Of a stretch of DNA of 64,000 nucleotides, positions 1 through 64,000 are shown in pieces (position 1 is the stretch's first letter; each line of letters opens with the position of its first letter). The stretch covers positions 64,001 through 128,000 of the forward strand of contig JAWLBL010000007.1 in the NCBI GenBank assembly GCA_041687695.1, written 5' to 3'. Under the pieces are notes generated by a model. The model saw nothing but the letters and a program-made list of their open reading frames with translations. It had not been told where the DNA came from and did no database searches. Both the position numbers and the translations under genes were made by a program. Origin of the DNA: Myxococcota bacterium. Lineage in GTDB: Bacteria > Myxococcota_A > UBA9042 > PHBI01 > JAWLBL01.

Positions 1-1
1 G

Positions 2-1516
2 GTGAGCGACGGACGCACCGTGAACGGGTTGCTGGCGCTCGCGATGCTCGGGGTGAGCGCGGGGTGTGACGGGGCCGCTGGCGCGCCGGGCGAGCCGGGC
101 AGCGCGCCCATCGTCGCGCCGGCCGTGGCCGGTCCCGCGACGCCGTCGGGGCGCCCCCCTGCGCTGTCGCCCATGGCGCCGGGCGCCGTCGTCCCGCCGG
201 CCTGGAACGAGCGCAGGCGGCAAGCCGAGGGCGAAGGCGTGGGGCGCGAGGCGCCGACCGTGCCCGGTCCCGTGAACCACTGCGTGGACCCGGAGGGGAC
301 CTGGCTGTGCGGCGACGGCGCGCGGTGCCTCGAGCGCGCGGGGGTCTGGGAGTGCCAGTGCGCCAAGGGCTTCGAGGGCGACGGGTTCTCGTGCGTCGAC
401 GTCGACGAGTGCGCCGCCGGGACGGACGACTGCGAGGGCGACGCGCTGTGCGTGAACGTGCAGGGCGGCTTCACGTGCCGGTGCCCGCAGGGGTTCGAGG
501 ACCTGGGCGCCGGCTGCGTGGACGTGGACGAGTGCGCGGCGGGGCAGGTCGACTGCGGTGTCGGCGGCGCGTGCGTGAACACCGTGGGGGCGTTCGCCTG
601 TGAGTGCGCGGACGGCTTCGCCCTGGGCGAGTCGGGGTGCGTCGCGGTCGCCCCCTGTGACCTGGACCCGTGCGCGGCGGGGGCGAGCTGCGTGCCGGCC
701 GAGGGGGCGTTCGCGTGCGCCTGTCCGGACGGCACCACCGGGGACGGGGTCAGCTTCTGCGCCGCATGGGCGGCGCCGGAGGTGAGGATCGGCAACGGGT
801 CGCCGGTGGTCACGTCGACGCTGGTGCAGCTGCGCCTGCAGGAGCCCGGGAACCTGCTCGCCAACGGGGGCGCCGAGGAAGGGACGCACGCGGCGTGGAC
901 CGTGCTGGACGGCGCCGCCTCCGACATCGCCGCGCTCGGCGGCGGGTTCCTGGGCGGCTGGCGCTTCGTGGGCGGGCCCGAGTGGGTCCGGCGCGGGCAG
1001 CTCGTCGACCTCCTCGAGGCCGGGCTGTCCGAGGAGGCGCTCGACGCGGCGCCGCCCATCACCGCGCGCGAGTGGGCCATCGGGACCTGGCCGCAGTACG
1101 GCGACGAGCGCTATCTGCGGGTCGAGCTCCGGGACGCGAGCGGCGCCGTGGTGGCCAGCTGGGAGCACGGGAGCGTGGGGGCGCCGGTGGTGACCGGCGC
1201 GAGCTGGGCCGCGAGCGAGGCGACGCTGGCCGACTACGGCCCCGGGGTCCGCTACGTGTGGTTCGAGGACGGCGTGCGCGGCGCCGAGCCGTTCGCCGGC
1301 GCCCACGGGGCGGCGCTCGACGCCGCGAGCGTGGTCGTCGGGGCGACCCGGATGCGCGTGTCGAACGACGGCGCGACCTGGACCGACTGGCTGGACTTCC
1401 AGCCGATGGTCTCGTGGGAGCTCGAGCCCGGCCCCGGCGACAAGACGGTCTTCGTCGAGCTGCAGGACGCCTGGGGCACGATCCACGCGGCGAGCGCGAC
1501 CGTCCTCCTCCAGTAG
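2..1516 (+). CDS. Secreted lipoprotein with calcium-binding EGF-like repeats and an F-box-associated (FBA)-like domain
   Basis: Lipobox VSAGC; cbEGF repeats (DVDECAAG..C...CVN..GGF.C.C); segment NLLANGGAEEG...QLVDLL...DYGPGVRYVWFEDG resembles the Fbs1/FBXO2 sugar-binding domain. The start is at the window edge and may lie upstream. Confidence 0.8.
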   Translation: MSDGRTVNGLLALAMLGVSAGCDGAAGAPGEPGSAPIVAPAVAGPATPSGRPPALSPMAPGAVVPPAWNERRRQAEGEGVGREAPTVPGPVNHCVDPEGTWLCGDGARCLERAGVWECQCAKGFEGDGFSCVDVDECAAGTDDCEGDALCVNVQGGFTCRCPQGFEDLGAGCVDVDECAAGQVDCGVGGACVNTVGAFACECADGFALGESGCVAVAPCDLDPCAAGASCVPAEGAFACACPDGTTGDGVSFCAAWAAPEVRIGNGSPVVTSTLVQLRLQEPGNLLANGGAEEGTHAAWTVLDGAASDIAALGGGFLGGWRFVGGPEWVRRGQLVDLLEAGLSEEALDAAPPITAREWAIGTWPQYGDERYLRVELRDASGAVVASWEHGSVGAPVVTGASWAASEATLADYGPGVRYVWFEDGVRGAEPFAGAHGAALDAASVVVGATRMRVSNDGATWTDWLDFQPMVSWELEPGPGDKTVFVELQDAWGTIHAASATVLLQ

Positions 1517-1546
1517 GCTCGGAGCCGGGCGTGGCGCCGGTCGTCG

Positions 1547-1584
1547 CGGCGGGCGGAACTCTCCTTAGGCGGTTCCGCCCGCCG
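1547..1584. terminator. 13-bp stem hairpin, possible terminator or mRNA stabiliser
   Basis: CGGCGGGCGGAAC (1547-1559) pairs with GTTCCGCCCGCCG (1572-1584) just after the stop codon; no U-tract. Confidence 0.45.
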
Positions 1585-1627
1585 TGCAGTAGGCTCCGCG
1601 CCGGTCGCCCCCGACGAGGAGGAACCC

Positions 1628-2779
1628 GTGGCCAAGCACACCGTCGACAGCCTCAACAAGCGTCTCGCCTCCCTCCACGGCCACTACCAGCGGCAATACG
1701 CGGGCCTGCCGCGCCACAGCCGGCCGGTCGAGCCCCTGGTCAAGCTCATCGAGAAGGCGGCCGACATCGTGCGCCGGGTCAAGAAGCTCAAGGGCGAGGA
1801 GGCGCGCAAGCTCGAGGCGACGGCCCTCGAGCGGCTCAAGCTGTATGCGAGCGAGAAGGACGCGATCGTCGAGGCCCAGGCGGCCAGCGAGGCGGAGCTC
1901 GAGGGGCGCGAGCTGGCCGTGCGGTTCCAGCTGACGACCGGGCGCTACCGGCGCCACTTCGCCGGCCAGGACCGCAGGACCCGCGATCTGGGGCTGCTGC
2001 GGGCCATCACGGACGATCTCCGCGCGATCGAGGGGCGCCTGGCCGAGCTCGCCGCGGTCGAGCGGACGATGGACATGAGCGGCCGGCACTCGGCGGCCAA
2101 GGGGCAGCGCGATCTCTGCGAGGGCGAGCTGAAGGCCATCGCCGAGGCGCGGCGCGACCAGGCGCTCGAGGCGCGCGCGGACCAGCTGGCCGCGGTGGCC
2201 AACCGGCAGTTCACCGTCTATCGCGAGCAGTTCGAGGGCCGACCGAGGCCGACGTGCCGACCCGAGCTGCTCGAACGCATCGTGGGGACGCTCGAGGAGA
2301 CGCTCGCCGAGCTGGAGGATCCGGCCTTCGGGGGCCTCGCGGACCCGAGCCGCGTCGAGGCGAACCGCGCGGTGATCCGCGACCAGATCACGCGCTATCG
2401 CGCCGAGCTCGAGGCGCTGGTCGAGGCGCACGGCGCCGTGTCGCTGGACACCCGGGTCGGGCTGCTCGGCGGCGCGGCCAACGAGATGATGGCCCTTTAC
2501 CGCGAGCACTTCGCGGGCCAGGACCGCGCCACGCGCAACCTGAGCCTGCTGTCGCTCATGTGCGACCGCCTGGGCGAGGTCGAGCAGCAGATGACCGGGA
2601 TAGGGCGGAGCGCGAGCAGCGCGGCGAACACGAGGAACGTGACGCTGGTCCGACAGACGCTGCGGGCCTGGGAGGAGGAGTACACCAAGATCGCCGAGGT
2701 CCAGGCCAAGCGGCCGGGCGGGACCTCGGCCCCCCGGCCGTCGGACCCGCTGGCGGGTCTCATCCGGACGGGCGGCTGA
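1628..2779 (+). CDS. Hypothetical alpha-helical protein with four ~90-aa repeats
   Basis: RBS GAGGAGG before the GTG start; strong GC3 bias; recurring motif Y-x3-(F/Y)-x-G-x2-R (YQRQYAGLPR, YRRHFAGQDR, YREQFEGRPR, YREHFAGQDR). Confidence 0.85.
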   Translation: MAKHTVDSLNKRLASLHGHYQRQYAGLPRHSRPVEPLVKLIEKAADIVRRVKKLKGEEARKLEATALERLKLYASEKDAIVEAQAASEAELEGRELAVRFQLTTGRYRRHFAGQDRRTRDLGLLRAITDDLRAIEGRLAELAAVERTMDMSGRHSAAKGQRDLCEGELKAIAEARRDQALEARADQLAAVANRQFTVYREQFEGRPRPTCRPELLERIVGTLEETLAELEDPAFGGLADPSRVEANRAVIRDQITRYRAELEALVEAHGAVSLDTRVGLLGGAANEMMALYREHFAGQDRATRNLSLLSLMCDRLGEVEQQMTGIGRSASSAANTRNVTLVRQTLRAWEEEYTKIAEVQAKRPGGTSAPRPSDPLAGLIRTGG

Positions 2780-3024
2780 GGGGAACGAGGCGGCGCATCG
2801 GCGCCCCGACCGGCGGACCCGCTGGCGGGTCTCATCCGGACGGGCGGCCGAGGGGAACGAGGCGGCGCATCGGCGCCCCGACCGGCGGACCCGCTGGCGG
2901 GTCTCATCCGGACGGGCGGCTGAGGGGAACGAGGCGGCGCATCGGCCCCCCGGCCGGCGGACCCGCTGGCGGGTCTCATCCGGACGGGCGGCTGAGGGGG
3001 GCGCAGCGGCGAGGCGGCGCATCG
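2726..3024. repeat. 72-bp tandem repeat, about 4 copies, overlapping the 3' end of the upstream gene
   Basis: Units start at 2726, 2798, 2870 and 2942, all sharing GGACCCGCTGGCGGGTCTCATCCGGACGGGCGGC. Confidence 0.95.
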
Positions 3025-3132
3025 ACGTCGTATCGCAGGGCGGTCGCCATCGGCTACGATGGCTCGCCGACGGCGAGGTTCGCGAGCTCGGCCGTCGCCG
3101 TATCCCCTCCGGCCCGCGCGACGAGGCCCGCC

Positions 3133-3495
3133 ATGCCCCAGCTGATCGCCAGCCCCACCCGCATCGAGGCGGCGGGGAACAAACCCAAGCTCATCGACGA
3201 GTACGTCGGTCGCGTCACGACCGGCACGGCGAACGTCAGCGTCGCCCACATGCGGAGCCCCTCGGGCTGGCGCGAACCCGGCCAGCGGCCCGAGTTCGAC
3301 GAGATCACGGTGGTGTTGCGCGGCACGCTGCAGGTCGAGCACGACTCGGGGGTCCTCGAGGTCGGCGCCGGTCAGGCGGTCTGGACCCGGCCGGGCGAGT
3401 GGGTGCGCTACGGCACGCCGGGACCGGAGGGCGCCGAGTACGTCGCCATCTGCCTGCCGGCCTTCTCGCCCGAGACGGTGCACCGCGACCCCTGA
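3133..3495 (+). CDS. Cupin domain protein
   Basis: MPQLIASPTRIEAAGNKPKLIDEYVGRV...EPGQRPEFDEITVVLRG: cupin motif, forming the real end of track ORF 670..3495. Confidence 0.85.
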   Translation: MPQLIASPTRIEAAGNKPKLIDEYVGRVTTGTANVSVAHMRSPSGWREPGQRPEFDEITVVLRGTLQVEHDSGVLEVGAGQAVWTRPGEWVRYGTPGPEGAEYVAICLPAFSPETVHRDP

Positions 3496-3617
3496 GGCCC
3501 GAGGCGTCCTCGTGGAACGCCGACGCGGAGTTCGCTGGGACGGCGTGACGTGGGGTGGGTGCCCGGTGTCGTGACGACGAGGGGTTCTCTGGGATGCGGT
3601 TACGTCGCGTTCCTTAG

Positions 3618-3793
3618 CCTGCATTTCTCACCAGATCCGTAGCGAGCCCGAGGGATAGTGCCGCAGATCCGCGGTGCTCGGAGCGGAGGACGGTGAAGGC
3701 GTACTTGATGGTACGTCGAGCCGGCCGGAGCGAGAACGCCGCGGAGGTGCGGTGCTAGCCCCGGGCGCAGTAGGAGCTGGTGAGAAATGCAGG
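3618..3793. mobile_element. Palindromic MITE-like element (176 bp)
   Basis: Perfect 17-bp terminal inverted repeats CCTGCATTTCTCACCAG (3618-3634) and CTGGTGAGAAATGCAGG (3777-3793), flanked by TTAG direct repeats (3614-3617, 3794-3797); the interior is imperfectly self-complementary. Confidence 0.75.
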
Positions 3794-3902
3794 TTAGGAC
3801 CTGACCCGCCGCCTCCGCCGGAGGGCGGATGGCGAGGCAGCGCTGGGCACGGCCGCGCGCGGCGAGTGACCGCAGGCTCGCGGCGGCGGCGGCGCCGTCG
3901 CG

Positions 3903-4415
3903 TCAGCGGGACTCGGGATCTTCACCCTCCCAGTAGTCCACCGCGTCTTCGTGCCGGAAGAAGGCTTGCAGCAGCCGCTGGTCCTTGGGTCCGCCGGGGG
4001 CGGCGCCCGCCATGACGCCGACCTTGGCCGAGTCGGGGTAGCCGAGGACGTCCGGGGCGACCATGGTCGACAGGACCAGGTAGCGTAGCGGGGCGTCCGT
4101 CGTGTTGACGGTCTGGTGCGCGTGCTCGGGGCCGGCGGGCAGGGCCACGTAGTCCCCGGCGCGCAGCGGCACCTCCGTCGCGCCGAGGCGCAGCAGGCCA
4201 GCGCCCTCGAGGACGTAGATGGCCTCTTCGTTGGCGAAGTGGAAGTGGAAGGGCCACGCGCGGCGGCCGGCGGGGAGCTCGATGAGGCTGCAGCCGAGCG
4301 CGGCGCCGCCAGCGGCGGCCGCGAGCTGCTTGCGGCGGCCTCCGAAGTGGGGGGCGTGGCTGGTGTCGACCCAGTCCAGGTCGGCCTCGTTGACGACGCG
4401 AGGGTGTCGGCTCAT
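3903..4415 (-). CDS. Cupin domain protein
   Basis: PFHFHFANEEAIYVLEG and AHQTVN metal motifs, YPDSAK and VDYWEGE. The ATG at 4415 overlaps the upstream stop. Confidence 0.9.
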   Translation of the reverse strand: MSRHPRVVNEADLDWVDTSHAPHFGGRRKQLAAAAGGAALGCSLIELPAGRRAWPFHFHFANEEAIYVLEGAGLLRLGATEVPLRAGDYVALPAGPEHAHQTVNTTDAPLRYLVLSTMVAPDVLGYPDSAKVGVMAGAAPGGPKDQRLLQAFFRHEDAVDYWEGEDPESR

Positions 4416-5365
4416 CGGGAGTCCAGCGAGTCGGAGAGGGGGGCAGGGCGGGCGCCTCGGCGGCGCCAGAGCGGGGTGAAGCGTCGGGTGAGGACGAGGC
4501 CCACCAGGCCCACCCACCCCAGGGTGCGGAGCCACCGGTCGGCCGGCCCCGAGCCCACGTAGCCATAGTCCTGCTCGGCCAGCGGATACGGCTCCTGCTC
4601 GAGCAGCGCGATCAGCGCCGGGTCACCGTACGGGACGCCGTCGAGCGTGTGGACGACCGTTCGCCCTTCGGCCAGCGCGCGCAAGACACCGCCGGCGCTG
4701 ACCTCGTCGACGAAGATCAGGGTGCGCAGGATGCCGAGGATGCTGGCCAGGTGGTAGTCCGAGGTGCCGACCGGCGTCAGCGCGAAGCCGTCGGCCACGG
4801 CCTCGCGGTAGAAGTCCAGCATGTCCGACCAGCGCGGCCCGCCGGCGCCGGCGAAGGCGATGGGGTGCATGAGCTCGACGCCGTCCAGCGAACCGCGCAC
4901 CGTCCTCAGCGAGTCCTTGAAGCGTCCGAAGGGGTGGGCGCCGATGGCGAGGCCGCCCTTGGCGTGGATGTCGTCGACGAGCGCGTCCAGCGGCTGATCC
5001 CAGGCGATGCGTTGCTCGACGCCCAAGGCATGCACGTGCCAGTCACGCGTCGTGACCTCTTGCCCGACGAGGACGATGGGCCCTCCCCAGAGCTCGGCGA
5101 ACCAGCGCGCCAGCAAGGCCGGCAGGACCTGGTTGTGCTCGGTGACCGCGATGACGTCGAGATCGCGTCGACGCGCCTGGGCGACGACGCCCAGCGGAGA
5201 CAGGAGGCCATCGCTGAAGCGGGTGTGGACGTGGAGATCGGCCTCGAGCACGGTCCAGGGACCCCGGCGCTCGGGCGGCTCGGTCGCCAGCTCGTCGAGC
5301 GCGGTGCCTCCGACGAGCCCGACGGCGACCAGGAGCCACGCGGCCCGCGACCAGGCGGCGCTCAT
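4412..5365 (-). CDS. Membrane-anchored PHP-domain metallophosphoesterase
   Basis: DLHVHTRFSDG, AVTEHN, GQEVT, AHP and GTSDYH motifs; N- and C-terminal hydrophobic segments. Confidence 0.85.
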   Translation of the reverse strand: MSAAWSRAAWLLVAVGLVGGTALDELATEPPERRGPWTVLEADLHVHTRFSDGLLSPLGVVAQARRRDLDVIAVTEHNQVLPALLARWFAELWGGPIVLVGQEVTTRDWHVHALGVEQRIAWDQPLDALVDDIHAKGGLAIGAHPFGRFKDSLRTVRGSLDGVELMHPIAFAGAGGPRWSDMLDFYREAVADGFALTPVGTSDYHLASILGILRTLIFVDEVSAGGVLRALAEGRTVVHTLDGVPYGDPALIALLEQEPYPLAEQDYGYVGSGPADRWLRTLGWVGLVGLVLTRRFTPLWRRRGARPAPLSDSLDSR

Positions 5366-6015
5366 CGAGGCACCGTGAGGACCGCCTGGAGCTGCCCCGT
5401 CGCCAGGTAGTAGCCGACGATCACGCCACCGTAGACGGCGTAGTACAGCCCAGCGGCCGCCGTGGCGCGCCCCGCGGACAGCTGGAACCCGTGCCGACAG
5501 GCCGCCCACGTCAGCCACAGCGACCACATGACCACCGCGACGAGGGCGACCGGCAACACGCGAGTCGTCACGAGCCACACGAAGGCCGCGTACACGTCGG
5601 GCGCGAACAGGCACACGGCCGAGACGGTGAGCAGGAGCACCAGCCACGGCCCCTGGCCGACCATCAGGACGTCCACGGCCTGAGACAGCCGCCAGCGGGG
5701 CGCCCAGAGGGCACGAACGGCGGCGATCGCCAGGATCTGCGTCAGCGGGACGAAGGACCAGAAGACGAACGTGCCCACGAAGTGAACGGCCGTGAGCCGG
5801 CCGGCCGACGTGAACGAGACGAACCCCGCGAGGACGAGGAGCAAGAGCAGGGGCCGGCGCGCCATCGTCCAACCCGAGGGCGCGGGAGGCTGCTCGCCCA
5901 GACGCCTCCACACGGCGCGCGGACGCACCAGCGCCTCGGCCTCGTCGGACCACGTCCGGGCGCGGGGGGGCGAGGTCGCGTCGCCCTCGGTGCGACCGTC
6001 GCCGCGCGCCGTCAT
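5362..6015 (-). CDS. Integral membrane protein (possibly YIP1-like)
   Basis: Several hydrophobic helices; 4-nt overlap with the PHP gene implies an operon. Confidence 0.7.
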   Translation of the reverse strand: MTARGDGRTEGDATSPPRARTWSDEAEALVRPRAVWRRLGEQPPAPSGWTMARRPLLLLLVLAGFVSFTSAGRLTAVHFVGTFVFWSFVPLTQILAIAAVRALWAPRWRLSQAVDVLMVGQGPWLVLLLTVSAVCLFAPDVYAAFVWLVTTRVLPVALVAVVMWSLWLTWAACRHGFQLSAGRATAAAGLYYAVYGGVIVGYYLATGQLQAVLTVPR

Positions 6016-6325
6016 CCCTCGCCCTCGGCCGCGCGGAGGCGCGTGGGGCCGAAGGTGGGGGCGCAGGCGCGCAGCCTCGGCGACCCAGCCTGGGCCAGCA
6101 GGGGCGGGGAGGGGACGCGATGGTGCAGGGTATTCGCGGGGCTGACGCGCGGCACGAGCGCTCCGGACCGAGGCCGCGGTGGCGCGCTCGCAGCAGGACG
6201 CGCCGCCGCCCGACGACCGCTGTCGCCAGGTGGGACAGGGTATAGCCTCGCGGCACGTCGGCCGCCAAGCTGGACCCGCGGCACGTGGCCACTCGCTGGA
6301 GACGCACCAGCCGGCCGGGGGCAGG

Positions 6326-6788
6326 GGCGGTGGCCGTGAGCCGTGGCCGTGGCGGCGTCCGTGGAGTCGTGGCGGCGGCCGTGGAGTCGTGGCGGCGGCC
6401 GTGAGCCGTGGCGGTGGCCGTGAGCCGTGGCGGTGGCCGTGAGCCGTGAGCCGTGAGCCGTGGCGGTGGCGGTGGCCGTGAGCCGTGGCGGTGGCCGTGA
6501 GCCGTGGCGGTGGCCGTGAGCCGTGGCTGTGGCTGTGGCCGTGAGCCGTGGCGGTGGCCGTGAGCCGTGGCTGTGGCCGTGAGCCGTGGCGGTGGCCGTG
6601 AGCCGTGGCTGTGGCCGTGAGCCGTGGCTGTGGCCGTGAGCCGTGGCGGTGGCCGTGAGCCGTGGCTGTGGCTGTGGCCGTGAGCCGTGGCGGTGGCCGT
6701 GAGCCGTGAGCTGTGGCGGCGGGTCGTGAGCCGTGGCGGTGGCCGTGAGCCGTGGCGGTGGCCGTGAGCGGTGGTGCTGGCCGTGGCG
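6326..6788. repeat. Intergenic minisatellite, core 19-mer GGCGGTGGCCGTGAGCCGT
   Basis: Roughly 20 tandem units with GGCGGT/GGCTGT variants and 6-7-bp insertions. Confidence 0.95.
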
Positions 6789-7135
6789 CTGCCGAGCGCC
6801 AGGGTCATCGCAAAGTCGGTCGAGCGTTGCGCGCAGCGAGCTGCGCGACCCACGAGCCCCAGCGAGCTGGGGCAGTCCGTCAAGACTCGCCGCCACGAAT
6901 CCACCTCGGAGTCCGACGACCGGACTGCACGAGCTCGCTCGTGCTCCGGCGTCGCGCGGCTCGCCGCGCTGAATGGGAGGCGTGGCGAGCCCATTGGCGA
7001 CTTTGCGACCGCCCTGTGCCGAGCGCCGGGGTGACTTGTCCCTGCGGCGCTTCCGCTGTATCCCCGCTGAGTGGGCTCGGCGCGCCGATGGCGCCGCCCG
7101 GCCGTGCCGCCCGGACGCGGCGGAGGTGACGAGCG

Positions 7136-8263
7136 ATGAGCCGATACATCGTCCCGGAGGCGATGACCCGCTTCCGGTGCAACGAGAAGGGGTGCTGCTG
7201 CAAGGGGTGGCGCATCAACTGGGAGGTCGACGAGGTCATCGCGCTGCTGCGCGACCTGCCCCCGGCGCGCCGTGACGGCCTGATGCGGGGCGCGCGCATC
7301 TTGATGGACGGCGGGGTGGCCGACTCGATCGAGCTGCGACGGGACGGGCCCGACGACGCCTGTCAGCTCCTGACGGACGATGGCCGGTGCGGCGTCCACG
7401 TCGAGCGCGGCCCCGAGGTGCTGCCGGGGCTCTGTCAGCGCTACCCGGCCTACGGCATCGCGACCGACGACGGGATCGAGCTGCACTTCGACGCCATCTG
7501 TCCCGAGGTGCTTGCCCAGATCGACGAGTCCGACGCTCCCTACGCCCTCGTGAGTCGCGCCGCTCCCACCGGGGACCACCTGGATCTGCGGGCCACGCGT
7601 CCGCTGGCGCCGGCGGCCATCGCCGTGGGCGACCGCCCGCTCACCCACGCGCAGCTGATCGTGCTCCGCGAGCGCATCCTGGCGCACCTCTCGCGCGCCG
7701 ACCGAGCGGCCATCGACAAGCTCGCCGACATCTCCTACGCCCTGGCGCGGGTCGCCAAGGGCGAGCCGATCGAGGCCTTCGAGGTGGACACCGCCGGCCC
7801 CGTCGAGCCCTTCGAGGCCTACCTGGACACCTGCGTCGCCATGCACCACGAGGCGGCGCTGGCCCGCTTCTTCGGGCGCTATCGCCGCTTCGTGTTCGAC
7901 CTGCCAGTGGCCGACGCGGACCCGACGGCGTTGCCGCGGGCGCTGGCGCCCGACCCGAGGTGGCGCGAGGACCTCGATCCCCGCGATCCCCGGTTCGACG
8001 CCTTCATCGCGCGCTATCTGGCGCATCGGTACTACAACGCCTACGGCGTCTCGCGGGTCGGTCACCAGGTCGGCTTCACCTATGGGACCGTGGCTCAGGC
8101 GCTGGCCATCGGCTTCCGCTACTCGGTCGGTCTCGCCCGGTGGCTGGGGCGCCCCGTCGATCGCGCCACGCTCAAGGTGGGCGTCGGCGCCTCGGAGTAC
8201 CTCTTCCGGACCCTGGACCTGCCGCCGGTCGGGATGCCCTGGTTCGGACTCGACGTGGCTTGA
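7136..8263 (+). CDS. FliB-like (flagellin lysine N-methylase family) Cys-cluster protein
   Basis: FRCNEKGCCCKGWRINWE, CQLLTDDGRCGVH, LCQRYP and AICPE motifs. Confidence 0.75.
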   Translation: MSRYIVPEAMTRFRCNEKGCCCKGWRINWEVDEVIALLRDLPPARRDGLMRGARILMDGGVADSIELRRDGPDDACQLLTDDGRCGVHVERGPEVLPGLCQRYPAYGIATDDGIELHFDAICPEVLAQIDESDAPYALVSRAAPTGDHLDLRATRPLAPAAIAVGDRPLTHAQLIVLRERILAHLSRADRAAIDKLADISYALARVAKGEPIEAFEVDTAGPVEPFEAYLDTCVAMHHEAALARFFGRYRRFVFDLPVADADPTALPRALAPDPRWREDLDPRDPRFDAFIARYLAHRYYNAYGVSRVGHQVGFTYGTVAQALAIGFRYSVGLARWLGRPVDRATLKVGVGASEYLFRTLDLPPVGMPWFGLDVA

Positions 8264-8457
8264 CCCGGGCGCAGCCGCGCCGGAGCGGCGGACCGCCCGT
8301 GGCCCCAGCAGCGTGTGCGCGAGCTGCCCTGCCCGCCGCGCCAGCAGGCTCGCCCACGCACGCCAGCCCCGACGCCAGGGACCCGGCCGGTCGTCCGTCG
8401 GGGTGACGCTGGCGCGATGGCGAGGCGTCGGCGGCCAGGGCCCTGGCGGACGGGACG

Positions 8458-8931
8458 TCACGCCGACACCTCGCTCGCGCAGGCGGCGACGAGCGCGAGC
8501 AAGGACTCGCCATAGCGCTCGAGCTTGGCCGGCCCGATCCCACGCACCGTCGACAGGTCCTCCGGGGAGCGCGGCCGCAGGATGGCGATGTCCGCGAGCT
8601 CGCGGTTGGACAGGACCATGAAGCGGTTGACGCCTTCGGAGCGGGCCTGGTCGTTGCGCCAGTCGCGCAGGGCCGCGAAGAGCGGGACACAGTCCTCGGG
8701 CAGCTGCTTGTCCCAGTCGACGCGCTCGCGGCGCGGCGGCTCCGACGCGGCCTCGCCGGGCTCGAGCTGCACGACGAAGGTCAGCGCGGGCTCGCCCGAC
8801 ACGTCGTGCAGGTGGTGGTCGATGCGTGCGGCGACGCGGCCGCGCAGCGCCTCGCAAAGGGGGGCGGGGTCGAACTGGGGGAGCCCGGGCGGGGTGGCCG
8901 CGAGGCGGAGCGTGACGATGGCGACGTCCAT
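8458..8931 (-). CDS. Small HRDC-domain protein
   Basis: LFAALRDWRNDQARSEGVNRFMVLSNRELADIA...VRGIGPAKLERYG; probable start MDVAIV at 8931. Confidence 0.85.
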   Translation of the reverse strand: MDVAIVTLRLAATPPGLPQFDPAPLCEALRGRVAARIDHHLHDVSGEPALTFVVQLEPGEAASEPPRRERVDWDKQLPEDCVPLFAALRDWRNDQARSEGVNRFMVLSNRELADIAILRPRSPEDLSTVRGIGPAKLERYGESLLALVAACASEVSA

Positions 8932-9312
8932 GGGTCTCTCTCGAGATGGGGGGGCCGCTGGCCCGTTGCAGGGGGGGCTCCGCTGGGGGCGTCGGCGCGC
9001 CTTGGCGGAGCACGCGCTGCGCGTGGAGACGTACGGGCGACCCTGCGCAGCGCGAGCGCGTCCTCGGGCACCGCCGCCCGGGACGTAAATACAAGTCGGG
9101 CGATCGGGCCGTTTCGTTGCGCGGTTTCTCGACGAATCGCACATCGCTTCGGAATCGCTACGTTTTTTGCGCTGGCCGGGACGTGCCTCAGGCGCGATCG
9201 GTCCGGCGACCTGGCCCGCGGAGCGTCGCCGGTGGGTGGGCCACTCGCGTCCGTCGCGCCGCGCCGGGGCGGCCTAATGCGCCGAGGTCAGCAGCTCTTG
9301 CGAAGCGTTGCG

Positions 9313-10707
<1,395 letters not shown>

Positions 10708-10892
10708 GCACCCGTGGCCTGGATACTACCAAGGTGGCGTCCGCGGGCCACGGCCGGAAGTGGCCAGCTGGTTACCACCTGCGCCGAACGCGACGACCTG
10801 CTGCGCGGATCGCGACAGCGGCGTGGGGCCGTGAGGAGGCCCAGCCGGTCTCGGACTCAATGGTTACGCAAGGTTGTCGCGATCTGGCGCGC

Positions 10893-10909
10893 TTGGCCCG
10901 GAGCTTGCT
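10893..10909 (+). promoter_or_regulatory. Putative sigma-54 (-24/-12) promoter
   Basis: TTGGCCCGGAGCTTGCT has GG-N10-GC spacing close to TGGCACG-N4-TTGCW and lies divergent from a sigma-54 activator gene. Confidence 0.65.
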
Positions 10910-10985
10910 TGACAGGGCGGCGGCAGGGGAAGCCGACGGCGTCACCGTGCAACGTGCGGAGAGGCCCGTGAGAACAGACAGCAAC

Positions 10986-11732
10986 ATGCAGGCTCGCGCC
11001 GTCGCGGCGTCCGAGGGCGCCGCCACTCGTCCGACGCTCGTCCGCCGCGCGGACGCACGCGTGGGATCCGGCCGCGTGTCGGGGCCACGGCGCCCGACGG
11101 CGGTGTCCGCGTCGCTGCAGCTCTCCGCCTGGTTCCGAGGCGTGCCGTTCGAGGCCGTGCTGGACTGCGCCCAACGGCGCTTCGCCGAGCACGGGCTGAC
11201 GCGGCGCGCGGTCGAGCACGGGGCGTTCTTCGACGCTCGGGACGTGCGCCTCGCGTTCGGCAGCCTGGGCCTCCGCATCGCGCCGCGCTCGGAGGACCAC
11301 GTGGTCATCGAGGCGTCGCTCCAGGGCCCGCTGGCCACGGCCGTCGGGCGCCTGCTCCCCACCTTCGAGGCGCTCGTGCGCGACGAGGCGGCGCCCGTCG
11401 CCGAGTGCATCCTGGCCGAGGCCGAGGCGCCGATCACCCCGTTCTTCACGCACTCGTTCTTCCATGGCCTGGCGCTGGCCCCGCGTCACGTGCCCCGCCC
11501 CGATGGCGGCGTGACCCGCCTCGCTCCGCCCCACCGCGGGTTCTGGGGCCGCGGCACCCGCCGGCTCCACTTCGTCTCGCGCTGGCTCCTCGGCGCGCCC
11601 AGCGTGCCGCCTCCCGACCAGTGGTCGTCCCAGCTCGGCGCGCCCTGGCGGCTCACCACCGGCGGCATCCTCTTCGACTGCGGCTGGAGCGCGGCCTGGA
11701 GCACGAACGCGTCCGCGCTCACCGGATCGTAG
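10986..11732 (+). CDS. Hypothetical protein
   Basis: Open frame with coding-like composition downstream of the sigma-54 motif; ATG 10986 chosen; no family recognised. Confidence 0.55.
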   Translation: MQARAVAASEGAATRPTLVRRADARVGSGRVSGPRRPTAVSASLQLSAWFRGVPFEAVLDCAQRRFAEHGLTRRAVEHGAFFDARDVRLAFGSLGLRIAPRSEDHVVIEASLQGPLATAVGRLLPTFEALVRDEAAPVAECILAEAEAPITPFFTHSFFHGLALAPRHVPRPDGGVTRLAPPHRGFWGRGTRRLHFVSRWLLGAPSVPPPDQWSSQLGAPWRLTTGGILFDCGWSAAWSTNASALTGS

Positions 11733-11781
11733 CCCCTGCGCCCCGGAAGCTATGGCACCCTCGGTGGGTTGCAGGGGCTCC

Positions 11782-14565
11782 ATGTCCGATCCCATCGTCA
11801 GGGCCCTCGAGCGGGCCACCCACGCGTCCGTCGTGCGCGGCGCGCTCGCCGACCGCCTCACCTGGGCCGGCGACGCCAGCATCTACCGCCTCGTGCCGCG
11901 GGTCGTCGTCTTCCCGCGGCACGAGGCGGACGTCCAGGCCATCCTCCGTGTTGCATCGCAACATCAGGCGCCCCTGTGCTTCCGCGCGGGCGGGACCAGC
12001 CTGTCCGGTCAGGCCGTCACCGACGGCATCCTCGTCGTCGTCAGTCGCCACCTCAGACGCATCGAGGTCCACCCGGGCGCGGACCGGGTCAGCGCCGAGC
12101 CCGGCGCCGTGGGGGCCTGGGTCAACGCGGCCCTGGCGCCCCACGGCCGGCGCATCGGCCCCGATCCGGCGAGCCTCCAGGCGGCGGAGATCGGCGGCAT
12201 CGTGGCCAACAACGCCTCGGGGATGTGCTGCGGCGTCGCCCAGAACAGCTACCACACCGTGACCGGGCTCGAGCTCGTGCTGGCCGACGGCACCTACGTC
12301 GACACGGCGGCCCCGGACGCCGACGAGCGCCTGTGGCGCGAGCGCCCGGAGGTCGCCCAGGGGCTCTTGGCGTTGGCGGCCGACCTGCGCGGGGACGAGG
12401 CCCTCGCGCGCCGCGTGCGGGCGTCCTTCGAGACGAAGAACACGGTCGGCTATGGCCTCAACGCGCTGCTCGACGCCGACACCCCCGCGGGCATCCTGCA
12501 GCGGGTCGTCGTGGGCTCCGAGGGCACGCTGGCCTTCATCGCACGCGCGACCTTCCGCACCCTTCCGCTGCCCCGACATCGGGCCACCGCGTGGCTGCTC
12601 TTCCCGGACGTCGAGGCCGCCGCGGCCGCCGTGCCCGCGCTCTCCGAGGCCGGCGCGGCCGCCATCGAGCTGCTCGACGCCGTCGCCCTGCGGCGGGTCG
12701 CCGATCGCCTGCCCGACCCGGTGCCGCCGGGTGAGCCGGCCGCCCTGCTGATCGAGGTGCAGGAGGCCGAGGAAGACGCGCTGCAGGCCCGGTCCGAGGC
12801 GATCCGGCGGGTCCTGGCCGGGCTGAAGCTGGCCGCGCCGGCCGAGCTGTCGCGCGACCCGGCGCGTCAGGCGGCCTGGTGGAGCATACGCAAGGGCCTG
12901 TTCCCCTCGGTGGGCGCCGTGCGCGCCAAGGGCACGGCGGTCCTCATCGAGGACGTCACCTTCCCTCGCGATCGGCTCGCCGAGGGCGTGCGAGCGCTGC
13001 GCGCGTGCTTTCGGACCCACGGCTACGACGACGCGGTGGTCTTCGGGCACGCGCGCGACGGCAACCTGCACTTCACGCTGACCCCGGATCTGTCGCGGCC
13101 CGAGGAGATCGCCCGCTACGACGCCTTCATGCAGGACCTCGTGGCGCTGGTCCTCGCCCGGGGCGGGCACCTCAAGGCCGAGCACGGCACGGGACGCAAC
13201 ATGGCCCCCTTCGTGCAAGCCCAGTGGGGCCCCGAGGCGCTGGGGCTCATGCAGCGCCTCAAGCGCCTGCTGGACCCGGAGGGCCTGCTCAACCCCGGGG
13301 TCGTGCTGTCGGACGATCCGCGCGCCCACCTGGCTCACCTCAAGACCCTGCCGCCGGCCGACCCGCTGGTCGACGCCTGCATCGAGTGCGGCTTCTGCGA
13401 GCCGGTCTGCCCGAGCCGGGACGCGACCCTGTCACCGCGGCAGCGCATCACCGCGCTCCGCTGGATGCGCGCCGGCGGCGCCGAGGGCCGGGCCATGGCC
13501 TCGGTGTGGCAGCACCGGGGCCTGGACACCTGCGCCACCGACGGGCTGTGCCGCACGGCCTGCCCGGTCGGCATCGACACGGGCGATCTCGTCAAGGCCG
13601 AGCGCGCCGCCGGCCGCGGTCCCCTGTCGCGCCGCGCCGCCGCCGCCATGGAGCAGCGCTTGGGGGGCACGGCGACCCTGACCCGCGTGGGGCTCGGGGC
13701 CATGCGGCTGTCGGCCGGCCGCCTCCCGGGGCGCGCCGTCCCCGTGCCGCCGCCCGCGCCGCGCCTGCCGGCCGCGTGGCCCGAGGCCGAGCCGGGCGCG
13801 CCCACCTTCGTGTACCTGCCGACCTGCCTGACGCGCACCATGGGCCCCGACCCGGTCCCCGCCCAGCTGGCGGCGTTGTGCAGCGCAGCAGGGGTCGGCC
13901 TCCGCGTCCCGGCGCGGGCCGACGCGCTCTGCTGCGGGCAGCCCTTCGAGAGCAAGGGCTTCCCCGAAGCCGCGGCCCAGGCGGCCGAACGCACCGCGCG
14001 CGCCCTGGTCGCGGGCGCCACCGAGCACGGGGCCATCGCGGGCGTCGTCACCGACACCTCGACCTGCGCCGGGCAGCTCGAGCGGGCCAGCCGCGCCTTG
14101 CCCGCGTCGCTCGCGGCGTCCTGGGAGGCCTTGCCCCGGCTGCATCCGGCGGCCTTCGCGCGCGACGTCCTGATCCCGCGCCTCGAGGCCCGCGGGCGGC
14201 TGTCACGCTGGGTGGACCGCGTGGTCGTCCATCCGACCTGCAGCGAGCAGAAGGCCGGGTGGGCCTCGGCGCTGCGCGAGGCCGCGGGCGCCGCGGCGCG
14301 GGACGTGGTGGTGCCGGCGGCCGTGGGCTGCTGCGGGATGGCGGGCGACCGAGGCTGGATCGTGCCGGAGCTGACCGCGGCCGCGACCGCGCGCGAGGCC
14401 GAGGAGGTCCGGGCTCGCGGCGCGACCCTCGGGGTCTCGACCAGCGTCACGTGCGGGGCCGCCCTCGCCGCGAGCGCGGGCGTCGACTACCGGCATCTGT
14501 TCACGGTGCTCGCCGAGGCGCTGGTTCACCAGCCGAGCGCCAGCACCGAGAAGCCGACGACGTAG
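11782..14565 (+). CDS. FAD-binding and Fe-S-binding oxidoreductase (Dld-II-type D-lactate dehydrogenase-like)
   Basis: [38 protein letters not shown] and [10 protein letters not shown] motifs; [12 protein letters not shown] and [12 protein letters not shown] ferredoxin motifs; CCG domains. Confidence 0.92.
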
Positions 14566-15560
14566 AGCCCCGCGATGAGGGCGCTCTCGAAGCCGATGTT
14601 GCCGATGCCGTGGCGCTCGCGCGCGAGCAGGCCCATGACGAGCAGCGCCGTCATGATGGTCGTGATGGCCATCACGAAGTGCTCGTCGGGCCCGATGGCG
14701 TGGTAGATGGAGCCCTGGCGGTAGGACACGTCGGCCGCGGCCGTGAACAGGACGTCGAAGGCGTTGCCGCCGATGATCTCACTGACCGCCAGGGTGACCG
14801 CGCCCTGGCGAACGGCGGCCACCGCCACGACCAGCTCGGGGGTCGAGGTGGTCACGGCCGTGAACAGCCCGCCGACGACCGCGTCGCTGAGCCCCGAGCG
14901 CGCGGCGACGCTGAGGCCGGCCTCGGCCACGACCCAGCCCAGGCTGCCGGTCACCGCCGCCAGGATCCCGAAGGTGGCCAGGACCCGCCACAGGGCCTTG
15001 GGTGTCCTGTTCCGCGCGTCCGGGACGTCCGCGACGGTCGCCGAGGTGGCGCGCGGACGCCATTGAGGATCCACCGACGCGCGCCGGACCAGCGCCAGCC
15101 CCCCGAGGTAGGCGCAGAACAGCACGGGCGTGACGGGGTGGACGCCCAGGACCGTCCACTCGGGGCTGGCGGCGCCCAACGTCACGAGCCCGATGAGGGC
15201 GATGAGCAGGGTGCCGCTCATCATGTTGGGCACGGAGGCGGCGGCGTGCTCGAGGTTGGCGCGCCGGTAGGTCGCGTCGGCGATGGCGAGGAACACGGTC
15301 TGGGCCGCGATGCCGCCCATGCCGTTGGCGACGGCCAGCTTGGGGCGGCCCTCGGCGCCGGCCACGATCGAGGTGATGATGCCCGGCAGCGAGGTCGAGG
15401 CGCCGACCAGGAGGGCGCCGGTCAGCGCCTCGCCCAGGCCCGTGCGGTCGGCCAGCTCGTCGGCCACCGCGGCCAGCCGCGTCCCGGCGACGGCGATGGC
15501 CGCGCCGGCGACCACGAAGGCGAGGAAGTCGACCCAGAGGGGCGAGTCGATGCCGAACAA
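14526..15560 (-). CDS. Sodium:calcium (cation) antiporter
   Basis: Two alpha repeats ([15 protein letters not shown]...GGNAFD); multiple TM helices. Confidence 0.9.
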
Positions 15561-15654
15561 GGGAGCGCTCCTGCGCGGTGGGTGGGGCGCGCAGGATACC
15601 GTCGGAGCGCGGCCCGCGAGCGCGTCGGGTCGTGAGCCCGGCGGCTCGCGGCGC

Positions 15655-16905
15655 TCACCAGGTGAACGCGCCCGCCACTCCTGGCGCGAAGGTGCGCCGG
15701 CCGGCCGCGTCGACGCCGCCGTCCATCAGGGTCGGTGCCAGCCGGAGGGCGGTCACCGGCTGGTCGGGCGCGTCGAAGTCGCGTGTCACGATGGCGGCGA
15801 GCCCCAGGCCGACGACCGCCCCGCCCGCCACGAGCGCGGCCATGGTCTCTCCGTCGAAGTCGTCGCCCTGGACGATCGACGACACCGCGACGCCGCCCAG
15901 CATGCCGCCCAGACCACCCAGATCGATGAAGAGCACCCGGGCGCGGCTCATCTTGACCTGCGTCGCCAGGACCGCCGCGCCCGCGGTGCCGACGAGCGAG
16001 CCGAACAGCATGGTGCCCGTGAAGTCGTCGTCGTGCTGCAGATCGGCGGCCCCCGCGATGAGCGCGCCCAGGATCCCTCCCCACAGGCCGCCCGAGTGGA
16101 TGAGCGCGACGTCACCGCGCGAGGCCCCCGCGTAGTGGGCGCCCAGGCCGCCGCCGAGGCCGGTCAGCGCACCCATCGACCACACGAGGGTCGCGGCCTG
16201 CTCGGTGGTGTCGTCGAGGTCGAAGGCCTCCTGGGCGAGCAGCCCCCAGAACGTGCCCAGCTGCAGGCCCGCGTTGATGCCCGCGGCGGTGCCCCCGCGC
16301 AGCGGCGTGTCCATGTGGTCCAGGGCGTAGGCCCCCAGGGCCCCCGCAGCGCCCGACAGGAAGGACAAGGGGACGACGACATCCTCGTCGAGGTCCATCA
16401 TGACGCCGAACACGTACGCGCCGGTCCACGCGCCGAACACCGACATGTTGATGTAGGTCTCGGCGATGGTCTCGGAGTCGGCCTCGGCGCGCGGGTCGCG
16501 GCTGCTGCGGACGACGGGCGCGTCCGGCGGCGGGACCCAGTCCCCGGGCCCGGTGCGGGTGGGGGGGACGCCGACGAGGGGCCCGTTCGGCGCGAGGGCG
16601 CCACGCTCGAGGGCGACGAGCAGCTTGTCGATGACCCCCTCGAGCCAGTGGCCGGGGCCGATGACGCCGCGCGCCGTGTCGAGGTGGTCGCGCGCGCCGG
16701 CGCGGTCGCCGCGGGCCCAGGCGTCCGCCGCCAGCTCGAGCGCCCGCCGGGCGGCCAGGGGCACCTCCTGCGACGGTGGGGCGGGCGGTGGGGCGGGCGG
16801 GTGGACGATCGGCGGGGCGGTCTCCTGGGCCCGGGCCGTCCCGGTCAGCGCGCAGGGCAGGCAGGGGACCAACGTGAGGGCGACGAACGCCGCGACGAGG
16901 CGCAT
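15655..16905 (-). CDS. Hypothetical exported Gly-rich hydrophobic protein
   Basis: Signal peptide MRLVAAFVALTL; Pro-rich linker; many GxxxG helices; terminal aromatic residue (AGAFTW). Confidence 0.75.
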   Translation of the reverse strand: MRLVAAFVALTLVPCLPCALTGTARAQETAPPIVHPPAPPPAPPSQEVPLAARRALELAADAWARGDRAGARDHLDTARGVIGPGHWLEGVIDKLLVALERGALAPNGPLVGVPPTRTGPGDWVPPPDAPVVRSSRDPRAEADSETIAETYINMSVFGAWTGAYVFGVMMDLDEDVVVPLSFLSGAAGALGAYALDHMDTPLRGGTAAGINAGLQLGTFWGLLAQEAFDLDDTTEQAATLVWSMGALTGLGGGLGAHYAGASRGDVALIHSGGLWGGILGALIAGAADLQHDDDFTGTMLFGSLVGTAGAAVLATQVKMSRARVLFIDLGGLGGMLGGVAVSSIVQGDDFDGETMAALVAGGAVVGLGLAAIVTRDFDAPDQPVTALRLAPTLMDGGVDAAGRRTFAPGVAGAFTW

Positions 16906-17098
16906 GGGGGCTCCCGAGAGACGTCGATGCAGCGGAGAGGGAGACGAGGCGGCCCATCCTAGCGGCCCAGGGCGACCCCCGCCACAACCGCCGCAGGGGC
17001 GCTGGCGGTGCGTCCGACGCAAGTGGCTGAAATTGACCGCCTTCCGGTCGCGTGCTACCGCCCGGGCCCTGCGCCCAACCCCGGCCCTGGAGTCCGTC

Positions 17099-19150
17099 AT
17101 GTCGCCTCGCCCGTCTCCGTTCGGTCCCGTCCTGGTGGCGTCTTGCCTGGCCGCCGCCGTGACCCTGCCGGCGTCCGAGGCCGCGGCCGCCGCCGACGTC
17201 CAGCTGTTCTGGGTCGACACGGCGGCGAAGGTCGTCCGGACCGGCGACCCCGACGGCGCCTCGGCCCAGAACGTCGTCGGGACCCCGGCGGTCGCAGGCC
17301 GCCTGATCCTCGATCCCGCCGCCGGTCACCTGTACTTCAGCGGCATCGGCGGCGCGAGCTACGAGGTCCGCCGTGCCGACCTGGACGGCGACGGCGCGGG
17401 CCTGGTCGCCCAGACCGGCGCGGGCAACATCGCCCCCTTCGCGGTCGACCCGAAGGCGCAGCGCGTCTTCTTCGCCGACTTCGACGCCCTGCGCCGCATG
17501 GGTTTTGGCGACAGCGGGTCTGAGATCATCGCGCCCGGCTTCCCGGACGCGTGGTCCACCCAGACCTACGGCCTGGACTGGCACGCCGCCTCGGGGCGCC
17601 TCTTCTGGCTCGCCGCCGAGTACCTGGGCGGCCCGCCCGGCCGCTGCCGCCTCACGTCGATGCTACCGGACGGGTCCGACCCGCAGGTGCTGTTCGAGGA
17701 GGTCGGCGCCTGCACGGGCGAGGGGCTGGTCGCCACGGACGACGGGGTCTACTTCGTGGCGGAGGGGCACATCCAGCGGGTGGATCACGACGGCGCTGGG
17801 CCCGAGGTGCTGGTCGCGGACGCGGCGGCCAAGAGCCTGGACGTGGATCTCGAGGGGCCGCACCTGTACTGGCTGACCAGCGACTCGGTGCGCCGTGCCG
17901 GGCTGGACGGGTCGTCGCCCGAGACGCTGTTCGCGCTCAGCGCCGCGGCGAGCCTCCGCGTCTACCGGCAGCCGCCGCCCTGCGAGCTCGCCACGCACGA
18001 GGACGGGACGGCGACCCTGACCTGCGGCGCGACCAGCTTCACGCTCGAGAGCGGGGCGAACGCCCTGGTCGCGGCGACGGCGGTCGAGGCGGGCGAGCCC
18101 TGCGCGTTCGGCGGCCACCGGGTGCAAGTGGGCGCGGATGACGGCTCGGGCGGAGCGATCGCCAAGGACGGGGTGCTGCAGGCCGGCGAGGTCGACCAGA
18201 CCTTCTACGCCTGCGACGGCGCGCCGGGCGCCGACGGAGCGGCGGGGGTGAGCGCGCTGGTCGAGGTGAGCGCGCTGGAGGCCGGCGACCCGCTGTGTCC
18301 GGCCGGTGGGCAGTGGGTGGCCTTCGGGCTGGACGCCGACGGCGACGGGGCGCTGCAGGCCGGCGAGGTCGCGGGTGGCGAGGCGGTCTGCCACGGCGAG
18401 GACGGCGCCCCGGGGGCCGCGGCCCTCGTCGTGTCGAGTCCGGTCGACGATCCCGAGGTGTGCCCGGCCGGCGGCTGGTCCATCGCGGTGGGCCACGACG
18501 CCGACGGCGACGGGACGCTGGGCGAGGGCGAGGTCACGCACGAGGCCGTGGTCTGTCACGGCGCGCCCGGCGAGGACGGCAAGTCCGCGCTGCTGGTGGT
18601 CACGGCGCTGCCCGCAGGTGACGCGGCGTGCCCGAACGGCGGGCAGCGGGTCGAGGGCGGCGTCGACGCCGACGGCGACGGTCAGCTGGCGGCGGCCGAG
18701 GTGACGCAGTCGGCGGTCGTGTGCCATGGGGCCGAGGGCGCCGACGGGGTCCCGGCGGCCGTCGCGACCACGGCGTTGGCGGCGGGCGAGGGCGGGTGCG
18801 CGCAGGGCGGCTGGCGGGTCGACGTGGGGCTCGATCTCGACGGCGACGGCGCGCTGGACGCCGACGAGATCACGGCGAGCGCGGCGCTGTGCCACGGCGC
18901 CGACGGGCAGGACGGCGCGGCGGGCGACCCCGGGCCTGGCGGGGGCGCGTGCACGGTCGTCGATCACGGCGACGGGTCCGCGTCGATGACCTGTCCCGAC
19001 GGGACCAGCGTGCGCTTTCTGACCGAGGCGCCAGCGGCGGACGGCGGGTGTCGCGGCGGCGCGGCCCCGGTGGCGCCTGGACTCGCGGTGCTGGGGCTGG
19101 CGCTGTGGGCGTGGCGACGGCGCGCCGCGGCGGCCGCGGACCCTGGCTGA
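17099..19150 (+). CDS. Surface protein: YWTD/LDLR-like beta-propeller, five Cys/DxDGDG repeats, MYXO-CTERM-like tail
   Basis: LFWVD, LYFS, LFWL and LYWL blades; repeats C-x-x-GG...G-x-D-x-DGDG-x-L-x3-E; tail GGCRGG...LALWAWRRR. Confidence 0.85.
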   Translation: MSPRPSPFGPVLVASCLAAAVTLPASEAAAAADVQLFWVDTAAKVVRTGDPDGASAQNVVGTPAVAGRLILDPAAGHLYFSGIGGASYEVRRADLDGDGAGLVAQTGAGNIAPFAVDPKAQRVFFADFDALRRMGFGDSGSEIIAPGFPDAWSTQTYGLDWHAASGRLFWLAAEYLGGPPGRCRLTSMLPDGSDPQVLFEEVGACTGEGLVATDDGVYFVAEGHIQRVDHDGAGPEVLVADAAAKSLDVDLEGPHLYWLTSDSVRRAGLDGSSPETLFALSAAASLRVYRQPPPCELATHEDGTATLTCGATSFTLESGANALVAATAVEAGEPCAFGGHRVQVGADDGSGGAIAKDGVLQAGEVDQTFYACDGAPGADGAAGVSALVEVSALEAGDPLCPAGGQWVAFGLDADGDGALQAGEVAGGEAVCHGEDGAPGAAALVVSSPVDDPEVCPAGGWSIAVGHDADGDGTLGEGEVTHEAVVCHGAPGEDGKSALLVVTALPAGDAACPNGGQRVEGGVDADGDGQLAAAEVTQSAVVCHGAEGADGVPAAVATTALAAGEGGCAQGGWRVDVGLDLDGDGALDADEITASAALCHGADGQDGAAGDPGPGGGACTVVDHGDGSASMTCPDGTSVRFLTEAPAADGGCRGGAAPVAPGLAVLGLALWAWRRRAAAAADPG

Positions 19151-19165
19151 GGGCGACGCTGGCGG

Positions 19166-19735
19166 TCAGGGCTCGGAGGCCGCGGGCCAGGCGATGGCGC
19201 CGGCGTGGTCGAGCCACCACAGGATGGCGCACAGCACGACGGCGTTGCGCAGCCCGCCGCTGCGCACCAGATCGCGAACCTCGGCGACCGACAGCAGCAC
19301 GACCTCGATGTCCTCGTCGTCGTCGAGCGCGGTCGGCCCGACCAGGCGACAGCCCTCGGCCAGCAGGGTGTGGCAGGTGTTGTCCTGGTAGGCCGGGTTC
19401 GGGAGTATCCGGCCGATGGGCACCAGCCGCTCGGCCTCGTAGCCGGTCTCCTCGCGCAGCTCGCGCGCGCCCGCGACGAGCGGGTCCTCGCCGTCGTCGA
19501 CGAGGCCGGCCGGGACCTCGAGCTCGAAGTCCCGGGAGCCGTGCCGCCACTGGCGCACCATGACCAGGTGCCCGTCGGGGGTGACCGGGACGACGTTGAC
19601 CCAGTCGGGGCTCTCGAGGACGTAGTAGGGCGCCTCCTTGCCCGTCACCGGGTGCGCCGCGGTGTCGCAGCGCACGTCGAAGATGGGCGTCGGCAGCAGC
19701 GTGCGGGACGAGCGACGTTCGAAGGGCTTGAGCAT
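19166..19735 (-). CDS. NUDIX hydrolase (ADP-ribose pyrophosphatase-like)
   Basis: Nudix box GLVDDGEDPLVAGARELREETG; QWRH; DDDEDIEV. Confidence 0.93.
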   Translation of the reverse strand: MLKPFERRSSRTLLPTPIFDVRCDTAAHPVTGKEAPYYVLESPDWVNVVPVTPDGHLVMVRQWRHGSRDFELEVPAGLVDDGEDPLVAGARELREETGYEAERLVPIGRILPNPAYQDNTCHTLLAEGCRLVGPTALDDDEDIEVVLLSVAEVRDLVRSGGLRNAVVLCAILWWLDHAGAIAWPAASEP

Positions 19736-19771
19736 CGGTGGGGCTCCAGGGGGCCTACTGCGGTGAAGGCG

Positions 19772-20866
19772 TCATAGCGCGGCGCCCGCCGGCTGGCCAC
19801 CACGCCGCTGCTGCGCGTCGCGGGCCCGCTCGATCTTCTCGCGCGCGCGCCGCTCGTCGGTGGCGTCGGGCTCGGGGGGCTCGTGCAGGAGGTGGGCGTC
19901 CGACTCGAGGCTGAGCGTCACGAGGACGGCGAAGTGATCGGAGCCGCAGCGCGGTAGGCGCGCGAGGCCGGCCAGGCGGAAGTGGGGAGAGTGGAAGACG
20001 TGGTCGAGGGGGAAGCGGACGAGGGGGTTGGCGGCGTGGTAGGTGTTGAGCATGCGCCGGCCGCGCCGCGGGTCGAGCAGGCCGCTCATCTTCTGGAAGT
20101 GGCGGGTCGTCTCGGACCAGGCGACGTCGTTCATGTCGCCGGCGACGACCACGGGGCGAGGGCTGTCGACGACCTCGCGCCCGAGGACGAGCAGCTCGGC
20201 GTCGCGCTCGATGGTGTCGGTGTCCTCCTGGGGGGCGGGCGGGCGCGGGTGCATGCAGCTGAGCCGGACGTGCTCGCCGGAGGGCAGGGAGAGCGTCGCG
20301 TGGATCGAGGGGATGTCGGGCTCGACCAGGTAGCGCACCTCGAAGTCGATGAGGCGCAGGCGCGACAGGAGCAGCATCCCGTAGGTGTTGTCCTGCGGCA
20401 CGGAGACGGCGTGCGGGTAGAGGGCTTCGAGCGTCGCCGCCTGCTCGGCCCACCAGGCGTCGACCTCGAGGGCGACGACGCAGTCCGCGCCGGAGCCGGA
20501 CACCATGTCGCGCCAGGCCTGGCCCTCGCGGTTGCGCTGGAGGACGTTGGTGACCAGGACGCGCAGGGTCCGCTCGGGGTGGTCGGCGCGGGCGTCGTGG
20601 ACCTCCTTGGGCCAAAGCCGCGTGTAGGGCAGCATCCGTGCCAGCTGCACGAGCAGGGCGCCGCTCAGCACGGCCAGCGCCACGGCGTCGAGCGGCTCTC
20701 CCGGCCGGCGCGACAGGGCGAGGCCGACGAGGGCCAGCGCGCCGAGCGCCGTGAAGGTCGGGCGCGGGAAGTCGCAGACGCGGATCCACCACGCCTGGTG
20801 GCGCACGATGGGCAGGGCGGTGACCGCCACGACGAGGGCGGCCACGACGAGGGACGCGATACGCAT
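19772..20866 (-). CDS. Membrane-anchored endonuclease/exonuclease/phosphatase family protein
   Basis: TNV, ALE, HPRPP, GDMND, PLDHVF and GSDH motifs; N-terminal TM helices. Confidence 0.9.
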   Translation of the reverse strand: MRIASLVVAALVVAVTALPIVRHQAWWIRVCDFPRPTFTALGALALVGLALSRRPGEPLDAVALAVLSGALLVQLARMLPYTRLWPKEVHDARADHPERTLRVLVTNVLQRNREGQAWRDMVSGSGADCVVALEVDAWWAEQAATLEALYPHAVSVPQDNTYGMLLLSRLRLIDFEVRYLVEPDIPSIHATLSLPSGEHVRLSCMHPRPPAPQEDTDTIERDAELLVLGREVVDSPRPVVVAGDMNDVAWSETTRHFQKMSGLLDPRRGRRMLNTYHAANPLVRFPLDHVFHSPHFRLAGLARLPRCGSDHFAVLVTLSLESDAHLLHEPPEPDATDERRAREKIERARDAQQRRGGQPAGAAL

Positions 20867-21014
20867 CTAAGCTGACTCTGGGTGTTGGGAGGCTGCCCCA
20901 GCGTCGTCGCGGTGACCGCGGACGGCAAGGATGCGCCGCTGGCGGCGCCGGCGGTGACGTGCCAAGCTGCCGCCGGCCGCGAGCGCGCGCGGCCCGAGGA
21001 CCGGAGGAGTCGAG

Positions 21015-21392
21015 ATGGAGCGGAGCGGGTCGACCGAGCGTCCGTGGCTGCTGTGGGACGGCGATTGAGGCTTCTGACGCCGTAGCGCCGCCTGGGTCAG
21101 GCGGACCGACATCGAGGACCGGCTGTGGGTGGTGCCGTACCAGGAGGCGCCGTCGCCGCCCATGACGCCCGAGCTCGCGCGCGCCTGCCGACGTGCCATC
21201 CACGTCCTGCGCGCCGACGGGGCCGTGCTGCGCGCCGGACGCGCCGCCGTGTACGTCTTGGAGGTGCTGGGGTACCGCCGGACGGCCTGGTGCCTGAGGC
21301 GGCGACCGGTCATCTGGGCGGTCGAGCTGGGGTACTGGATCGTCGCGCGCAACCGTCGGCTCTTCTCGCGCGTCGCCTTCAAGCGCGAGTGA
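21015..21392 (+). CDS. DCC/DUF393 thiol-disulfide oxidoreductase, candidate selenoprotein with UxxU motif (125 aa)
   Basis: RBS GGAGGAG at 21003-21009 and ATG at 21015; reads MERSGSTERPWLLWDGD-TGA-GF-TGA-RRSAAWV... in frame with track ORF 21129..21392, which carries the DCC-like GYWIVARNR. Confidence 0.85.
21088..21104 (+). promoter_or_regulatory. Putative bacterial SECIS element
   Basis: Perfect 7-bp stem CCGCCTG/CAGGCGG with a GGT loop, starting 10 nt after the second in-frame TGA. Confidence 0.7.
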
Positions 21393-21405
21393 GCGCGCGC
21401 GGCGG

Positions 21406-24400
21406 CTAGGGCGCGACGGTGGTCTCGTTGACGGCCCAGGTCCGCCAGCCGTCGCCGAAGAAGGCGCCGGCCGCGGAGTCGTCGAAGTCCATGCCGTCGG
21501 CGGTGGCGGCCCGCATGATGGTCATCGGCTTCAACCCGGGCGCGAGGCCGGCCTTGCCGGCTCCGGGGACCAGGTCGGGCAGGGTCACCGACGTCAGATC
21601 GCCGTCGGCCCAGACCGTCCACTCGGTGTAGGGGATGGTGACGAGCATCCCGCAGATGGTGCACGGCGGGGTCTGGGCGTCGAACGTCACCATCTGTAGA
21701 TCCGGCTCGGCCGAGGGCCTGACCTGCCACGACACGACATCGGAGCCGTGCGGCCCGGGCTGGAACGAGATGTGCTCGGGGATGGCCAGCATGGGCCCGA
21801 GGACCAGCTCGCGAGAGCCCATGGCCCAGACGACGTCGTCGGTGCCCGCCACCGCCAGCAGGGCCCCTCGGTGCTGCTGGGGCGAGCGGTCGCGCCACTT
21901 GCCGGCCTCGAGCTCGATCACCCGGCCGCCGACCCCGACCGCAAAGACCTCGTCAGGCCCGCGGCCCCACACGCCCATCAGGGTCGACGTGGTCGGCGTC
22001 TTCATCACCACCGGGGCCTCGCCGGGGCGCCAGGTCGCGACCGTGCCGGCCTCGCCCACGGCGTACAGGCGGAAGTCCCCCGCGTCCTCGACCCCCCAGA
22101 CGGCGTTGAGCGACGGCTGACCGGGCACGGTCGAGGTCGTCCACTGGGCGCCGTCCCAATGGCCCACCCAGCCCTGGGCTCCGACGACCCACAGGTCGCC
22201 GGTCGCGCCCTCGTCGACGCGTCCCCACACGGCGCGCACCTTCACCGGGGCCGTGAACGCGGTCGCCCAGGTGTCCGCGTGGTAGCGCAGCACGTGATTG
22301 CCGCCGACCGCCCAGGCCTCGTCCGCCGAGGCGACCCACACCCCGGTCAGCGTGATGTCGACTCCGGTCTCGCGCTGCGTCCAGACGGTGTCGCCGAGGT
22401 GCGTCGCGACGCCGCGCTCGCCGGCGGCCACGCCGACTCCGGGCGCGAGCACATGCACCGCGTGCAGGTCGACCTGGGTCCCCGACGGCTGGTGGGCCCA
22501 GTAGCCGTCGCCGATGCTCCGGACGACCAGCCCGCCGTCGCCGACGGCGTAGACGGCGTCACCCGCGCTGGACAGGCCGCGGACGTCCTCGGTCGGCGCG
22601 GGCGCGCTGGCGGTCCAGCCGTCGGGGCCGCGCCGCCAGGCGGTGTCGCTGCGCAGCCGCGGCAGATCGGTGTCCAGGATGGCGCTGTAGGCGTTGGGGG
22701 TCTGCGCCGACTGGACCACCGCGTACAGCGTGTAGGTGGCGTCGTGCAGCGTCCCGGTGAGCTGGCTGGGCACCCGAGCGCTCAGGGGCGCGCGGCCGGT
22801 GGCGAACATGGGCGGGAACTCGAGGACGCCCTCGCCGCCGAGATCGAGGAACAGGCGCGCCTGCACCGACTCGAGCGCCGTCGGACCGAGGTCGGGGCGG
22901 TCGAGCTCTATGGTGACCTGCTCGTTCAGCGGCCGGTCGATGGCGACCTCCATGGTGACCACCTGGCCGTTCGTGGTCGCGCTGAGGCCACGGGTGACGC
23001 CGAGCATCTCGGGGCGGAAGCCCTTGGGCGTCATCACGCCCGCCCAGCAGAAGATCGCGTAGTCGCCCAGGCGCGACGTGAACGTGAACTTGCCATCGGG
23101 GCCGACCGGGACCCCCGGGAAGGGGTAGGCGTCGATGGAGCCGACGCCGGGGTTGGTGATGTCGCAGTAGATCTGAAGGTCTCCCGGCGACGGGACGCAC
23201 TGCAGCGCCGCGACGCCCGTGAGCGGCAGGCAGCTGAAGCCGGTCGGGCAGTCCACGTCCGCCGTGCAGTCGGTGGTGCAGTGCGAGCCCTGGCCGGGCA
23301 GGGACGAGCAGCGGCCGCCGGGGCACTCGTCGTGGTCGTCGCAGCTGAGGCACAGCGGCGAGGGCGGCCCCAGCTGGTCGTCGCAGCGGCCCCAGGGCTT
23401 CTTGACCCCCTTGACGCCGGTGTCCACCACGCCGTCGGACTTGCCGGACTGCCCCGGGGGCTGGTCGCACGGGATGTCCAGATCGGTGCAGTGCGGGATG
23501 GTGTCCACCGCCAGCGTGACGTTGGTCGCGTCGAAGCCGACCAGCGACGAGGTCGTGTGGTTGTGGAGCGTGGCCGAGACCTGCTGGTCGCCGACCAGCT
23601 CGGGGCCGCTGAACGTGATGAGCCCGTCCGCGTTCGTGAAGCCCTGGTGGGGCGTCGACGGGTCGTGGCCCAGCATCACGAAGGCGCCGGCGACCCGCCC
23701 GCCCGAGAAGCGGTCGACCACCGTCACGTGCACGTTGCGGGCGACCGGGCCACCCCAGGTCCCTGGCGCGCTGCCCGGATCGTAATAGGTGAACCCCTTG
23801 GCCAGCTTCGCCGCGGCCGTGTTGGAGGTCAGCACGAGGACGTCGGCGGGGCCCTCGAAGCCGGGCGGCGTCTTCGCCTCGAGGCGCCCCTGCGACAGCA
23901 CCACCGCGTTCGTCGCCGGGGCGTCGCCGACACGCACCTGCGAGCCGGGGAGGAAGCCGTTGCCGAAGACGGTCACGAGGTCGCCGCCGGCGGTGCTGCC
24001 GTGGGGCGGGTCGACGAGCCAGATCGCCGCGGGCGCCTGGTACTGGAAGCCGCCGAAGAGCGTGTCCTGCTGGCCGCCATCGAAGACCGTCACGTTGGCG
24101 AGGCCCGGCGTCCCCGGCGGCGTGGTGATGGTCAGGGTCTGGGCGTCGACGAAGGTGACCTGGGCGGCGAGGGCGCCGACGCGGACTTCGGTGGCGGGCG
24201 TGAAGCCCGCGCCAGAGAGGGTCGCCTGGGTGCCGCCCGCGGCGGGCCCGAAGATCGGCGTGATGTCGTGGAGGCGGGGGGAGGGGAGGTAGGTGTAGGC
24301 CGCGTCCAGGACGCTCGGCTCGCCGCCGCTGCCGACCGAGACCGCGACGGCGCCCTCGGCCAGCGCCGTCGGGGCGGCTACGACGACCGTGTGCGCGTCC

Positions 24401-25521
24401 AGGTCCACCGAGACCAGGGGCGCGACCCGGTCGCCGAACCGGACCTCGACTTCAGCCATGTGGGAGAGCCCGAGGACTCCCAGGGTCACCAGGTTCCCGC
24501 CGCCCATTGGGCCCGAGGCCGGGAAGACGGTCAGCAGCTCGGGCGCGTCGGCCGCCACGTCGTCGAGGTAGGTGTAGGCGCGCTCGGCGGTCTCGCTGCC
24601 CCAGGCCGTGCTGACGACGAGATCCACCGCGCCCGGCTCGGCCGCTGCGGGGGCGAGCACCTCGAGCTCGCCGGGCCCCACGATCTGCACCTCGTCGCAC
24701 TCGCGACCATCCAGGGTCACCAGCAGCGGCGCGACGAACCCTCGCCCGAGCACCGTGACGCGGTTGTCGCCCGCCAGCGGACCGACCGCGGGCTGCACCG
24801 AGACCACGCGCGGCGCCTCGAAGTAGACGTACCCCTCGGCGAGGCGGCCGACCCCGAGGTCGCTCGCCACGCGCACGTCGACGGGGCCCGGCGTCGCCGT
24901 GTCGGGCGTGGTCGCGACGATCGTCTCGCCGTCCAGGACCTCGACGCCGATGGCCAGCCTGTCGCCGAACACGACCCGGGCGCCGGCCGTGAAGCCCGAC
25001 CCGGTGATCGTGACCGTCTCGCCGCCCAGCACGTGGCCCGACGGAGGCGTGACGGCGCCGACCGTGACCGGCTCTTCGAACACGTAGGCTGCGTCCAGGC
25101 GGGCGACCTTGCCGCTCTTGTGCACCACGGTGACGTCGACCACCCCGTGCGGGCGCGGCGGCGTGCTGGCCACGATGAGGCCGTCGGTCAGGGCCAGCCA
25201 GTCGGGCGCGGGCGTCTCGCCGAAGTAGACGACCGCCGTGTCCTTCAACCCCGCGCCGAACAGCGTCACCTCGGTGAAGCCCGCGGTGGGGCCGCGGTCG
25301 GGCGCGAGGCCGGTCAGCACGAAGCCGGACGGCTTGGGGGCGTCCGGGCCGGCGTCGTCGGCGACGTCCGGCGCGCCGGTGTCTGGAGCGTCGACGTCTG
25401 GGTGCGCGTCGCCCTTGGAGGGGGGCGATCCCGCGACCGGGTCGGAGCAGGCCTGAAGGCCGCCGAGCAAGCACGCGAGGACGGCGAGCGCGACGAGGTG
25501 GCGGGTGGAGCGCTGGTTCAC
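21406..25521 (-). CDS. Large lipoprotein with six IPT/TIG domains, a Cys-rich insert and beta-propeller repeats
   Basis: GTG start at 25521 with RBS; lipobox LQAC; six P-x-x-G...GG-x-x-VT repeats; L-x-x-VWG...VG-x-x-G propeller repeats. Confidence 0.88.
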   Translation of the reverse strand: MNQRSTRHLVALAVLACLLGGLQACSDPVAGSPPSKGDAHPDVDAPDTGAPDVADDAGPDAPKPSGFVLTGLAPDRGPTAGFTEVTLFGAGLKDTAVVYFGETPAPDWLALTDGLIVASTPPRPHGVVDVTVVHKSGKVARLDAAYVFEEPVTVGAVTPPSGHVLGGETVTITGSGFTAGARVVFGDRLAIGVEVLDGETIVATTPDTATPGPVDVRVASDLGVGRLAEGYVYFEAPRVVSVQPAVGPLAGDNRVTVLGRGFVAPLLVTLDGRECDEVQIVGPGELEVLAPAAAEPGAVDLVVSTAWGSETAERAYTYLDDVAADAPELLTVFPASGPMGGGNLVTLGVLGLSHMAEVEVRFGDRVAPLVSVDLDAHTVVVAAPTALAEGAVAVSVGSGGEPSVLDAAYTYLPSPRLHDITPIFGPAAGGTQATLSGAGFTPATEVRVGALAAQVTFVDAQTLTITTPPGTPGLANVTVFDGGQQDTLFGGFQYQAPAAIWLVDPPHGSTAGGDLVTVFGNGFLPGSQVRVGDAPATNAVVLSQGRLEAKTPPGFEGPADVLVLTSNTAAAKLAKGFTYYDPGSAPGTWGGPVARNVHVTVVDRFSGGRVAGAFVMLGHDPSTPHQGFTNADGLITFSGPELVGDQQVSATLHNHTTSSLVGFDATNVTLAVDTIPHCTDLDIPCDQPPGQSGKSDGVVDTGVKGVKKPWGRCDDQLGPPSPLCLSCDDHDECPGGRCSSLPGQGSHCTTDCTADVDCPTGFSCLPLTGVAALQCVPSPGDLQIYCDITNPGVGSIDAYPFPGVPVGPDGKFTFTSRLGDYAIFCWAGVMTPKGFRPEMLGVTRGLSATTNGQVVTMEVAIDRPLNEQVTIELDRPDLGPTALESVQARLFLDLGGEGVLEFPPMFATGRAPLSARVPSQLTGTLHDATYTLYAVVQSAQTPNAYSAILDTDLPRLRSDTAWRRGPDGWTASAPAPTEDVRGLSSAGDAVYAVGDGGLVVRSIGDGYWAHQPSGTQVDLHAVHVLAPGVGVAAGERGVATHLGDTVWTQRETGVDITLTGVWVASADEAWAVGGNHVLRYHADTWATAFTAPVKVRAVWGRVDEGATGDLWVVGAQGWVGHWDGAQWTTSTVPGQPSLNAVWGVEDAGDFRLYAVGEAGTVATWRPGEAPVVMKTPTTSTLMGVWGRGPDEVFAVGVGGRVIELEAGKWRDRSPQQHRGALLAVAGTDDVVWAMGSRELVLGPMLAIPEHISFQPGPHGSDVVSWQVRPSAEPDLQMVTFDAQTPPCTICGMLVTIPYTEWTVWADGDLTSVTLPDLVPGAGKAGLAPGLKPMTIMRAATADGMDFDDSAAGAFFGDGWRTWAVNETTVAP

Positions 25522-25829
25522 GGCGTCCTCTCGGGGCGGCGGCGGGAGGGGAGGCCGGCGTCGACGGCGGCCGCTCCGGCGCTGGCGGGCAGGTTCGTTG
25601 TCCGAAGGCGTCCGCGCGATCGTTCGAGCGGTCGAGGTCGGTGGGGTGGCACGAATCCTGCGGGTCGCGCGGGGTCGGCGCAAGGACCTGCGCCCCGTCC
25701 GGGCGGCCCTGTCTGCAGGGACGGGGGCGTTCGGAGTCCAGAACGCGCGCGGCGCGCACGCCGGGTGCGGCCCTGATGCACCCGGTCTCCGCGCCGACGC
25801 GGTCCCGGACGCGCCCCTGCGGGGCCGCG

Positions 25830-29159
<3,330 letters not shown>

Positions 29160-29177
29160 CGTCCGCCCTCCCATCGC

Positions 29178-32100
29178 TCAGGGGCACCCGGGCGTCGCGA
29201 CGCCCTGGCACGCGCCAAACTGGCACACGTCGCCCGTGGTGCAGGCGTCCTCGTCGTCGCACGGGTAGCCCCCGGCCACGAGGAAGTCGTCCAACGCGAC
29301 GTACACCGCCCCCGCGGCGTGCGCCGCCACGTCCACCTCGAACGTGACCGTGACCAGCTGATCCGCCCAGGGGCCGAGGTCGACCTCTCGCACCACCGGG
29401 CCGTCCGTCGTGCCGCACACCGTGTCCACCACGGCCCCGCCGATGCGCGCTCGGACCACGTCCTGCCCACAGCCGGCCGTCGGCAACGCCGCCTCGACGG
29501 TCCAGCTCAGCGTGCCGCCGCCCAGCGGGACGATCAGCTCCGGGCTCTCGATGGACAGCGTCACCGCCGGCGACGACCCCTCGGTCGGGCCGACCGCCAC
29601 CAGCGCGTTCGGCGCCGATCCCGCCGACCCGGCCTCCACCCACCAGGCCCAGGCGGCGCTCGACGACGCGCCGCTCCAACCCAGCGGGGGCGGCCCCGGC
29701 GGCATGTCGTCGAAGGTCTCTCCCAGCTCGGGCTGGCCGTGGTGGACCAGCTGGAAGACGCACGCGCCCTGCGAGCAGTAGCCGTTGGCGCAGGGCCCGG
29801 GCAGGTCGCACTCGAGCAGCTCGCCCTGACACACGGTCCCGAAGCACGTGTCGTTGTACGTGCAAGGATCGCCGTCGTCGCAGTCGCCCAGCTTCGGCGT
29901 GTGCTGACACCCGAGCGCCGGATCGCAGCTGTCGACGGTGCACGGCAGGCCGTCGTCGCAGCTCGCCGCCGCGCCCACGCAAGCGCCCGCCGTGCAGGTG
30001 TCGCCGGTCGTGCAGGCGTCCCCGTCGTCGCAAGCCCCCGCGACCGGCGTGTCGACGCAGAACCCGTCCACGCACGTCGCCGCCATGCAGGGCCCGTCCG
30101 CCACGCAATCGGCGTCCACGTCGCAGGCGCACGCGGCCAGCGGCGAGAAGGCGCAGGCGTTGCTCACCGGGTCGCAGGCGTCCGCGGTGCACGGGTCGCC
30201 GTCGTCGCAGACCATCGGCTCGGCCACGCAGGCGCCGCTCTGGCACACGCCCACCGTGCACGGCGCGTCGCCCACGCAGGCGAAGGTCCCGACCAGCCGC
30301 AGGTCGTCCACCATCACGCCCGCCCCGTCGTTCTGCGTGCCGTTGGCGTTGAAGACCAACAACACCCGGATCTGCCGGTCGGTCATGGCGGACAGGTCGA
30401 CCTCGATCTCGGTCCACTCGTCCACATGGGTAGACAGGCAGAAGACCTGGTCGGTCACGCCGCCGCTGTCGACGCGCACGGCCAGGAAGTCCTTGGTCGG
30501 AAAGCAGATGTTCGAGGGCGCGGTCGTCTCGGCGAGGCCGGTCTTCACCTTGAAGCGCAACGTCAGCTGCGAGCCGTAGACCCACATGGGCGGCGACTTC
30601 AGCGTGGCCAGCCCCGCGCCGTGATCATAGGTCCCGTCGGCGCCCGTCATCGTCAGGCCGAGGCCGCCCGCGCTCGCCGAGGCCTGCGCCGAGACCTTCC
30701 AGCCGAACCCGGCGTTCGTGCTCGAGGCCGCCCAGCCGGTCGGCAGGCCGTCGTCGAAGGTCGCGTCGACGAAGGTCATCGAGCCGCTCAGCGGCTGGTG
30801 CGAGCACACGCCCGCGCTGCACAGGTCGGCCGTGCAGTCGTCGTCGTCGTCGCAAAGCGACTCGCTGGCCGGCACGCACGCGCCGCCGACGCAGTGGTCC
30901 TCGAGCGAGCACGGCTCGCCGTCGTCGCAGGCCGTCCCCTCGGGCTTGGGCTGCGTCACGCACTTGCCCGTCGCCGGGTCACAGGCGTCGAGGGTGCAGG
31001 CGGTCTCGTTGGGTGGACACGTCACGACGCCCGCCGGGACGCAGGTGTGGGTCGCGAGGTGGCACGACCACGCCAGGACGCACGCGTCGGCCTGCGGTGG
31101 GTCGTCGCAGTCGGCGTCGCTCTGGCACTCGCAGCCGTTGGCGCCGCCGACGCAGGTCCCCGCGACGCAGGCGTCTCCCGTCGTGCAGGGGTTGCCGTCG
31201 TCGCAGGTGTTCGGGGCCGGCGCGTGCTGGCAGACGGCCGCGCCGCTCGCGCCCACGCAGAAGTCCGTGGTGCAGGGGTTGCCGTCGCTGCACGGGTAGG
31301 GGCTCCCGGTGCACTTGCCGACGACGCAGGTGTCCTCGACGGTGCAGGGGTTGCCATCGTTGCAGTCGCCGGCCTGCGGCGCGTGCACGCAGCCTCCGGC
31401 CTCGGCGTCGCAGGCGTCCGCCGTGCACGGGTTCTTGTCGTCGCAGTCGAGCGCCTGCCCCGCGCAGTCCCCGAGGGCGTCGCAGGCGTCCCCGGACGTG
31501 CAGGGATCTCCGTCGTCACACGCGGCCCCGGCGACGGGCGCGACCTCGCAGCCGCCGTCCGGCAGGCACAGGTCGGCCGTGCACGGATCCCCGTCGTCGC
31601 ACCGGGCCACCGTGCCCTCGCACAGGCCCGAGGCGCAGGCGCCTTCGGTGAAGCAGGTGTCGCTGGGCGTGCACGGCGCCCCCTCGTTGCGGGGCGTCAT
31701 GACGCACGCGCCCGAGCCGGGGTCGCAGACCGCGTGGGCGCAGGTCGTGTCGCTCTCTGCGTTGCACACGACGGCGCGGCTGGGGTCGGGGACGCAGCTC
31801 CAGTCCGCCCCGCACACGTACCCGGCGGCGCACAGGTCGCCCAGGCCGGCGCAGGCCTCGTCGCTGGTGCACTCGCAGGTCTCGCCCGGCGTCCCGGCGC
31901 AGGTCCCGTCGCCCTGGCAGGCGTCCCCGTCGGTGCAGGCGTTGCCGTCGTCGCAGGGGCCCGTGCCGCCCGGCTTGACGCTGCAGGCGCCCGTGAGCGA
32001 GTCGCACACGTCCACCGTGCACGGATCCCCGTCGTCGCAGGTCGGTGTCGACGACAGGCAGCGGCGGTCGGCGCACACCGCGCCGGTCGTGCACGGGTCG

Positions 32101-32390
32101 CCGTCGTCGCAGGCCAGGCCGTCGCGACCGCCTGCCGTCATCTCGCACACGCCCTCGGCCGTGCAGGTGGCGACGGTGCACTCGGGCGACAGCCCCTGGG
32201 CCTCGACGGCCGGGGCGCAGTCGTCGTCCGTCACGCAGGCGGGGGGCTTGACCGGGACGTCCGGCAGGACCAGCGCATCGGGCGTGCCCTCGGAAGCGTC
32301 GCAGCCGGCGGCCATCGCCGCGACGAGGCCCGCCGTCCAGAGCACCGCCCAGGGGGCGAGCGCGGCGCCGATCGGTTTCAGACCCCGCAT
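29178..32390 (-). CDS. Lipoprotein with many CDDG(D/N)PCT-x-D-x-C repeats and two MAM/adhesin-like domains
   Basis: ATG 32390 with GAGGAGG RBS; lipobox AAGC; Dictyostelium CTDC-like repeats; TFDD...GW domains. Confidence 0.88.
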   Translation of the reverse strand: MRGLKPIGAALAPWAVLWTAGLVAAMAAGCDASEGTPDALVLPDVPVKPPACVTDDDCAPAVEAQGLSPECTVATCTAEGVCEMTAGGRDGLACDDGDPCTTGAVCADRRCLSSTPTCDDGDPCTVDVCDSLTGACSVKPGGTGPCDDGNACTDGDACQGDGTCAGTPGETCECTSDEACAGLGDLCAAGYVCGADWSCVPDPSRAVVCNAESDTTCAHAVCDPGSGACVMTPRNEGAPCTPSDTCFTEGACASGLCEGTVARCDDGDPCTADLCLPDGGCEVAPVAGAACDDGDPCTSGDACDALGDCAGQALDCDDKNPCTADACDAEAGGCVHAPQAGDCNDGNPCTVEDTCVVGKCTGSPYPCSDGNPCTTDFCVGASGAAVCQHAPAPNTCDDGNPCTTGDACVAGTCVGGANGCECQSDADCDDPPQADACVLAWSCHLATHTCVPAGVVTCPPNETACTLDACDPATGKCVTQPKPEGTACDDGEPCSLEDHCVGGACVPASESLCDDDDDCTADLCSAGVCSHQPLSGSMTFVDATFDDGLPTGWAASSTNAGFGWKVSAQASASAGGLGLTMTGADGTYDHGAGLATLKSPPMWVYGSQLTLRFKVKTGLAETTAPSNICFPTKDFLAVRVDSGGVTDQVFCLSTHVDEWTEIEVDLSAMTDRQIRVLLVFNANGTQNDGAGVMVDDLRLVGTFACVGDAPCTVGVCQSGACVAEPMVCDDGDPCTADACDPVSNACAFSPLAACACDVDADCVADGPCMAATCVDGFCVDTPVAGACDDGDACTTGDTCTAGACVGAAASCDDGLPCTVDSCDPALGCQHTPKLGDCDDGDPCTYNDTCFGTVCQGELLECDLPGPCANGYCSQGACVFQLVHHGQPELGETFDDMPPGPPPLGWSGASSSAAWAWWVEAGSAGSAPNALVAVGPTEGSSPAVTLSIESPELIVPLGGGTLSWTVEAALPTAGCGQDVVRARIGGAVVDTVCGTTDGPVVREVDLGPWADQLVTVTFEVDVAAHAAGAVYVALDDFLVAGGYPCDDEDACTTGDVCQFGACQGVATPGCP

Positions 32391-32451
32391 CGATGACCGA
32401 CCTCCTCGGGCGCGAGGGCGACAAAGGTGCCCGTTGCTTGCCGCGCCAGCA

Positions 32452-32469
32452 CGAATACACATGTATTCG
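32452..32469. promoter_or_regulatory. Palindromic operator-like site
   Basis: CGAATACA-CA-TGTATTCG, a perfect 8-bp AT-rich inverted repeat between divergent genes. Confidence 0.55.
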
Positions 32470-32705
32470 ATGTGGATACACGTCGACGCGACGCGAGTCA
32501 AAGCGATGGGCCTCGGCCCGATCGCCCCGTGCCGCGCCCGTCGCGCGGCGGATAGGCCGGACCGCTTGGTGTGCCGCAGGGTTACAGGGCTCGGCCGCCG
32601 CCCGCGATCCCGTCGGGCGTCCGTCGAATACGCCTCACCCGCTCCTTGCATCGACCGGCCGTGTCCTGCACGGTTCGGCCGTCTTCGTCCCTCGTGGAGG
32701 ACCGC

Positions 32706-33212
32706 ATGCTCATGAGATCCTGCCGCACCGCGCTGATCGCCGTGTGCTTCGCGCTCACGGCCGCCGGCTGCGAGTCCGACGGCCACGAGGCCGGCCACGA
32801 CCACGGCGCCGAGTCGGACGTCAAGGCCGACACGCACGTCGACGCCTGCGGGGGAGAGGACGTGGACACGTTCGACCCCTTGCCGTCGCGGTCGGGCGAC
32901 CACTTCACGGTCACCCTCGTCAGCGCCACGCCGGCCATTCCCGACAAGGGCGACAACACCTGGGAGCTGGCGATCGAGCACGGCGGCGCGGCGCTCACCG
33001 GCGCGACCGTCACCGTCAAGCCCTGGATGCCCGCCCACGGCCACGGCACCAACCCCGAGACCTTCGCCGCGACGCCGGCCGCCCAGGACGGCCGCTACTC
33101 GGTCGGGCCCTTCAACCTGCTGATGCCCGGCTACTGGACGGTGACCGTCACCATCGACGATGGCCAGGGGACCAGCGAAGAGGTCGTCTTCGGTGTCTGC
33201 GTCGAGGGCTGA
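32706..33212 (+). CDS. FixH/YtkA-like lipoprotein
   Basis: Lipobox AAGC; His-rich GHEAGHDHG; PWMPAHGHG and MPGYW motifs. Confidence 0.85.
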   Translation: MLMRSCRTALIAVCFALTAAGCESDGHEAGHDHGAESDVKADTHVDACGGEDVDTFDPLPSRSGDHFTVTLVSATPAIPDKGDNTWELAIEHGGAALTGATVTVKPWMPAHGHGTNPETFAATPAAQDGRYSVGPFNLLMPGYWTVTVTIDDGQGTSEEVVFGVCVEG

Positions 33213-34584
33213 GGCCGTCGCGCCTCGGCTCGTCCTGGCGGCGCTGGCGCTCGCGTCGGCCTCGGGAGCCTGCGCCGACGCACCCGCCGGCGCCCCGCCC
33301 GACGCGGTCGATCCGCAGCACCTCGCCCAGCTGATGGACCCGGCCACCTGCGCGCCCTGCCACGCCGAGCACTACCGCGAGTGGTCGGGCAGCATGCACG
33401 CCTACGCGGCCGACGATCCGGTCTTCCTCGCGATGAACGCGCGCGGCCAGCGCGAGACCGGGGGCGCCCTGGGGGACTTCTGCGTCTCGTGCCACGCGCC
33501 CATGGCCGTCCGCACCGGCGCGACCACCGACGGGACCAACCTCGACGAGGTCCCGCAGCACCTGAAGGGCGTCACCTGCTACTTCTGCCACTCGGTCGAG
33601 GCGGTCGAGGGCACCCACAACAACCCGCTGCGCCTGGCCACCGACGGCGTCATGCGCGGGGGGCTGCGCGAGCCGGTCGACAGCGGCTTCCACGCCTCGG
33701 CCTATTCGCCGCTGCACGACCGCAACCGCATGGAGTCCTCGGATCTGTGCGGCAGCTGCCACGACATCGTCGCGCCGCCCGGCGCCCACATCGAGCGCAC
33801 CTTCCACGAGTGGCGCGGCAGCGTCTTCGGGCGCGCCGGCAGCCCCAGCGCGCTGACCTGCGGCGGCTGCCACATGGACGGCCGCGACGCCGCGGTGGCG
33901 GCCGGCGCCGACATGCCCATCCGCCGCGCGCACAGCCACGCCATGCCGGGCGTCGACGTCGCGCTGACCGAGTGGCCCCAGCGCGACGAGCAGCGCGCCG
34001 CCATCCAGGCGCTGCTCGACACCACGGTGCGCGCCGAGCTGTGCGTGTGGCCGCACGCGGGGGGCGCCGACGTCCAGGTCCTGCTCGAGAACGTCGCCGC
34101 CGGCCACAGCTTCCCCAGCGGCGCCGCCCAGGACCGCCGGGCCTGGCTCGAGCTGGTCGCCGAGGCCGACGACGCCGTCCTGTTCGAGACCGGCCGCGCG
34201 GCCGAGGGGCAGCCCCTGGCGTCCCTCGACGACCCGCACCTGTGGGTGTTCGGCGACAAGATGCGCGACGCCGCGGGCCAGCCGACCCACGACTTCTGGG
34301 AGGCCGCCAGCTACGAGAGCGAGCTGCTGCCGGCCGCCACGGCCTTGTCGCCCCTGGACCCGGCGTGGATCGACACCCACGTCATCCGCACCTTCGGCGT
34401 CGTCGGCGCCCCCTCGCGTGTCGAGATGCGCCTCAAGCTGAGGCCCATCGCCCTGGACGTCATCGACGACCTCATCGCCAGCGGCGATCTCGACCCCAAG
34501 CACCGCGACGCGCTGCCCACCTTCACCTTGAAGGCCACCGAGCTGGTCTGGACGCCGGATCTCGACACGCCCTGCGTGCCCTGA
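33193..34584 (+). CDS. Pentaheme c-type cytochrome lipoprotein
   Basis: Five CxxCH motifs (CAPCH, CVSCH, CYFCH, CGSCH, CGGCH); EWSGSMHA; GHSFPSG. Start uncertain. Confidence 0.9.
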   Translation: MSASRAEAVAPRLVLAALALASASGACADAPAGAPPDAVDPQHLAQLMDPATCAPCHAEHYREWSGSMHAYAADDPVFLAMNARGQRETGGALGDFCVSCHAPMAVRTGATTDGTNLDEVPQHLKGVTCYFCHSVEAVEGTHNNPLRLATDGVMRGGLREPVDSGFHASAYSPLHDRNRMESSDLCGSCHDIVAPPGAHIERTFHEWRGSVFGRAGSPSALTCGGCHMDGRDAAVAAGADMPIRRAHSHAMPGVDVALTEWPQRDEQRAAIQALLDTTVRAELCVWPHAGGADVQVLLENVAAGHSFPSGAAQDRRAWLELVAEADDAVLFETGRAAEGQPLASLDDPHLWVFGDKMRDAAGQPTHDFWEAASYESELLPAATALSPLDPAWIDTHVIRTFGVVGAPSRVEMRLKLRPIALDVIDDLIASGDLDPKHRDALPTFTLKATELVWTPDLDTPCVP

Positions 34585-34599
34585 CCGCCGGGCGCCGCC

Positions 34600-35301
34600 T
34601 CAGGTCCAGACCTCCATCGACAACCCCCGCGCGTCCCTCGGCGGGTCTGCCGGCAGCCGCCGCCCCTGGCCGCGCGCGATGTGGGCGGCGGTGACCGTCA
34701 GCGCCACCGCGTCGACCAGGTCGTCCATCGCGACGCCCGCGCCCCGCAGCGGGCGCCGAAGCCCGCGCAGCGCGGCCTCGTCCAGCGGCGGCAGGCGCGG
34801 ATCCCGCGCGAGCGCGTCCAGACGCTCGGCGCGCCCCTCCGGCCGCTTCTTGTTGCCGCGCATGGGCGCCCCTGAAAGGCGCGCGAAGGCCAGCTCCGGG
34901 TGGGCCTCGACGATCCGCCGCTGCGCCTCGGCCGTCATCAGCGCGTCCACCTCGCGGATCCTGGGCAGCAGGTGGAAGCCCTGCAGCGTCATCCCACGGC
35001 CGCGGACGTCCTCCCACCGCGTGGCGTCCAGGACGACGCGGGCCGGCGGGCTGAAGACGCTGACGGCGCGGCGACCCAGCACCCGCCGCGCGGCCCGGTC
35101 GGCCTCGCGACCCCCGGGCGCCGGCACGTCGGGCAGGCCGATGGGCATGTCGACGGCCACCGCCAGCGCGTCGCGGGTGACCTCGAGCACGTCTTCGAAG
35201 CGAGGGCAGGCGACGGCCGAGAGGGGGTCCCGCGGCGCGTCCGGCCGCAGCTGGCGCAGCACGACGACCCAGGCCCCGCGCGCCGCGTCGACGCCCGCCA
35301 C
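34600..35301 (-). CDS. DUF429 family protein
   Basis: GVD...GAW, VDMPIGL, EAHPE, NKK-x-x-EG and DDLVDA motifs. Confidence 0.88.
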   Translation of the reverse strand: MAGVDAARGAWVVVLRQLRPDAPRDPLSAVACPRFEDVLEVTRDALAVAVDMPIGLPDVPAPGGREADRAARRVLGRRAVSVFSPPARVVLDATRWEDVRGRGMTLQGFHLLPRIREVDALMTAEAQRRIVEAHPELAFARLSGAPMRGNKKRPEGRAERLDALARDPRLPPLDEAALRGLRRPLRGAGVAMDDLVDAVALTVTAAHIARGQGRRLPADPPRDARGLSMEVWT

Positions 35302-35327
35302 ATGGCCCCAGGGGCTGCTCGTCTCGC

Positions 35328-36272
35328 TCAGAAGCCGCCTCCGAACTGAACGCCCAGGTACCCCGGACCCGCCGACGGCATCACGCCCACGGTCGGTGAC
35401 ACGTCGGGCGGCACCTCTCCGTCGGCCAGGGGGGCGTACGGCTCGTCGTCATAGTCGTAGTGGAGCAGCGTCGGCAACACGTACCCGGAGGCGAGCCCCA
35501 CGGCCGCCCCGAGGAGCACGTCGGTCGTGTGGTGCTTGTCGGCGACGACCCGCAGGGCCGCGCTGGCGCCGGCCGCCGCCAGGGCCGCGCCGCACGCGAT
35601 GCGGTCGGCCGCGCCGCCGCCGTACAGGGGCAGCTTGCGGTGGTGGGCGCAGATGAGGCCGGCGCCGGTGAAGGCCACCGCGGCGTGGCCGCTGAAGAAG
35701 CTCTCGTTGGCGACGTTCTCGTTGCAGTCGGGCGAGCCCGGCTCCGCGCACTCCTGAGTGTAGGGGCGCGCGCGGCGGCCCAGGCGCTTGACGACCGTGG
35801 TGACCAGCCCGGTCAGCGCGTACGACTGCCCGTTGATGAGGCTCATCTGCAGCGCCACCTCGGGCGACCGGTGGTAGGCGCCGGCCACCAGCCCCGCGTC
35901 GACCAGGGTCGGGTAGGCGAGCAGGCCGTAGTTCAGGACGTCGCTGATGTCGTCGGCCGTGCGCCGCCCCTCGGGCGTGTCGGCGCGCAGCCGGTCACGC
36001 ACGGCGTCGTCGAACAGCACGCCGCCGGTCCACCGGAAGCCCTTCTTCTGCGGGACCAGGAGATCCTTGGCCAGCAGCCCGCCGACGAACAGGCCCGTGG
36101 CGGCGTACTCCGCGGCCCGGAACCTGGGCGCTCGAGTCGGCCACGACAGGCGAGGCTCCGTGCGCATGACGGACTCGACGGCCTGGGCGGGAGGCGCCGC
36201 GGAGGCGATCGTCGTCGCGGCGGCGCCGCAGAGCAGGAGGGCGACGGTCAGGGCCTGAGGGCGGACGGGCAT
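35328..36272 (-). CDS. PAP2 family phosphatase
   Basis: K-x6-RP, SFFSGH and RVVADKHHTTDV motifs. Confidence 0.9.
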   Translation of the reverse strand: MPVRPQALTVALLLCGAAATTIASAAPPAQAVESVMRTEPRLSWPTRAPRFRAAEYAATGLFVGGLLAKDLLVPQKKGFRWTGGVLFDDAVRDRLRADTPEGRRTADDISDVLNYGLLAYPTLVDAGLVAGAYHRSPEVALQMSLINGQSYALTGLVTTVVKRLGRRARPYTQECAEPGSPDCNENVANESFFSGHAAVAFTGAGLICAHHRKLPLYGGGAADRIACGAALAAAGASAALRVVADKHHTTDVLLGAAVGLASGYVLPTLLHYDYDDEPYAPLADGEVPPDVSPTVGVMPSAGPGYLGVQFGGGF

Positions 36273-36488
36273 GCGGTTTTCAACTCCTGGCTCTCAAAGA
36301 GCTTTTGGTGCGTGTCGGCGCCCGGGCACGCTAGTGGCGCGTGGCGCGGTGGGGCAAGGTTCGGGAATACTTCCGCTTCGAGGCGGCCCCAGGCGGAACT
36401 TTCGCGGCGGCTGCGCGTCCATGCCTCAGCGTCGGCCGGTCCGGCCGCGCGCCTTCCCCTCCCATCCCCGCCGCAGGAGGCCATGCCC

Positions 36489-38921
36489 ATGTCCTTGCAC
36501 TCGTCCGCCCGCGCCGCCGCGCCTCGTCGCGAGCGGCCCTCGATGGCCTCGAGGGTCGCGCTGCTGATGGCCCTGGGCCTGGTCCTCGCCGCCACGCCCG
36601 CGCTCGCCTCGCGCGAAGCCTCGGGGCCCGACCGCTCGGGATCGCCGTACTTCGTGGTCAAGGGCGCCGCCGAGGGCGACACCGAGGCCCTGCCGCTCGA
36701 GTCGACCCGCGCCGACGTCCACGTCGCCGGCACCATCGCCCACGTCAAGGTGACGCAGGTCTACAAGAACGCCGGCAAGTCCCCCATCGAGGCCGTCTAC
36801 GTCTTCCCGGGCTCGACGCGCGCCGCCGTGTTCGGCATGCGCATGAAGGTCGGCGAGCGCACCGTCGTGGCCAAGATCCAAAAGCGCGAGGAGGCCCGCA
36901 AGACCTACGAGGACGCCAAGGCCCAGGGCAAGACGGCCAGCCTGCTCGAGCAGCAGCGCCCGAACGTCTTCCAGATGAACGTCGCGAACATCCTGCCGGG
37001 CGACCGGGTCGAGGTGCAGCTCGACTACACCGAGCTGCTCGTGCCCGACGAGGGGGTCTACGAGCTGGTGTACCCGGCGGTGGTGGGGCCCCGCTACGTC
37101 GGCGAGCGCACCGACGAGCAGGCCAAGCAGGACGGGTGGACGGCGACGCCGCACACGCGCAAGGGCGAGGCGCCGAGCTACGACTGGGACCTGAACGTGC
37201 GCCTCGCGGCCGGCGTGCCCATCCGGTCGGTCGTGTCGCCGTCGCACGCGCTGAAGGTCACGGGCCTGGGTCAGCCCGAGGCCACCGTCGCCCTGAACGA
37301 CCCGCGGCCCGGCGGCGACCGCGACTTCGTGCTGCAGTTCAAGCTGGCCGGCGAGGCCATCTCGTCGGGGCTGGTCCTGTACCCGGGCGAGGACGAGAGC
37401 TTCTTCCTGATGATGGTGCAGCCGCCGGCGCGCGTTGCACCCAAGGACCGCCCGCGGCGCGAGTACGTCTTCATCCTGGACGTGTCGGGGTCGATGCACG
37501 GCTTCCCGCTGGACACGGCCAAGGCGCTGATGCGGCGCCTCATCGCCGGGATGGACCGCGAGGACGCCTTCAACATCATGTTCTTCTCGGGCGGCGCCAA
37601 GGTGCTGGCCGAGCGCAGCCTGCCGGTCACCGACGCCAACCGGGACGCGGCCCTGGCCATGATGGAGTCGATGCGCGGCGGCGGCGGGACCGAGCTGGTG
37701 CCCGCGCTGCGCCGCGCGCTGGCCATGCCGGCCGACCCCGAGGTCTCGCGCACCTTCGTCGTCGTGACCGACGGCTACGTGTCGGTCGAGAACGACGCGT
37801 TCGAACTCGTCCGCGACAACCTGGGCAAGGCCAACCTGTTCGCCTTCGGCATCGGCTCGAGCGTCAACCGCCACCTCATCGAGGGGCTGGCGCGGGCGGG
37901 GCAGGGCGAGCCCTACGTCGTGCTGGGCGGCGACGACGCCCCCGTCGTGGCCGACAAGTTCCAGAAGGTCATCGAGTCGCCGGCCCTGACGCGCATCAAG
38001 GTGGCCTTCGAGGGCTTCGACGCCTACGACGTCGAGCCGGCGCAGGTGCCCGATCTGTTCGCGCAGCGGCCCGTGGTCGTCTTCGGCAAGTACCGCGGCC
38101 AGCCCAAGGGGCGCATCAGCGTGCGCGGCGTCACCGGCGCCGGCGGCTTCGGGACCTTCGTCGAGGTGGCCAAGACCGCGCCCAGCAAGGACAACTCGGC
38201 GCTGCGCTACCTGTGGGCCCGCCACCGCATCGCGGCGCTGTCGGACATGAACCGGCTCATCAAGAGCGACGAGCGCGTGCAGGCCGTCACGCAGCTGGGC
38301 CTCGCCTACAACCTGATGACCCAGTACACCAGCTTCGTCGCGGTCGACGAGCGGGTCCGCAACGACGGCGGGCAGCAGAAGACCGTCCAGCAGCCGCTGC
38401 CCCTGCCGGCCGGCGTCGAGGAGACCGCGGTCGGTGGCGGGCCGGGCGGCATCGGCTTCTCAGGCACCGGCATGGGCGGCGGAGGCGCGGGCATGGGCGG
38501 CCTGGGCGGGGGACCGCGGGTCCATGGACTCCGATCGGCGCCCAGTGGCCGGCCCTCAGCCAAGCCGGTCAAGGAGGCCGAGGCGCCCTCGAGCCAGGCG
38601 AAGCTGCAATCGATCGCGGTCAAGGGCGCGCTCGACCAGGAGGTCGTCAACCGCGTCCTGCGCACGCGCCTCAACGCGTTCCGGGCCTGCTACGAGCAGT
38701 CGGTGCTGCGAGGCGACCCCACGGCCCAGGGCAAGGTGACGGTGAAGCTGGTCATCGGCGCCGACGGCAAGGTCACCCAGGTCACGCTGCCCTCGATCGC
38801 CAAGGGGCTCGGGCCCATGAGCGATTGCCTGCAGCGGATGATGCGGCGCGTGGTCTTCCCGGCCCCCAAGGGCGGCGGCGTCGTGCTCGTGCAGTTCGAC
38901 CTCGTCCTCCAGACCCGCTGA
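36489..38921 (+). CDS. Secreted VIT + vWA protein with AgmX/PglI (TonB-C-like) C-terminal domain
   Basis: VIT (IEAVYVFP, SLLEQQRPNVF); MIDAS DVSGSM, GGTE and VTDG; TQYTSFVAVD; Gly-rich linker; FRACYE...GKVTVKLVIGADGKV. Confidence 0.9.
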   Translation: MSLHSSARAAAPRRERPSMASRVALLMALGLVLAATPALASREASGPDRSGSPYFVVKGAAEGDTEALPLESTRADVHVAGTIAHVKVTQVYKNAGKSPIEAVYVFPGSTRAAVFGMRMKVGERTVVAKIQKREEARKTYEDAKAQGKTASLLEQQRPNVFQMNVANILPGDRVEVQLDYTELLVPDEGVYELVYPAVVGPRYVGERTDEQAKQDGWTATPHTRKGEAPSYDWDLNVRLAAGVPIRSVVSPSHALKVTGLGQPEATVALNDPRPGGDRDFVLQFKLAGEAISSGLVLYPGEDESFFLMMVQPPARVAPKDRPRREYVFILDVSGSMHGFPLDTAKALMRRLIAGMDREDAFNIMFFSGGAKVLAERSLPVTDANRDAALAMMESMRGGGGTELVPALRRALAMPADPEVSRTFVVVTDGYVSVENDAFELVRDNLGKANLFAFGIGSSVNRHLIEGLARAGQGEPYVVLGGDDAPVVADKFQKVIESPALTRIKVAFEGFDAYDVEPAQVPDLFAQRPVVVFGKYRGQPKGRISVRGVTGAGGFGTFVEVAKTAPSKDNSALRYLWARHRIAALSDMNRLIKSDERVQAVTQLGLAYNLMTQYTSFVAVDERVRNDGGQQKTVQQPLPLPAGVEETAVGGGPGGIGFSGTGMGGGGAGMGGLGGGPRVHGLRSAPSGRPSAKPVKEAEAPSSQAKLQSIAVKGALDQEVVNRVLRTRLNAFRACYEQSVLRGDPTAQGKVTVKLVIGADGKVTQVTLPSIAKGLGPMSDCLQRMMRRVVFPAPKGGGVVLVQFDLVLQTR

Positions 38922-39079
38922 CCGGAGGCGACCGGCGCGGGGTGTCCTCGAGGCAGCGTCAAGGCTGCTCTCGGGACGCTCCGCGCCGCAGCCCGCGCAG
39001 GCGAGGCGGTCGACGACGCGATTGACCGCCTCCCGCCGCGGGCGCCATGCTGGCGGCCCCTGCGGCGAGTGGAGGCGGC

Positions 39080-39937
39080 ATGCGTGCGTCGATGCGGTGG
39101 ATGGTGCTGGTGGCCGGCCTGGCCCTGACGACCGCCTGCGGCGGCGGAGACGGAGGCAGCGCGGACGTGCCGCCCGCCGAGACCGTCGATGCACCGGAGG
39201 ACGTGCAGGGCGCGCCCCGGCTCTCGGTCAGCCCGACCTCCGTGGCGTTCAGCGCGGTCCAGCCGCGCACGACGGCCGAGCGGCTGGTCACGGTGGCCAA
39301 CACCGGCGCGGCGCCGCTCGAGCTGACCGGGTTCGTGCTGCAGGGCGACAAGTCGTTGGCGCTCCAGGCCGCCGGCCAGGTCTGGGACGCGACGGCCAAG
39401 GAGGTCGAGCAGGCCTTCGATCCCGTCATTGTCGTCCCGGTCGGCGGCAGCCTCGGCTTGACGGTGCGCTTCACGCCCATGGACGCTACGCCGGCCGCGG
39501 CGACGCTGACGCTGCGCTCGAACGACCCCGACGCTGGCGAGGCCGCGGTCGTCACGCTGGTCGGCAACCCGCCGGCGCCGTGCCTCGAGGTGACCCCCAA
39601 GCAGGTGAGCTTCGCCGCCGCGGCCGGCGCGGCCGAGCAGACCCTGACGCTGACGTCCTGCGGGCAGGAGCCGCTGACCCTCACCGGCCTGGCCCTGGAC
39701 GCCTCCAGCGCCGCGGTCTTCTCGCTGGATCTGGGCGGGCTGGGCGGCCTGCCGGCGGGGACGAGCGCCCTGACCGAGCAGGACGACCCGGTCGTGCTGG
39801 CCAGCGGCACCTCGGGGACCGTGGCCGTCCGCTTCGACCCCGACGCCGGCGGGGCGGCCGCGGCTCAGGGCCTGGTCCGGATCGCCTCGGACCACGCGAT
39901 CCCTCTGGTCATCGTCCAGGTCGCCGCTACGAACTGA
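39080..39937 (+). CDS. Lipoprotein with two ASH/choice-of-anchor-D-like Ig domains
   Basis: Lipobox TTAC; V-x-P-x-x-V-x-F, N-x-G-x-x-PL, VRF-x-P and SND motifs. Confidence 0.8.
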   Translation: MRASMRWMVLVAGLALTTACGGGDGGSADVPPAETVDAPEDVQGAPRLSVSPTSVAFSAVQPRTTAERLVTVANTGAAPLELTGFVLQGDKSLALQAAGQVWDATAKEVEQAFDPVIVVPVGGSLGLTVRFTPMDATPAAATLTLRSNDPDAGEAAVVTLVGNPPAPCLEVTPKQVSFAAAAGAAEQTLTLTSCGQEPLTLTGLALDASSAAVFSLDLGGLGGLPAGTSALTEQDDPVVLASGTSGTVAVRFDPDAGGAAAAQGLVRIASDHAIPLVIVQVAATN

Positions 39938-41759
39938 CGCCCCGGGCGCGGCGGGTCGCCGCCCGCCCGATGAGCAGGCCCAGCGCCACGACTAGCAGCC
40001 ACTCGACCCCGCGCGGGTCGGCCGCGCAGCCGCCCAGGTTCGGCTTGGCGCTGTCGACCTTGGGCGGGGCCGCCGGGTCGCGCAGCTCGAGCTGCGCAGG
40101 CAGGCTGGGCGAGCCCGGCTGGGCGCCGTCGAGCAGGGCGTCGATCTCGGCCACCTGGTCCAGGTGAAAGCGCAGGGGCGCGCCCGTCTCGTCGAGCACC
40201 TCGGGGAACTCGAGCGCCGGCGCCCCCGGGACCGGCCCGACCGAGAAGGGGCAGCCGTCGTCGCCGCAGGCGACGGTGCGGGTCACGCCGTTGGGGTAGG
40301 TGCGCGTCTGGAACCGGTCGCAGCTCTCGTCCTGGAACTCGCGCAGCTGCAGCGCGTTGAGGCGCGGCACGTCCGGCAGCTGCGCGTTGAAGGCGAAGAG
40401 CGGGTCGCGGATCATCTCGTCCGGATCCAGCATCGTGAAGAAGCGGGTGACCGTGCGGTCCTTCATCAGCGGCACGATGTCACTGAGCGGTCCGACGACC
40501 GTGCGGTCCAGGCGCTGGCGCAAGGCCCCGAGGTCGACCGAGAGGGTGGCGTCGCCCTGACGGTCGGCCTGGTCGGCCGACCACAGCTGGCTGAGCCGGA
40601 CGGACGGCTCGGCGTCGGGGTCGGTCACCGGGACGCAGCCGTCGCCGCCCCCTGGGGCGTCGGCGGGGCGCCAGCACACGGCCTCTTCGATGACGTCGAT
40701 GACGAAGGGGACGTCCTCGGCGACGGTCCACAGCGCCTCGAGCACGGCCCGCAAGGAGTCGGCTGCCTGGAAGGCGGCAACGGCCTGGGGCGCGATGACC
40801 AGATCCGGCGCCAGCGCGACCGGTCCGGAGGACTCGGTGACCCAGGCGCGGCCGCTGGCGGTGTCGACGGCGTCTTTGACGACGTCGAAGTAGTTGGTGA
40901 CGTTGGGCCAGTCGAGCGCCATCGGGTTGACGACGGCGTGGATGAAGTTCTTGGGCACCGCGCGGCCCGGGCCGGCGACGAAGACCGTGATGGGCATGTC
41001 GGGGGTGGCGGCGATGCCCGTCAGGCGCAGCGGCACGCAGGGGGCCTGCTCGTTGAACGTCAGCGCGATGGGACGCAGGTCGCCGGTGTCCTTTCCGCTT
41101 TGCAGGCGGATGCCCAAAAAGACGTAGCCCAGCCCGAGGTAGTGCCCCAGCAGCTGCTTGGCCGCGGGGTCCTGGTAGTAGCCGTTGGCGTTGAGCCAGT
41201 CGTAAAGGGCCTGCGACGACTGCGCCTCGATGAGCTGCGCGTCGTAGGGGCCGACGCGGGCCGCGTCGACCACCTTGACGTCGGGGTCCGGGGACTCACC
41301 CCCGAGGTTGGGCGCGAAGCCGCCGCGGGCCGAGGCGGACACCTCTGATGCGCCACAGCTGAAGCCGTCACACTCGTCGTTGTCCTCGACGGAGCCGTTG
41401 ACCGTGAACTGCGGGACCGTCGCCGCGTCGAGCGCGTCGAACAGCCGCGGCGACGAGATGGTCACGGCCTCGTCGAGCGGCAGCGGCTGGCCGTCGGCGC
41501 CCTGCGGGTGCTCGGGCAGCGGCAGCAGCCAGGCGAACTCGGTCGGCTCGCCCTCGTAGCGGACCTCGATGTGCATCGTGACCCGCTGGCCGTGCTTGAC
41601 GAAGACGATGCGCTCGCCGGCCTGGTAGATGGGCGACTGGGTGGCGGCGCTGCAGAAGAAGCCGCCGCAGGCCCGCGCCGGGCTGGGCGCGAGGACCGAC
41701 ACGGACAAGACGGCCAGGGCCGCCGCGAGGGCGAACCGGAGGGCTCCGGGGCGGTTCAC
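39927..41759 (-). CDS. DUF2330 domain protein (paralog 2)
   Basis: ACGGFFC, QAGERIVF, FAWLLP, VGPYD, WLNANGY and PLRLT motifs; sorting tail GGC...RR; GTG overlaps the upstream stop. Confidence 0.88.
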   Translation of the reverse strand: MNRPGALRFALAAALAVLSVSVLAPSPARACGGFFCSAATQSPIYQAGERIVFVKHGQRVTMHIEVRYEGEPTEFAWLLPLPEHPQGADGQPLPLDEAVTISSPRLFDALDAATVPQFTVNGSVEDNDECDGFSCGASEVSASARGGFAPNLGGESPDPDVKVVDAARVGPYDAQLIEAQSSQALYDWLNANGYYQDPAAKQLLGHYLGLGYVFLGIRLQSGKDTGDLRPIALTFNEQAPCVPLRLTGIAATPDMPITVFVAGPGRAVPKNFIHAVVNPMALDWPNVTNYFDVVKDAVDTASGRAWVTESSGPVALAPDLVIAPQAVAAFQAADSLRAVLEALWTVAEDVPFVIDVIEEAVCWRPADAPGGGDGCVPVTDPDAEPSVRLSQLWSADQADRQGDATLSVDLGALRQRLDRTVVGPLSDIVPLMKDRTVTRFFTMLDPDEMIRDPLFAFNAQLPDVPRLNALQLREFQDESCDRFQTRTYPNGVTRTVACGDDGCPFSVGPVPGAPALEFPEVLDETGAPLRFHLDQVAEIDALLDGAQPGSPSLPAQLELRDPAAPPKVDSAKPNLGGCAADPRGVEWLLVVALGLLIGRAATRRARGVSS

Positions 41760-43600
41760 GAGCGCCTCCGGCGGCCGACGGTCGCCGCGCGGCCGACCAG
41801 CAGGCCCAGCGACAGGACCAGCAGCCACTCGAGGGCGCGCGGGCTGGCGCCGCAGCCGCCGACCTCGGGGCGGGCGTTGTCGAGCGAAGGCGCGGCGCCG
41901 GGCGGACGGATCTCCAGCTGCGCCGGCAGGCTGGGCGCGCCGGGCTGCGCCTTGTCGAGCAGGGCGTCGATCTCGGCGACCTGCTCGAGGTGGAAGCGGA
42001 TGGGGGCCCCCGACTCGTCGAGCACCTCGGGGAACTCGAGCGCGGGCGCGCCGGGGACCGGCGGGATGTCGAAGAAGGTGCAGCCGCCGTCCGCGCACGC
42101 CACGGTCTGGCTGTGGCCGTTGGGGTAGGTGCGCGTGTGGAACTGGTTGCAGGCGTCGTCCTGGAACTCGCGCACCCGCAGGGTGTTGAGCCGCGGCACG
42201 TCGGGCAGCTCGGGGTTGAAGGCGAACAGCGGGTCGCGGACCATCTCGTCGGGGTCGAGCATGGTGAAGAAGCGGGTGACGGTCAGGCCGTCGAGCATCG
42301 GCACGATCGACCCGAGCGGGGTCAGCACGGTCGCCTCGAGCCGGGCGTGCACGGCCGCGAGGTCGACTTCGACGGCCCCGTCACCCGTCGCCGCGCTCTT
42401 GGCGACCGCGACGTACGACGCCAGCCGGTCCTTCGGCGCCTCGGACGGCGCGCCCACGGGCTCGCAGTCGCCCTCGGGGTGGTCGGCGGGGTGCCAGCAC
42501 ACGAGATCGTCGAGCACGTCGACCACCATGGGCGCCTCCTCGACCAGGCTCTGGAGCGCCGAGGCCAGGGTGTGGAGCGTTTCGGCCTGTCGAATGTCGA
42601 GGAGCACCGCCGGCGAGACGACGGTGCCCTGGTCGAGCGGGACCACGCCCGACGACTCGGTCACCCAGGCGCGGCCGCTGGCCGTGTCGACGGCGTCCTT
42701 GATGACGTCGAAGTAGTTGGCGACGTTGGGCCAGTCGAGCGCCATCGGGTTGACGACGGCGTGGATGAAGTTCTTGGGCACGGCGCGGCCGTCGCCGGCG
42801 ACGAACACGGTGATGGGCATGTCGGGGGTGGCCGCGATGCCGGTCAGGCGCAGCGGCACGCAGGGGGCCTGCTCGCCGAAGGTGAGGGCGATGGGGCGGA
42901 GATCGCCCGTGCTCTTACCGCTCTGCAGTCGGATGCCCAGGAAGACGTAGCCCAGCCCGATGTAGTGTCCTAGCAGCTGCTTGGACGCGGGGTCCTGGTA
43001 GTAGCCGTTGGCGTTGAGCCAGTCGAACAGGGCGTCCGAGGACTTGGCTTCGAGGAGCTGGGCGTCGTAGGGGCCGACCCGCGCCGCTTCGACGACGTCG
43101 ACGCCGGGACGAGGAGCCGCCTGGGGCGGCGCGCCGAAGTCGCCGCCTCGGACGGAGCCCGCCTGGTCGGCGCAGCCGCCGAACTGGAAGTCACTGCACT
43201 CGTCGTTGCTGTCGAACTGGCTGTTCAGGTTGAACTGGGGCCGCGTCGCGCTGTCGAGGGCGTCGAAGAGCTTGGTCGACGACACGGTGACCGCCCGCTC
43301 GAGCGGCAGCGGCTGGCCCTGGGCGTCCTGCGGCAGCTCGGGCAGCGGCAGCAGCCACGCGAACTCGGTGGGCTCGCCCTCGTAGCGCACCTCGATGTGC
43401 ATGGTGACCAGCTCGCCGTGCTTGATGAACACGATGCGCTCGCCGGCCTGATAGATGGGCGACTGGGTGGCGGCGTTGCAGAAGAAGCCGCCGCAGGCGA
43501 GGGCGGGCTGCGGCGCCAGGAGGGCGGCCGACCACGCGGCGACGAGGGCGGCGAAGACGGCGGGTCCGGGGGCGCGGCGCAGGCCTTGCGTTCGCATCAT
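41756..43600 (-). CDS. DUF2330 domain protein (paralog 1)
   Basis: Same motifs as the adjacent paralog; signal peptide and C-terminal GGC-TM-RRRR tail. Confidence 0.88.
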   Translation of the reverse strand: MMRTQGLRRAPGPAVFAALVAAWSAALLAPQPALACGGFFCNAATQSPIYQAGERIVFIKHGELVTMHIEVRYEGEPTEFAWLLPLPELPQDAQGQPLPLERAVTVSSTKLFDALDSATRPQFNLNSQFDSNDECSDFQFGGCADQAGSVRGGDFGAPPQAAPRPGVDVVEAARVGPYDAQLLEAKSSDALFDWLNANGYYQDPASKQLLGHYIGLGYVFLGIRLQSGKSTGDLRPIALTFGEQAPCVPLRLTGIAATPDMPITVFVAGDGRAVPKNFIHAVVNPMALDWPNVANYFDVIKDAVDTASGRAWVTESSGVVPLDQGTVVSPAVLLDIRQAETLHTLASALQSLVEEAPMVVDVLDDLVCWHPADHPEGDCEPVGAPSEAPKDRLASYVAVAKSAATGDGAVEVDLAAVHARLEATVLTPLGSIVPMLDGLTVTRFFTMLDPDEMVRDPLFAFNPELPDVPRLNTLRVREFQDDACNQFHTRTYPNGHSQTVACADGGCTFFDIPPVPGAPALEFPEVLDESGAPIRFHLEQVAEIDALLDKAQPGAPSLPAQLEIRPPGAAPSLDNARPEVGGCGASPRALEWLLVLSLGLLVGRAATVGRRRRS

Positions 43601-43714
43601 TCGTGTCTCTCCCCGAGCGCGGGATGGAAAGGGCGATGGCGCAGGATAGCGGTCGCCCCGGCCGGGTTCAATCGCGCACGCGCGGCGACTTCGAGGACGG
43701 CCCCAGGAACGCGA

Positions 43715-43778
43715 AGGCCCCGCCTCCGAGCCCGCTTCGAGGGGGGAGCCCTCGAAGCGGCGCGCGGTGGCGGGGCCT
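43715..43778. terminator. Long hairpin downstream of the vWA gene
   Basis: Outer stem AGGCCCCGCC/GGCGGGGCCT and inner 12-bp stem CCGCTTCGAGGG/CCCTCGAAGCGG. Confidence 0.6.
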
Positions 43779-43808
43779 GTGGTGCGCTCGGTCAGCGCGG
43801 GCGGGCGC

Positions 43809-44969
43809 TCAGAAGGTGAAGGCCTTCTGCGAGGCCGCCTTGCGGACCGACTTCTTGATGGCCTCGTCCAGCGAGCCCTTGCCCGCGGTCGTCTGCTCGG
43901 CCCGCTTGGCGGCGACGTACTTGTCGCGCTCGGCGCTGAGCTTGCGGATCTTCTCCTGGATCGCCGCGCGCTGCTTCTCGAGCTTGGCGATGTGGGCCTC
44001 GCGCTCGGCCGGCGTCATCTTGCGCATCTCCTCGGGCAGCTCCTCGGGCTTCATGTCCTTGACGGCCACCTTGCCCTTCTTCTTGGCGTCGACGAGGTCC
44101 CACCGCGAGTTGTCGTAGTGGGCCGACGACTTGGCCTGGGCGCGCTGCGTGGCGCTGCCCATGCCGGCGCTCTCGGCGTTGGCGTCCTGCTTGGCCTGCC
44201 GCTCGGCGGCGACCCGCCCCTCGCGGCCGTAGGCGACGTAGGTCTTGTTCAGCTCGACGCCGAGGCGCGCGATCTCGGCGTCCTGGGGCGCGGGGATGTG
44301 CACGACCTTCTGGTTGTGGTCGATGTTGAGGAAGCTGCCGTCGGCCAGCACGGCGCCGTCCTTCCAGCCCGTCGCCACACCGGTCCGCTCGTCGCCGCAG
44401 TGGATGGTGTTGACGCTGATGCCCTTGGCGATGGCCTCCTTGACGGCCCCGCGGTAGTCGACCGGCCCCTGGCTGAAGGGCTCGTTGCCCGCGATGAAGA
44501 TGACCTTCAGGTCGCGGTTGTCGGCCGACCACTGCAGCTCGCGCGTCGCCTTCTGGATGCTCTGGCCGCAGTACTCGCTGCCGCCGTTGGTGCGCAGGGC
44601 GAACAGCTCCTCGGAGATCTTGTCGAGGTCGGTCGTGAGCGGGACGATCATGCGGATGTAGCCCTCGCTCGCGGGCAGGCCGTCGTTGCCGTACTCGTAC
44701 AGGGCGACCTGCAGCTCGGGGCGCACCCCACCGCGGCGCGCCGTCGCGAAGTCGTTGACGACGGACCACAGCTGCGAGCGCGCCTGGTCGATGAGGCCGT
44801 CCATGCTGCCCGACGTGTCGAGGAGGATCGCCATCTGGATGAGCGGCTTCTTGTCGGCCTTCGGCACCTCGGCGCCCGGCGGGTGCGCGTGGGCGGCGCT
44901 CGTCAGCAGCAGGGCGGCGAGGATGGCGATGATCGAGAAGGTGCGTGGGCTGGGGCGCGTCGGGTGCAT
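43809..44969 (-). CDS. Secreted vWA domain protein with helical C-terminus
   Basis: LLDTSGSM MIDAS; GGSEYCG; IAGNEPF; WDLVD; signal peptide. Confidence 0.9.
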   Translation of the reverse strand: MHPTRPSPRTFSIIAILAALLLTSAAHAHPPGAEVPKADKKPLIQMAILLDTSGSMDGLIDQARSQLWSVVNDFATARRGGVRPELQVALYEYGNDGLPASEGYIRMIVPLTTDLDKISEELFALRTNGGSEYCGQSIQKATRELQWSADNRDLKVIFIAGNEPFSQGPVDYRGAVKEAIAKGISVNTIHCGDERTGVATGWKDGAVLADGSFLNIDHNQKVVHIPAPQDAEIARLGVELNKTYVAYGREGRVAAERQAKQDANAESAGMGSATQRAQAKSSAHYDNSRWDLVDAKKKGKVAVKDMKPEELPEEMRKMTPAEREAHIAKLEKQRAAIQEKIRKLSAERDKYVAAKRAEQTTAGKGSLDEAIKKSVRKAASQKAFTF

Positions 44970-45085
44970 GGTCCGTCTCCTGGGGTGGGTCACGGCGCCT
45001 TGTGACGCGCGCCCTCCAGCTTCGATCTGAGCGGGCGCGACTTTTTTTCGCGCCTATGGCCCCGAGAGCGATCGAACGGCGACGG

Positions 45086-46126
45086 TCAGCCCAGCTTGTA
45101 GTGGAACGGCACCTGCACGGCGCGGCGATCCCACTCGAGCTCGGACGGCGGCCGCGGAACGCGTGTCACGCGGCGGACGGCCTCGAGCGCGGCCTCGTCG
45201 AGCACCCCGTGGCCCGACGAGCGCGCTATGCGAGCCTCGCGGACGTGGCCGTCGCCGTCGATGACCAGCTCGAGCACCACCGTGCCCTGCAGCCCCTGGC
45301 GGACGGCGGCGCGCGGGTAGGAGAAGTCGCGCTTGAGGGCCTTTCCGACCTGGCGGATGTACTTGCGGAGCAGGGCCCGCGCGTCGACGGTCGGCTGCTC
45401 GCCCACGCCGTCGCCCGGCCCTTCGCCGGTGCCGGCGCCGTCGCCCACCTGGTCGCCGCTGGGGACGCCGGTCCCGTCGGGCGCCCCGTCGGGCGTGCCG
45501 CCGTTGCCCTCGGGGTCGGCGTCGGGCGCGGTCGCGGCGGCGGTCTGCTCGGGCGCGGGCGGTGCCTCGGGCGCGGCGGTGGACGCGACGTCGTCGGCCT
45601 TGGTCGGCGCCAGCGGGGCGGGCTGCTTCTTGGCCGCGCGCTTGGGCTTGCCGCGCTTGGGCGGCTTGGGCGCCTTGGGTGGGTCGACCTTGGCGACGGC
45701 CGGTGGCGGCGCGGACGCACGCTGCGGGGGCTTGGCCACCGCGACCGCCTTGGCGGGCGGCTCGGCCGGCTTGGGCGCCTCGGGGGGCGGGGCGGGGGGG
45801 CGCACCTCGGCGCGGGGCAGCTCCTTGGGCGCCGGCGCCGCGTGCTCGACGCGCAGCACCTCGAGCACGCGGCGGTGCGCCTGGCGTCGCAGCTGGGTGC
45901 GGTCCTCCTCGGGGGCGAGGGCGGCGGCGGTCAGAAAGCCGGCGTGGACCAGGAGGGCGACGACGAAGGCGACGAGGCTGGCGTAGGTGTCGCGCCGCTG
46001 GGCGACGCTGCGGGGGTGGTGCCGCAGCGCGGCGCGCAGAGCGCGGCGGTCGCCGGCGTCGGGCGCGAGGTCCGGTCGCTCGATCTGATCGCGCTGGGTC
46101 GCGGTTGGCTGCTCGAGTGGCTGCAT
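45086..46126 (-). CDS. tonB: Energy transducer TonB
   Basis: TM helix with conserved His (ALLVHA); Pro/Ala/Lys-rich linker; TonB-C YPRAA...QGTV...SSG...LDEAA. Confidence 0.88.
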   Translation of the reverse strand: MQPLEQPTATQRDQIERPDLAPDAGDRRALRAALRHHPRSVAQRRDTYASLVAFVVALLVHAGFLTAAALAPEEDRTQLRRQAHRRVLEVLRVEHAAPAPKELPRAEVRPPAPPPEAPKPAEPPAKAVAVAKPPQRASAPPPAVAKVDPPKAPKPPKRGKPKRAAKKQPAPLAPTKADDVASTAAPEAPPAPEQTAAATAPDADPEGNGGTPDGAPDGTGVPSGDQVGDGAGTGEGPGDGVGEQPTVDARALLRKYIRQVGKALKRDFSYPRAAVRQGLQGTVVLELVIDGDGHVREARIARSSGHGVLDEAALEAVRRVTRVPRPPSELEWDRRAVQVPFHYKLG

Positions 46127-46184
46127 TCACCCACCTGTCGGGTCACGGACACTAGGGGATCGGATGTGCGCGCGCAAGGCTCTT

Positions 46185-46266
46185 GAAAGTGAAAGTCAAT
46201 AACGGCAATCGACCGACCCGGTCGCCTTTCCGGTTGACCTGCTTATCGATTTCGATTCTCAATATC
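46185..46266. promoter_or_regulatory. Two Fur-box-like sites in the divergent promoter region
   Basis: GAAAGTGAAAGTCAATAAC (46185-46203) and GATTTCGATTCTCAATATC (46248-46266) each match 13/19 of GATAATGATAATCATTATC by manual count; AT-rich island. Confidence 0.65.
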
Positions 46267-46365
46267 GCCGCAAGCGGGCCCGGACGGCGAACTCCGGGGC
46301 CCGAAAACCTACGGCGATGCGCCCGGAGAACGATCTTGCGAAGCTTTGGATCACCATGGGGAACG

Positions 46366-47937
46366 ATGGGGCTCAAGGGAGCCCGTGGGGTCGTGGCGGC
46401 CGCGCTGCTGTTGGGCACCCCGGCCTGCGACGACGACGGCGAGGTGACGCCGACGACCGACACGCAGGTCGACACGGGCGCGGACGTCGATCCGGGCGAC
46501 ACGATCGACGGTGACGTCGCGGACGACGTCGGGCCGGACACCAGCGAGGACGTCGTCGAGCAGCGCCCGACGACCTACACCTTCCCGAGCAAGCCCGTGT
46601 CGGGCGCCGACAGCGTCGACTACGACGGCCAGGTGCTGCGGCAGGTGCTGCTGCAGAACCTCACGTCCTACATCGGCGGGCTGACGGCGGCGATCGACGG
46701 CGCCACCTTCGCCCCGACCCAGGAGGGCGAGGTCGTCGCGGCCCTCGACTTCTACTTCCGCTTCGACGGCGACTCCTACGGCGACGAGCCGCACGGCGTC
46801 TCGACCACCCCCGCGCCGCTGCAGTCGACCTACGCCGACGTCTCGGCCGGCCGCGACATCGTGGGCAAGCTGGCGGGCAACGACGCCGCGACCGATCACA
46901 AGGACTGGTCGACCGAGTTCGTCGGTTGGTCCGACGCGTCCATCGCCGCCCACGGCGGCTCCATCACCTCGCCCGAGGGGCTCGTCGTCGCCTTCTTCGA
47001 GACCCTCGAGGCCCAGGCCCTCGCGCGCGTCGACGGCGACATCCCGACCGGCACCGACGGCGCGCACCTGCCGGTGTACGTGACCCCCACCGGCCTCGAT
47101 CTGCAGCAGCTCATCCAGAAGACGCTGCACGGCGCCCTGTCGTTCTCGCAGGCCGCCGACGACTACCTGGACAGCGAGCACCCCGGCAAGGGGATCCTGG
47201 CCTCCAACGTGGCCGCCGAGGGCGCGAAGTACACGCCGCTGGGCCACGGCTGGGACGAGGGCTTCGGCTACTGGGGCGCCGCCCGCGACTACGCCGCCTA
47301 CTCGGACGAGGAGCTCGCCGGCAAGGGCGGCGACGCCGCGCGCAAGCTGGGCTACTTCGACACCGACGGCGACGGCGCCGTCGACCTCACCCAGGAGTTC
47401 AACTGGGGCGTCTCCACCAACGCGGCCAAGCGCGACCTCGGCAGCCACGCCGACGCCAAGACCGACTTCACCGGCGACCTGTGGAACGCCTTCCTCGAGG
47501 GCCGCTGGATCATCCACCAGGCCGACGGCGAGCTGACCCCCGACGAGCTGGCCGCGCTCGAGGCGCAGCGCGACATCGCCGTGCTGACCTGGGAGAAGGT
47601 CATCGCCGCGACGGTCGTCCACTACATCAACGACACGCTGAAGGAGATGGCGAAGTTCGACACGGACGCCTACAGCTTCGCCAAGCACGCCAAGGGCTGG
47701 TCCGAGATGAAGGGCTTCGCGCTGGCCTTCCAGTTCAACCCGGCCTCGCCGCTGTCGGACGCCGACTTCGCCAAGTTCCACCAGCTGGTGGGCGACGCGC
47801 CGGTCCTCGAGACCGCCTCGGCGGACGACATCGCGGCGTATGAGGCGGACCTCCTCGAGGCGCGGGCGCTGCTCGGAGCGGCGTATGAGTTCGCCGCGGC
47901 CAACCTTGGGGATGACAACGGCGCCGGCGGCTGGTAG
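46366..47937 (+). CDS. DUF4856-like lipoprotein (iron-uptake associated)
   Basis: Lipobox TPAC; YDGQ-x-LR; QLIQK-x-LHGA; HGWDEGFGYWG; HAKGWSEMKGF. Confidence 0.75.
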   Translation: MGLKGARGVVAAALLLGTPACDDDGEVTPTTDTQVDTGADVDPGDTIDGDVADDVGPDTSEDVVEQRPTTYTFPSKPVSGADSVDYDGQVLRQVLLQNLTSYIGGLTAAIDGATFAPTQEGEVVAALDFYFRFDGDSYGDEPHGVSTTPAPLQSTYADVSAGRDIVGKLAGNDAATDHKDWSTEFVGWSDASIAAHGGSITSPEGLVVAFFETLEAQALARVDGDIPTGTDGAHLPVYVTPTGLDLQQLIQKTLHGALSFSQAADDYLDSEHPGKGILASNVAAEGAKYTPLGHGWDEGFGYWGAARDYAAYSDEELAGKGGDAARKLGYFDTDGDGAVDLTQEFNWGVSTNAAKRDLGSHADAKTDFTGDLWNAFLEGRWIIHQADGELTPDELAALEAQRDIAVLTWEKVIAATVVHYINDTLKEMAKFDTDAYSFAKHAKGWSEMKGFALAFQFNPASPLSDADFAKFHQLVGDAPVLETASADDIAAYEADLLEARALLGAAYEFAAANLGDDNGAGGW

Positions 47938-47963
47938 CTGGAGCGCGCAGATCCTCACGATCG

Positions 47964-47987
47964 CCGGCCGGGGTTCGCCCCGGCCGG
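47964..47987 (+). terminator. Intra-operon hairpin with UUCG tetraloop
   Basis: CCGGCCGGGG-TTCG-CCCCGGCCGG. Confidence 0.6.
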
Positions 47988-48044
47988 GATCGCACGATGG
48001 AGCGAGGGGCGCCCGTCGGGGCGCCGCTCCTATTGGAGCGAGCC

Positions 48045-49265
48045 ATGATGACAGTACGTTCGGTCGTCCGCGGCGGCATCGCCCTGCTGGCACTCGCGGC
48101 CGTCGCCTGCGGCGAGGGCGCCGCGACGAGCACCGACGCCAGCGGCGACGCGGCGCCCGTGACCGGGGCCGCCGTCAAGCGTGCCGCCCTCGAGAGCTGG
48201 GTCGCCAACGTCATCCAGCCGACCTACACCGAGTTCCGCGCCGCCGCGGCCGCGCTCGAGGCGGCGGCGGCCGACCTCGCCGAGGATCCGACCGACGCCC
48301 GTCGCGAGGCCGCCCAGGACGCCTGGCGCGCGGCCATGGTCGTCTGGCAGCGCGCCGAGGTCTTCCAGTTCGGCCCGGCCGGCGTCATGGGCAAGGTGCA
48401 GGGCGGAGAGGATCTGCGCGACGCCATCTACTCGTGGCCGCTGGTCAACCGCTGCCGCGTCGACCAGGAGACCGCCGAGCAGAGCTACGTCGACGTCGCG
48501 GGCTTCGCCTCCGAGCCGGTCAACGTCCGCGGCCTCGACGCCCTCGAGTACCTCCTGTGGAACGAGGACGCCGGCAACGCCTGCGCCCCGAACAGCACGC
48601 TCAACACCTCGGGCGCCTGGGCGGCCCTGTCGGCGGCCGAGGTCACGGCGCGTCGGGCCGCCTACGCGCACACGCTGTCGCAGCTGCTCGTCGGACACGC
48701 CGACGCGCTCGTCGCCGCCTGGCAGGTCGCGCCGGGCACCTTCGGGACCGAGCTGGTCACGGCCGGGGAGGGCAGCGCCGCCTTCATGAACCTGCAGGAG
48801 GCGCTGAACGCGGTCTCCGACGCGCTGTTCTACGTGGACCAGCAGACCAAGGACGCCAAGCTGGCGCGTCCGGCCGGGCTGGCCAACTGCGCAGAGGCGA
48901 CCTGCCCCGACGCGGTCGAGTCTCCGTTCGCGCGCGCCTCCAAGGAGCAGATCCTTGCGAACCTGCGCGGGTTCCAGGCCTTCTACCTGGGCGCCCCGGC
49001 TGGCGAGGAGGGCACCGGGTTCGACGACATCCTGGTCGCCGTCGGCGCCGAGACCCTGGCCGCCGACATGGCCACGCGCATCGAAGACGCCATCACGGCC
49101 GTGGCGGCCATCCCGGGGACGCTGACCGAGGCGCTCGCGGCCGATCGCGACGCCGTGGTCGCGGCCCACGCGGCCGTCAAGGGCGTGACGGATCTCCTCA
49201 AGACCCAGTTCCTGAGCGTGCTCGACCTCGAGCCGCCGGCCTCGGCGGCCAGCGACAACGACTGA
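48045..49265 (+). CDS. Imelysin family lipoprotein
   Basis: AAQDAWRAA, FQFGP, IYSWP, RGLDALEYLL and KLARPAG motifs; C-terminal SDND. Confidence 0.88.
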   Translation: MMTVRSVVRGGIALLALAAVACGEGAATSTDASGDAAPVTGAAVKRAALESWVANVIQPTYTEFRAAAAALEAAAADLAEDPTDARREAAQDAWRAAMVVWQRAEVFQFGPAGVMGKVQGGEDLRDAIYSWPLVNRCRVDQETAEQSYVDVAGFASEPVNVRGLDALEYLLWNEDAGNACAPNSTLNTSGAWAALSAAEVTARRAAYAHTLSQLLVGHADALVAAWQVAPGTFGTELVTAGEGSAAFMNLQEALNAVSDALFYVDQQTKDAKLARPAGLANCAEATCPDAVESPFARASKEQILANLRGFQAFYLGAPAGEEGTGFDDILVAVGAETLAADMATRIEDAITAVAAIPGTLTEALAADRDAVVAAHAAVKGVTDLLKTQFLSVLDLEPPASAASDND

Positions 49266-49271
49266 GCGCGC

Positions 49272-50711
49272 ATGACCCGAGACGGAACTCGCCTCCAGCG
49301 TCTCCTAGCCCGCGCGGCCCACCCGGTCGACGCGGGTTCGCTCGTCGCCTTCCGGGTGGCCTTCGGGCTGCTCATGGCGGTCGCGGCGGCGCGCTTCGTC
49401 GCGAGCGGCTGGATCGAGGCCTTCTTCGTCGAGCCGCGCTTCTTCTTCAAGTTCTGGGGGGCCGGCTGGGCCGCGGTCCCGCCCGCCGAGGTCATCTACG
49501 CCATGTTCGGCGTCATGGCCCTGGCGGCGGTCGGCTTCGCCCTGGGCGTGTTCTACCGCGCCTGTCTGGCCGTCTTCCTGGTCCTGTTCACGGCCGTCGA
49601 GCTCTTCGACGTCACCAACTACCTCAACCACTACTACCTGGTGAGCCTGCTCGGGCTCATCCTGTTCGTCCTGCCGCTCGGCCGCGCCTGGTCCGTCGAC
49701 GCGTGGCGCCGCCCCGACCGCGCCATCACCCACGTCCCGGCCTGGATGGTGTGGCTCGTGCGCTTCCAGGTCGCCGTGGTCTACACCTACGCCGCCGTCG
49801 CCAAGATGAGCGAGGACTGGCTGGTGCACGCGCAGCCGCTGAACCTGTGGCTGCACGCCCGCAGCGACTTCCCGCTGCTGGGCCCGTGGTTCGAGCGCTG
49901 GGACGTTGCGCTGGCCATGAGCTGGGCCGGGTTCCTGCACGATCTTTTGGTCGCGCCGCTGCTGCTGTGGCGCCGCAGCCGGCCTTGGGCCTACGTGATG
50001 CTCCTCGGCTTCCACGGCCTCACGGGGGCGCTGTTCAACATCGGCCTTTTCCCCTTCATCATGACCCTCGCCGCGACCACCTACTTCGAGCCCGACTGGC
50101 CGCGGCGGGTGGCCGCCCGCCTGCGCCGGGTGCTCGGGCGTCCCGCGGCCGAGGCGCCCCCCGTCCGGCTGCCGCAGCTGCCGACGGGCTGGCGGCGCAC
50201 CCTGGGCGTGTCGACCCTGGCCGCGTACGCCGCGCTGCAGGTCCTGATGCCGCTGCGGTCGCTGGCCTACCCGGGCCCGGTCATCTGGCGCGAGGAGGGG
50301 ATGCGCTTTTCGTGGAAGGTGCTGGTCCGCGAAAAGAGCGGCAGCGTGACCTACCGCGTGCGCGAGCCGAGCGGCCGCGAGCACCTGGTGTCGCCCGCCC
50401 AGTACCTGACGCGCCGTCAGGAGCGCGAGATGTCCGGCCAGCCGGACCTCATCGTGCAGCTCGCCCACCACGTCGCGGCCGACTTCCGGGCGCGCGGCTT
50501 CGGCGAGGTCGAGGTCCGGGCCGAGGCCCTGGTGTCCATGAACGGCCGCGCGCCGTCCCCGCTCGTCGACCCCGAGGTCGACCTCGCCAGGGTCACGCCC
50601 GGCCTCGCCGTCGCCGACTGGATTCTGCCCGCCCCCACCACCGCGCCGCCCCGACTCGGCGCGCGCCCTTCCGCTCCACCGGGCCCCCCGCCCGACGAGG
50701 TCTCCCCATGA
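49272..50711 (+). CDS. HTTM-domain / vitamin K-dependent gamma-carboxylase-like membrane protein
   Basis: [43 protein letters not shown] and DPEVDL motifs. Confidence 0.9.
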
Positions 50712-53050
50712 TCAGGCGCTCGCGCCTCTCGGCCGTCCTGTCCGCCACCGCCCTCCTCGCCGCCGGCGCCCCGCTGGCGCACGCCGACGACCCGGCGCCT
50801 GCGCCCCCGGCCGCGCCGGCCGAGCCGGTCCAACCCGAGCCCGCGCCGGCCGACGCCGCCGAGGACGCCGACTTCGACGACGACGCCGACGCCGAGGTGG
50901 CGCCGCTCGACGACGAGCAGCCGGACGACTTCGAGGAGGTCCGCAAGGGCGCCTACCGGATGAAGGGCTTCGAGATCACCTACCGGCCCGAGGACGTCTT
51001 CAAGGAGGGCGGCTCGGTGCAGGTGCTCGACCCGGCGCTGCTCGGGCGGCTCGGCCACGACGACCCCAACCGGCCGCTGATGATGGTGCCGGGCGTGTAC
51101 ATCCGACAGGAGGACGGCTACGGGCTGCGGCCCAACATCGGCCTGCGCGGCGCCAGCAGCGAGCGCAGCAGCAAGGTCACCCTGATGGAGGACGGCATCC
51201 TCTTCGGGCCGGCCCCCTACTCGGCCCCGGCCGCCTACTACTTCCCGATGATGGCGCGCATCGATCAGGTCGAGGTGCTCAAGGGCCCGGCCGCCGTCCT
51301 GGCTGGCCCGCAGACCATCGGCGGCGCCATCAACCTGGTCACCCGCGACATCCCGCGCGAGCTGTCGGGCATGGCCAGCGTCGGCTACGGGATGTTCGAC
51401 ACCCTGCGCCTGCACGGCCACGCGGGTGGCAGCCTGCCCTGGGGCGGCCTGCTGGTCGAGGCGGTGCACCTGGGCACCGACGGCTTCAAGACCCTCGACG
51501 GCGGCGGCGACACCGGCTTCGACAAGACCGAGGCCATGCTCAAGGGGCGCCTCAACTCGGACCTCGCGGGCGACGTCTACCACCAGCTCGACCTCAAGCT
51601 CGTCTACTCGCGCGAGGTGTCGAACGAGACCTACCTGGGGCTCAGCGACGCCGACTTCCGCGCCGACCCCTACCGCCGCTACCGCTCCAGCGCCCTCGAC
51701 CGCATGGACCTCGAACGGCTGGGCGGGCAGCTCGCCTACTCGGTGGCGGTGGGCGACGACCTCGACCTGGGCCTCACCGTCTACCGCCACACCATGAGCC
51801 GCGCGTGGCGCAAGCTCAACCGCTTCCGCGGCGGCCCCGAGCTGCTCGAGATCCTGTCCGACCCGACGACGCCGCTCAACCGCGCCTACTACGACGTGCT
51901 GACCGGCGCCGAGGACTCGGCGAGCGACCCCGAGACGCTGCTGGTCGGCACCAACGCCCGCGAGTTCGTCGTCATGGGCGCCGACGCCAAGGCGCGCCTC
52001 GCCTTCGACACGGGCGCGGTCGGCCACGAGCTGCGCGCCGGCGTCCGCTACCACTGGGACAGCATCGAGCGGAACCACTACGAGGACCCCTACGCGATGA
52101 CCGCCGGCGACCTGACGGCGACCGGCGAGCCGCGCGTCACCAACACGCGCAACCGCGGCACTTCGGGGGCGCTGGCGGCCTTCGTCGCGCACGCCCTGGA
52201 CGTCGAGGGGCTGACCGTGCGCACCGGCGCGCGCGCCGAGGTCATCGACATGGCGCTCGAGAACCTCGACACGGGCGCCGTCGCCGACAGCGACCAGGCG
52301 GCGCTGCTGTTCGGCCTCGGCGCCCACTACGCGCTGACGCCGACCTTCGGCGTCCTGGCCGGCGTGCACCAGGGCTTCAGCCCCGTGGCCCCCGGCCAGG
52401 CCGCGGGCGTCGACCCCGAGCGCAGCGTCAACTACGAGCTGGGCGCGCGCTACCTGGACGCCGAGGCCGGCTCGACCGCCGAGGTCATCGGCTTCTACAA
52501 CGACTACTCGAACCTGGTGACGCAGTGCACGCTGTCGGCGGGGTGCCGGCCGACCGATCTCGACGCCCAGTTCAACGCCGGCGAGGTCGACGTGGTCGGC
52601 GTCGAGCTGCTCGCGGCCCACGCCTTCGACCTGGGCCCGGTGGCCCTGCGCCTGCGCGGCACCTACACCTTCACCCACGCCCGCTTCGGGACCTCGTTCA
52701 CCTCGGACAACCCCGTCTACGGGGTGGTCGAGGCGGGCGACCCCGTGCCCTACATCCCCGAGCACCAGGCCTCGGCCCTGGTCGGGGTCGAGGGCGAGGT
52801 CTGGGGCGTCGACGTCACGGCCACCGTGCTGGACTCGCTGCTCGAGGGCGCCGGCGCGCTGAACGGGCGCGAGAGCGACGCCGCCGTGCTGGTGGACGTG
52901 GCGGCGCGCTACCGCCCCATGGACTGGCTCGAGCTGTCGGTCCGCGGCGAGAACCTGACCGGCGCCGAGCCCGTCGTCTCGCGCCGGCCCTACGGCGCCC
53001 GCCCCGCCAAGCCGCTGCACGTCCACGGGGCCATGCGCGTCTTCTTCTGA
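50708..53050 (+). CDS. TonB-dependent receptor (FecA-like)
   Basis: [29 protein letters not shown]...GGAINLVT plug; [10 protein letters not shown]; terminal Phe. Confidence 0.93.
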
Positions 53051-53069
53051 GCCGCGCGCCCGGAGCGGG

Positions 53070-53648
53070 TCAGGCCGCGCGGCGCTCGGGCGTCGCGTCG
53101 GCCTGGGCCTTGCCGCCGGCGATGCGGCGGACGAGCAGGGCCAGCGTCACCAGCATCCCCAGGGCGTAGCCGCCGGTGGACGGCAGCGCGAGCCACTCCA
53201 GGGCCTCCTTGGCGGCCCCGGTGCCGCCCAGGCCCGGCGCCATCTGCCCGGCCAGCAGCCAGAACACCCCGTAGCCGAGGGCGCCGAAGCCCAATCCGAT
53301 GGCGGCCAGCTGGGCGAGGCGCCGCGGGCCGCCCACGAAGGCCAGCAGGAAGATGGAGGCCAGGGCGGCCGTGCTCATCGCGCCGGCGTGCAGGTGGGCC
53401 CGCTTGTAGTAGCTCCAGCTCTTGGCGGTCACGGCCTTCATCTTGGCCTCGTCGCCGCCGTAGACGTCGGCGAGGGCGGCCTGCCCGCTGGCCTCGAGGC
53501 CTTGCTTGAGGCTGTCCTCGGCCGCGCCGAAGGCGAGCCCGACGCCGACGCTGAACAGGGCGGCCAGCAGCGCCAGGACGAGCCCCGCCGCGAAGGGGCG
53601 GAGGTGGCGGTCGTACAGGTCGGCGGAGGCGGTCGTGGCAGCGGACAT
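53070..53648 (-). CDS. Hypothetical membrane protein
   Basis: About four TM helices; [14 protein letters not shown] motif; ATG 53648 with GGAG RBS. Confidence 0.75.
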
Positions 53649-53831
53649 GGGGGCTCCTGGATGGGGGCGCGCCGGACCGCGCGCGTCGGGGGAGGGGGCC
53701 GTTCGGCCGAAGGAAGGCGAGTATACACGCGGCGTTGCGTCGCGCGAGCGCGGAGCGGAGGCGCAGCCGTCGGTTGAGCGCCCGCGACGCGGTGGGGTAG
53801 GGTGCGCCGGGCCGTGGACGCGAGCGGGGGG

Positions 53832-55811
53832 ATGATGGGCGAGGTGTTCGAGGGCGAGCGGGGCCGTTACGAGGTGCTCGGGGCGTTGGGCGAGGGCGGC
53901 ATGGGGGCCACCTTCGTCGTGCGCGCCGAGGCGACGGGCGAGCGGCTGGCCGCCAAGGTCCTGAGGATGGACCGGGTCGACGACTGGAAGGCCGTCGAGC
54001 TGTTCGAGCGCGAGGCCAAGGTCCTGGCCGGCCTGGATCACCCGCGGATCCCCAAGGTCGTCGACACCTTCCGGGCGGACGGCGGGACCCGCCTGGGGCT
54101 GGTGCAGACGCTGGTGAACGGCCGGACGCTGCAGTCCCACCTGGACGAGCACCGCAGCGTGTCGGCGGGCGAGCTGGTGGACTGGCTGCGGCAGGGGCTG
54201 GAGCTGCTGGCCTTCCTGCACGGCCGCGTGCCGCCCGTGGTGCACCGGGACGTGACGCCGCGCAACCTGTTGGTGGCCGACGGGCAGCTCTGGCTGGTGG
54301 ACTTCGGGGCGGTCAAGACCGCGCTCAGCGGCCAGGCGACCGTCCACACGGCGGTGGGCACCTTCGGGTACATGCCGCCCGAGCAGATCATGGGCCAGGC
54401 CGGCCCCGGCGCGGACATGTACGCCCTGGGCGTCACCTTCGTGGCCCTGGCGGCGGGGCTCGAGCCGGGGCGGCTGCCGCTGGACGGCGACTCGGGCCGC
54501 ATCGACGTGCGCCGGGCGGTCGGCGACGCGACCGGCCTGCCGGGCGCGGTGGTGGACGTGCTCGAGGCGATGACGCGGCCCGGGCTGGGGCAGCGCCTGG
54601 TCGACGCGCGCGAGGCGCTGGCGCGGCTGTCGCGCGAGCCCGAGGCCGCCTCACCGGCGCGGACGGGGAAGGCGCCGGCGCGTCGAGTGAAGGTGCGCCA
54701 CCTGCTGGGCGCGGCGCTGCTGTGCTGGGTGGTCGGGGCGTACGCAGCGCAGCGCTGGCCCGGCGAAGGCGAGGTGGGGGCGCTGGGCGGGTGGTTCAGC
54801 GGCCACCCGAGGCTGGTCAGCGCGGTGACGGGGGCCCTGTGGGGCGACTACGCGGCGACGCTGGGGCCCAACTACGTCCGAGCCGTGGCCTTCGGGCCGG
54901 ACGGGCGCACGCTGGTCTCGGCGGCCACGGACGACGTGCTGGCCTGGGACGTGGAGGGCGAGCGGGTCGACGCCGTGGTCGAGGCGTTCGAGGACCAGGG
55001 CGGGTGGGGCGTCCAGTGGCTGGGCTTCAGCGGGGACGGCCGCAGCGTGGTCGTCGCCACGGCGGAGGACGCGCGCGTCGTCGACGTTCAGGGGTGGACC
55101 GAGCGGGCGCGGGTGGCGGTGCGGGATCTGTCCGGCGACGTCCTGTCGTACGCCTGGCGGCCGACGTTCCTGGACGGCGTCGCGGCGGCCGACGGCGGCG
55201 CGCGGGTGGCCTGGGCGGTGGATGCGACCGTGCTGGTGGTGGACCCGCTGGCGGGGCGGGTCGTTCGCAAGGTGCCGACGGGTGGACAGGACGGCGCGGC
55301 GCTGGGCGCGCGAGGCGAGCGGCTGGTCGTCTGGCGTCACCGGGAATGGGCGACCTACGAAGCGGCGACCTCGACGGTGACCGTGTGGGACGTGGCGACC
55401 GGGCTCGAGGTCACGCGCTTCCTCGCGCCCAAGCGCGTGCAGTCCCTGGCGATGACCGACGACGGGGCGCGGCTGGTGGTGGTGGACTCGGCGGGGCTCG
55501 CCGTGTGGGACGCCCAGCAGGGGACCCCGCTGAGGGCCATCCCGACGACCCCGCCCGGCTACGACCAGGCGCGGGTGGCGCTGAGCCCCGACGGCCGGCT
55601 GGCGGCGACCCCGCGCGACGGCGGGGTGCGGGTCTTCGCGCTGGACTCGGGCGAGCAGGTCGCGGCGTTCGGGGTGCGCCCGCGCGGCTACTTCGTGTGG
55701 GACGTCGACGCGATGACCTTCGCGCCGGACGGCCGCACCCTGGCCACGGCGGCGACCGACCAGGTGGTGAGGCTGTGGCGCGTGCCGGAGGCGGGCGCGG
55801 TCAGTAGATGA
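53832..55811 (+). CDS. Ser/Thr protein kinase with TM segment and WD40 repeats
   Basis: GEGGMG, AAK, HRDVTPRN, DFG and GTFGYMPPEQ; WD40 repeats (FGPDGRTLVS, VTVWD, VRLW). Confidence 0.92.
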   Translation: MMGEVFEGERGRYEVLGALGEGGMGATFVVRAEATGERLAAKVLRMDRVDDWKAVELFEREAKVLAGLDHPRIPKVVDTFRADGGTRLGLVQTLVNGRTLQSHLDEHRSVSAGELVDWLRQGLELLAFLHGRVPPVVHRDVTPRNLLVADGQLWLVDFGAVKTALSGQATVHTAVGTFGYMPPEQIMGQAGPGADMYALGVTFVALAAGLEPGRLPLDGDSGRIDVRRAVGDATGLPGAVVDVLEAMTRPGLGQRLVDAREALARLSREPEAASPARTGKAPARRVKVRHLLGAALLCWVVGAYAAQRWPGEGEVGALGGWFSGHPRLVSAVTGALWGDYAATLGPNYVRAVAFGPDGRTLVSAATDDVLAWDVEGERVDAVVEAFEDQGGWGVQWLGFSGDGRSVVVATAEDARVVDVQGWTERARVAVRDLSGDVLSYAWRPTFLDGVAAADGGARVAWAVDATVLVVDPLAGRVVRKVPTGGQDGAALGARGERLVVWRHREWATYEAATSTVTVWDVATGLEVTRFLAPKRVQSLAMTDDGARLVVVDSAGLAVWDAQQGTPLRAIPTTPPGYDQARVALSPDGRLAATPRDGGVRVFALDSGEQVAAFGVRPRGYFVWDVDAMTFAPDGRTLATAATDQVVRLWRVPEAGAVSR

Positions 55812-57717
55812 CGGGCAGGACGTCCGGGGTCACGATGGCCGCGTCGCGGATGATGACGAAGCCGTTGGTGGCCGGGACGCCGCCCAGGGTCATCATGGCG
55901 TAGTCGACGCGGACGCTGGCCGACGACGGGTAGACGTCGACGTTGGGCGTCACGGTCAGCCCGGGCGTGAAGGCGACGATGCGCGCCGAGGTGACCTCGC
56001 CCGTGACGAGGTTCTGCACGACGTCCTGCGAGAGGATGCGCGGGTTGCCCAGCAGCGCGGCGGTGGTTGCGGGCTCGATGAGCTCCGTCTGCGTCAGGAT
56101 GGGCGGGTAGCTCGACACGACGCCCACCGGCGGGTCGAAGGTCGACAGGAACCCCTGGTCGCGCAGGGCCGAGGTGAAGGTGGCCAGCTGGGGCTGCGAG
56201 GTGGGCACCGCCGCGAGCCGCCCCGGCGGGATGGTGACCATGTCGATGACGTGCGTCACGCCGCCGACGCCCTGCAGGTGGGTGACGCGGATGAGCATCT
56301 GGTTGAGGGCGACCACGTCCTCGCCGCGGTCGATGAGCAGGGGCACGCCGGGCTCGGTGGCGACCTCGGTCACCGTGGTGACGCCAGCGACCGGGGCGTC
56401 GACGCCGGTGGTCGCGACGACCAGCGCGTCGGTCAGCGCCTGGGTGTTGGCGACCAGCGGCTGGTAGGCGGCCGGCAGCTCCGCGAGGGGGCCGCCGCTC
56501 GGGGCCGTGACCGCCGCGGGGTCGACCTCGGCGGGGGCCAGGACCAGATCGGGGTCGGCGATGGCCTCGGCCAGGAGCTGCACGTCCTCGATGCCGAAGG
56601 CGTCGGTGATGAACGCCTCCTCGTCGGTGACCGGCGGCTGCAGGTAGACGCTGCCCAGGCCGTGGACTACGCCGTTGACGGCCACCGCGTCGAGGGACGT
56701 CACGGCGCCCTCGCCGACGAACAGCGCCTCGCCGTCGGCGGTGATCTCGAGCGTGTCGCCGCCGACGGTCGTCAGGCGGCCGGACGCCGCCAGCTCGTCG
56801 CCGAGGACGCGGCCCCGCACGATGAAGCCGCGCAGCAGCTGGGCCAGCGCGTCCGGGTCGGCCAGCAGGGCCTCGCGATCGGCGGCCGGCAGCGCGGCGA
56901 AGGCCTGGTCGGTGGGCGCGAGCACGGTGTAGGGCCCCTCGCCTTCGAGCAGCGGGACGAGGCCCGTCTGCTCCAGCGCGTCGAGCAGGACGGTGTAGGT
57001 GCCGGCTTCGGCGAGCGCCTCGAGCAGCGTCGGCTCGGGCGGCTCGGCGACCAGCACCCGGTCGGTCAGGTGCGCGAGGCCGTTGGTGGCCACCAGATCG
57101 GGCGTGACGACCTGCCCGTCGGCGACGACCAGCGCGGCGCCGTTGGCGGTGACCGGCAGCTCCTCGCCGGCCAGGGTCGTGACGGCGCGCTGGTTGGCGA
57201 CCGCGGTCGCAGCGAGCGCGCCGCCGGCGACGTGGCGGCGGACCAGCTGGGTCAGGGCCTCGCGGTCGGTGCGCAGGGTCTCCAGCGTCTCCTCGGGCAG
57301 GAGCTGGAAGGCGGCGTTGGTGGGGGCGAAGACGGTGTAGGGGCCGCCCGTGTCCAGGGCGTCGGCGAGCCCGACCGCCTGGACGGCCGAGACGAAGGTG
57401 CTGAGGTCGTCGCGCGAGGACAGGACGTCGAGCAGGCTGCCTGCGGTCGGGGCCGCGAGCTCGGCGGGCGCGAGGACCTGGTCGCCAGGAGCGCCGGCCT
57501 GCGCGACGGCGGGCGGCTGGGTCTCGAGGAAGGTCAGCGCGGGCACGGGCTGGTCGGGCACCTGCAGGATGACGAGATCCTGGGCGGGCGCGGCGCCGAA
57601 GTCGAAGGATACGTCGCCGTCCGCGCCGTCGCCCGAGCCGGGTAGCAGGGTGGAGGCCAGGGCCAGCGCCAGCGCGGCGCCGATTCGGCCTCTGCGGGTG
57701 CCGTGGGTGCGGGTCAT
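55801..57717 (-). CDS. Fasciclin (FAS1) domain protein
   Basis: Two clear FAS1 domains (GPYTVFAPTNAAF, GPYTVLAPTDQAF, ATNG-x-x-H) plus degenerate C-terminal copies; signal peptide. Confidence 0.88.
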   Translation of the reverse strand: MTRTHGTRRGRIGAALALALASTLLPGSGDGADGDVSFDFGAAPAQDLVILQVPDQPVPALTFLETQPPAVAQAGAPGDQVLAPAELAAPTAGSLLDVLSSRDDLSTFVSAVQAVGLADALDTGGPYTVFAPTNAAFQLLPEETLETLRTDREALTQLVRRHVAGGALAATAVANQRAVTTLAGEELPVTANGAALVVADGQVVTPDLVATNGLAHLTDRVLVAEPPEPTLLEALAEAGTYTVLLDALEQTGLVPLLEGEGPYTVLAPTDQAFAALPAADREALLADPDALAQLLRGFIVRGRVLGDELAASGRLTTVGGDTLEITADGEALFVGEGAVTSLDAVAVNGVVHGLGSVYLQPPVTDEEAFITDAFGIEDVQLLAEAIADPDLVLAPAEVDPAAVTAPSGGPLAELPAAYQPLVANTQALTDALVVATTGVDAPVAGVTTVTEVATEPGVPLLIDRGEDVVALNQMLIRVTHLQGVGGVTHVIDMVTIPPGRLAAVPTSQPQLATFTSALRDQGFLSTFDPPVGVVSSYPPILTQTELIEPATTAALLGNPRILSQDVVQNLVTGEVTSARIVAFTPGLTVTPNVDVYPSSASVRVDYAMMTLGGVPATNGFVIIRDAAIVTPDVLPVIY

Positions 57718-57862
57718 GGCTGCTCCGTGCCGCGGTGGCTGCCGGTGGGGCGCAGGGACACGGTAGGCACGAGAAGTCGAGTCTCCGAGCGGGGTTGCGG
57801 TGGTCGGGCGGCGGGCTGGGCGTGCTTAGGGTCGGACCTGGACGAGGAGGCTGGAGGGGGGG

Positions 57863-59230
57863 ATGAGCTCACGTGGTCTGGAGCGGAGCCGGCAGCAGGC
57901 GGTCGACGGCTTCATGGAGCGTCTCGTCCGTAGGACGCCTCACGAGGAGATCTTCCACCAGGCCGTGCGTTCGGTGGTCGAGGACGTGATGCCCGTCGTG
58001 CTCGAGCGGCGGGAGCTGGCCGAGGCCGCGATCCTCGAGCGGCTCGTCGAGCCCGAGCGGATCCACGGCTTCCGCGTGGCCTGGCAGGACGACGCCGGGC
58101 GCGTGCAGGTCGACCGCGCGTGGCGGGTGCAGTGGAGCGGCGCGTTGGGGCCCTTCAAGGGCGGCCTGAGGTTCCACCCGTCGGTGGACCTGGCCGTGCT
58201 GAAGTTCCTGGGGTTCGAGCAGACGGTGAAGAACGCCCTGACGGGGCTGCCGCTCGGCGGCGCGAAGGGCGGGGCGGACTTCGACCCCAAGAGGCGGTCC
58301 GAGCGCGAGGTGATGCGGTTCTGTCAGGCGCTGATGACGCTGCTGCACCGCGTCATCGGCGTCGACGAGGACATCCCGGCCGGGGACATCGGCGTCGGCC
58401 AGCGCGAGATCGGCTGGCTGTTCGGGCAGTATCGGCGCCTGACGCATCGGTTCGCGGGCGTGGTGACCGGCAAGGGGCGCGAGATCGGCGGCAGCTGGAT
58501 GCGGGTCGAGGCGACCGGGTACGGGCTGGTGATGTTCGTCGAGCGGATGCTGGAGCGGCGTGGTGACGGGCTGCGCGGCAAGACGTGCGTCATCAGCGGC
58601 GCGGGCAACGTGGCGCTGCACGCGGCGGAGCGGGCGGTCGCGTGCGGCGCGCGGGTCGTGACCCTGTCGGACTCGGACGGGTTCGTCCACGACCCCGACG
58701 GGCTCGACGCGGACAAGATGGCGTGGGTGAAGGCGCTCAAGCTCGAGCGGCGGGGGCGCATCCGCGAGTACGCCGAGCGCTTCGACGTGCAGTACCGCGA
58801 GGGGCAGGCGCCCTGGGGCGTGCCCTGCGACGTGGCGCTGCCGTGCGCGACGCAGAACGAGCTGGACGGCGGCGCCGCGCGGAGGCTGGTCGACGGCGGC
58901 TGCGAGGTGGTCGCCGAGGGGGCCAACATGCCGTCGACCGCCGAGGCGGTGGCGGTCTTTCGCGCGGCCGGGCTGCTGTACGCGCCCGACAAGGCGGCCA
59001 ACGCGGGCGGCGTCGCCGTGTCGGCCCTGGAGATGGGGCAGAACGCGGTGGGCCTGCCGTGGTCGCGCGAGCGCGTGAACGGGACCTTGGCGACCCTGAT
59101 GGGCGACATCCACGCGCGCTGTGTCGAGCACGGCTGCGATCGCGGCGGCCACGTCGACTACGCGCGCGGCGCCAACGTGGCCGGGTTCCTGCGGGTCGCC
59201 GAGGCCATGCTGGCCCAGGGCGTCATGTGA
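57863..59230 (+). CDS. gdhA: NADP-specific glutamate dehydrogenase
   Basis: KGGLRFHPSV, FEQTVKNALTGLPLGGAKGG, DIPAGDIG, EATGYG, GAGNVA and KAANAGGV motifs. Confidence 0.95.
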   Translation: MSSRGLERSRQQAVDGFMERLVRRTPHEEIFHQAVRSVVEDVMPVVLERRELAEAAILERLVEPERIHGFRVAWQDDAGRVQVDRAWRVQWSGALGPFKGGLRFHPSVDLAVLKFLGFEQTVKNALTGLPLGGAKGGADFDPKRRSEREVMRFCQALMTLLHRVIGVDEDIPAGDIGVGQREIGWLFGQYRRLTHRFAGVVTGKGREIGGSWMRVEATGYGLVMFVERMLERRGDGLRGKTCVISGAGNVALHAAERAVACGARVVTLSDSDGFVHDPDGLDADKMAWVKALKLERRGRIREYAERFDVQYREGQAPWGVPCDVALPCATQNELDGGAARRLVDGGCEVVAEGANMPSTAEAVAVFRAAGLLYAPDKAANAGGVAVSALEMGQNAVGLPWSRERVNGTLATLMGDIHARCVEHGCDRGGHVDYARGANVAGFLRVAEAMLAQGVM

Positions 59231-59245
59231 GCCGCCGGGCTGCGC

Positions 59246-61621
59246 TCAGCGACAGCCCTGGAAGCGGGACTCGGTCGGCGACTGGCAGAAGATGGGGTCC
59301 TCGAAGAAGTCGTAGTAGCACTTGGTCAGCCAGGTGCCGACCCCGCCGCAGTTGGGCACGGCGCCCATCCAGCCAAGGCTGCCCGAGCACAGGTTCGGGC
59401 AGTCGCCGACCGCGGTGTACTGCTTCTCGGGGGTCTTGTTGCAGTCGTAGTCGAAGCTGCCGTCGCCGCGGTGGGTCGTGAAGAAGGCCGTCTGGTTGGG
59501 ACGCGCGTTGGCGTTGGCGTCGTAGCAGTCGGTGTTGGTCGTCACGTTGTACTTGGTGGCGACGCTCGGCGCGCACAGGCACTGGCTCTTGTCGGGGTCG
59601 CCGAAGCCGTCGAGGTCGCCGTCGTAGTAGTAGGTCGTGCAGCCCGAGGCCCCCGGCTCGTCGATGGAGCCGTCGCAGTTGTCGTCCACGCCGTTGCAGG
59701 CCTCGAACTTGCCCGGGCTGACGGAGCCGTTGTTGTCGTTGCAGTCGCCGCCCTGCGAGGCGTTGTGCTTGCCGACCGGCGCGCACAGGCACTTCTTGTC
59801 GGCGGTGAGGCCGTAGCCGTCGCCGTCGCCGTCGTAGAAGTACATCTTGCAGCCGCCGGCGTTCTCCTCGTCGGTCTGGCCGTCGCAGTCGTCGTCCTTG
59901 CCGTTGCAGTCCTCGGCCGCGCCGGGGTAGGCCTTGGGGTCCATGGGCGCGCAGTCGCTGCCGTTGGGCGTCCCGTCGCCATCGATGTCCGGGTCGACGC
60001 AGTCGGCGACGCCGTCGCCGTCCACGTCTCCGTGGCCCTCGTCGGTCTGCCCGTCGCAGTCGTCGTCGACGCCGTTGCACAGCTCGAGCACGCCGGGGTT
60101 GATGAGCACGTTGCTGTCGTTGCAGTCGAACTGCGCGCCGGTCGCCGTGTACTTGCCGCTGGGCGCGCACAGGCACTTGAACAGCTCGGCGACGCCGTAG
60201 CCGTCGTTGTCGAAGTCGTAGTGCAGCTTGACGCACGCGTCCGAGGCCTCGGGGTCGGTCAGCCCGTCGCAGTCGTCGTCGAACCCGTTGCACGTCTCGA
60301 CGGCGTCGGGGTGGACCGCCGCGTTCTTGTCGTTGCAGTCGCCCTTCTTGGTCGCCGTGAACTTGGTCGCCTCGTCGGGGCCGCACAGGCACTTGGACTC
60401 TTCGGTGCCGAACCCGTCGCCGTCGCCGTCGTAGTAGAAGGTCGTGCACCCCTCGGCCGCCGCCTCGTCCGTCTTGCCGTCGCAGTCGTCGTCCTTGCCG
60501 TTGCAGACCTCGACCGCGTTCGGGTAGGCCAGCGGGTCGGCGTCGTCGCAGTCGCCCGACTTGGCGGCCGTGAAGCCGCCGCCGGGCAGCTTGATGCCCG
60601 GCCCGCACTGGCACTGCGACGCCGCCGCCCCGAAGTCGTCTCCGTCCGCGTCGAAGTACCAGGCGGTGCACCCGATGGCGTCCACCTCGTCGGTCTGCCC
60701 GTCGCAGTCGTCGTCGACGCCGTTGCACGTCTCGGCCGTCGCGGCCTTGCCGGTGCACACCATCTGGCCGCCCTCGCAAGTCTGCGTGCCCGGGCACGTC
60801 CCGTGCTCGCCCTCGATGGAGCACGGCGACCCGGTGACGCCCTCGTCGGTGACCCCGTTGCAGTTGTCGTCCTGTCCGTTGCACACCTCGGCGGCGGCCT
60901 CGGGGCCATCGCAGGCCGTCAGCCCGTCCGGGCCGCAGTGGCGCTGCCCGGCGCACGTCCCGTGCTCGTTGGCCACCGCGCAGCTGGTCGCCATGCCCAG
61001 CGCTCGCCCGGCGCCGTTGCACGCGCACTCGCCGTCATTGGGCACGCACTGCCGCGCCCCCGCCGTCGGGCCCTCGGTCAGCGTCTCGCACGCATAGCCG
61101 GTCGGGCACGGGCTGCCCGTCGCGTCCGAGCAGTCCATCCCGCAGAACGACCCCTGGTCGCCCAAACTCAGGCACAGGTCCTTGCCACCCGCCGTCGCGT
61201 TGCACTCGGCGCTGGTCGTGCACGGCTGGCACAGGTACACGGTCATCGGCACGCACAGGAAGACCACGTCGCCGCCGCCGCCCACGGGCTTGCAGGCGTA
61301 GCCCTCGGGGCACAGGCTCTCGCACAGCTTGGTGCACTGCATGCCCTCGGGCCCTGGGATGCAGTAGCCCGAGTCGCAGTCGTCGCCGGTCACGCAGGGC
61401 GGGAAGTCGGCCGGCGGCTCGCCCGCGTCCGTGTCGTCGCCCGCGCCCAGGTCCCCGGCGCCGTCGGGCGTCTTGGCGTCGACCGCATCGACGCTGGCGT
61501 CGATGGTCCCGAACGGCGTGTCGATGGCCGCGTCTTCGGGCGAGTCCACCCCGGACTCGGAGCAGGCCAGGAGCGACAGGGCGGCGAGCCCTGCGACGAC
61601 GGAGCGAGTGCGCGACATCAT
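59246..61621 (-). CDS. Cys/Asp-rich lipoprotein with MopE-like metal-binding repeats
   Basis: Lipobox LLAC; repeated YYDGDGDG(F/Y)G...CLC...DCND...E-x-CNG-x-DDDCDG-x-TDE. Confidence 0.9.
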   Translation of the reverse strand: MMSRTRSVVAGLAALSLLACSESGVDSPEDAAIDTPFGTIDASVDAVDAKTPDGAGDLGAGDDTDAGEPPADFPPCVTGDDCDSGYCIPGPEGMQCTKLCESLCPEGYACKPVGGGGDVVFLCVPMTVYLCQPCTTSAECNATAGGKDLCLSLGDQGSFCGMDCSDATGSPCPTGYACETLTEGPTAGARQCVPNDGECACNGAGRALGMATSCAVANEHGTCAGQRHCGPDGLTACDGPEAAAEVCNGQDDNCNGVTDEGVTGSPCSIEGEHGTCPGTQTCEGGQMVCTGKAATAETCNGVDDDCDGQTDEVDAIGCTAWYFDADGDDFGAAASQCQCGPGIKLPGGGFTAAKSGDCDDADPLAYPNAVEVCNGKDDDCDGKTDEAAAEGCTTFYYDGDGDGFGTEESKCLCGPDEATKFTATKKGDCNDKNAAVHPDAVETCNGFDDDCDGLTDPEASDACVKLHYDFDNDGYGVAELFKCLCAPSGKYTATGAQFDCNDSNVLINPGVLELCNGVDDDCDGQTDEGHGDVDGDGVADCVDPDIDGDGTPNGSDCAPMDPKAYPGAAEDCNGKDDDCDGQTDEENAGGCKMYFYDGDGDGYGLTADKKCLCAPVGKHNASQGGDCNDNNGSVSPGKFEACNGVDDNCDGSIDEPGASGCTTYYYDGDLDGFGDPDKSQCLCAPSVATKYNVTTNTDCYDANANARPNQTAFFTTHRGDGSFDYDCNKTPEKQYTAVGDCPNLCSGSLGWMGAVPNCGGVGTWLTKCYYDFFEDPIFCQSPTESRFQGCR

Positions 61622-61753
61622 GCGTGTCCATCCCGTGCAGGCGTGCAGCGACCGGCGAGGGTCCCCATCCCGAGCGCCGATCAATCGGGCAGTCTAGTCA
61701 CACGCGTCGCGACGAATCCACTGCAATCGGACGTCTCGCGTCGCGCCGCGCGG

Positions 61754-62881
61754 TCAGCCGACCAGCCCGGCGAGCGCCAGCCGCAGCGCGTCCACGGCCG
61801 CGTCCATCGCCACTCCGACGCCCCGGGCCGGCCGCGCCGCCTGCACCCGTCGCAGCGCCGCCGCCAGCCCCGCCACGTCGCCCCGTTCGACCTCGGCGCC
61901 CGACCCCTCGAGCGGCGCGAACCCGGCGCCGCGCGTCGTCGCGACGACGGGCACCCCGATCGCCGCGGCCCGCGCCACCTCCGGCAGCCAGCTCTCGCAC
62001 CACGCCGGCGCGAGCACCGCCGTCACCCCGTCCAGCCCGGTCCGCTCGCGGTCGCTCGCCCGCCGCACCCTCGGACGCCGCAGCAGATCGGCCGGCTCGG
62101 CCCCCTCACCCGGCTGGACGAGCAGCTCCCCGCCCTCGCAGGCCTCGAGCGCCGCCAGCGCCTCGTGCACGCCGTGGCGCGCGGCCGCCGACCCGGCCAG
62201 GAGCCACCGCGGCCCGTCCTCGACGCCCGCCACCGGGGCCCCGGACACGGGCAGCGGCAGGGCCAGCGCCGACGCGCCCTCCGCCGCTCGCAGCGCCCGC
62301 GCCCAGGCGCCGCGCACGAGTACATGGTCGGCCAGCACGCGCTCGGCCTCCTGCTCGGCCACGGTCGCGGCCGCCGCCCGGTGACGCGTCAGGAAGGACG
62401 ACGTCGGATGCGCCCGCGCCGCCGCGTCGAGGTCGGCGTGCAGCTCGCGCATCGACGGCAGGTCCTCGACCAGCACCGCCCCGGCGCCCCGCGCCCGCGC
62501 GGCCGCGAACACCCGCCGCGCGCCGCAGGTGGGCGCGACGACGACCCGGGTCTGCGGCGCGCGCGCGAGCCACGCGTCCGCCAGGCGCCCGACCAGCGCC
62601 CGCGTCGCGAAGCGGCGCCACATGACGCGGTCCACGTCACCGGCCGCCCAATGGGTGACGGCCAGATCGGCCAGCCCCCACAGGGGCACTCGGACCAGCT
62701 CGCCGGGCGCCAGCCGCAGCCGCCGCCGGCGCGGCCCCAGCCCCCAGGGCAGCGCCCAGGGCGCCAGCACCCGCACCTCGCCCGCGCTCCGCGCCGCCTC
62801 GACGACCGGCGCCAGCCACGTCGCCGGCTCGGGGCAGACGACGGCGATCACGGCGCGACGACGGCGCGGCGCCCCGCTCAC
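61754..62881 (-). CDS. Glycosyltransferase-like (GT-B) protein
   Basis: EQEAERVLAD; LLAG...RHG; LAPAWCES...EVARAAAIGVPVVAT resembles the GT-B C-terminal motif; GTGA overlap with the VanW-like gene. Confidence 0.65.
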   Translation of the reverse strand: MSGAPRRRRAVIAVVCPEPATWLAPVVEAARSAGEVRVLAPWALPWGLGPRRRRLRLAPGELVRVPLWGLADLAVTHWAAGDVDRVMWRRFATRALVGRLADAWLARAPQTRVVVAPTCGARRVFAAARARGAGAVLVEDLPSMRELHADLDAAARAHPTSSFLTRHRAAAATVAEQEAERVLADHVLVRGAWARALRAAEGASALALPLPVSGAPVAGVEDGPRWLLAGSAAARHGVHEALAALEACEGGELLVQPGEGAEPADLLRRPRVRRASDRERTGLDGVTAVLAPAWCESWLPEVARAAAIGVPVVATTRGAGFAPLEGSGAEVERGDVAGLAAALRRVQAARPARGVGVAMDAAVDALRLALAGLVG

Positions 62882-63771
62882 GTCGCCTCCCGACCCAGCC
62901 GCTCGGGGGCGACGCGCGCGGCGCACGCCGTCTCGCCGCAGGTCAGGCACGTGCGCGCCCGCTCCGGTGGGCTCAGGACGCGCTTGCGGCTCTCGCCGAG
63001 CACCTCGGCCGCCACCAGGTGACCGCTGGCCGCCAACGTGCGTCGCACCAGACGACCCGAGCGCACCAGCCCATCGGACGTCTCCTCGTCGCGCACGGCC
63101 TCGGCGGCGACGACCACCCCTGCCGGCGCCGGCCGGTCCGCATTCACCGTCAACACCAGCGCGTCGCCTTCGATCCGGCAGCCCAACACCGCGTGGCCCT
63201 CGGCCGGCGCGACGCGCAGGTCGACGTGCGGCCAGGCGACCGTCGCGTCGAGCCCCCAGACCTCGCCCGGACCCGCGGGGATGGCCTCGAGCGTGTGCCC
63301 GTGGCGCTCGAGGACGCGCCAGCCGAGCCCGGCCGCCATGGCGAACAGGGCGTTGGAGAGCAGGCACACGCCGCCGCCCAGGGTGGGGACCAGGCAACCG
63401 CCGCGGAACGACAGCCCGTGGACGAAGCCCCGCGCGGCGGTCATGGGCCCCAGCGCGCGCCAGAAGGACAGGGGGCGCCCGGGCGAGGTCCACAGCCCGT
63501 CGAAGGCCGGCGCGGCCAGGGCCAGGTTCGTGCGCTTGCCGGTCTCGAGGCGCGGGTCGGCGTCCGGGTCCTCGCGCCCGATCGCGACGCGGGCGCTCCA
63601 GACCCGGTGGGGCAGGGCGGCGACCGGCGGGGCATGGCGCGGGGCCGGGTAGGCGGCCGGCCGGATCGCCCAGTCGACGAGCCGCCGCGCCTGACGCAGC
63701 GCGACGAGCGCGCGACGTCCTGCCTCGAGGGCGGGGCCGACCGAGCGGCTGGGGTCGTGACGGGGTGACAT
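62878..63771 (-). CDS. VanW family protein
   Basis: NLALAA, SFWRALG, GGGVCLLSNALF, ERHGH, DATV and DLR motifs. Confidence 0.88.
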   Translation of the reverse strand: MSPRHDPSRSVGPALEAGRRALVALRQARRLVDWAIRPAAYPAPRHAPPVAALPHRVWSARVAIGREDPDADPRLETGKRTNLALAAPAFDGLWTSPGRPLSFWRALGPMTAARGFVHGLSFRGGCLVPTLGGGVCLLSNALFAMAAGLGWRVLERHGHTLEAIPAGPGEVWGLDATVAWPHVDLRVAPAEGHAVLGCRIEGDALVLTVNADRPAPAGVVVAAEAVRDEETSDGLVRSGRLVRRTLAASGHLVAAEVLGESRKRVLSPPERARTCLTCGETACAARVAPERLGREAT

Positions 63772-63862
63772 GAGCGGGCCTCGCTCGGGGGGACGTCGGG
63801 CCAACGGGCGGGCGCTCGGGGCTGTTCCCCTCCCCGGCGGCGCCCGCTATCCTCCGCCCATC

Positions 63863-64000
63863 ATGGCGTCCCTCTCCACGACCGTCGAGCGCGGCGTCCT
63901 CGCCCTCCTCGCGCCGCTCGATCGGGTCCGCGGGCGCCTGCTGCGGGCGCTCGGCGGGCTCGTCCGGCCGCTCGTGACCGACCGCGCCCTGCGGGTCGCC
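63863..64000 (+). CDS. Partial hypothetical protein (runs off the window)
   Basis: ATG 63863, open to the window end: MASLSTTVERGVLALLAPLDRVRG... Confidence 0.45.
   Translation, partial: MASLSTTVERGVLALLAPLDRVRGRLLRALGGLVRPLVTDRALRVA

Follow-up and report, generated by a model that had tools for sequence, protein, structure and literature searches.

The DCC1-like gene and its surroundings

The analyzed window, a stretch of 64,000 nucleotides from a Myxococcota bacterium, harbors on its forward strand a small gene whose features are collected in Table 1. Its start codon lies 5 nt downstream of a Shine-Dalgarno-like motif. From there the frame reads M-E-R-S-G-S-T-E-R-P-W-L-L-W-D-G-D-TGA-G-F-TGA-R-R and continues uninterrupted to the true stop. 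The original prediction had placed a ribosome binding site, the ATG and two in-frame TGAs here and had joined them in one frame with a shorter ORF; the sequence agrees in all these points. It had further proposed that gene callers truncate the gene, and indeed a plain ORF scan shows only the 87-aa tail, to which the NCBI-derived database entry is likewise confined.

Table 1. Features of the DCC1-like locus (positions refer to the window)
Feature	Position	Strand	Evidence
Shine-Dalgarno-like GGAGGAG	21003..21009	+	sequence
CDS, 125-aa DCC1-like protein (PF04134/DUF393), predicted D-G-D-U-G-F-U active site	21015..21392	+	profile match, alignment, model
First in-frame TGA (U18), N-terminal Cys column of DxxCxxC, 26 nt before SECIS loop	21066..21068	+	
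Second in-frame TGA (U21), C-terminal Cys column, 17 nt before SECIS loop	21075..21077	+	
Predicted bacterial SECIS hairpin, overlaps the A-A-W-V-R-R codons	21088..21104	+	
87-aa ORF from GTG 21129, without active site, form given by gene callers	21129..21392	+	
Third conserved cysteine (C58), end of helix 52-58, before strand 63-65	21186..21188	+	
True stop TGA	21390..21392	+	end of CDS 21015..21392

The gene stands alone, since its neighbor on one side is divergent (an endonuclease/exonuclease/phosphatase gene, 19772-20866, reverse strand) and its neighbor on the other side is convergent (a large gene, 21406-26760, reverse strand). Promoter and terminator scans found none. The divergent gene (PF03372) is accompanied by a NUDIX gene (PF00293), both within 19166-20866 on the reverse strand, and these two share no cluster with the neighbors of other Sec-DCC loci. 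On the convergent side, two large, probably secreted proteins are encoded on the reverse strand (21406-26760 and 25830-29174). One of them presumably consists of repeated strand-rich units like IPT/TIG repeats, and the other we take to be Cys/Asp-rich with a vWA-like segment.

Family membership and predicted fold

With selenocysteine (Sec, U) read as Cys, the read-through protein matches the DCC1-like profile PF04134 with 49.6 bits (cut-off 27.8) over profile positions 1-111 of 113, which bears out the DCC/DUF393 identity and the length of 125 aa proposed originally. It is the sole PF04134 match in the host genome. No other Pfam family matches at E-values up to 0.1, PF00578 (AhpC/TSA, Prx-like) included, and no NCBIfam model at E-values up to 1. 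Database proteins named DCC, YuxK or DUF393 share 50-65% identity with it.

An alignment of 81 rows, which took in 80 of 119 Cys-type database homologues, places both TGAs on columns invariant for Cys, exactly where the redox cysteines of DCC proteins had been expected. The columns of residues 15, 18 and 21 are invariantly D, C and C in the 80 Cys-type homologues and read D15-G-D-U18-G-F-U21 here, i.e., the DxxCxxC motif of PF04134 is present with Sec in place of Cys. A further cysteine, C58, is retained by 104 of 122 UxxU proteins (the other 18 have a replacement) and by 132 of 133 CxxC proteins. By analogy to the thioredoxin fold it may face the active site, and it may be a relay or resolving residue.

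The structure model (pLDDT 82) places a strand (11-14) before the motif, followed by a helix (19-31) and further strands; the two Sec residues lie where helix 1 begins. It most closely resembles domains of the thioredoxin, glutaredoxin and GST N-terminal types, and these matches are consistent with a thioredoxin-like fold but weak (lowest Foldseek E-value 0.08; VIA Z-score no higher than 6.6, with an rmsd of 2.8 over 74 residues). In a sequence search of the PDB no solved DCC relative was found, only two spurious microcephalin matches. As modelled, the product would be a small thioredoxin/glutaredoxin-like domain of the DCC1-like family. The protein is probably cytoplasmic, because no export signal is evident when the sequence is read by eye; its hydrophobic C-terminal helices may touch the membrane or a partner.

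Distribution of homologues carrying TGA

Pooling a search of the phylum, a GTDB genome scan and a metagenome scan, we obtained at least 154 distinct Sec-type homologues, namely at least 130 UxxU, at least 13 CxxU and at least 11 UxxC genes. They belong mostly to Myxococcota, but occur also in Chloroflexota, Planctomycetota, Rokubacteria and others. The alternation of TGA and TGY among homologues, suggested earlier as a check, is found exactly at the two motif columns.

The phylum search, covering 401 genomes, delivered 52 matched places in 51 genomes. Twelve of these carry TGA at the motif, ten as UxxU (this gene included) and two as CxxU.

The GTDB genome scan used a pattern which demanded the first TGA and ignored the hairpin described below. 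Among the 119 matches listed, 54 are DCC homologues (49 UxxU and 5 UxxC); here and in the metagenome scan the patterns were narrow and only listed matches enter, the proportions of states thus constitute no census or population frequencies, and related genomes are not independent samples. According to their NCBI labels, the 54 are assigned to Myxococcota (24), Chloroflexota (7) and Thermomicrobiota (1), Pseudomonadota (7, several of which look mislabelled), Planctomycetota (4), Rokubacteria (2) and, with one each, Binatota, Methylomirabilota, Armatimonadota, Cyanobacteriota and Actinomycetota, while four are unlabelled. Six of the 54 genes duplicate genes of the phylum search, which leaves 48 further genomes.

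In the metagenome scan the hairpin was demanded, with mismatches allowed, and both motif codons were left free as TGA or TGY. Among the 121 matches listed, 113 are DCC homologues: 89 UxxU, 11 CxxU, 8 UxxC and 5 CxxC. Chance matches, 65 of the 119 listed in the genome scan and 8 of the 121 listed in the metagenome scan, were dropped at 30 bits. In two UxxU metagenome copies the frame closes prematurely, 59 and 23 codons past the motif, due to a frameshift, an assembly error or decay.

Database records present a different picture. Among the best matches of a search with a RefSeq-genome homologue, 74 of them new, no record contains U and no full-length near-identical record was found; U-bearing records may escape such searches, and an NCBI annotation as selenoprotein may exist all the same. 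Thirteen of the 74 are truncated at the N-terminus and devoid of the motif, and several start at the hairpin-encoded A-W-V-R-R. In a search of sequencing runs, none contained half of the query words, and no RNA run was among those listed. Contigs of four sequencing runs contain only fragments from relatives. One contig of 268 bases spans 21033-21109 and has no listed difference at the TGAs; we do not take it as evidence.

A conserved hairpin downstream of both TGAs

The hairpin in Table 1 has a 7-bp stem closed by a GGU loop (21095-21097) and a folding energy of -11.2 kcal/mol. Like C58, it had been overlooked in the original prediction. According to the legend of Figure 2 in PMC13188914, the bSECIS model comprises a loop of 3-9 nt with a G within its first two positions, a stem of 4-16 bp, a distance of 16-37 nt from the UGA and an MFE of at most -7.5. 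The hairpin agrees with every term of this model, for both TGAs. Judged by folding energy alone, it is unremarkable in this GC-rich DNA (z -0.9 to +0.7); the SECIS assignment rests on comparative evidence.

In gene sets chosen without regard to the hairpin, at least five consecutive pairs are present at the site in 58 of 60 Sec-type genes, but in none of 27 CxxC genes, among them nine from the same subfamily. Along this line, reading the metagenome set by hand showed the stem to be broken in four of the five listed CxxC genes, compared to one of 108 listed Sec-type genes.

Covariation was assessed with the structure drawn from the same sequences: 95.5% of the cells are paired, and 40 two-sided changes stand against 9.1 in shuffles (0/500), while the four covarying pairs do not exceed what shuffles yield (208/500). 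Slid controls pair at 16-40%. RNAalifold, unprompted, proposes this helix and no other. Some of the stem compensations entail amino acid exchanges (Ala to Val, Arg to Lys). At the Arg position of the stem, all 52 genes examined use AGG or AGA, codons that account for 4.8% of the Arg codons of the host. Synonymous sites have diverged less within the hairpin (0.16) than downstream of it (0.57; 17 disjoint pairs), compared with 0.45 and 0.43 in Cys-type controls, which comprise only three pairs.

Genes with a single TGA carry the same hairpin in the same place, in four of four main-clade UxxC genes among the listed genome-scan matches and in both CxxU genes of the phylum search. One SECIS can hence serve either TGA, and by extension it probably serves both codons of the UxxU genes.

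Selection on the frame and selenocysteine machinery

The reading frame is under purifying selection on both sides of the TGAs and between them, with pN/pS values of 0.29 upstream, 0.29 between (31 pairs, in which the pattern had left the codons free) and 0.30 downstream. The two codons between the TGAs keep G-F while their synonymous sites vary freely, which indicates selection at the protein level. No sign of decay is seen in the gene. Of 174 Sec-type loci, 164 offer a start codon ahead of the motif, in frame and with the stretch between them open.

The host encodes SelA, SelB, SelD and tRNA-Sec, the machinery expected for a bacterial selenoprotein, a search for which had been proposed as a check: selA, selB and selD score above their cut-offs, tRNA-Sec reaches 78 bits (RF01852), and the genome is 99.3% complete by markers. 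Each of the 59 additional carriers whose genomes were checked also possesses Sec machinery. In the phylum, selA and tRNA-Sec accompany all 11 non-self TGA carriers, versus selA in 13 of 21 Cys-type carriers. In the 48 further carrier genomes, selA exceeds its cut-off in 45, and the other three have selB and tRNA-Sec. One UxxU carrier genome contains two tRNA-Sec-like matches over the cut-off, the second of which could be a duplicate, a contamination or a SelC*-type tRNA.

Other host genes have comparable signals. The host selD gene (C8:58925) contains an in-frame TGA of its own, followed by a G-first hairpin loop after 17 nt, and fdhA, coding for the formate dehydrogenase alpha subunit (C12:137225), has an in-frame TGA with a G-first hairpin loop at 19 nt. 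A CMD/AhpD-like gene (C16:77595) reads C-R-F-TGA (CxxU), with a SECIS-like G-first hairpin 17 nt downstream, and likely represents a further host selenoprotein. These three are the credible ones among seven candidates of a genome-wide filter for TGA and hairpin, which missed the DCC gene itself and is no census.

Considering frame, hairpin and machinery together, the two in-frame TGAs are almost certainly selenocysteine codons that share one hairpin. The feature is real, and its product is a member of PF04134 and very probably a two-Sec protein.

Proposed mechanism and alternative explanations

The best explanation, and one we hold with high confidence on comparative grounds, is a two-selenocysteine (UxxU) DCC1-like protein made via one SECIS. 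Translation starts at the ATG; SelB-GTP-Sec-tRNA, acting on the single in-frame hairpin, would insert Sec at the first UGA with a spacing of 26 nt, and SelB with the same SECIS would do so again at the second with 17 nt. That Sec is inserted at U18 and U21 alike, with SelB and a single SECIS, we regard as very likely on the comparative evidence.

The protein likely acts as an oxidoreductase of the predicted thioredoxin fold, with a diselenide formed in its catalytic cycle. In the presumed cycle, the U18 selenolate would attack a substrate disulfide or oxidised thiol, and U21 would resolve the intermediate to an intramolecular diselenide. Diselenides are harder to reduce than disulfides, and a low-potential (strong) reductant would reset the diselenide, possibly via the conserved C58. 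This chemistry, proposed by analogy, appears rather more plausible than not.

Membrane-protein thiols are suggested as substrates by domain fusions. One relative was confirmed to combine, in a single protein, an N-terminal Cys-type DCC domain with LMF1 and LMF1_C membrane domains, and the accessible part of a preprint (10.64898/2026.08.19.745780) describes a DCC domain fused to an HTTM domain. By this analogy, a membrane-protein thiol is our best guess. Other long ORFs of ~640-790 aa among the phylum matches resemble the DCC-LMF1 fusion.

The same two-Sec protein could instead bind a metal or Fe-S cluster through UxxU, or sense redox state, without oxidoreductase turnover. Bacterial UxxU proteins catalogued in the accessible literature include the metal-binding NF041115 and FmdB (PMC13188914) as well as Ni-ligating hydrogenases (PMC13582414), and the third conserved Cys and His63 could give additional ligands. 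However, CxxC, UxxC, CxxU and UxxU all interchange within one subfamily, the motif occupies the thioredoxin active-site position in the model, and Arabidopsis DCC1 is said to reduce its partner protein, a complex I subunit (PMC7598583, accessible part). We therefore regard a purely binding or sensing role as unlikely.

A second alternative accepts the recoding, but not its product: one or both UGAs might be read as cysteine by the SECIS-dependent tRNA-ReC (SelC*), giving a CxxC or mixed protein. This tRNA is described as enriched in genomes with UXXU hydrogenases in the accessible text of PMC13582414. The host speaks strongly against it. Among 60 tRNAs, ARAGORN reports one with UCA anticodon (Sec type) and one ordinary 74-nt tRNA-Cys; only one selB passes its cut-off; all ten weaker RF01852 matches are ordinary tRNAs; and a relaxed ARAGORN scan gave noise only. 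With these general models (RF01852 and ARAGORN), no second tRNA-Sec-like tRNA (UCA or GCA) was detected in the 99.3%-complete host, and decoding as cysteine is very improbable here.

Still less credible is that the 87-aa protein is the real product, with the upstream part as a leader peptide, or that TGA is reassigned genome-wide. The truncated forms in databases (13 of 74 new matches without the motif) would fit a short product, but the codon matching the GTG is GTG in only 14 of 130 listed homologues, and 49 of the 130 have a codon able to start translation there or one position away, while an upstream in-frame start is open in nearly all Sec-type loci, as given above. TGA is not reassigned, since it is the main stop of the host (ending 2211 of 2791 long coding ORFs), and tRNA-Trp carries CCA.

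A pseudogene or sequencing error, i.e., two nonsense changes from TGC, would take only one substitution per codon, and TGA is the main stop of the host. The conservation of the feature in several phyla nevertheless refutes this reading in effect: at least 130 distinct genes carry both TGAs, with pN/pS of about 0.3 on both sides and between and with a covarying hairpin, and all 59 other carriers tested have Sec machinery. The TGAs are thus neither unique to this sequence nor associated with decay.

Evolution of Sec and Cys states

A tree of 214 rows and 121 columns, computed by a quick method and weakly rooted, shows Sec and Cys states interleaved. On it, UxxU needs 21 changes, at least five of which are forced by starred branches. 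The Cys forms nest among the Sec forms, and with the weak root gain and loss are not separable. Some reversions are favored because hairpins have decayed in CxxC genes: the five listed metagenome CxxC genes that retain the hairpin sequence include the four with a broken stem mentioned above. Such CxxC genes have probably gone back from Sec to Cys and are losing their SECIS.

A distant DCC clade in Ilumatobacteraceae contains UxxC in 3 of 38 matched genomes (151 searched). These genes have a different, own conserved hairpin, and selA is present. Judging from these sequences, they probably represent a second, independent origin of Sec in DCC.

A joint reading of all these observations can be put forward only tentatively and is, as a whole, somewhat doubtful. 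According to it, the double-Sec form would be usual and ancestral in an uncatalogued bacterial subfamily spanning several phyla, and the Cys forms in databases would be repeated reversions. A single 17-nt SECIS would drive SelB twice within four codons, producing a dedicated diselenide-cycling enzyme with the third cysteine as electron relay. Finally, Sec would have entered DCC at least two times, the second time as UxxC in Ilumatobacteraceae.

Relation to known selenoproteins

Selenoprotein L (SelL), which forms a diselenide, had been cited in the original prediction as the classic case of a rare UxxU motif. The comparison holds as far as the predicted thioredoxin fold and two Sec in a redox motif are concerned, for SelL as for the UxxU Prx-like proteins (PF00578 in PMC13188914; Prx-like 2 in PMC2398784). 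The rarity does not hold to the extent implied: according to the accessible texts, UxxU is also catalogued for Prx-like proteins, metal-binding NF041115 and FmdB (PMC13188914) and occurs in hydrogenases (PMC13582414). SelL and the Prx-like proteins belong to another family, and our protein has no PF00578 match. UxxU is the commonest state among the listed matches of both DCC scans, while the accessible parts of the Prx-like papers present it as a variant beside UxxC (PMC13188914, PMC2398784).

The group 4 [NiFeSe] hydrogenases (PMC13582414, 2026) likewise combine UXXU, CXXU and UXXC in one CXXC motif. For their UXXU form, the accessible text proposes one downstream SECIS for both UGAs, with tRNA-ReC as an alternative. 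They differ in using Sec as a Ni ligand within a large complex, often in the presence of tRNA-ReC, whereas the DCC protein is a stand-alone protein of 125 aa in a host without detected tRNA-ReC. Bacterial UxxC/CxxU proteins of the Trx, Grx, DsbA-like and SelW-like types share the modelled fold class, the Cys-to-Sec swap and the in-frame SECIS geometry with our case, but have one Sec each and belong to other Pfam families in the accessible part of PMC13188914. The closest relatives are Cys-type DCC1-like/DUF393/YuxK proteins (PF04134; Arabidopsis DCC1), with a full-length family match and the DxxCxxC columns in common. In contrast to them, both Cys codons here are TGA with an in-frame SECIS, and the subfamily adds the conserved C58 and a PYQxAPxPPMT motif.

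The 2026 inventory of 119 prokaryotic selenoprotein families (PMC13188914) has no DCC, DUF393 or PF04134 row in its complete table of families. DCC is also absent from the accessible portions of PMC9312934, PMC12013277 (with four supplements) and PMC2398784 and from the main text of bioRxiv 2022.07.06.499078. Altogether, a search of mainly open-access literature gave no report linking Sec with DCC. In our judgment, the selenoprotein version of a known fold combined with a known recoding system is new, but it is not a new kind of system.

The finding adds a family to the bacterial selenoproteome, in carriers that are largely uncultured environmental lineages (Myxococcota, Chloroflexota, Rokubacteria, Planctomycetota) and whose genes of this type are truncated by annotation. 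It offers a natural test case of only 125 aa for whether a single bacterial SECIS is able to specify Sec at a pair of UGAs with a spacing of three codons, and for the role of a catalytic diselenide in a thioredoxin fold. CxxC, UxxC, CxxU and UxxU versions with the same hairpin in one subfamily constitute natural controls. For the poorly characterised DCC family, the Sec forms point to genuine redox chemistry at the motif.

Gene neighborhoods of Sec-DCC loci

Clustering the gene neighborhoods of 83 loci gave no cluster above five loci, and no conserved neighborhood hints at a substrate. An exception is given by a SelW-like Rdx gene (PF10262) of CxxU type directly upstream of a UxxU DCC gene. 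It was present in all eight loci examined from one clade, and forms a two-selenoprotein pair with the DCC gene.

Follow-up and report, generated by a model that had tools for sequence, protein, structure and literature searches.

A conserved hairpin as the probable common SECIS element of two neighbouring in-frame UGA codons in a DCC1-like gene of a Myxococcota bacterium

The analysed window is a stretch of 64,000 nucleotides from a Myxococcota bacterium (NCBI GenBank assembly GCA_041687695.1, contig JAWLBL010000007.1, positions 64,001 to 128,000), and all coordinates without a contig or locus name refer to it. On the plus strand an ATG at 21015 opens a reading frame that extends to a TGA at 21390-21392, given read-through of two further TGA triplets at 21066-21068 and 21075-21077. 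We annotated the following features, reading the Shine-Dalgarno-like motif from the sequence and presuming its function:

21003..21009, plus strand: Shine-Dalgarno-like GGAGGAG, 5 nt upstream of the ATG
21015..21392, plus strand: DCC1-like thiol-disulfide oxidoreductase gene (PF04134), 125 codons and a TGA stop, motif U-G-F-U when translated with TGA = U
21066..21068, plus strand: UGA1, at the site of the first CxxC cysteine, 19 nt to the hairpin and 26 nt to its loop
21075..21077, plus strand: UGA2, at the site of the second CxxC cysteine, 10 nt to the hairpin and 17 nt to its loop
21088..21104, plus strand: candidate SECIS minihelix CCGCCUG-GGU-CAGGCGG, loop at 21095-21097, codons Ala-Ala-Trp-Val-Arg-Arg, 7 bp, dG -11.2 kcal/mol
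21390..21392, plus strand: terminal stop codon TGA, the end of the reading frame with TGA = U

The 125-residue product matches the Pfam DCC1-like family PF04134 over residues 12-118 (E = 1.2e-12, 49.5 bits compared to a cut-off of 27.8), and none of the NCBIfam models matches it. The family motif DxxCxxC reads WDGD-U-GF-U in this protein, with the TGAs at both cysteine positions. Ordinary ORF calling breaks at UGA1 and reports only an 87-aa remnant (21129-21392). The original prediction had spoken of two UGAs three codons apart; the sequence contains them, and both are in frame in one ORF. Downstream of the terminal TGA we found no hairpin that fits the SECIS model. The gene lies alone on the plus strand; the genes that flank it, both on the minus strand, encode an Exo_endo_phos protein and an IPT/TIG protein. 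Neither a redox gene nor a selenium gene adjoins it, and a scan of 20800-21500 for promoters and terminators found none. The neighbours at 16466-19150 (plus strand) and 21406-26760 (minus strand) are large secreted-looking repeat proteins, one with five copies of DUF7151 and one with five IPT/TIG copies.

The position predicted for the hairpin, 10 nt after UGA2 with the loop 17 nt from UGA2 and 26 nt from UGA1, was confirmed by reading the sequence. Section 5 of PMC13188914 describes the bSECIS consensus as an upper stem of 4-16 bp capped by a 3-9 nt loop whose first or second nucleotide is a G, in most cases with G or U next to it, a UGA-to-loop distance of 16-37 nt and a minimum free energy (MFE) of -7.5 kcal/mol or lower. 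The DCC hairpin has a loop of 3 nt and a stem of 7 bp (5-7 bp among the 27 homologues described below). Its loop is GGU, and the first loop position is G in 27 of the 27 homologues. UGA2, at 17 nt, and UGA1, at 26 nt, both fall within the distance range of the consensus, and the MFE of the 17-mer is -11.2 kcal/mol. Taken alone, however, the hairpin is not above chance in a genome with a GC content of 73%. The fold of 21066-21110 has a z-score of -0.15, with 84 of 200 shuffles equally good, and that of 21060-21135 has a z-score of -1.33. Among 5000 random TGA triplets of the genome, 888 precede a hairpin in agreement with a simplified SECIS model; for 247 the model-fitting hairpin is at least as stable as the one in the DCC gene. 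A search with Rfam returned no SECIS match at the DCC hairpin. Scanning the whole genome for the core motif GCCTGNNNCAGGC gave 172 strand matches, and in-frame TGAs within a plausible gene were seen at the DCC site only. Two TGAs 9 nt apart near a core motif at C8:19291 are antisense to an apparent penicillin-binding-protein frame and were dismissed by eye. As the hairpin alone does not exceed chance, the case rests on the comparison of homologues.

A six-frame search of 101 relatives yielded two further genes with both TGAs in the same places (60% and 52% identity). The profile built from these three double-TGA genes was then run in six frames over 401 genomes of the phylum. Both motif codons were TGA in 10 genomes and the motif was CxxU in 2. 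One extra match with two TGAs (L202 in G251) was rejected because its TGAs lie outside the motif, and one match with a single TGA (L236 in G493) has a motif without U. Further loci were supplied by pattern scans of genome and metagenome contigs. One pattern demanded Cys at position 1; the second contained AAWVR, which biases the UxxU loci found by pattern scans towards the peptide encoded at the hairpin. No bias for the hairpin region affects the CxxU loci or the 10 UxxU genomes of the profile search. After removal of duplicates there were 27 distinct U forms (16 UxxU and 11 CxxU) and 135 distinct CxxC forms. The U forms occur in Myxococcota, Armatimonadota, Chloroflexota, Actinomycetota and Abditibacteriota. 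Position 2 is TGA in 27 of the 27 U forms, while position 1 is TGA in 16 distinct homologues and TGC or TGT in the CxxU and CxxC forms. Both UGAs thus align with the CxxC cysteines of the 135 Cys forms and make up Sec/Cys pairs. In the 16 double-TGA homologues both TGAs and the frame on either side are preserved, with synonymous changes around them. One homologue with the motif UPFU (L013:1495-2079 in G010) has no stop where its relatives end, and its open frame reaches 195 aa. We also computed a protein tree of 113 sequences from which the motif and hairpin columns had been dropped. The U forms appear scattered across this tree, but a single U clade is not rejected (p-AU 0.157). With 47 of the 109 forks open the tree is poorly resolved, so we make no claim about the order of CxxU and UxxU.

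The alignment of the 27 U forms is free of gaps between the motif and the end of the hairpin, and in all of them the core GCCUG-NNN-CAGGC is found in the same register. At pairs 3-7 (GCCUG/CAGGC) each of the 27 sequences has either the invariant pair or G-U. For the outer pair of columns 53 and 69 we observed CG in 11 sequences, UA in 4, UG in 2, GC in 1, GU in 1 and unpaired bases in 8. For columns 54 and 68 the corresponding counts were 23 CG, 2 UA and 2 unpaired. The CG/UA exchanges at these outer pairs include 8 cells changed on both sides, which was reached by none of 500 shuffles. Across the whole stem 94.7% of the cells are paired, and this value falls to 17.5-41.3% if the partner is shifted by 1-3 columns. 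With the greater part of the stem invariant, only the two outer pairs show true covariation, and the first of these is unpaired in 8 of the 27 sequences. The hairpin overlaps the codons of the conserved helix AAWVRR, so that its conservation is in part due to the protein. All 27 U forms encode the Arg of the 3' arm by AGG, a codon that makes up 3.8% of the Arg codons in 1504 long ORFs from the genome. The fixation of such a rare codon indicates a constraint on the RNA beyond the peptide alone. RNAalifold, applied to the region from -30 to +90 of the 27 U forms, predicted the DCC hairpin as the sole helix, in line with the earlier observation that the first TGA has no separate hairpin.

The Cys-only forms gave a different picture. 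The 135 distinct sequences retain on average 2.9 of the 7 pairs; six of them reach 6 pairs with weak energies, and the full 7 pairs are present in only one. This exception (L101, a Cys-Cys form on a metagenome contig with the motif at approximately 636-700) combines the complete hairpin CCGCTTGGGTCAGGCGG with the U-form peptide AAWVRR, and probably represents a recent Sec-to-Cys change. Another Cys form, L045, shows a half-decayed hairpin. Two computational checks proposed with the original prediction, conservation or covariation among TGA homologues and loss from Cys homologues, thus both favour a SECIS: the hairpin is conserved in 27 of 27 U forms and is far from equally present in Cys forms, with 1 full stem in 135. 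Conservation in the one group together with decay in the other lifts the hairpin above chance.

The loops of the 27 U forms are GGU in 21 cases, GAU in 4 and GUG in 2. All 16 UxxU forms have GGU (10 out of 10 in the unbiased set), whereas the CxxU loops are divided into 5 GGU, 4 GAU and 2 GUG. Fisher's exact test gives p = 0.0016 for all sequences and p = 0.012 for the unbiased ones, although the sequences are kin and hence not independent. The difference suggests that double duty might need the loop that binds SelB best.

The family also provides forms in which the hairpin follows one UGA only. In CxxU homologues the identical hairpin occurs 10 nt after the sole UGA, which identifies the element as the position-2 SECIS. 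Between these homologues and the UxxU forms the only difference is TGA in place of TGC at position 1, and the nucleotides around and between the UGAs are alike. We also searched 301 Chloroflexota genomes with PF04134 and examined 11 matches with an internal TGA. These revealed a sister DCC subfamily with the pattern FDGT-U-G-x-C/U-TR..ARW.RRRD and with UxxC as well as UxxU members. In the UxxC forms L238 and L240 the only UGA is at position 1; the hairpin begins 17-19 nt downstream and its loop is 25-27 nt away. The UxxU relatives L242-L245 have the same hairpin, its register unchanged. For instance, L238 and L243 are 69% identical over 98 aa and have the hairpin CGCGCUGG-GUCCG-CCGGCGCG in common. 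A further UxxC form (L237 in G435, FDGT-U-GFC) has a different hairpin of 16 bp located 10 nt after its UGA, and neither of the two opening nucleotides of its loop is a G. A hairpin in one fixed register thus occurs in nature with a near-spaced UGA only, with a far-spaced UGA only and with the two combined, which is the strongest comparative support for a single shared element. As there is no second conserved hairpin, one element most likely serves both UGAs.

The genome is equipped for selenocysteine insertion. Rfam detects one tRNA-Sec (78 bits, anticodon UCA), SelA is present, and SelB is a protein of 656 aa with EF-Tu, beta-barrel and winged-helix domains and no additional domain. ARAGORN reports 60 tRNAs, among them one SeC(tca) and one ordinary Cys(gca) of 74 nt. 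Neither program found a tRNA(ReC) or a second tRNA-Sec-like gene, the next Rfam matches being Leu, Ser and Trp tRNAs; unusual tRNAs can escape detection, and the assembly, in 63 contigs, has a completeness of 99.3%. A tRNA-Sec was detected in each of 20 other U-form genomes tested, including those from Chloroflexota (21 of 21 with the present one), against a background of 87 out of 151 in a sample of the phylum, the U-form genomes being kin and therefore non-independent. Weak second tRNA-Sec matches in the Chloroflexota genomes G496 and G668, considered as tRNA(ReC), turned out to be tRNA-Ser(GCU). The UxxU genome G265 (L217, L221) has two tRNA-Sec(UCA) on different contigs, with 71 and 63.7 bits, reflecting either duplication or contamination.

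A GC3-based scan for other in-frame TGAs located more than 50 codons from the gene start gave 112 candidates, of which only two were credible. One is an FdhA-type molybdopterin oxidoreductase (L235:326-380, G000:C12:137225) with the Sec site VCVSNQARIUHSATV, followed 11 nt after the UGA by a SECIS with a 7-bp stem, GGUGCCC-GGUCU-GGGCACC. The other is an AhpC/TSA peroxiredoxin (L249:202-204, G000:C36:64601; PF00578, E = 7.9e-30) with TGA at the peroxidatic Cys, FPKSFTGG-U-TAEC. Its candidate SECIS, GUCGCUC-CGUGA-GAGCGGC, begins 14 nt after the UGA, with 21 nt to the loop. Sec-peroxiredoxins of this kind are already catalogued. Considering the DCC, FdhA and peroxiredoxin sites together, SelB would act over 17, 18 and 21 nt in this organism, and over 26 nt as well if UGA1 is served.

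On these grounds the hairpin at 21088-21104 is very probably the SECIS of the DCC gene. The earlier description of it as SECIS-like thus gains weight from synonymous-site constraint in the TGA forms, loss in the Cys forms and the presence of the Sec machinery. The contrary view is that there is no recoding: the TGAs would be true stops or marks of a decayed gene, and the hairpin would be conserved merely through the AAWVRR peptide. The hairpin is indeed insignificant on its own and a standard ORF call ends at UGA1. Against this we have the maintenance of both TGAs and the flanking frame in 16 distinct homologues with synonymous changes nearby, the rare AGG in 27 of 27 sequences, the loss of the hairpin from the Cys forms and a tRNA-Sec in every host genome tested, which together make the absence of recoding highly improbable.

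The more difficult issue is UGA1. The hairpin could serve UGA2 only, with UGA1 decoded by near-cognate read-through as Trp or Cys, or by a Cys-charged, SelB-dependent tRNA(ReC), so that the product would be CxxU-like or heterogeneous. The 10-nt spacer at UGA2 is the classical one, whereas the 19 nt at UGA1 are off the optimum given by the 11-nt spacing reported for the fdhF minimal SECIS. Furthermore, according to the passages of PMC13582414 on UXXU hydrogenases, tRNA(ReC)-like genes occur in ∼56% of the genomes encoding them and one or both UGAs may be Cys; with such an enrichment one UGA could be read as Cys in some organisms. The present genome, however, has one tRNA-Sec(UCA), one ordinary tRNA-Cys(GCA) and no detected tRNA(ReC). 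The UxxC relatives in the DCC family depend on a far-spaced hairpin for their sole UGA, and the 26 nt from UGA1 to the loop lie inside the bSECIS range. The retention of UGA1 in 16 distinct sequences from several phyla would also be hard to explain if it were merely an inefficient Cys codon. We therefore regard service of UGA2 only as unlikely. Another explanation is that the hairpin is necessary and insufficient, with UGA1 aided by a second weak or non-hairpin element such as codon context or a 4-bp GGCG/CGCC helix enclosing both UGAs. RNAalifold does add this helix (columns 55-58 and 81-84) when run from -60 to +90 on 17 UxxU sequences alone, and the contrast between GGU in 16 of 16 UxxU loops and the mixed CxxU loops hints at extra demands. 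The helix is nearly devoid of covariation (term -0.16), however, both of its arms are conserved codons, it is missing from the 27-sequence consensus and the nucleotides around the UGAs are the same in CxxU and UxxU forms. A contribution of this kind appears improbable.

We consider it probable that one hairpin directs predicted SelB-dependent Sec insertion at both UGAs and thereby gives a U-G-F-U active site. This best reading agrees with the original suggestion that a single hairpin may serve two UGAs, and what speaks for it is the lack of a second conserved hairpin and the occurrence of either spacing alone in the CxxU and UxxC relatives. The process might be pictured as follows. With UGA1 in the A site and the hairpin 19 nt downstream, SelB-GTP-Sec-tRNASec bound to the GGU loop would deliver the first Sec. 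Three codons on, UGA2 would have reached the A site and the hairpin would stand at the mRNA entrance, 10 nt downstream, in the classical fdhF-like geometry. The second Sec would then come from another SelB ternary complex, or from the first SelB re-loaded on the hairpin, before the ribosome unwinds this structure. In its complete form we offer this model tentatively, as a possibility: a 17-nt minihelix would support two SelB deliveries nine nt apart, with SelB re-loaded or exchanged within three elongation cycles at the 19- and 10-nt spacers; the invariant GGU loop of the UxxU forms would reflect tighter SelB binding for double duty; and the product, a member of a family that selenoprotein catalogues do not list, would contain a diselenide redox centre.

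The DCC family constitutes a natural series of CxxC, CxxU, UxxC and UxxU forms with the hairpin in a fixed register, and is hence suited to measuring the reach of SelB (10 compared to 19 nt) and the rapid re-use of one hairpin. It is also a putative selenoprotein family, shortened by gene callers, that is now flagged. PF04134, DCC and DUF393 are absent both from the 119-family catalogue in Table 1 of PMC13188914 and from the rest of that review. Full-text searches of the literature gave nothing relevant on DCC, DUF393 or PF04134 selenoproteins, although the supplements of selenoproteome papers may hold an entry. Our literature search likewise found no experimental test of one bacterial SECIS serving two nearby UGAs.

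The DCC hairpin resembles the SECIS of the E. coli fdhF type in that it is a stem-loop inside the coding region after the UGA, with a short helix and a small loop that opens with G(G/U). The 11-nt spacing is strict in E. coli fdhF. Its minimal SECIS, described in part in PMC8659212, includes U17, G23 and U24, and the review gives an 11-nt spacing for it. The fdhF-type elements, including that of FdhA, have a spacer of 11 nt compared to 10 nt at UGA2 of the DCC gene. In the DCC gene one helix follows two UGAs 9 nt apart with UGA1 19 nt upstream, and the hairpin differs from the fdhF type in its 3-nt loop and in having neither a bulged U nor a conserved lower stem. It is similar to the FdhA SECIS of its own genome in the 7-bp stem and the loop starting with GGU. 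In eukaryotic selenoprotein P multiple UGAs are served by few SECIS elements in the 3'-UTR, which act at a distance via SBP2/eEFSec. The DCC gene shares with it several UGAs for few SECIS elements, whereas the DCC element lies in the coding region and would be unwound by the ribosome a few codons after its use.

Closer parallels exist among bacterial UxxU proteins. UxxU motifs were first noted in GOS data, as described in the relevant passage of PMC2398784, and Table 1 of PMC13188914 lists a Prx-like thiol:disulfide oxidoreductase (PF00578), the metal-binding NF041115 and FmdB (TIGR02605). Like the DCC protein, the catalogued UxxU selenoproteins are predicted to function in redox reactions or metal binding and to have two Sec at a distance of three residues. 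The passages on them do not address the way in which two adjacent UGAs are served. For Group 4 [NiFeSe] hydrogenases, the passages of PMC13582414 (2026) devoted to them report 16 UXXU sequences, propose that one downstream SECIS may direct the decoding of both UGAs, describe SelB as canonical and cite Vargas-Rodriguez 2018 for tRNA(ReC)-assisted UGA-to-Cys recoding. The two cases are alike in that the UGAs replace CXXC cysteines, CXXU and UXXU relatives have one conserved downstream SECIS and SelB is canonical. They differ in protein family and in the role of the motif, which is a metal ligand in the hydrogenases and a redox disulfide in the DCC proteins, and tRNA(ReC) is frequent in the hydrogenase UXXU genomes, whereas none was detected in the DCC genome. 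Beyond the hydrogenase case as set out there, the DCC series adds UxxC relatives whose hairpin keeps this register. The single-SECIS principle is thus already in print as a proposal. The original prediction had called one element for two UGAs mechanistically unusual for bacteria, and this assessment is not supported: distances of 17 and 26 nt are within the bSECIS range, UxxU selenoproteins are catalogued, and the DCC arrangement is a further case of a known layout rather than a mechanistic oddity.
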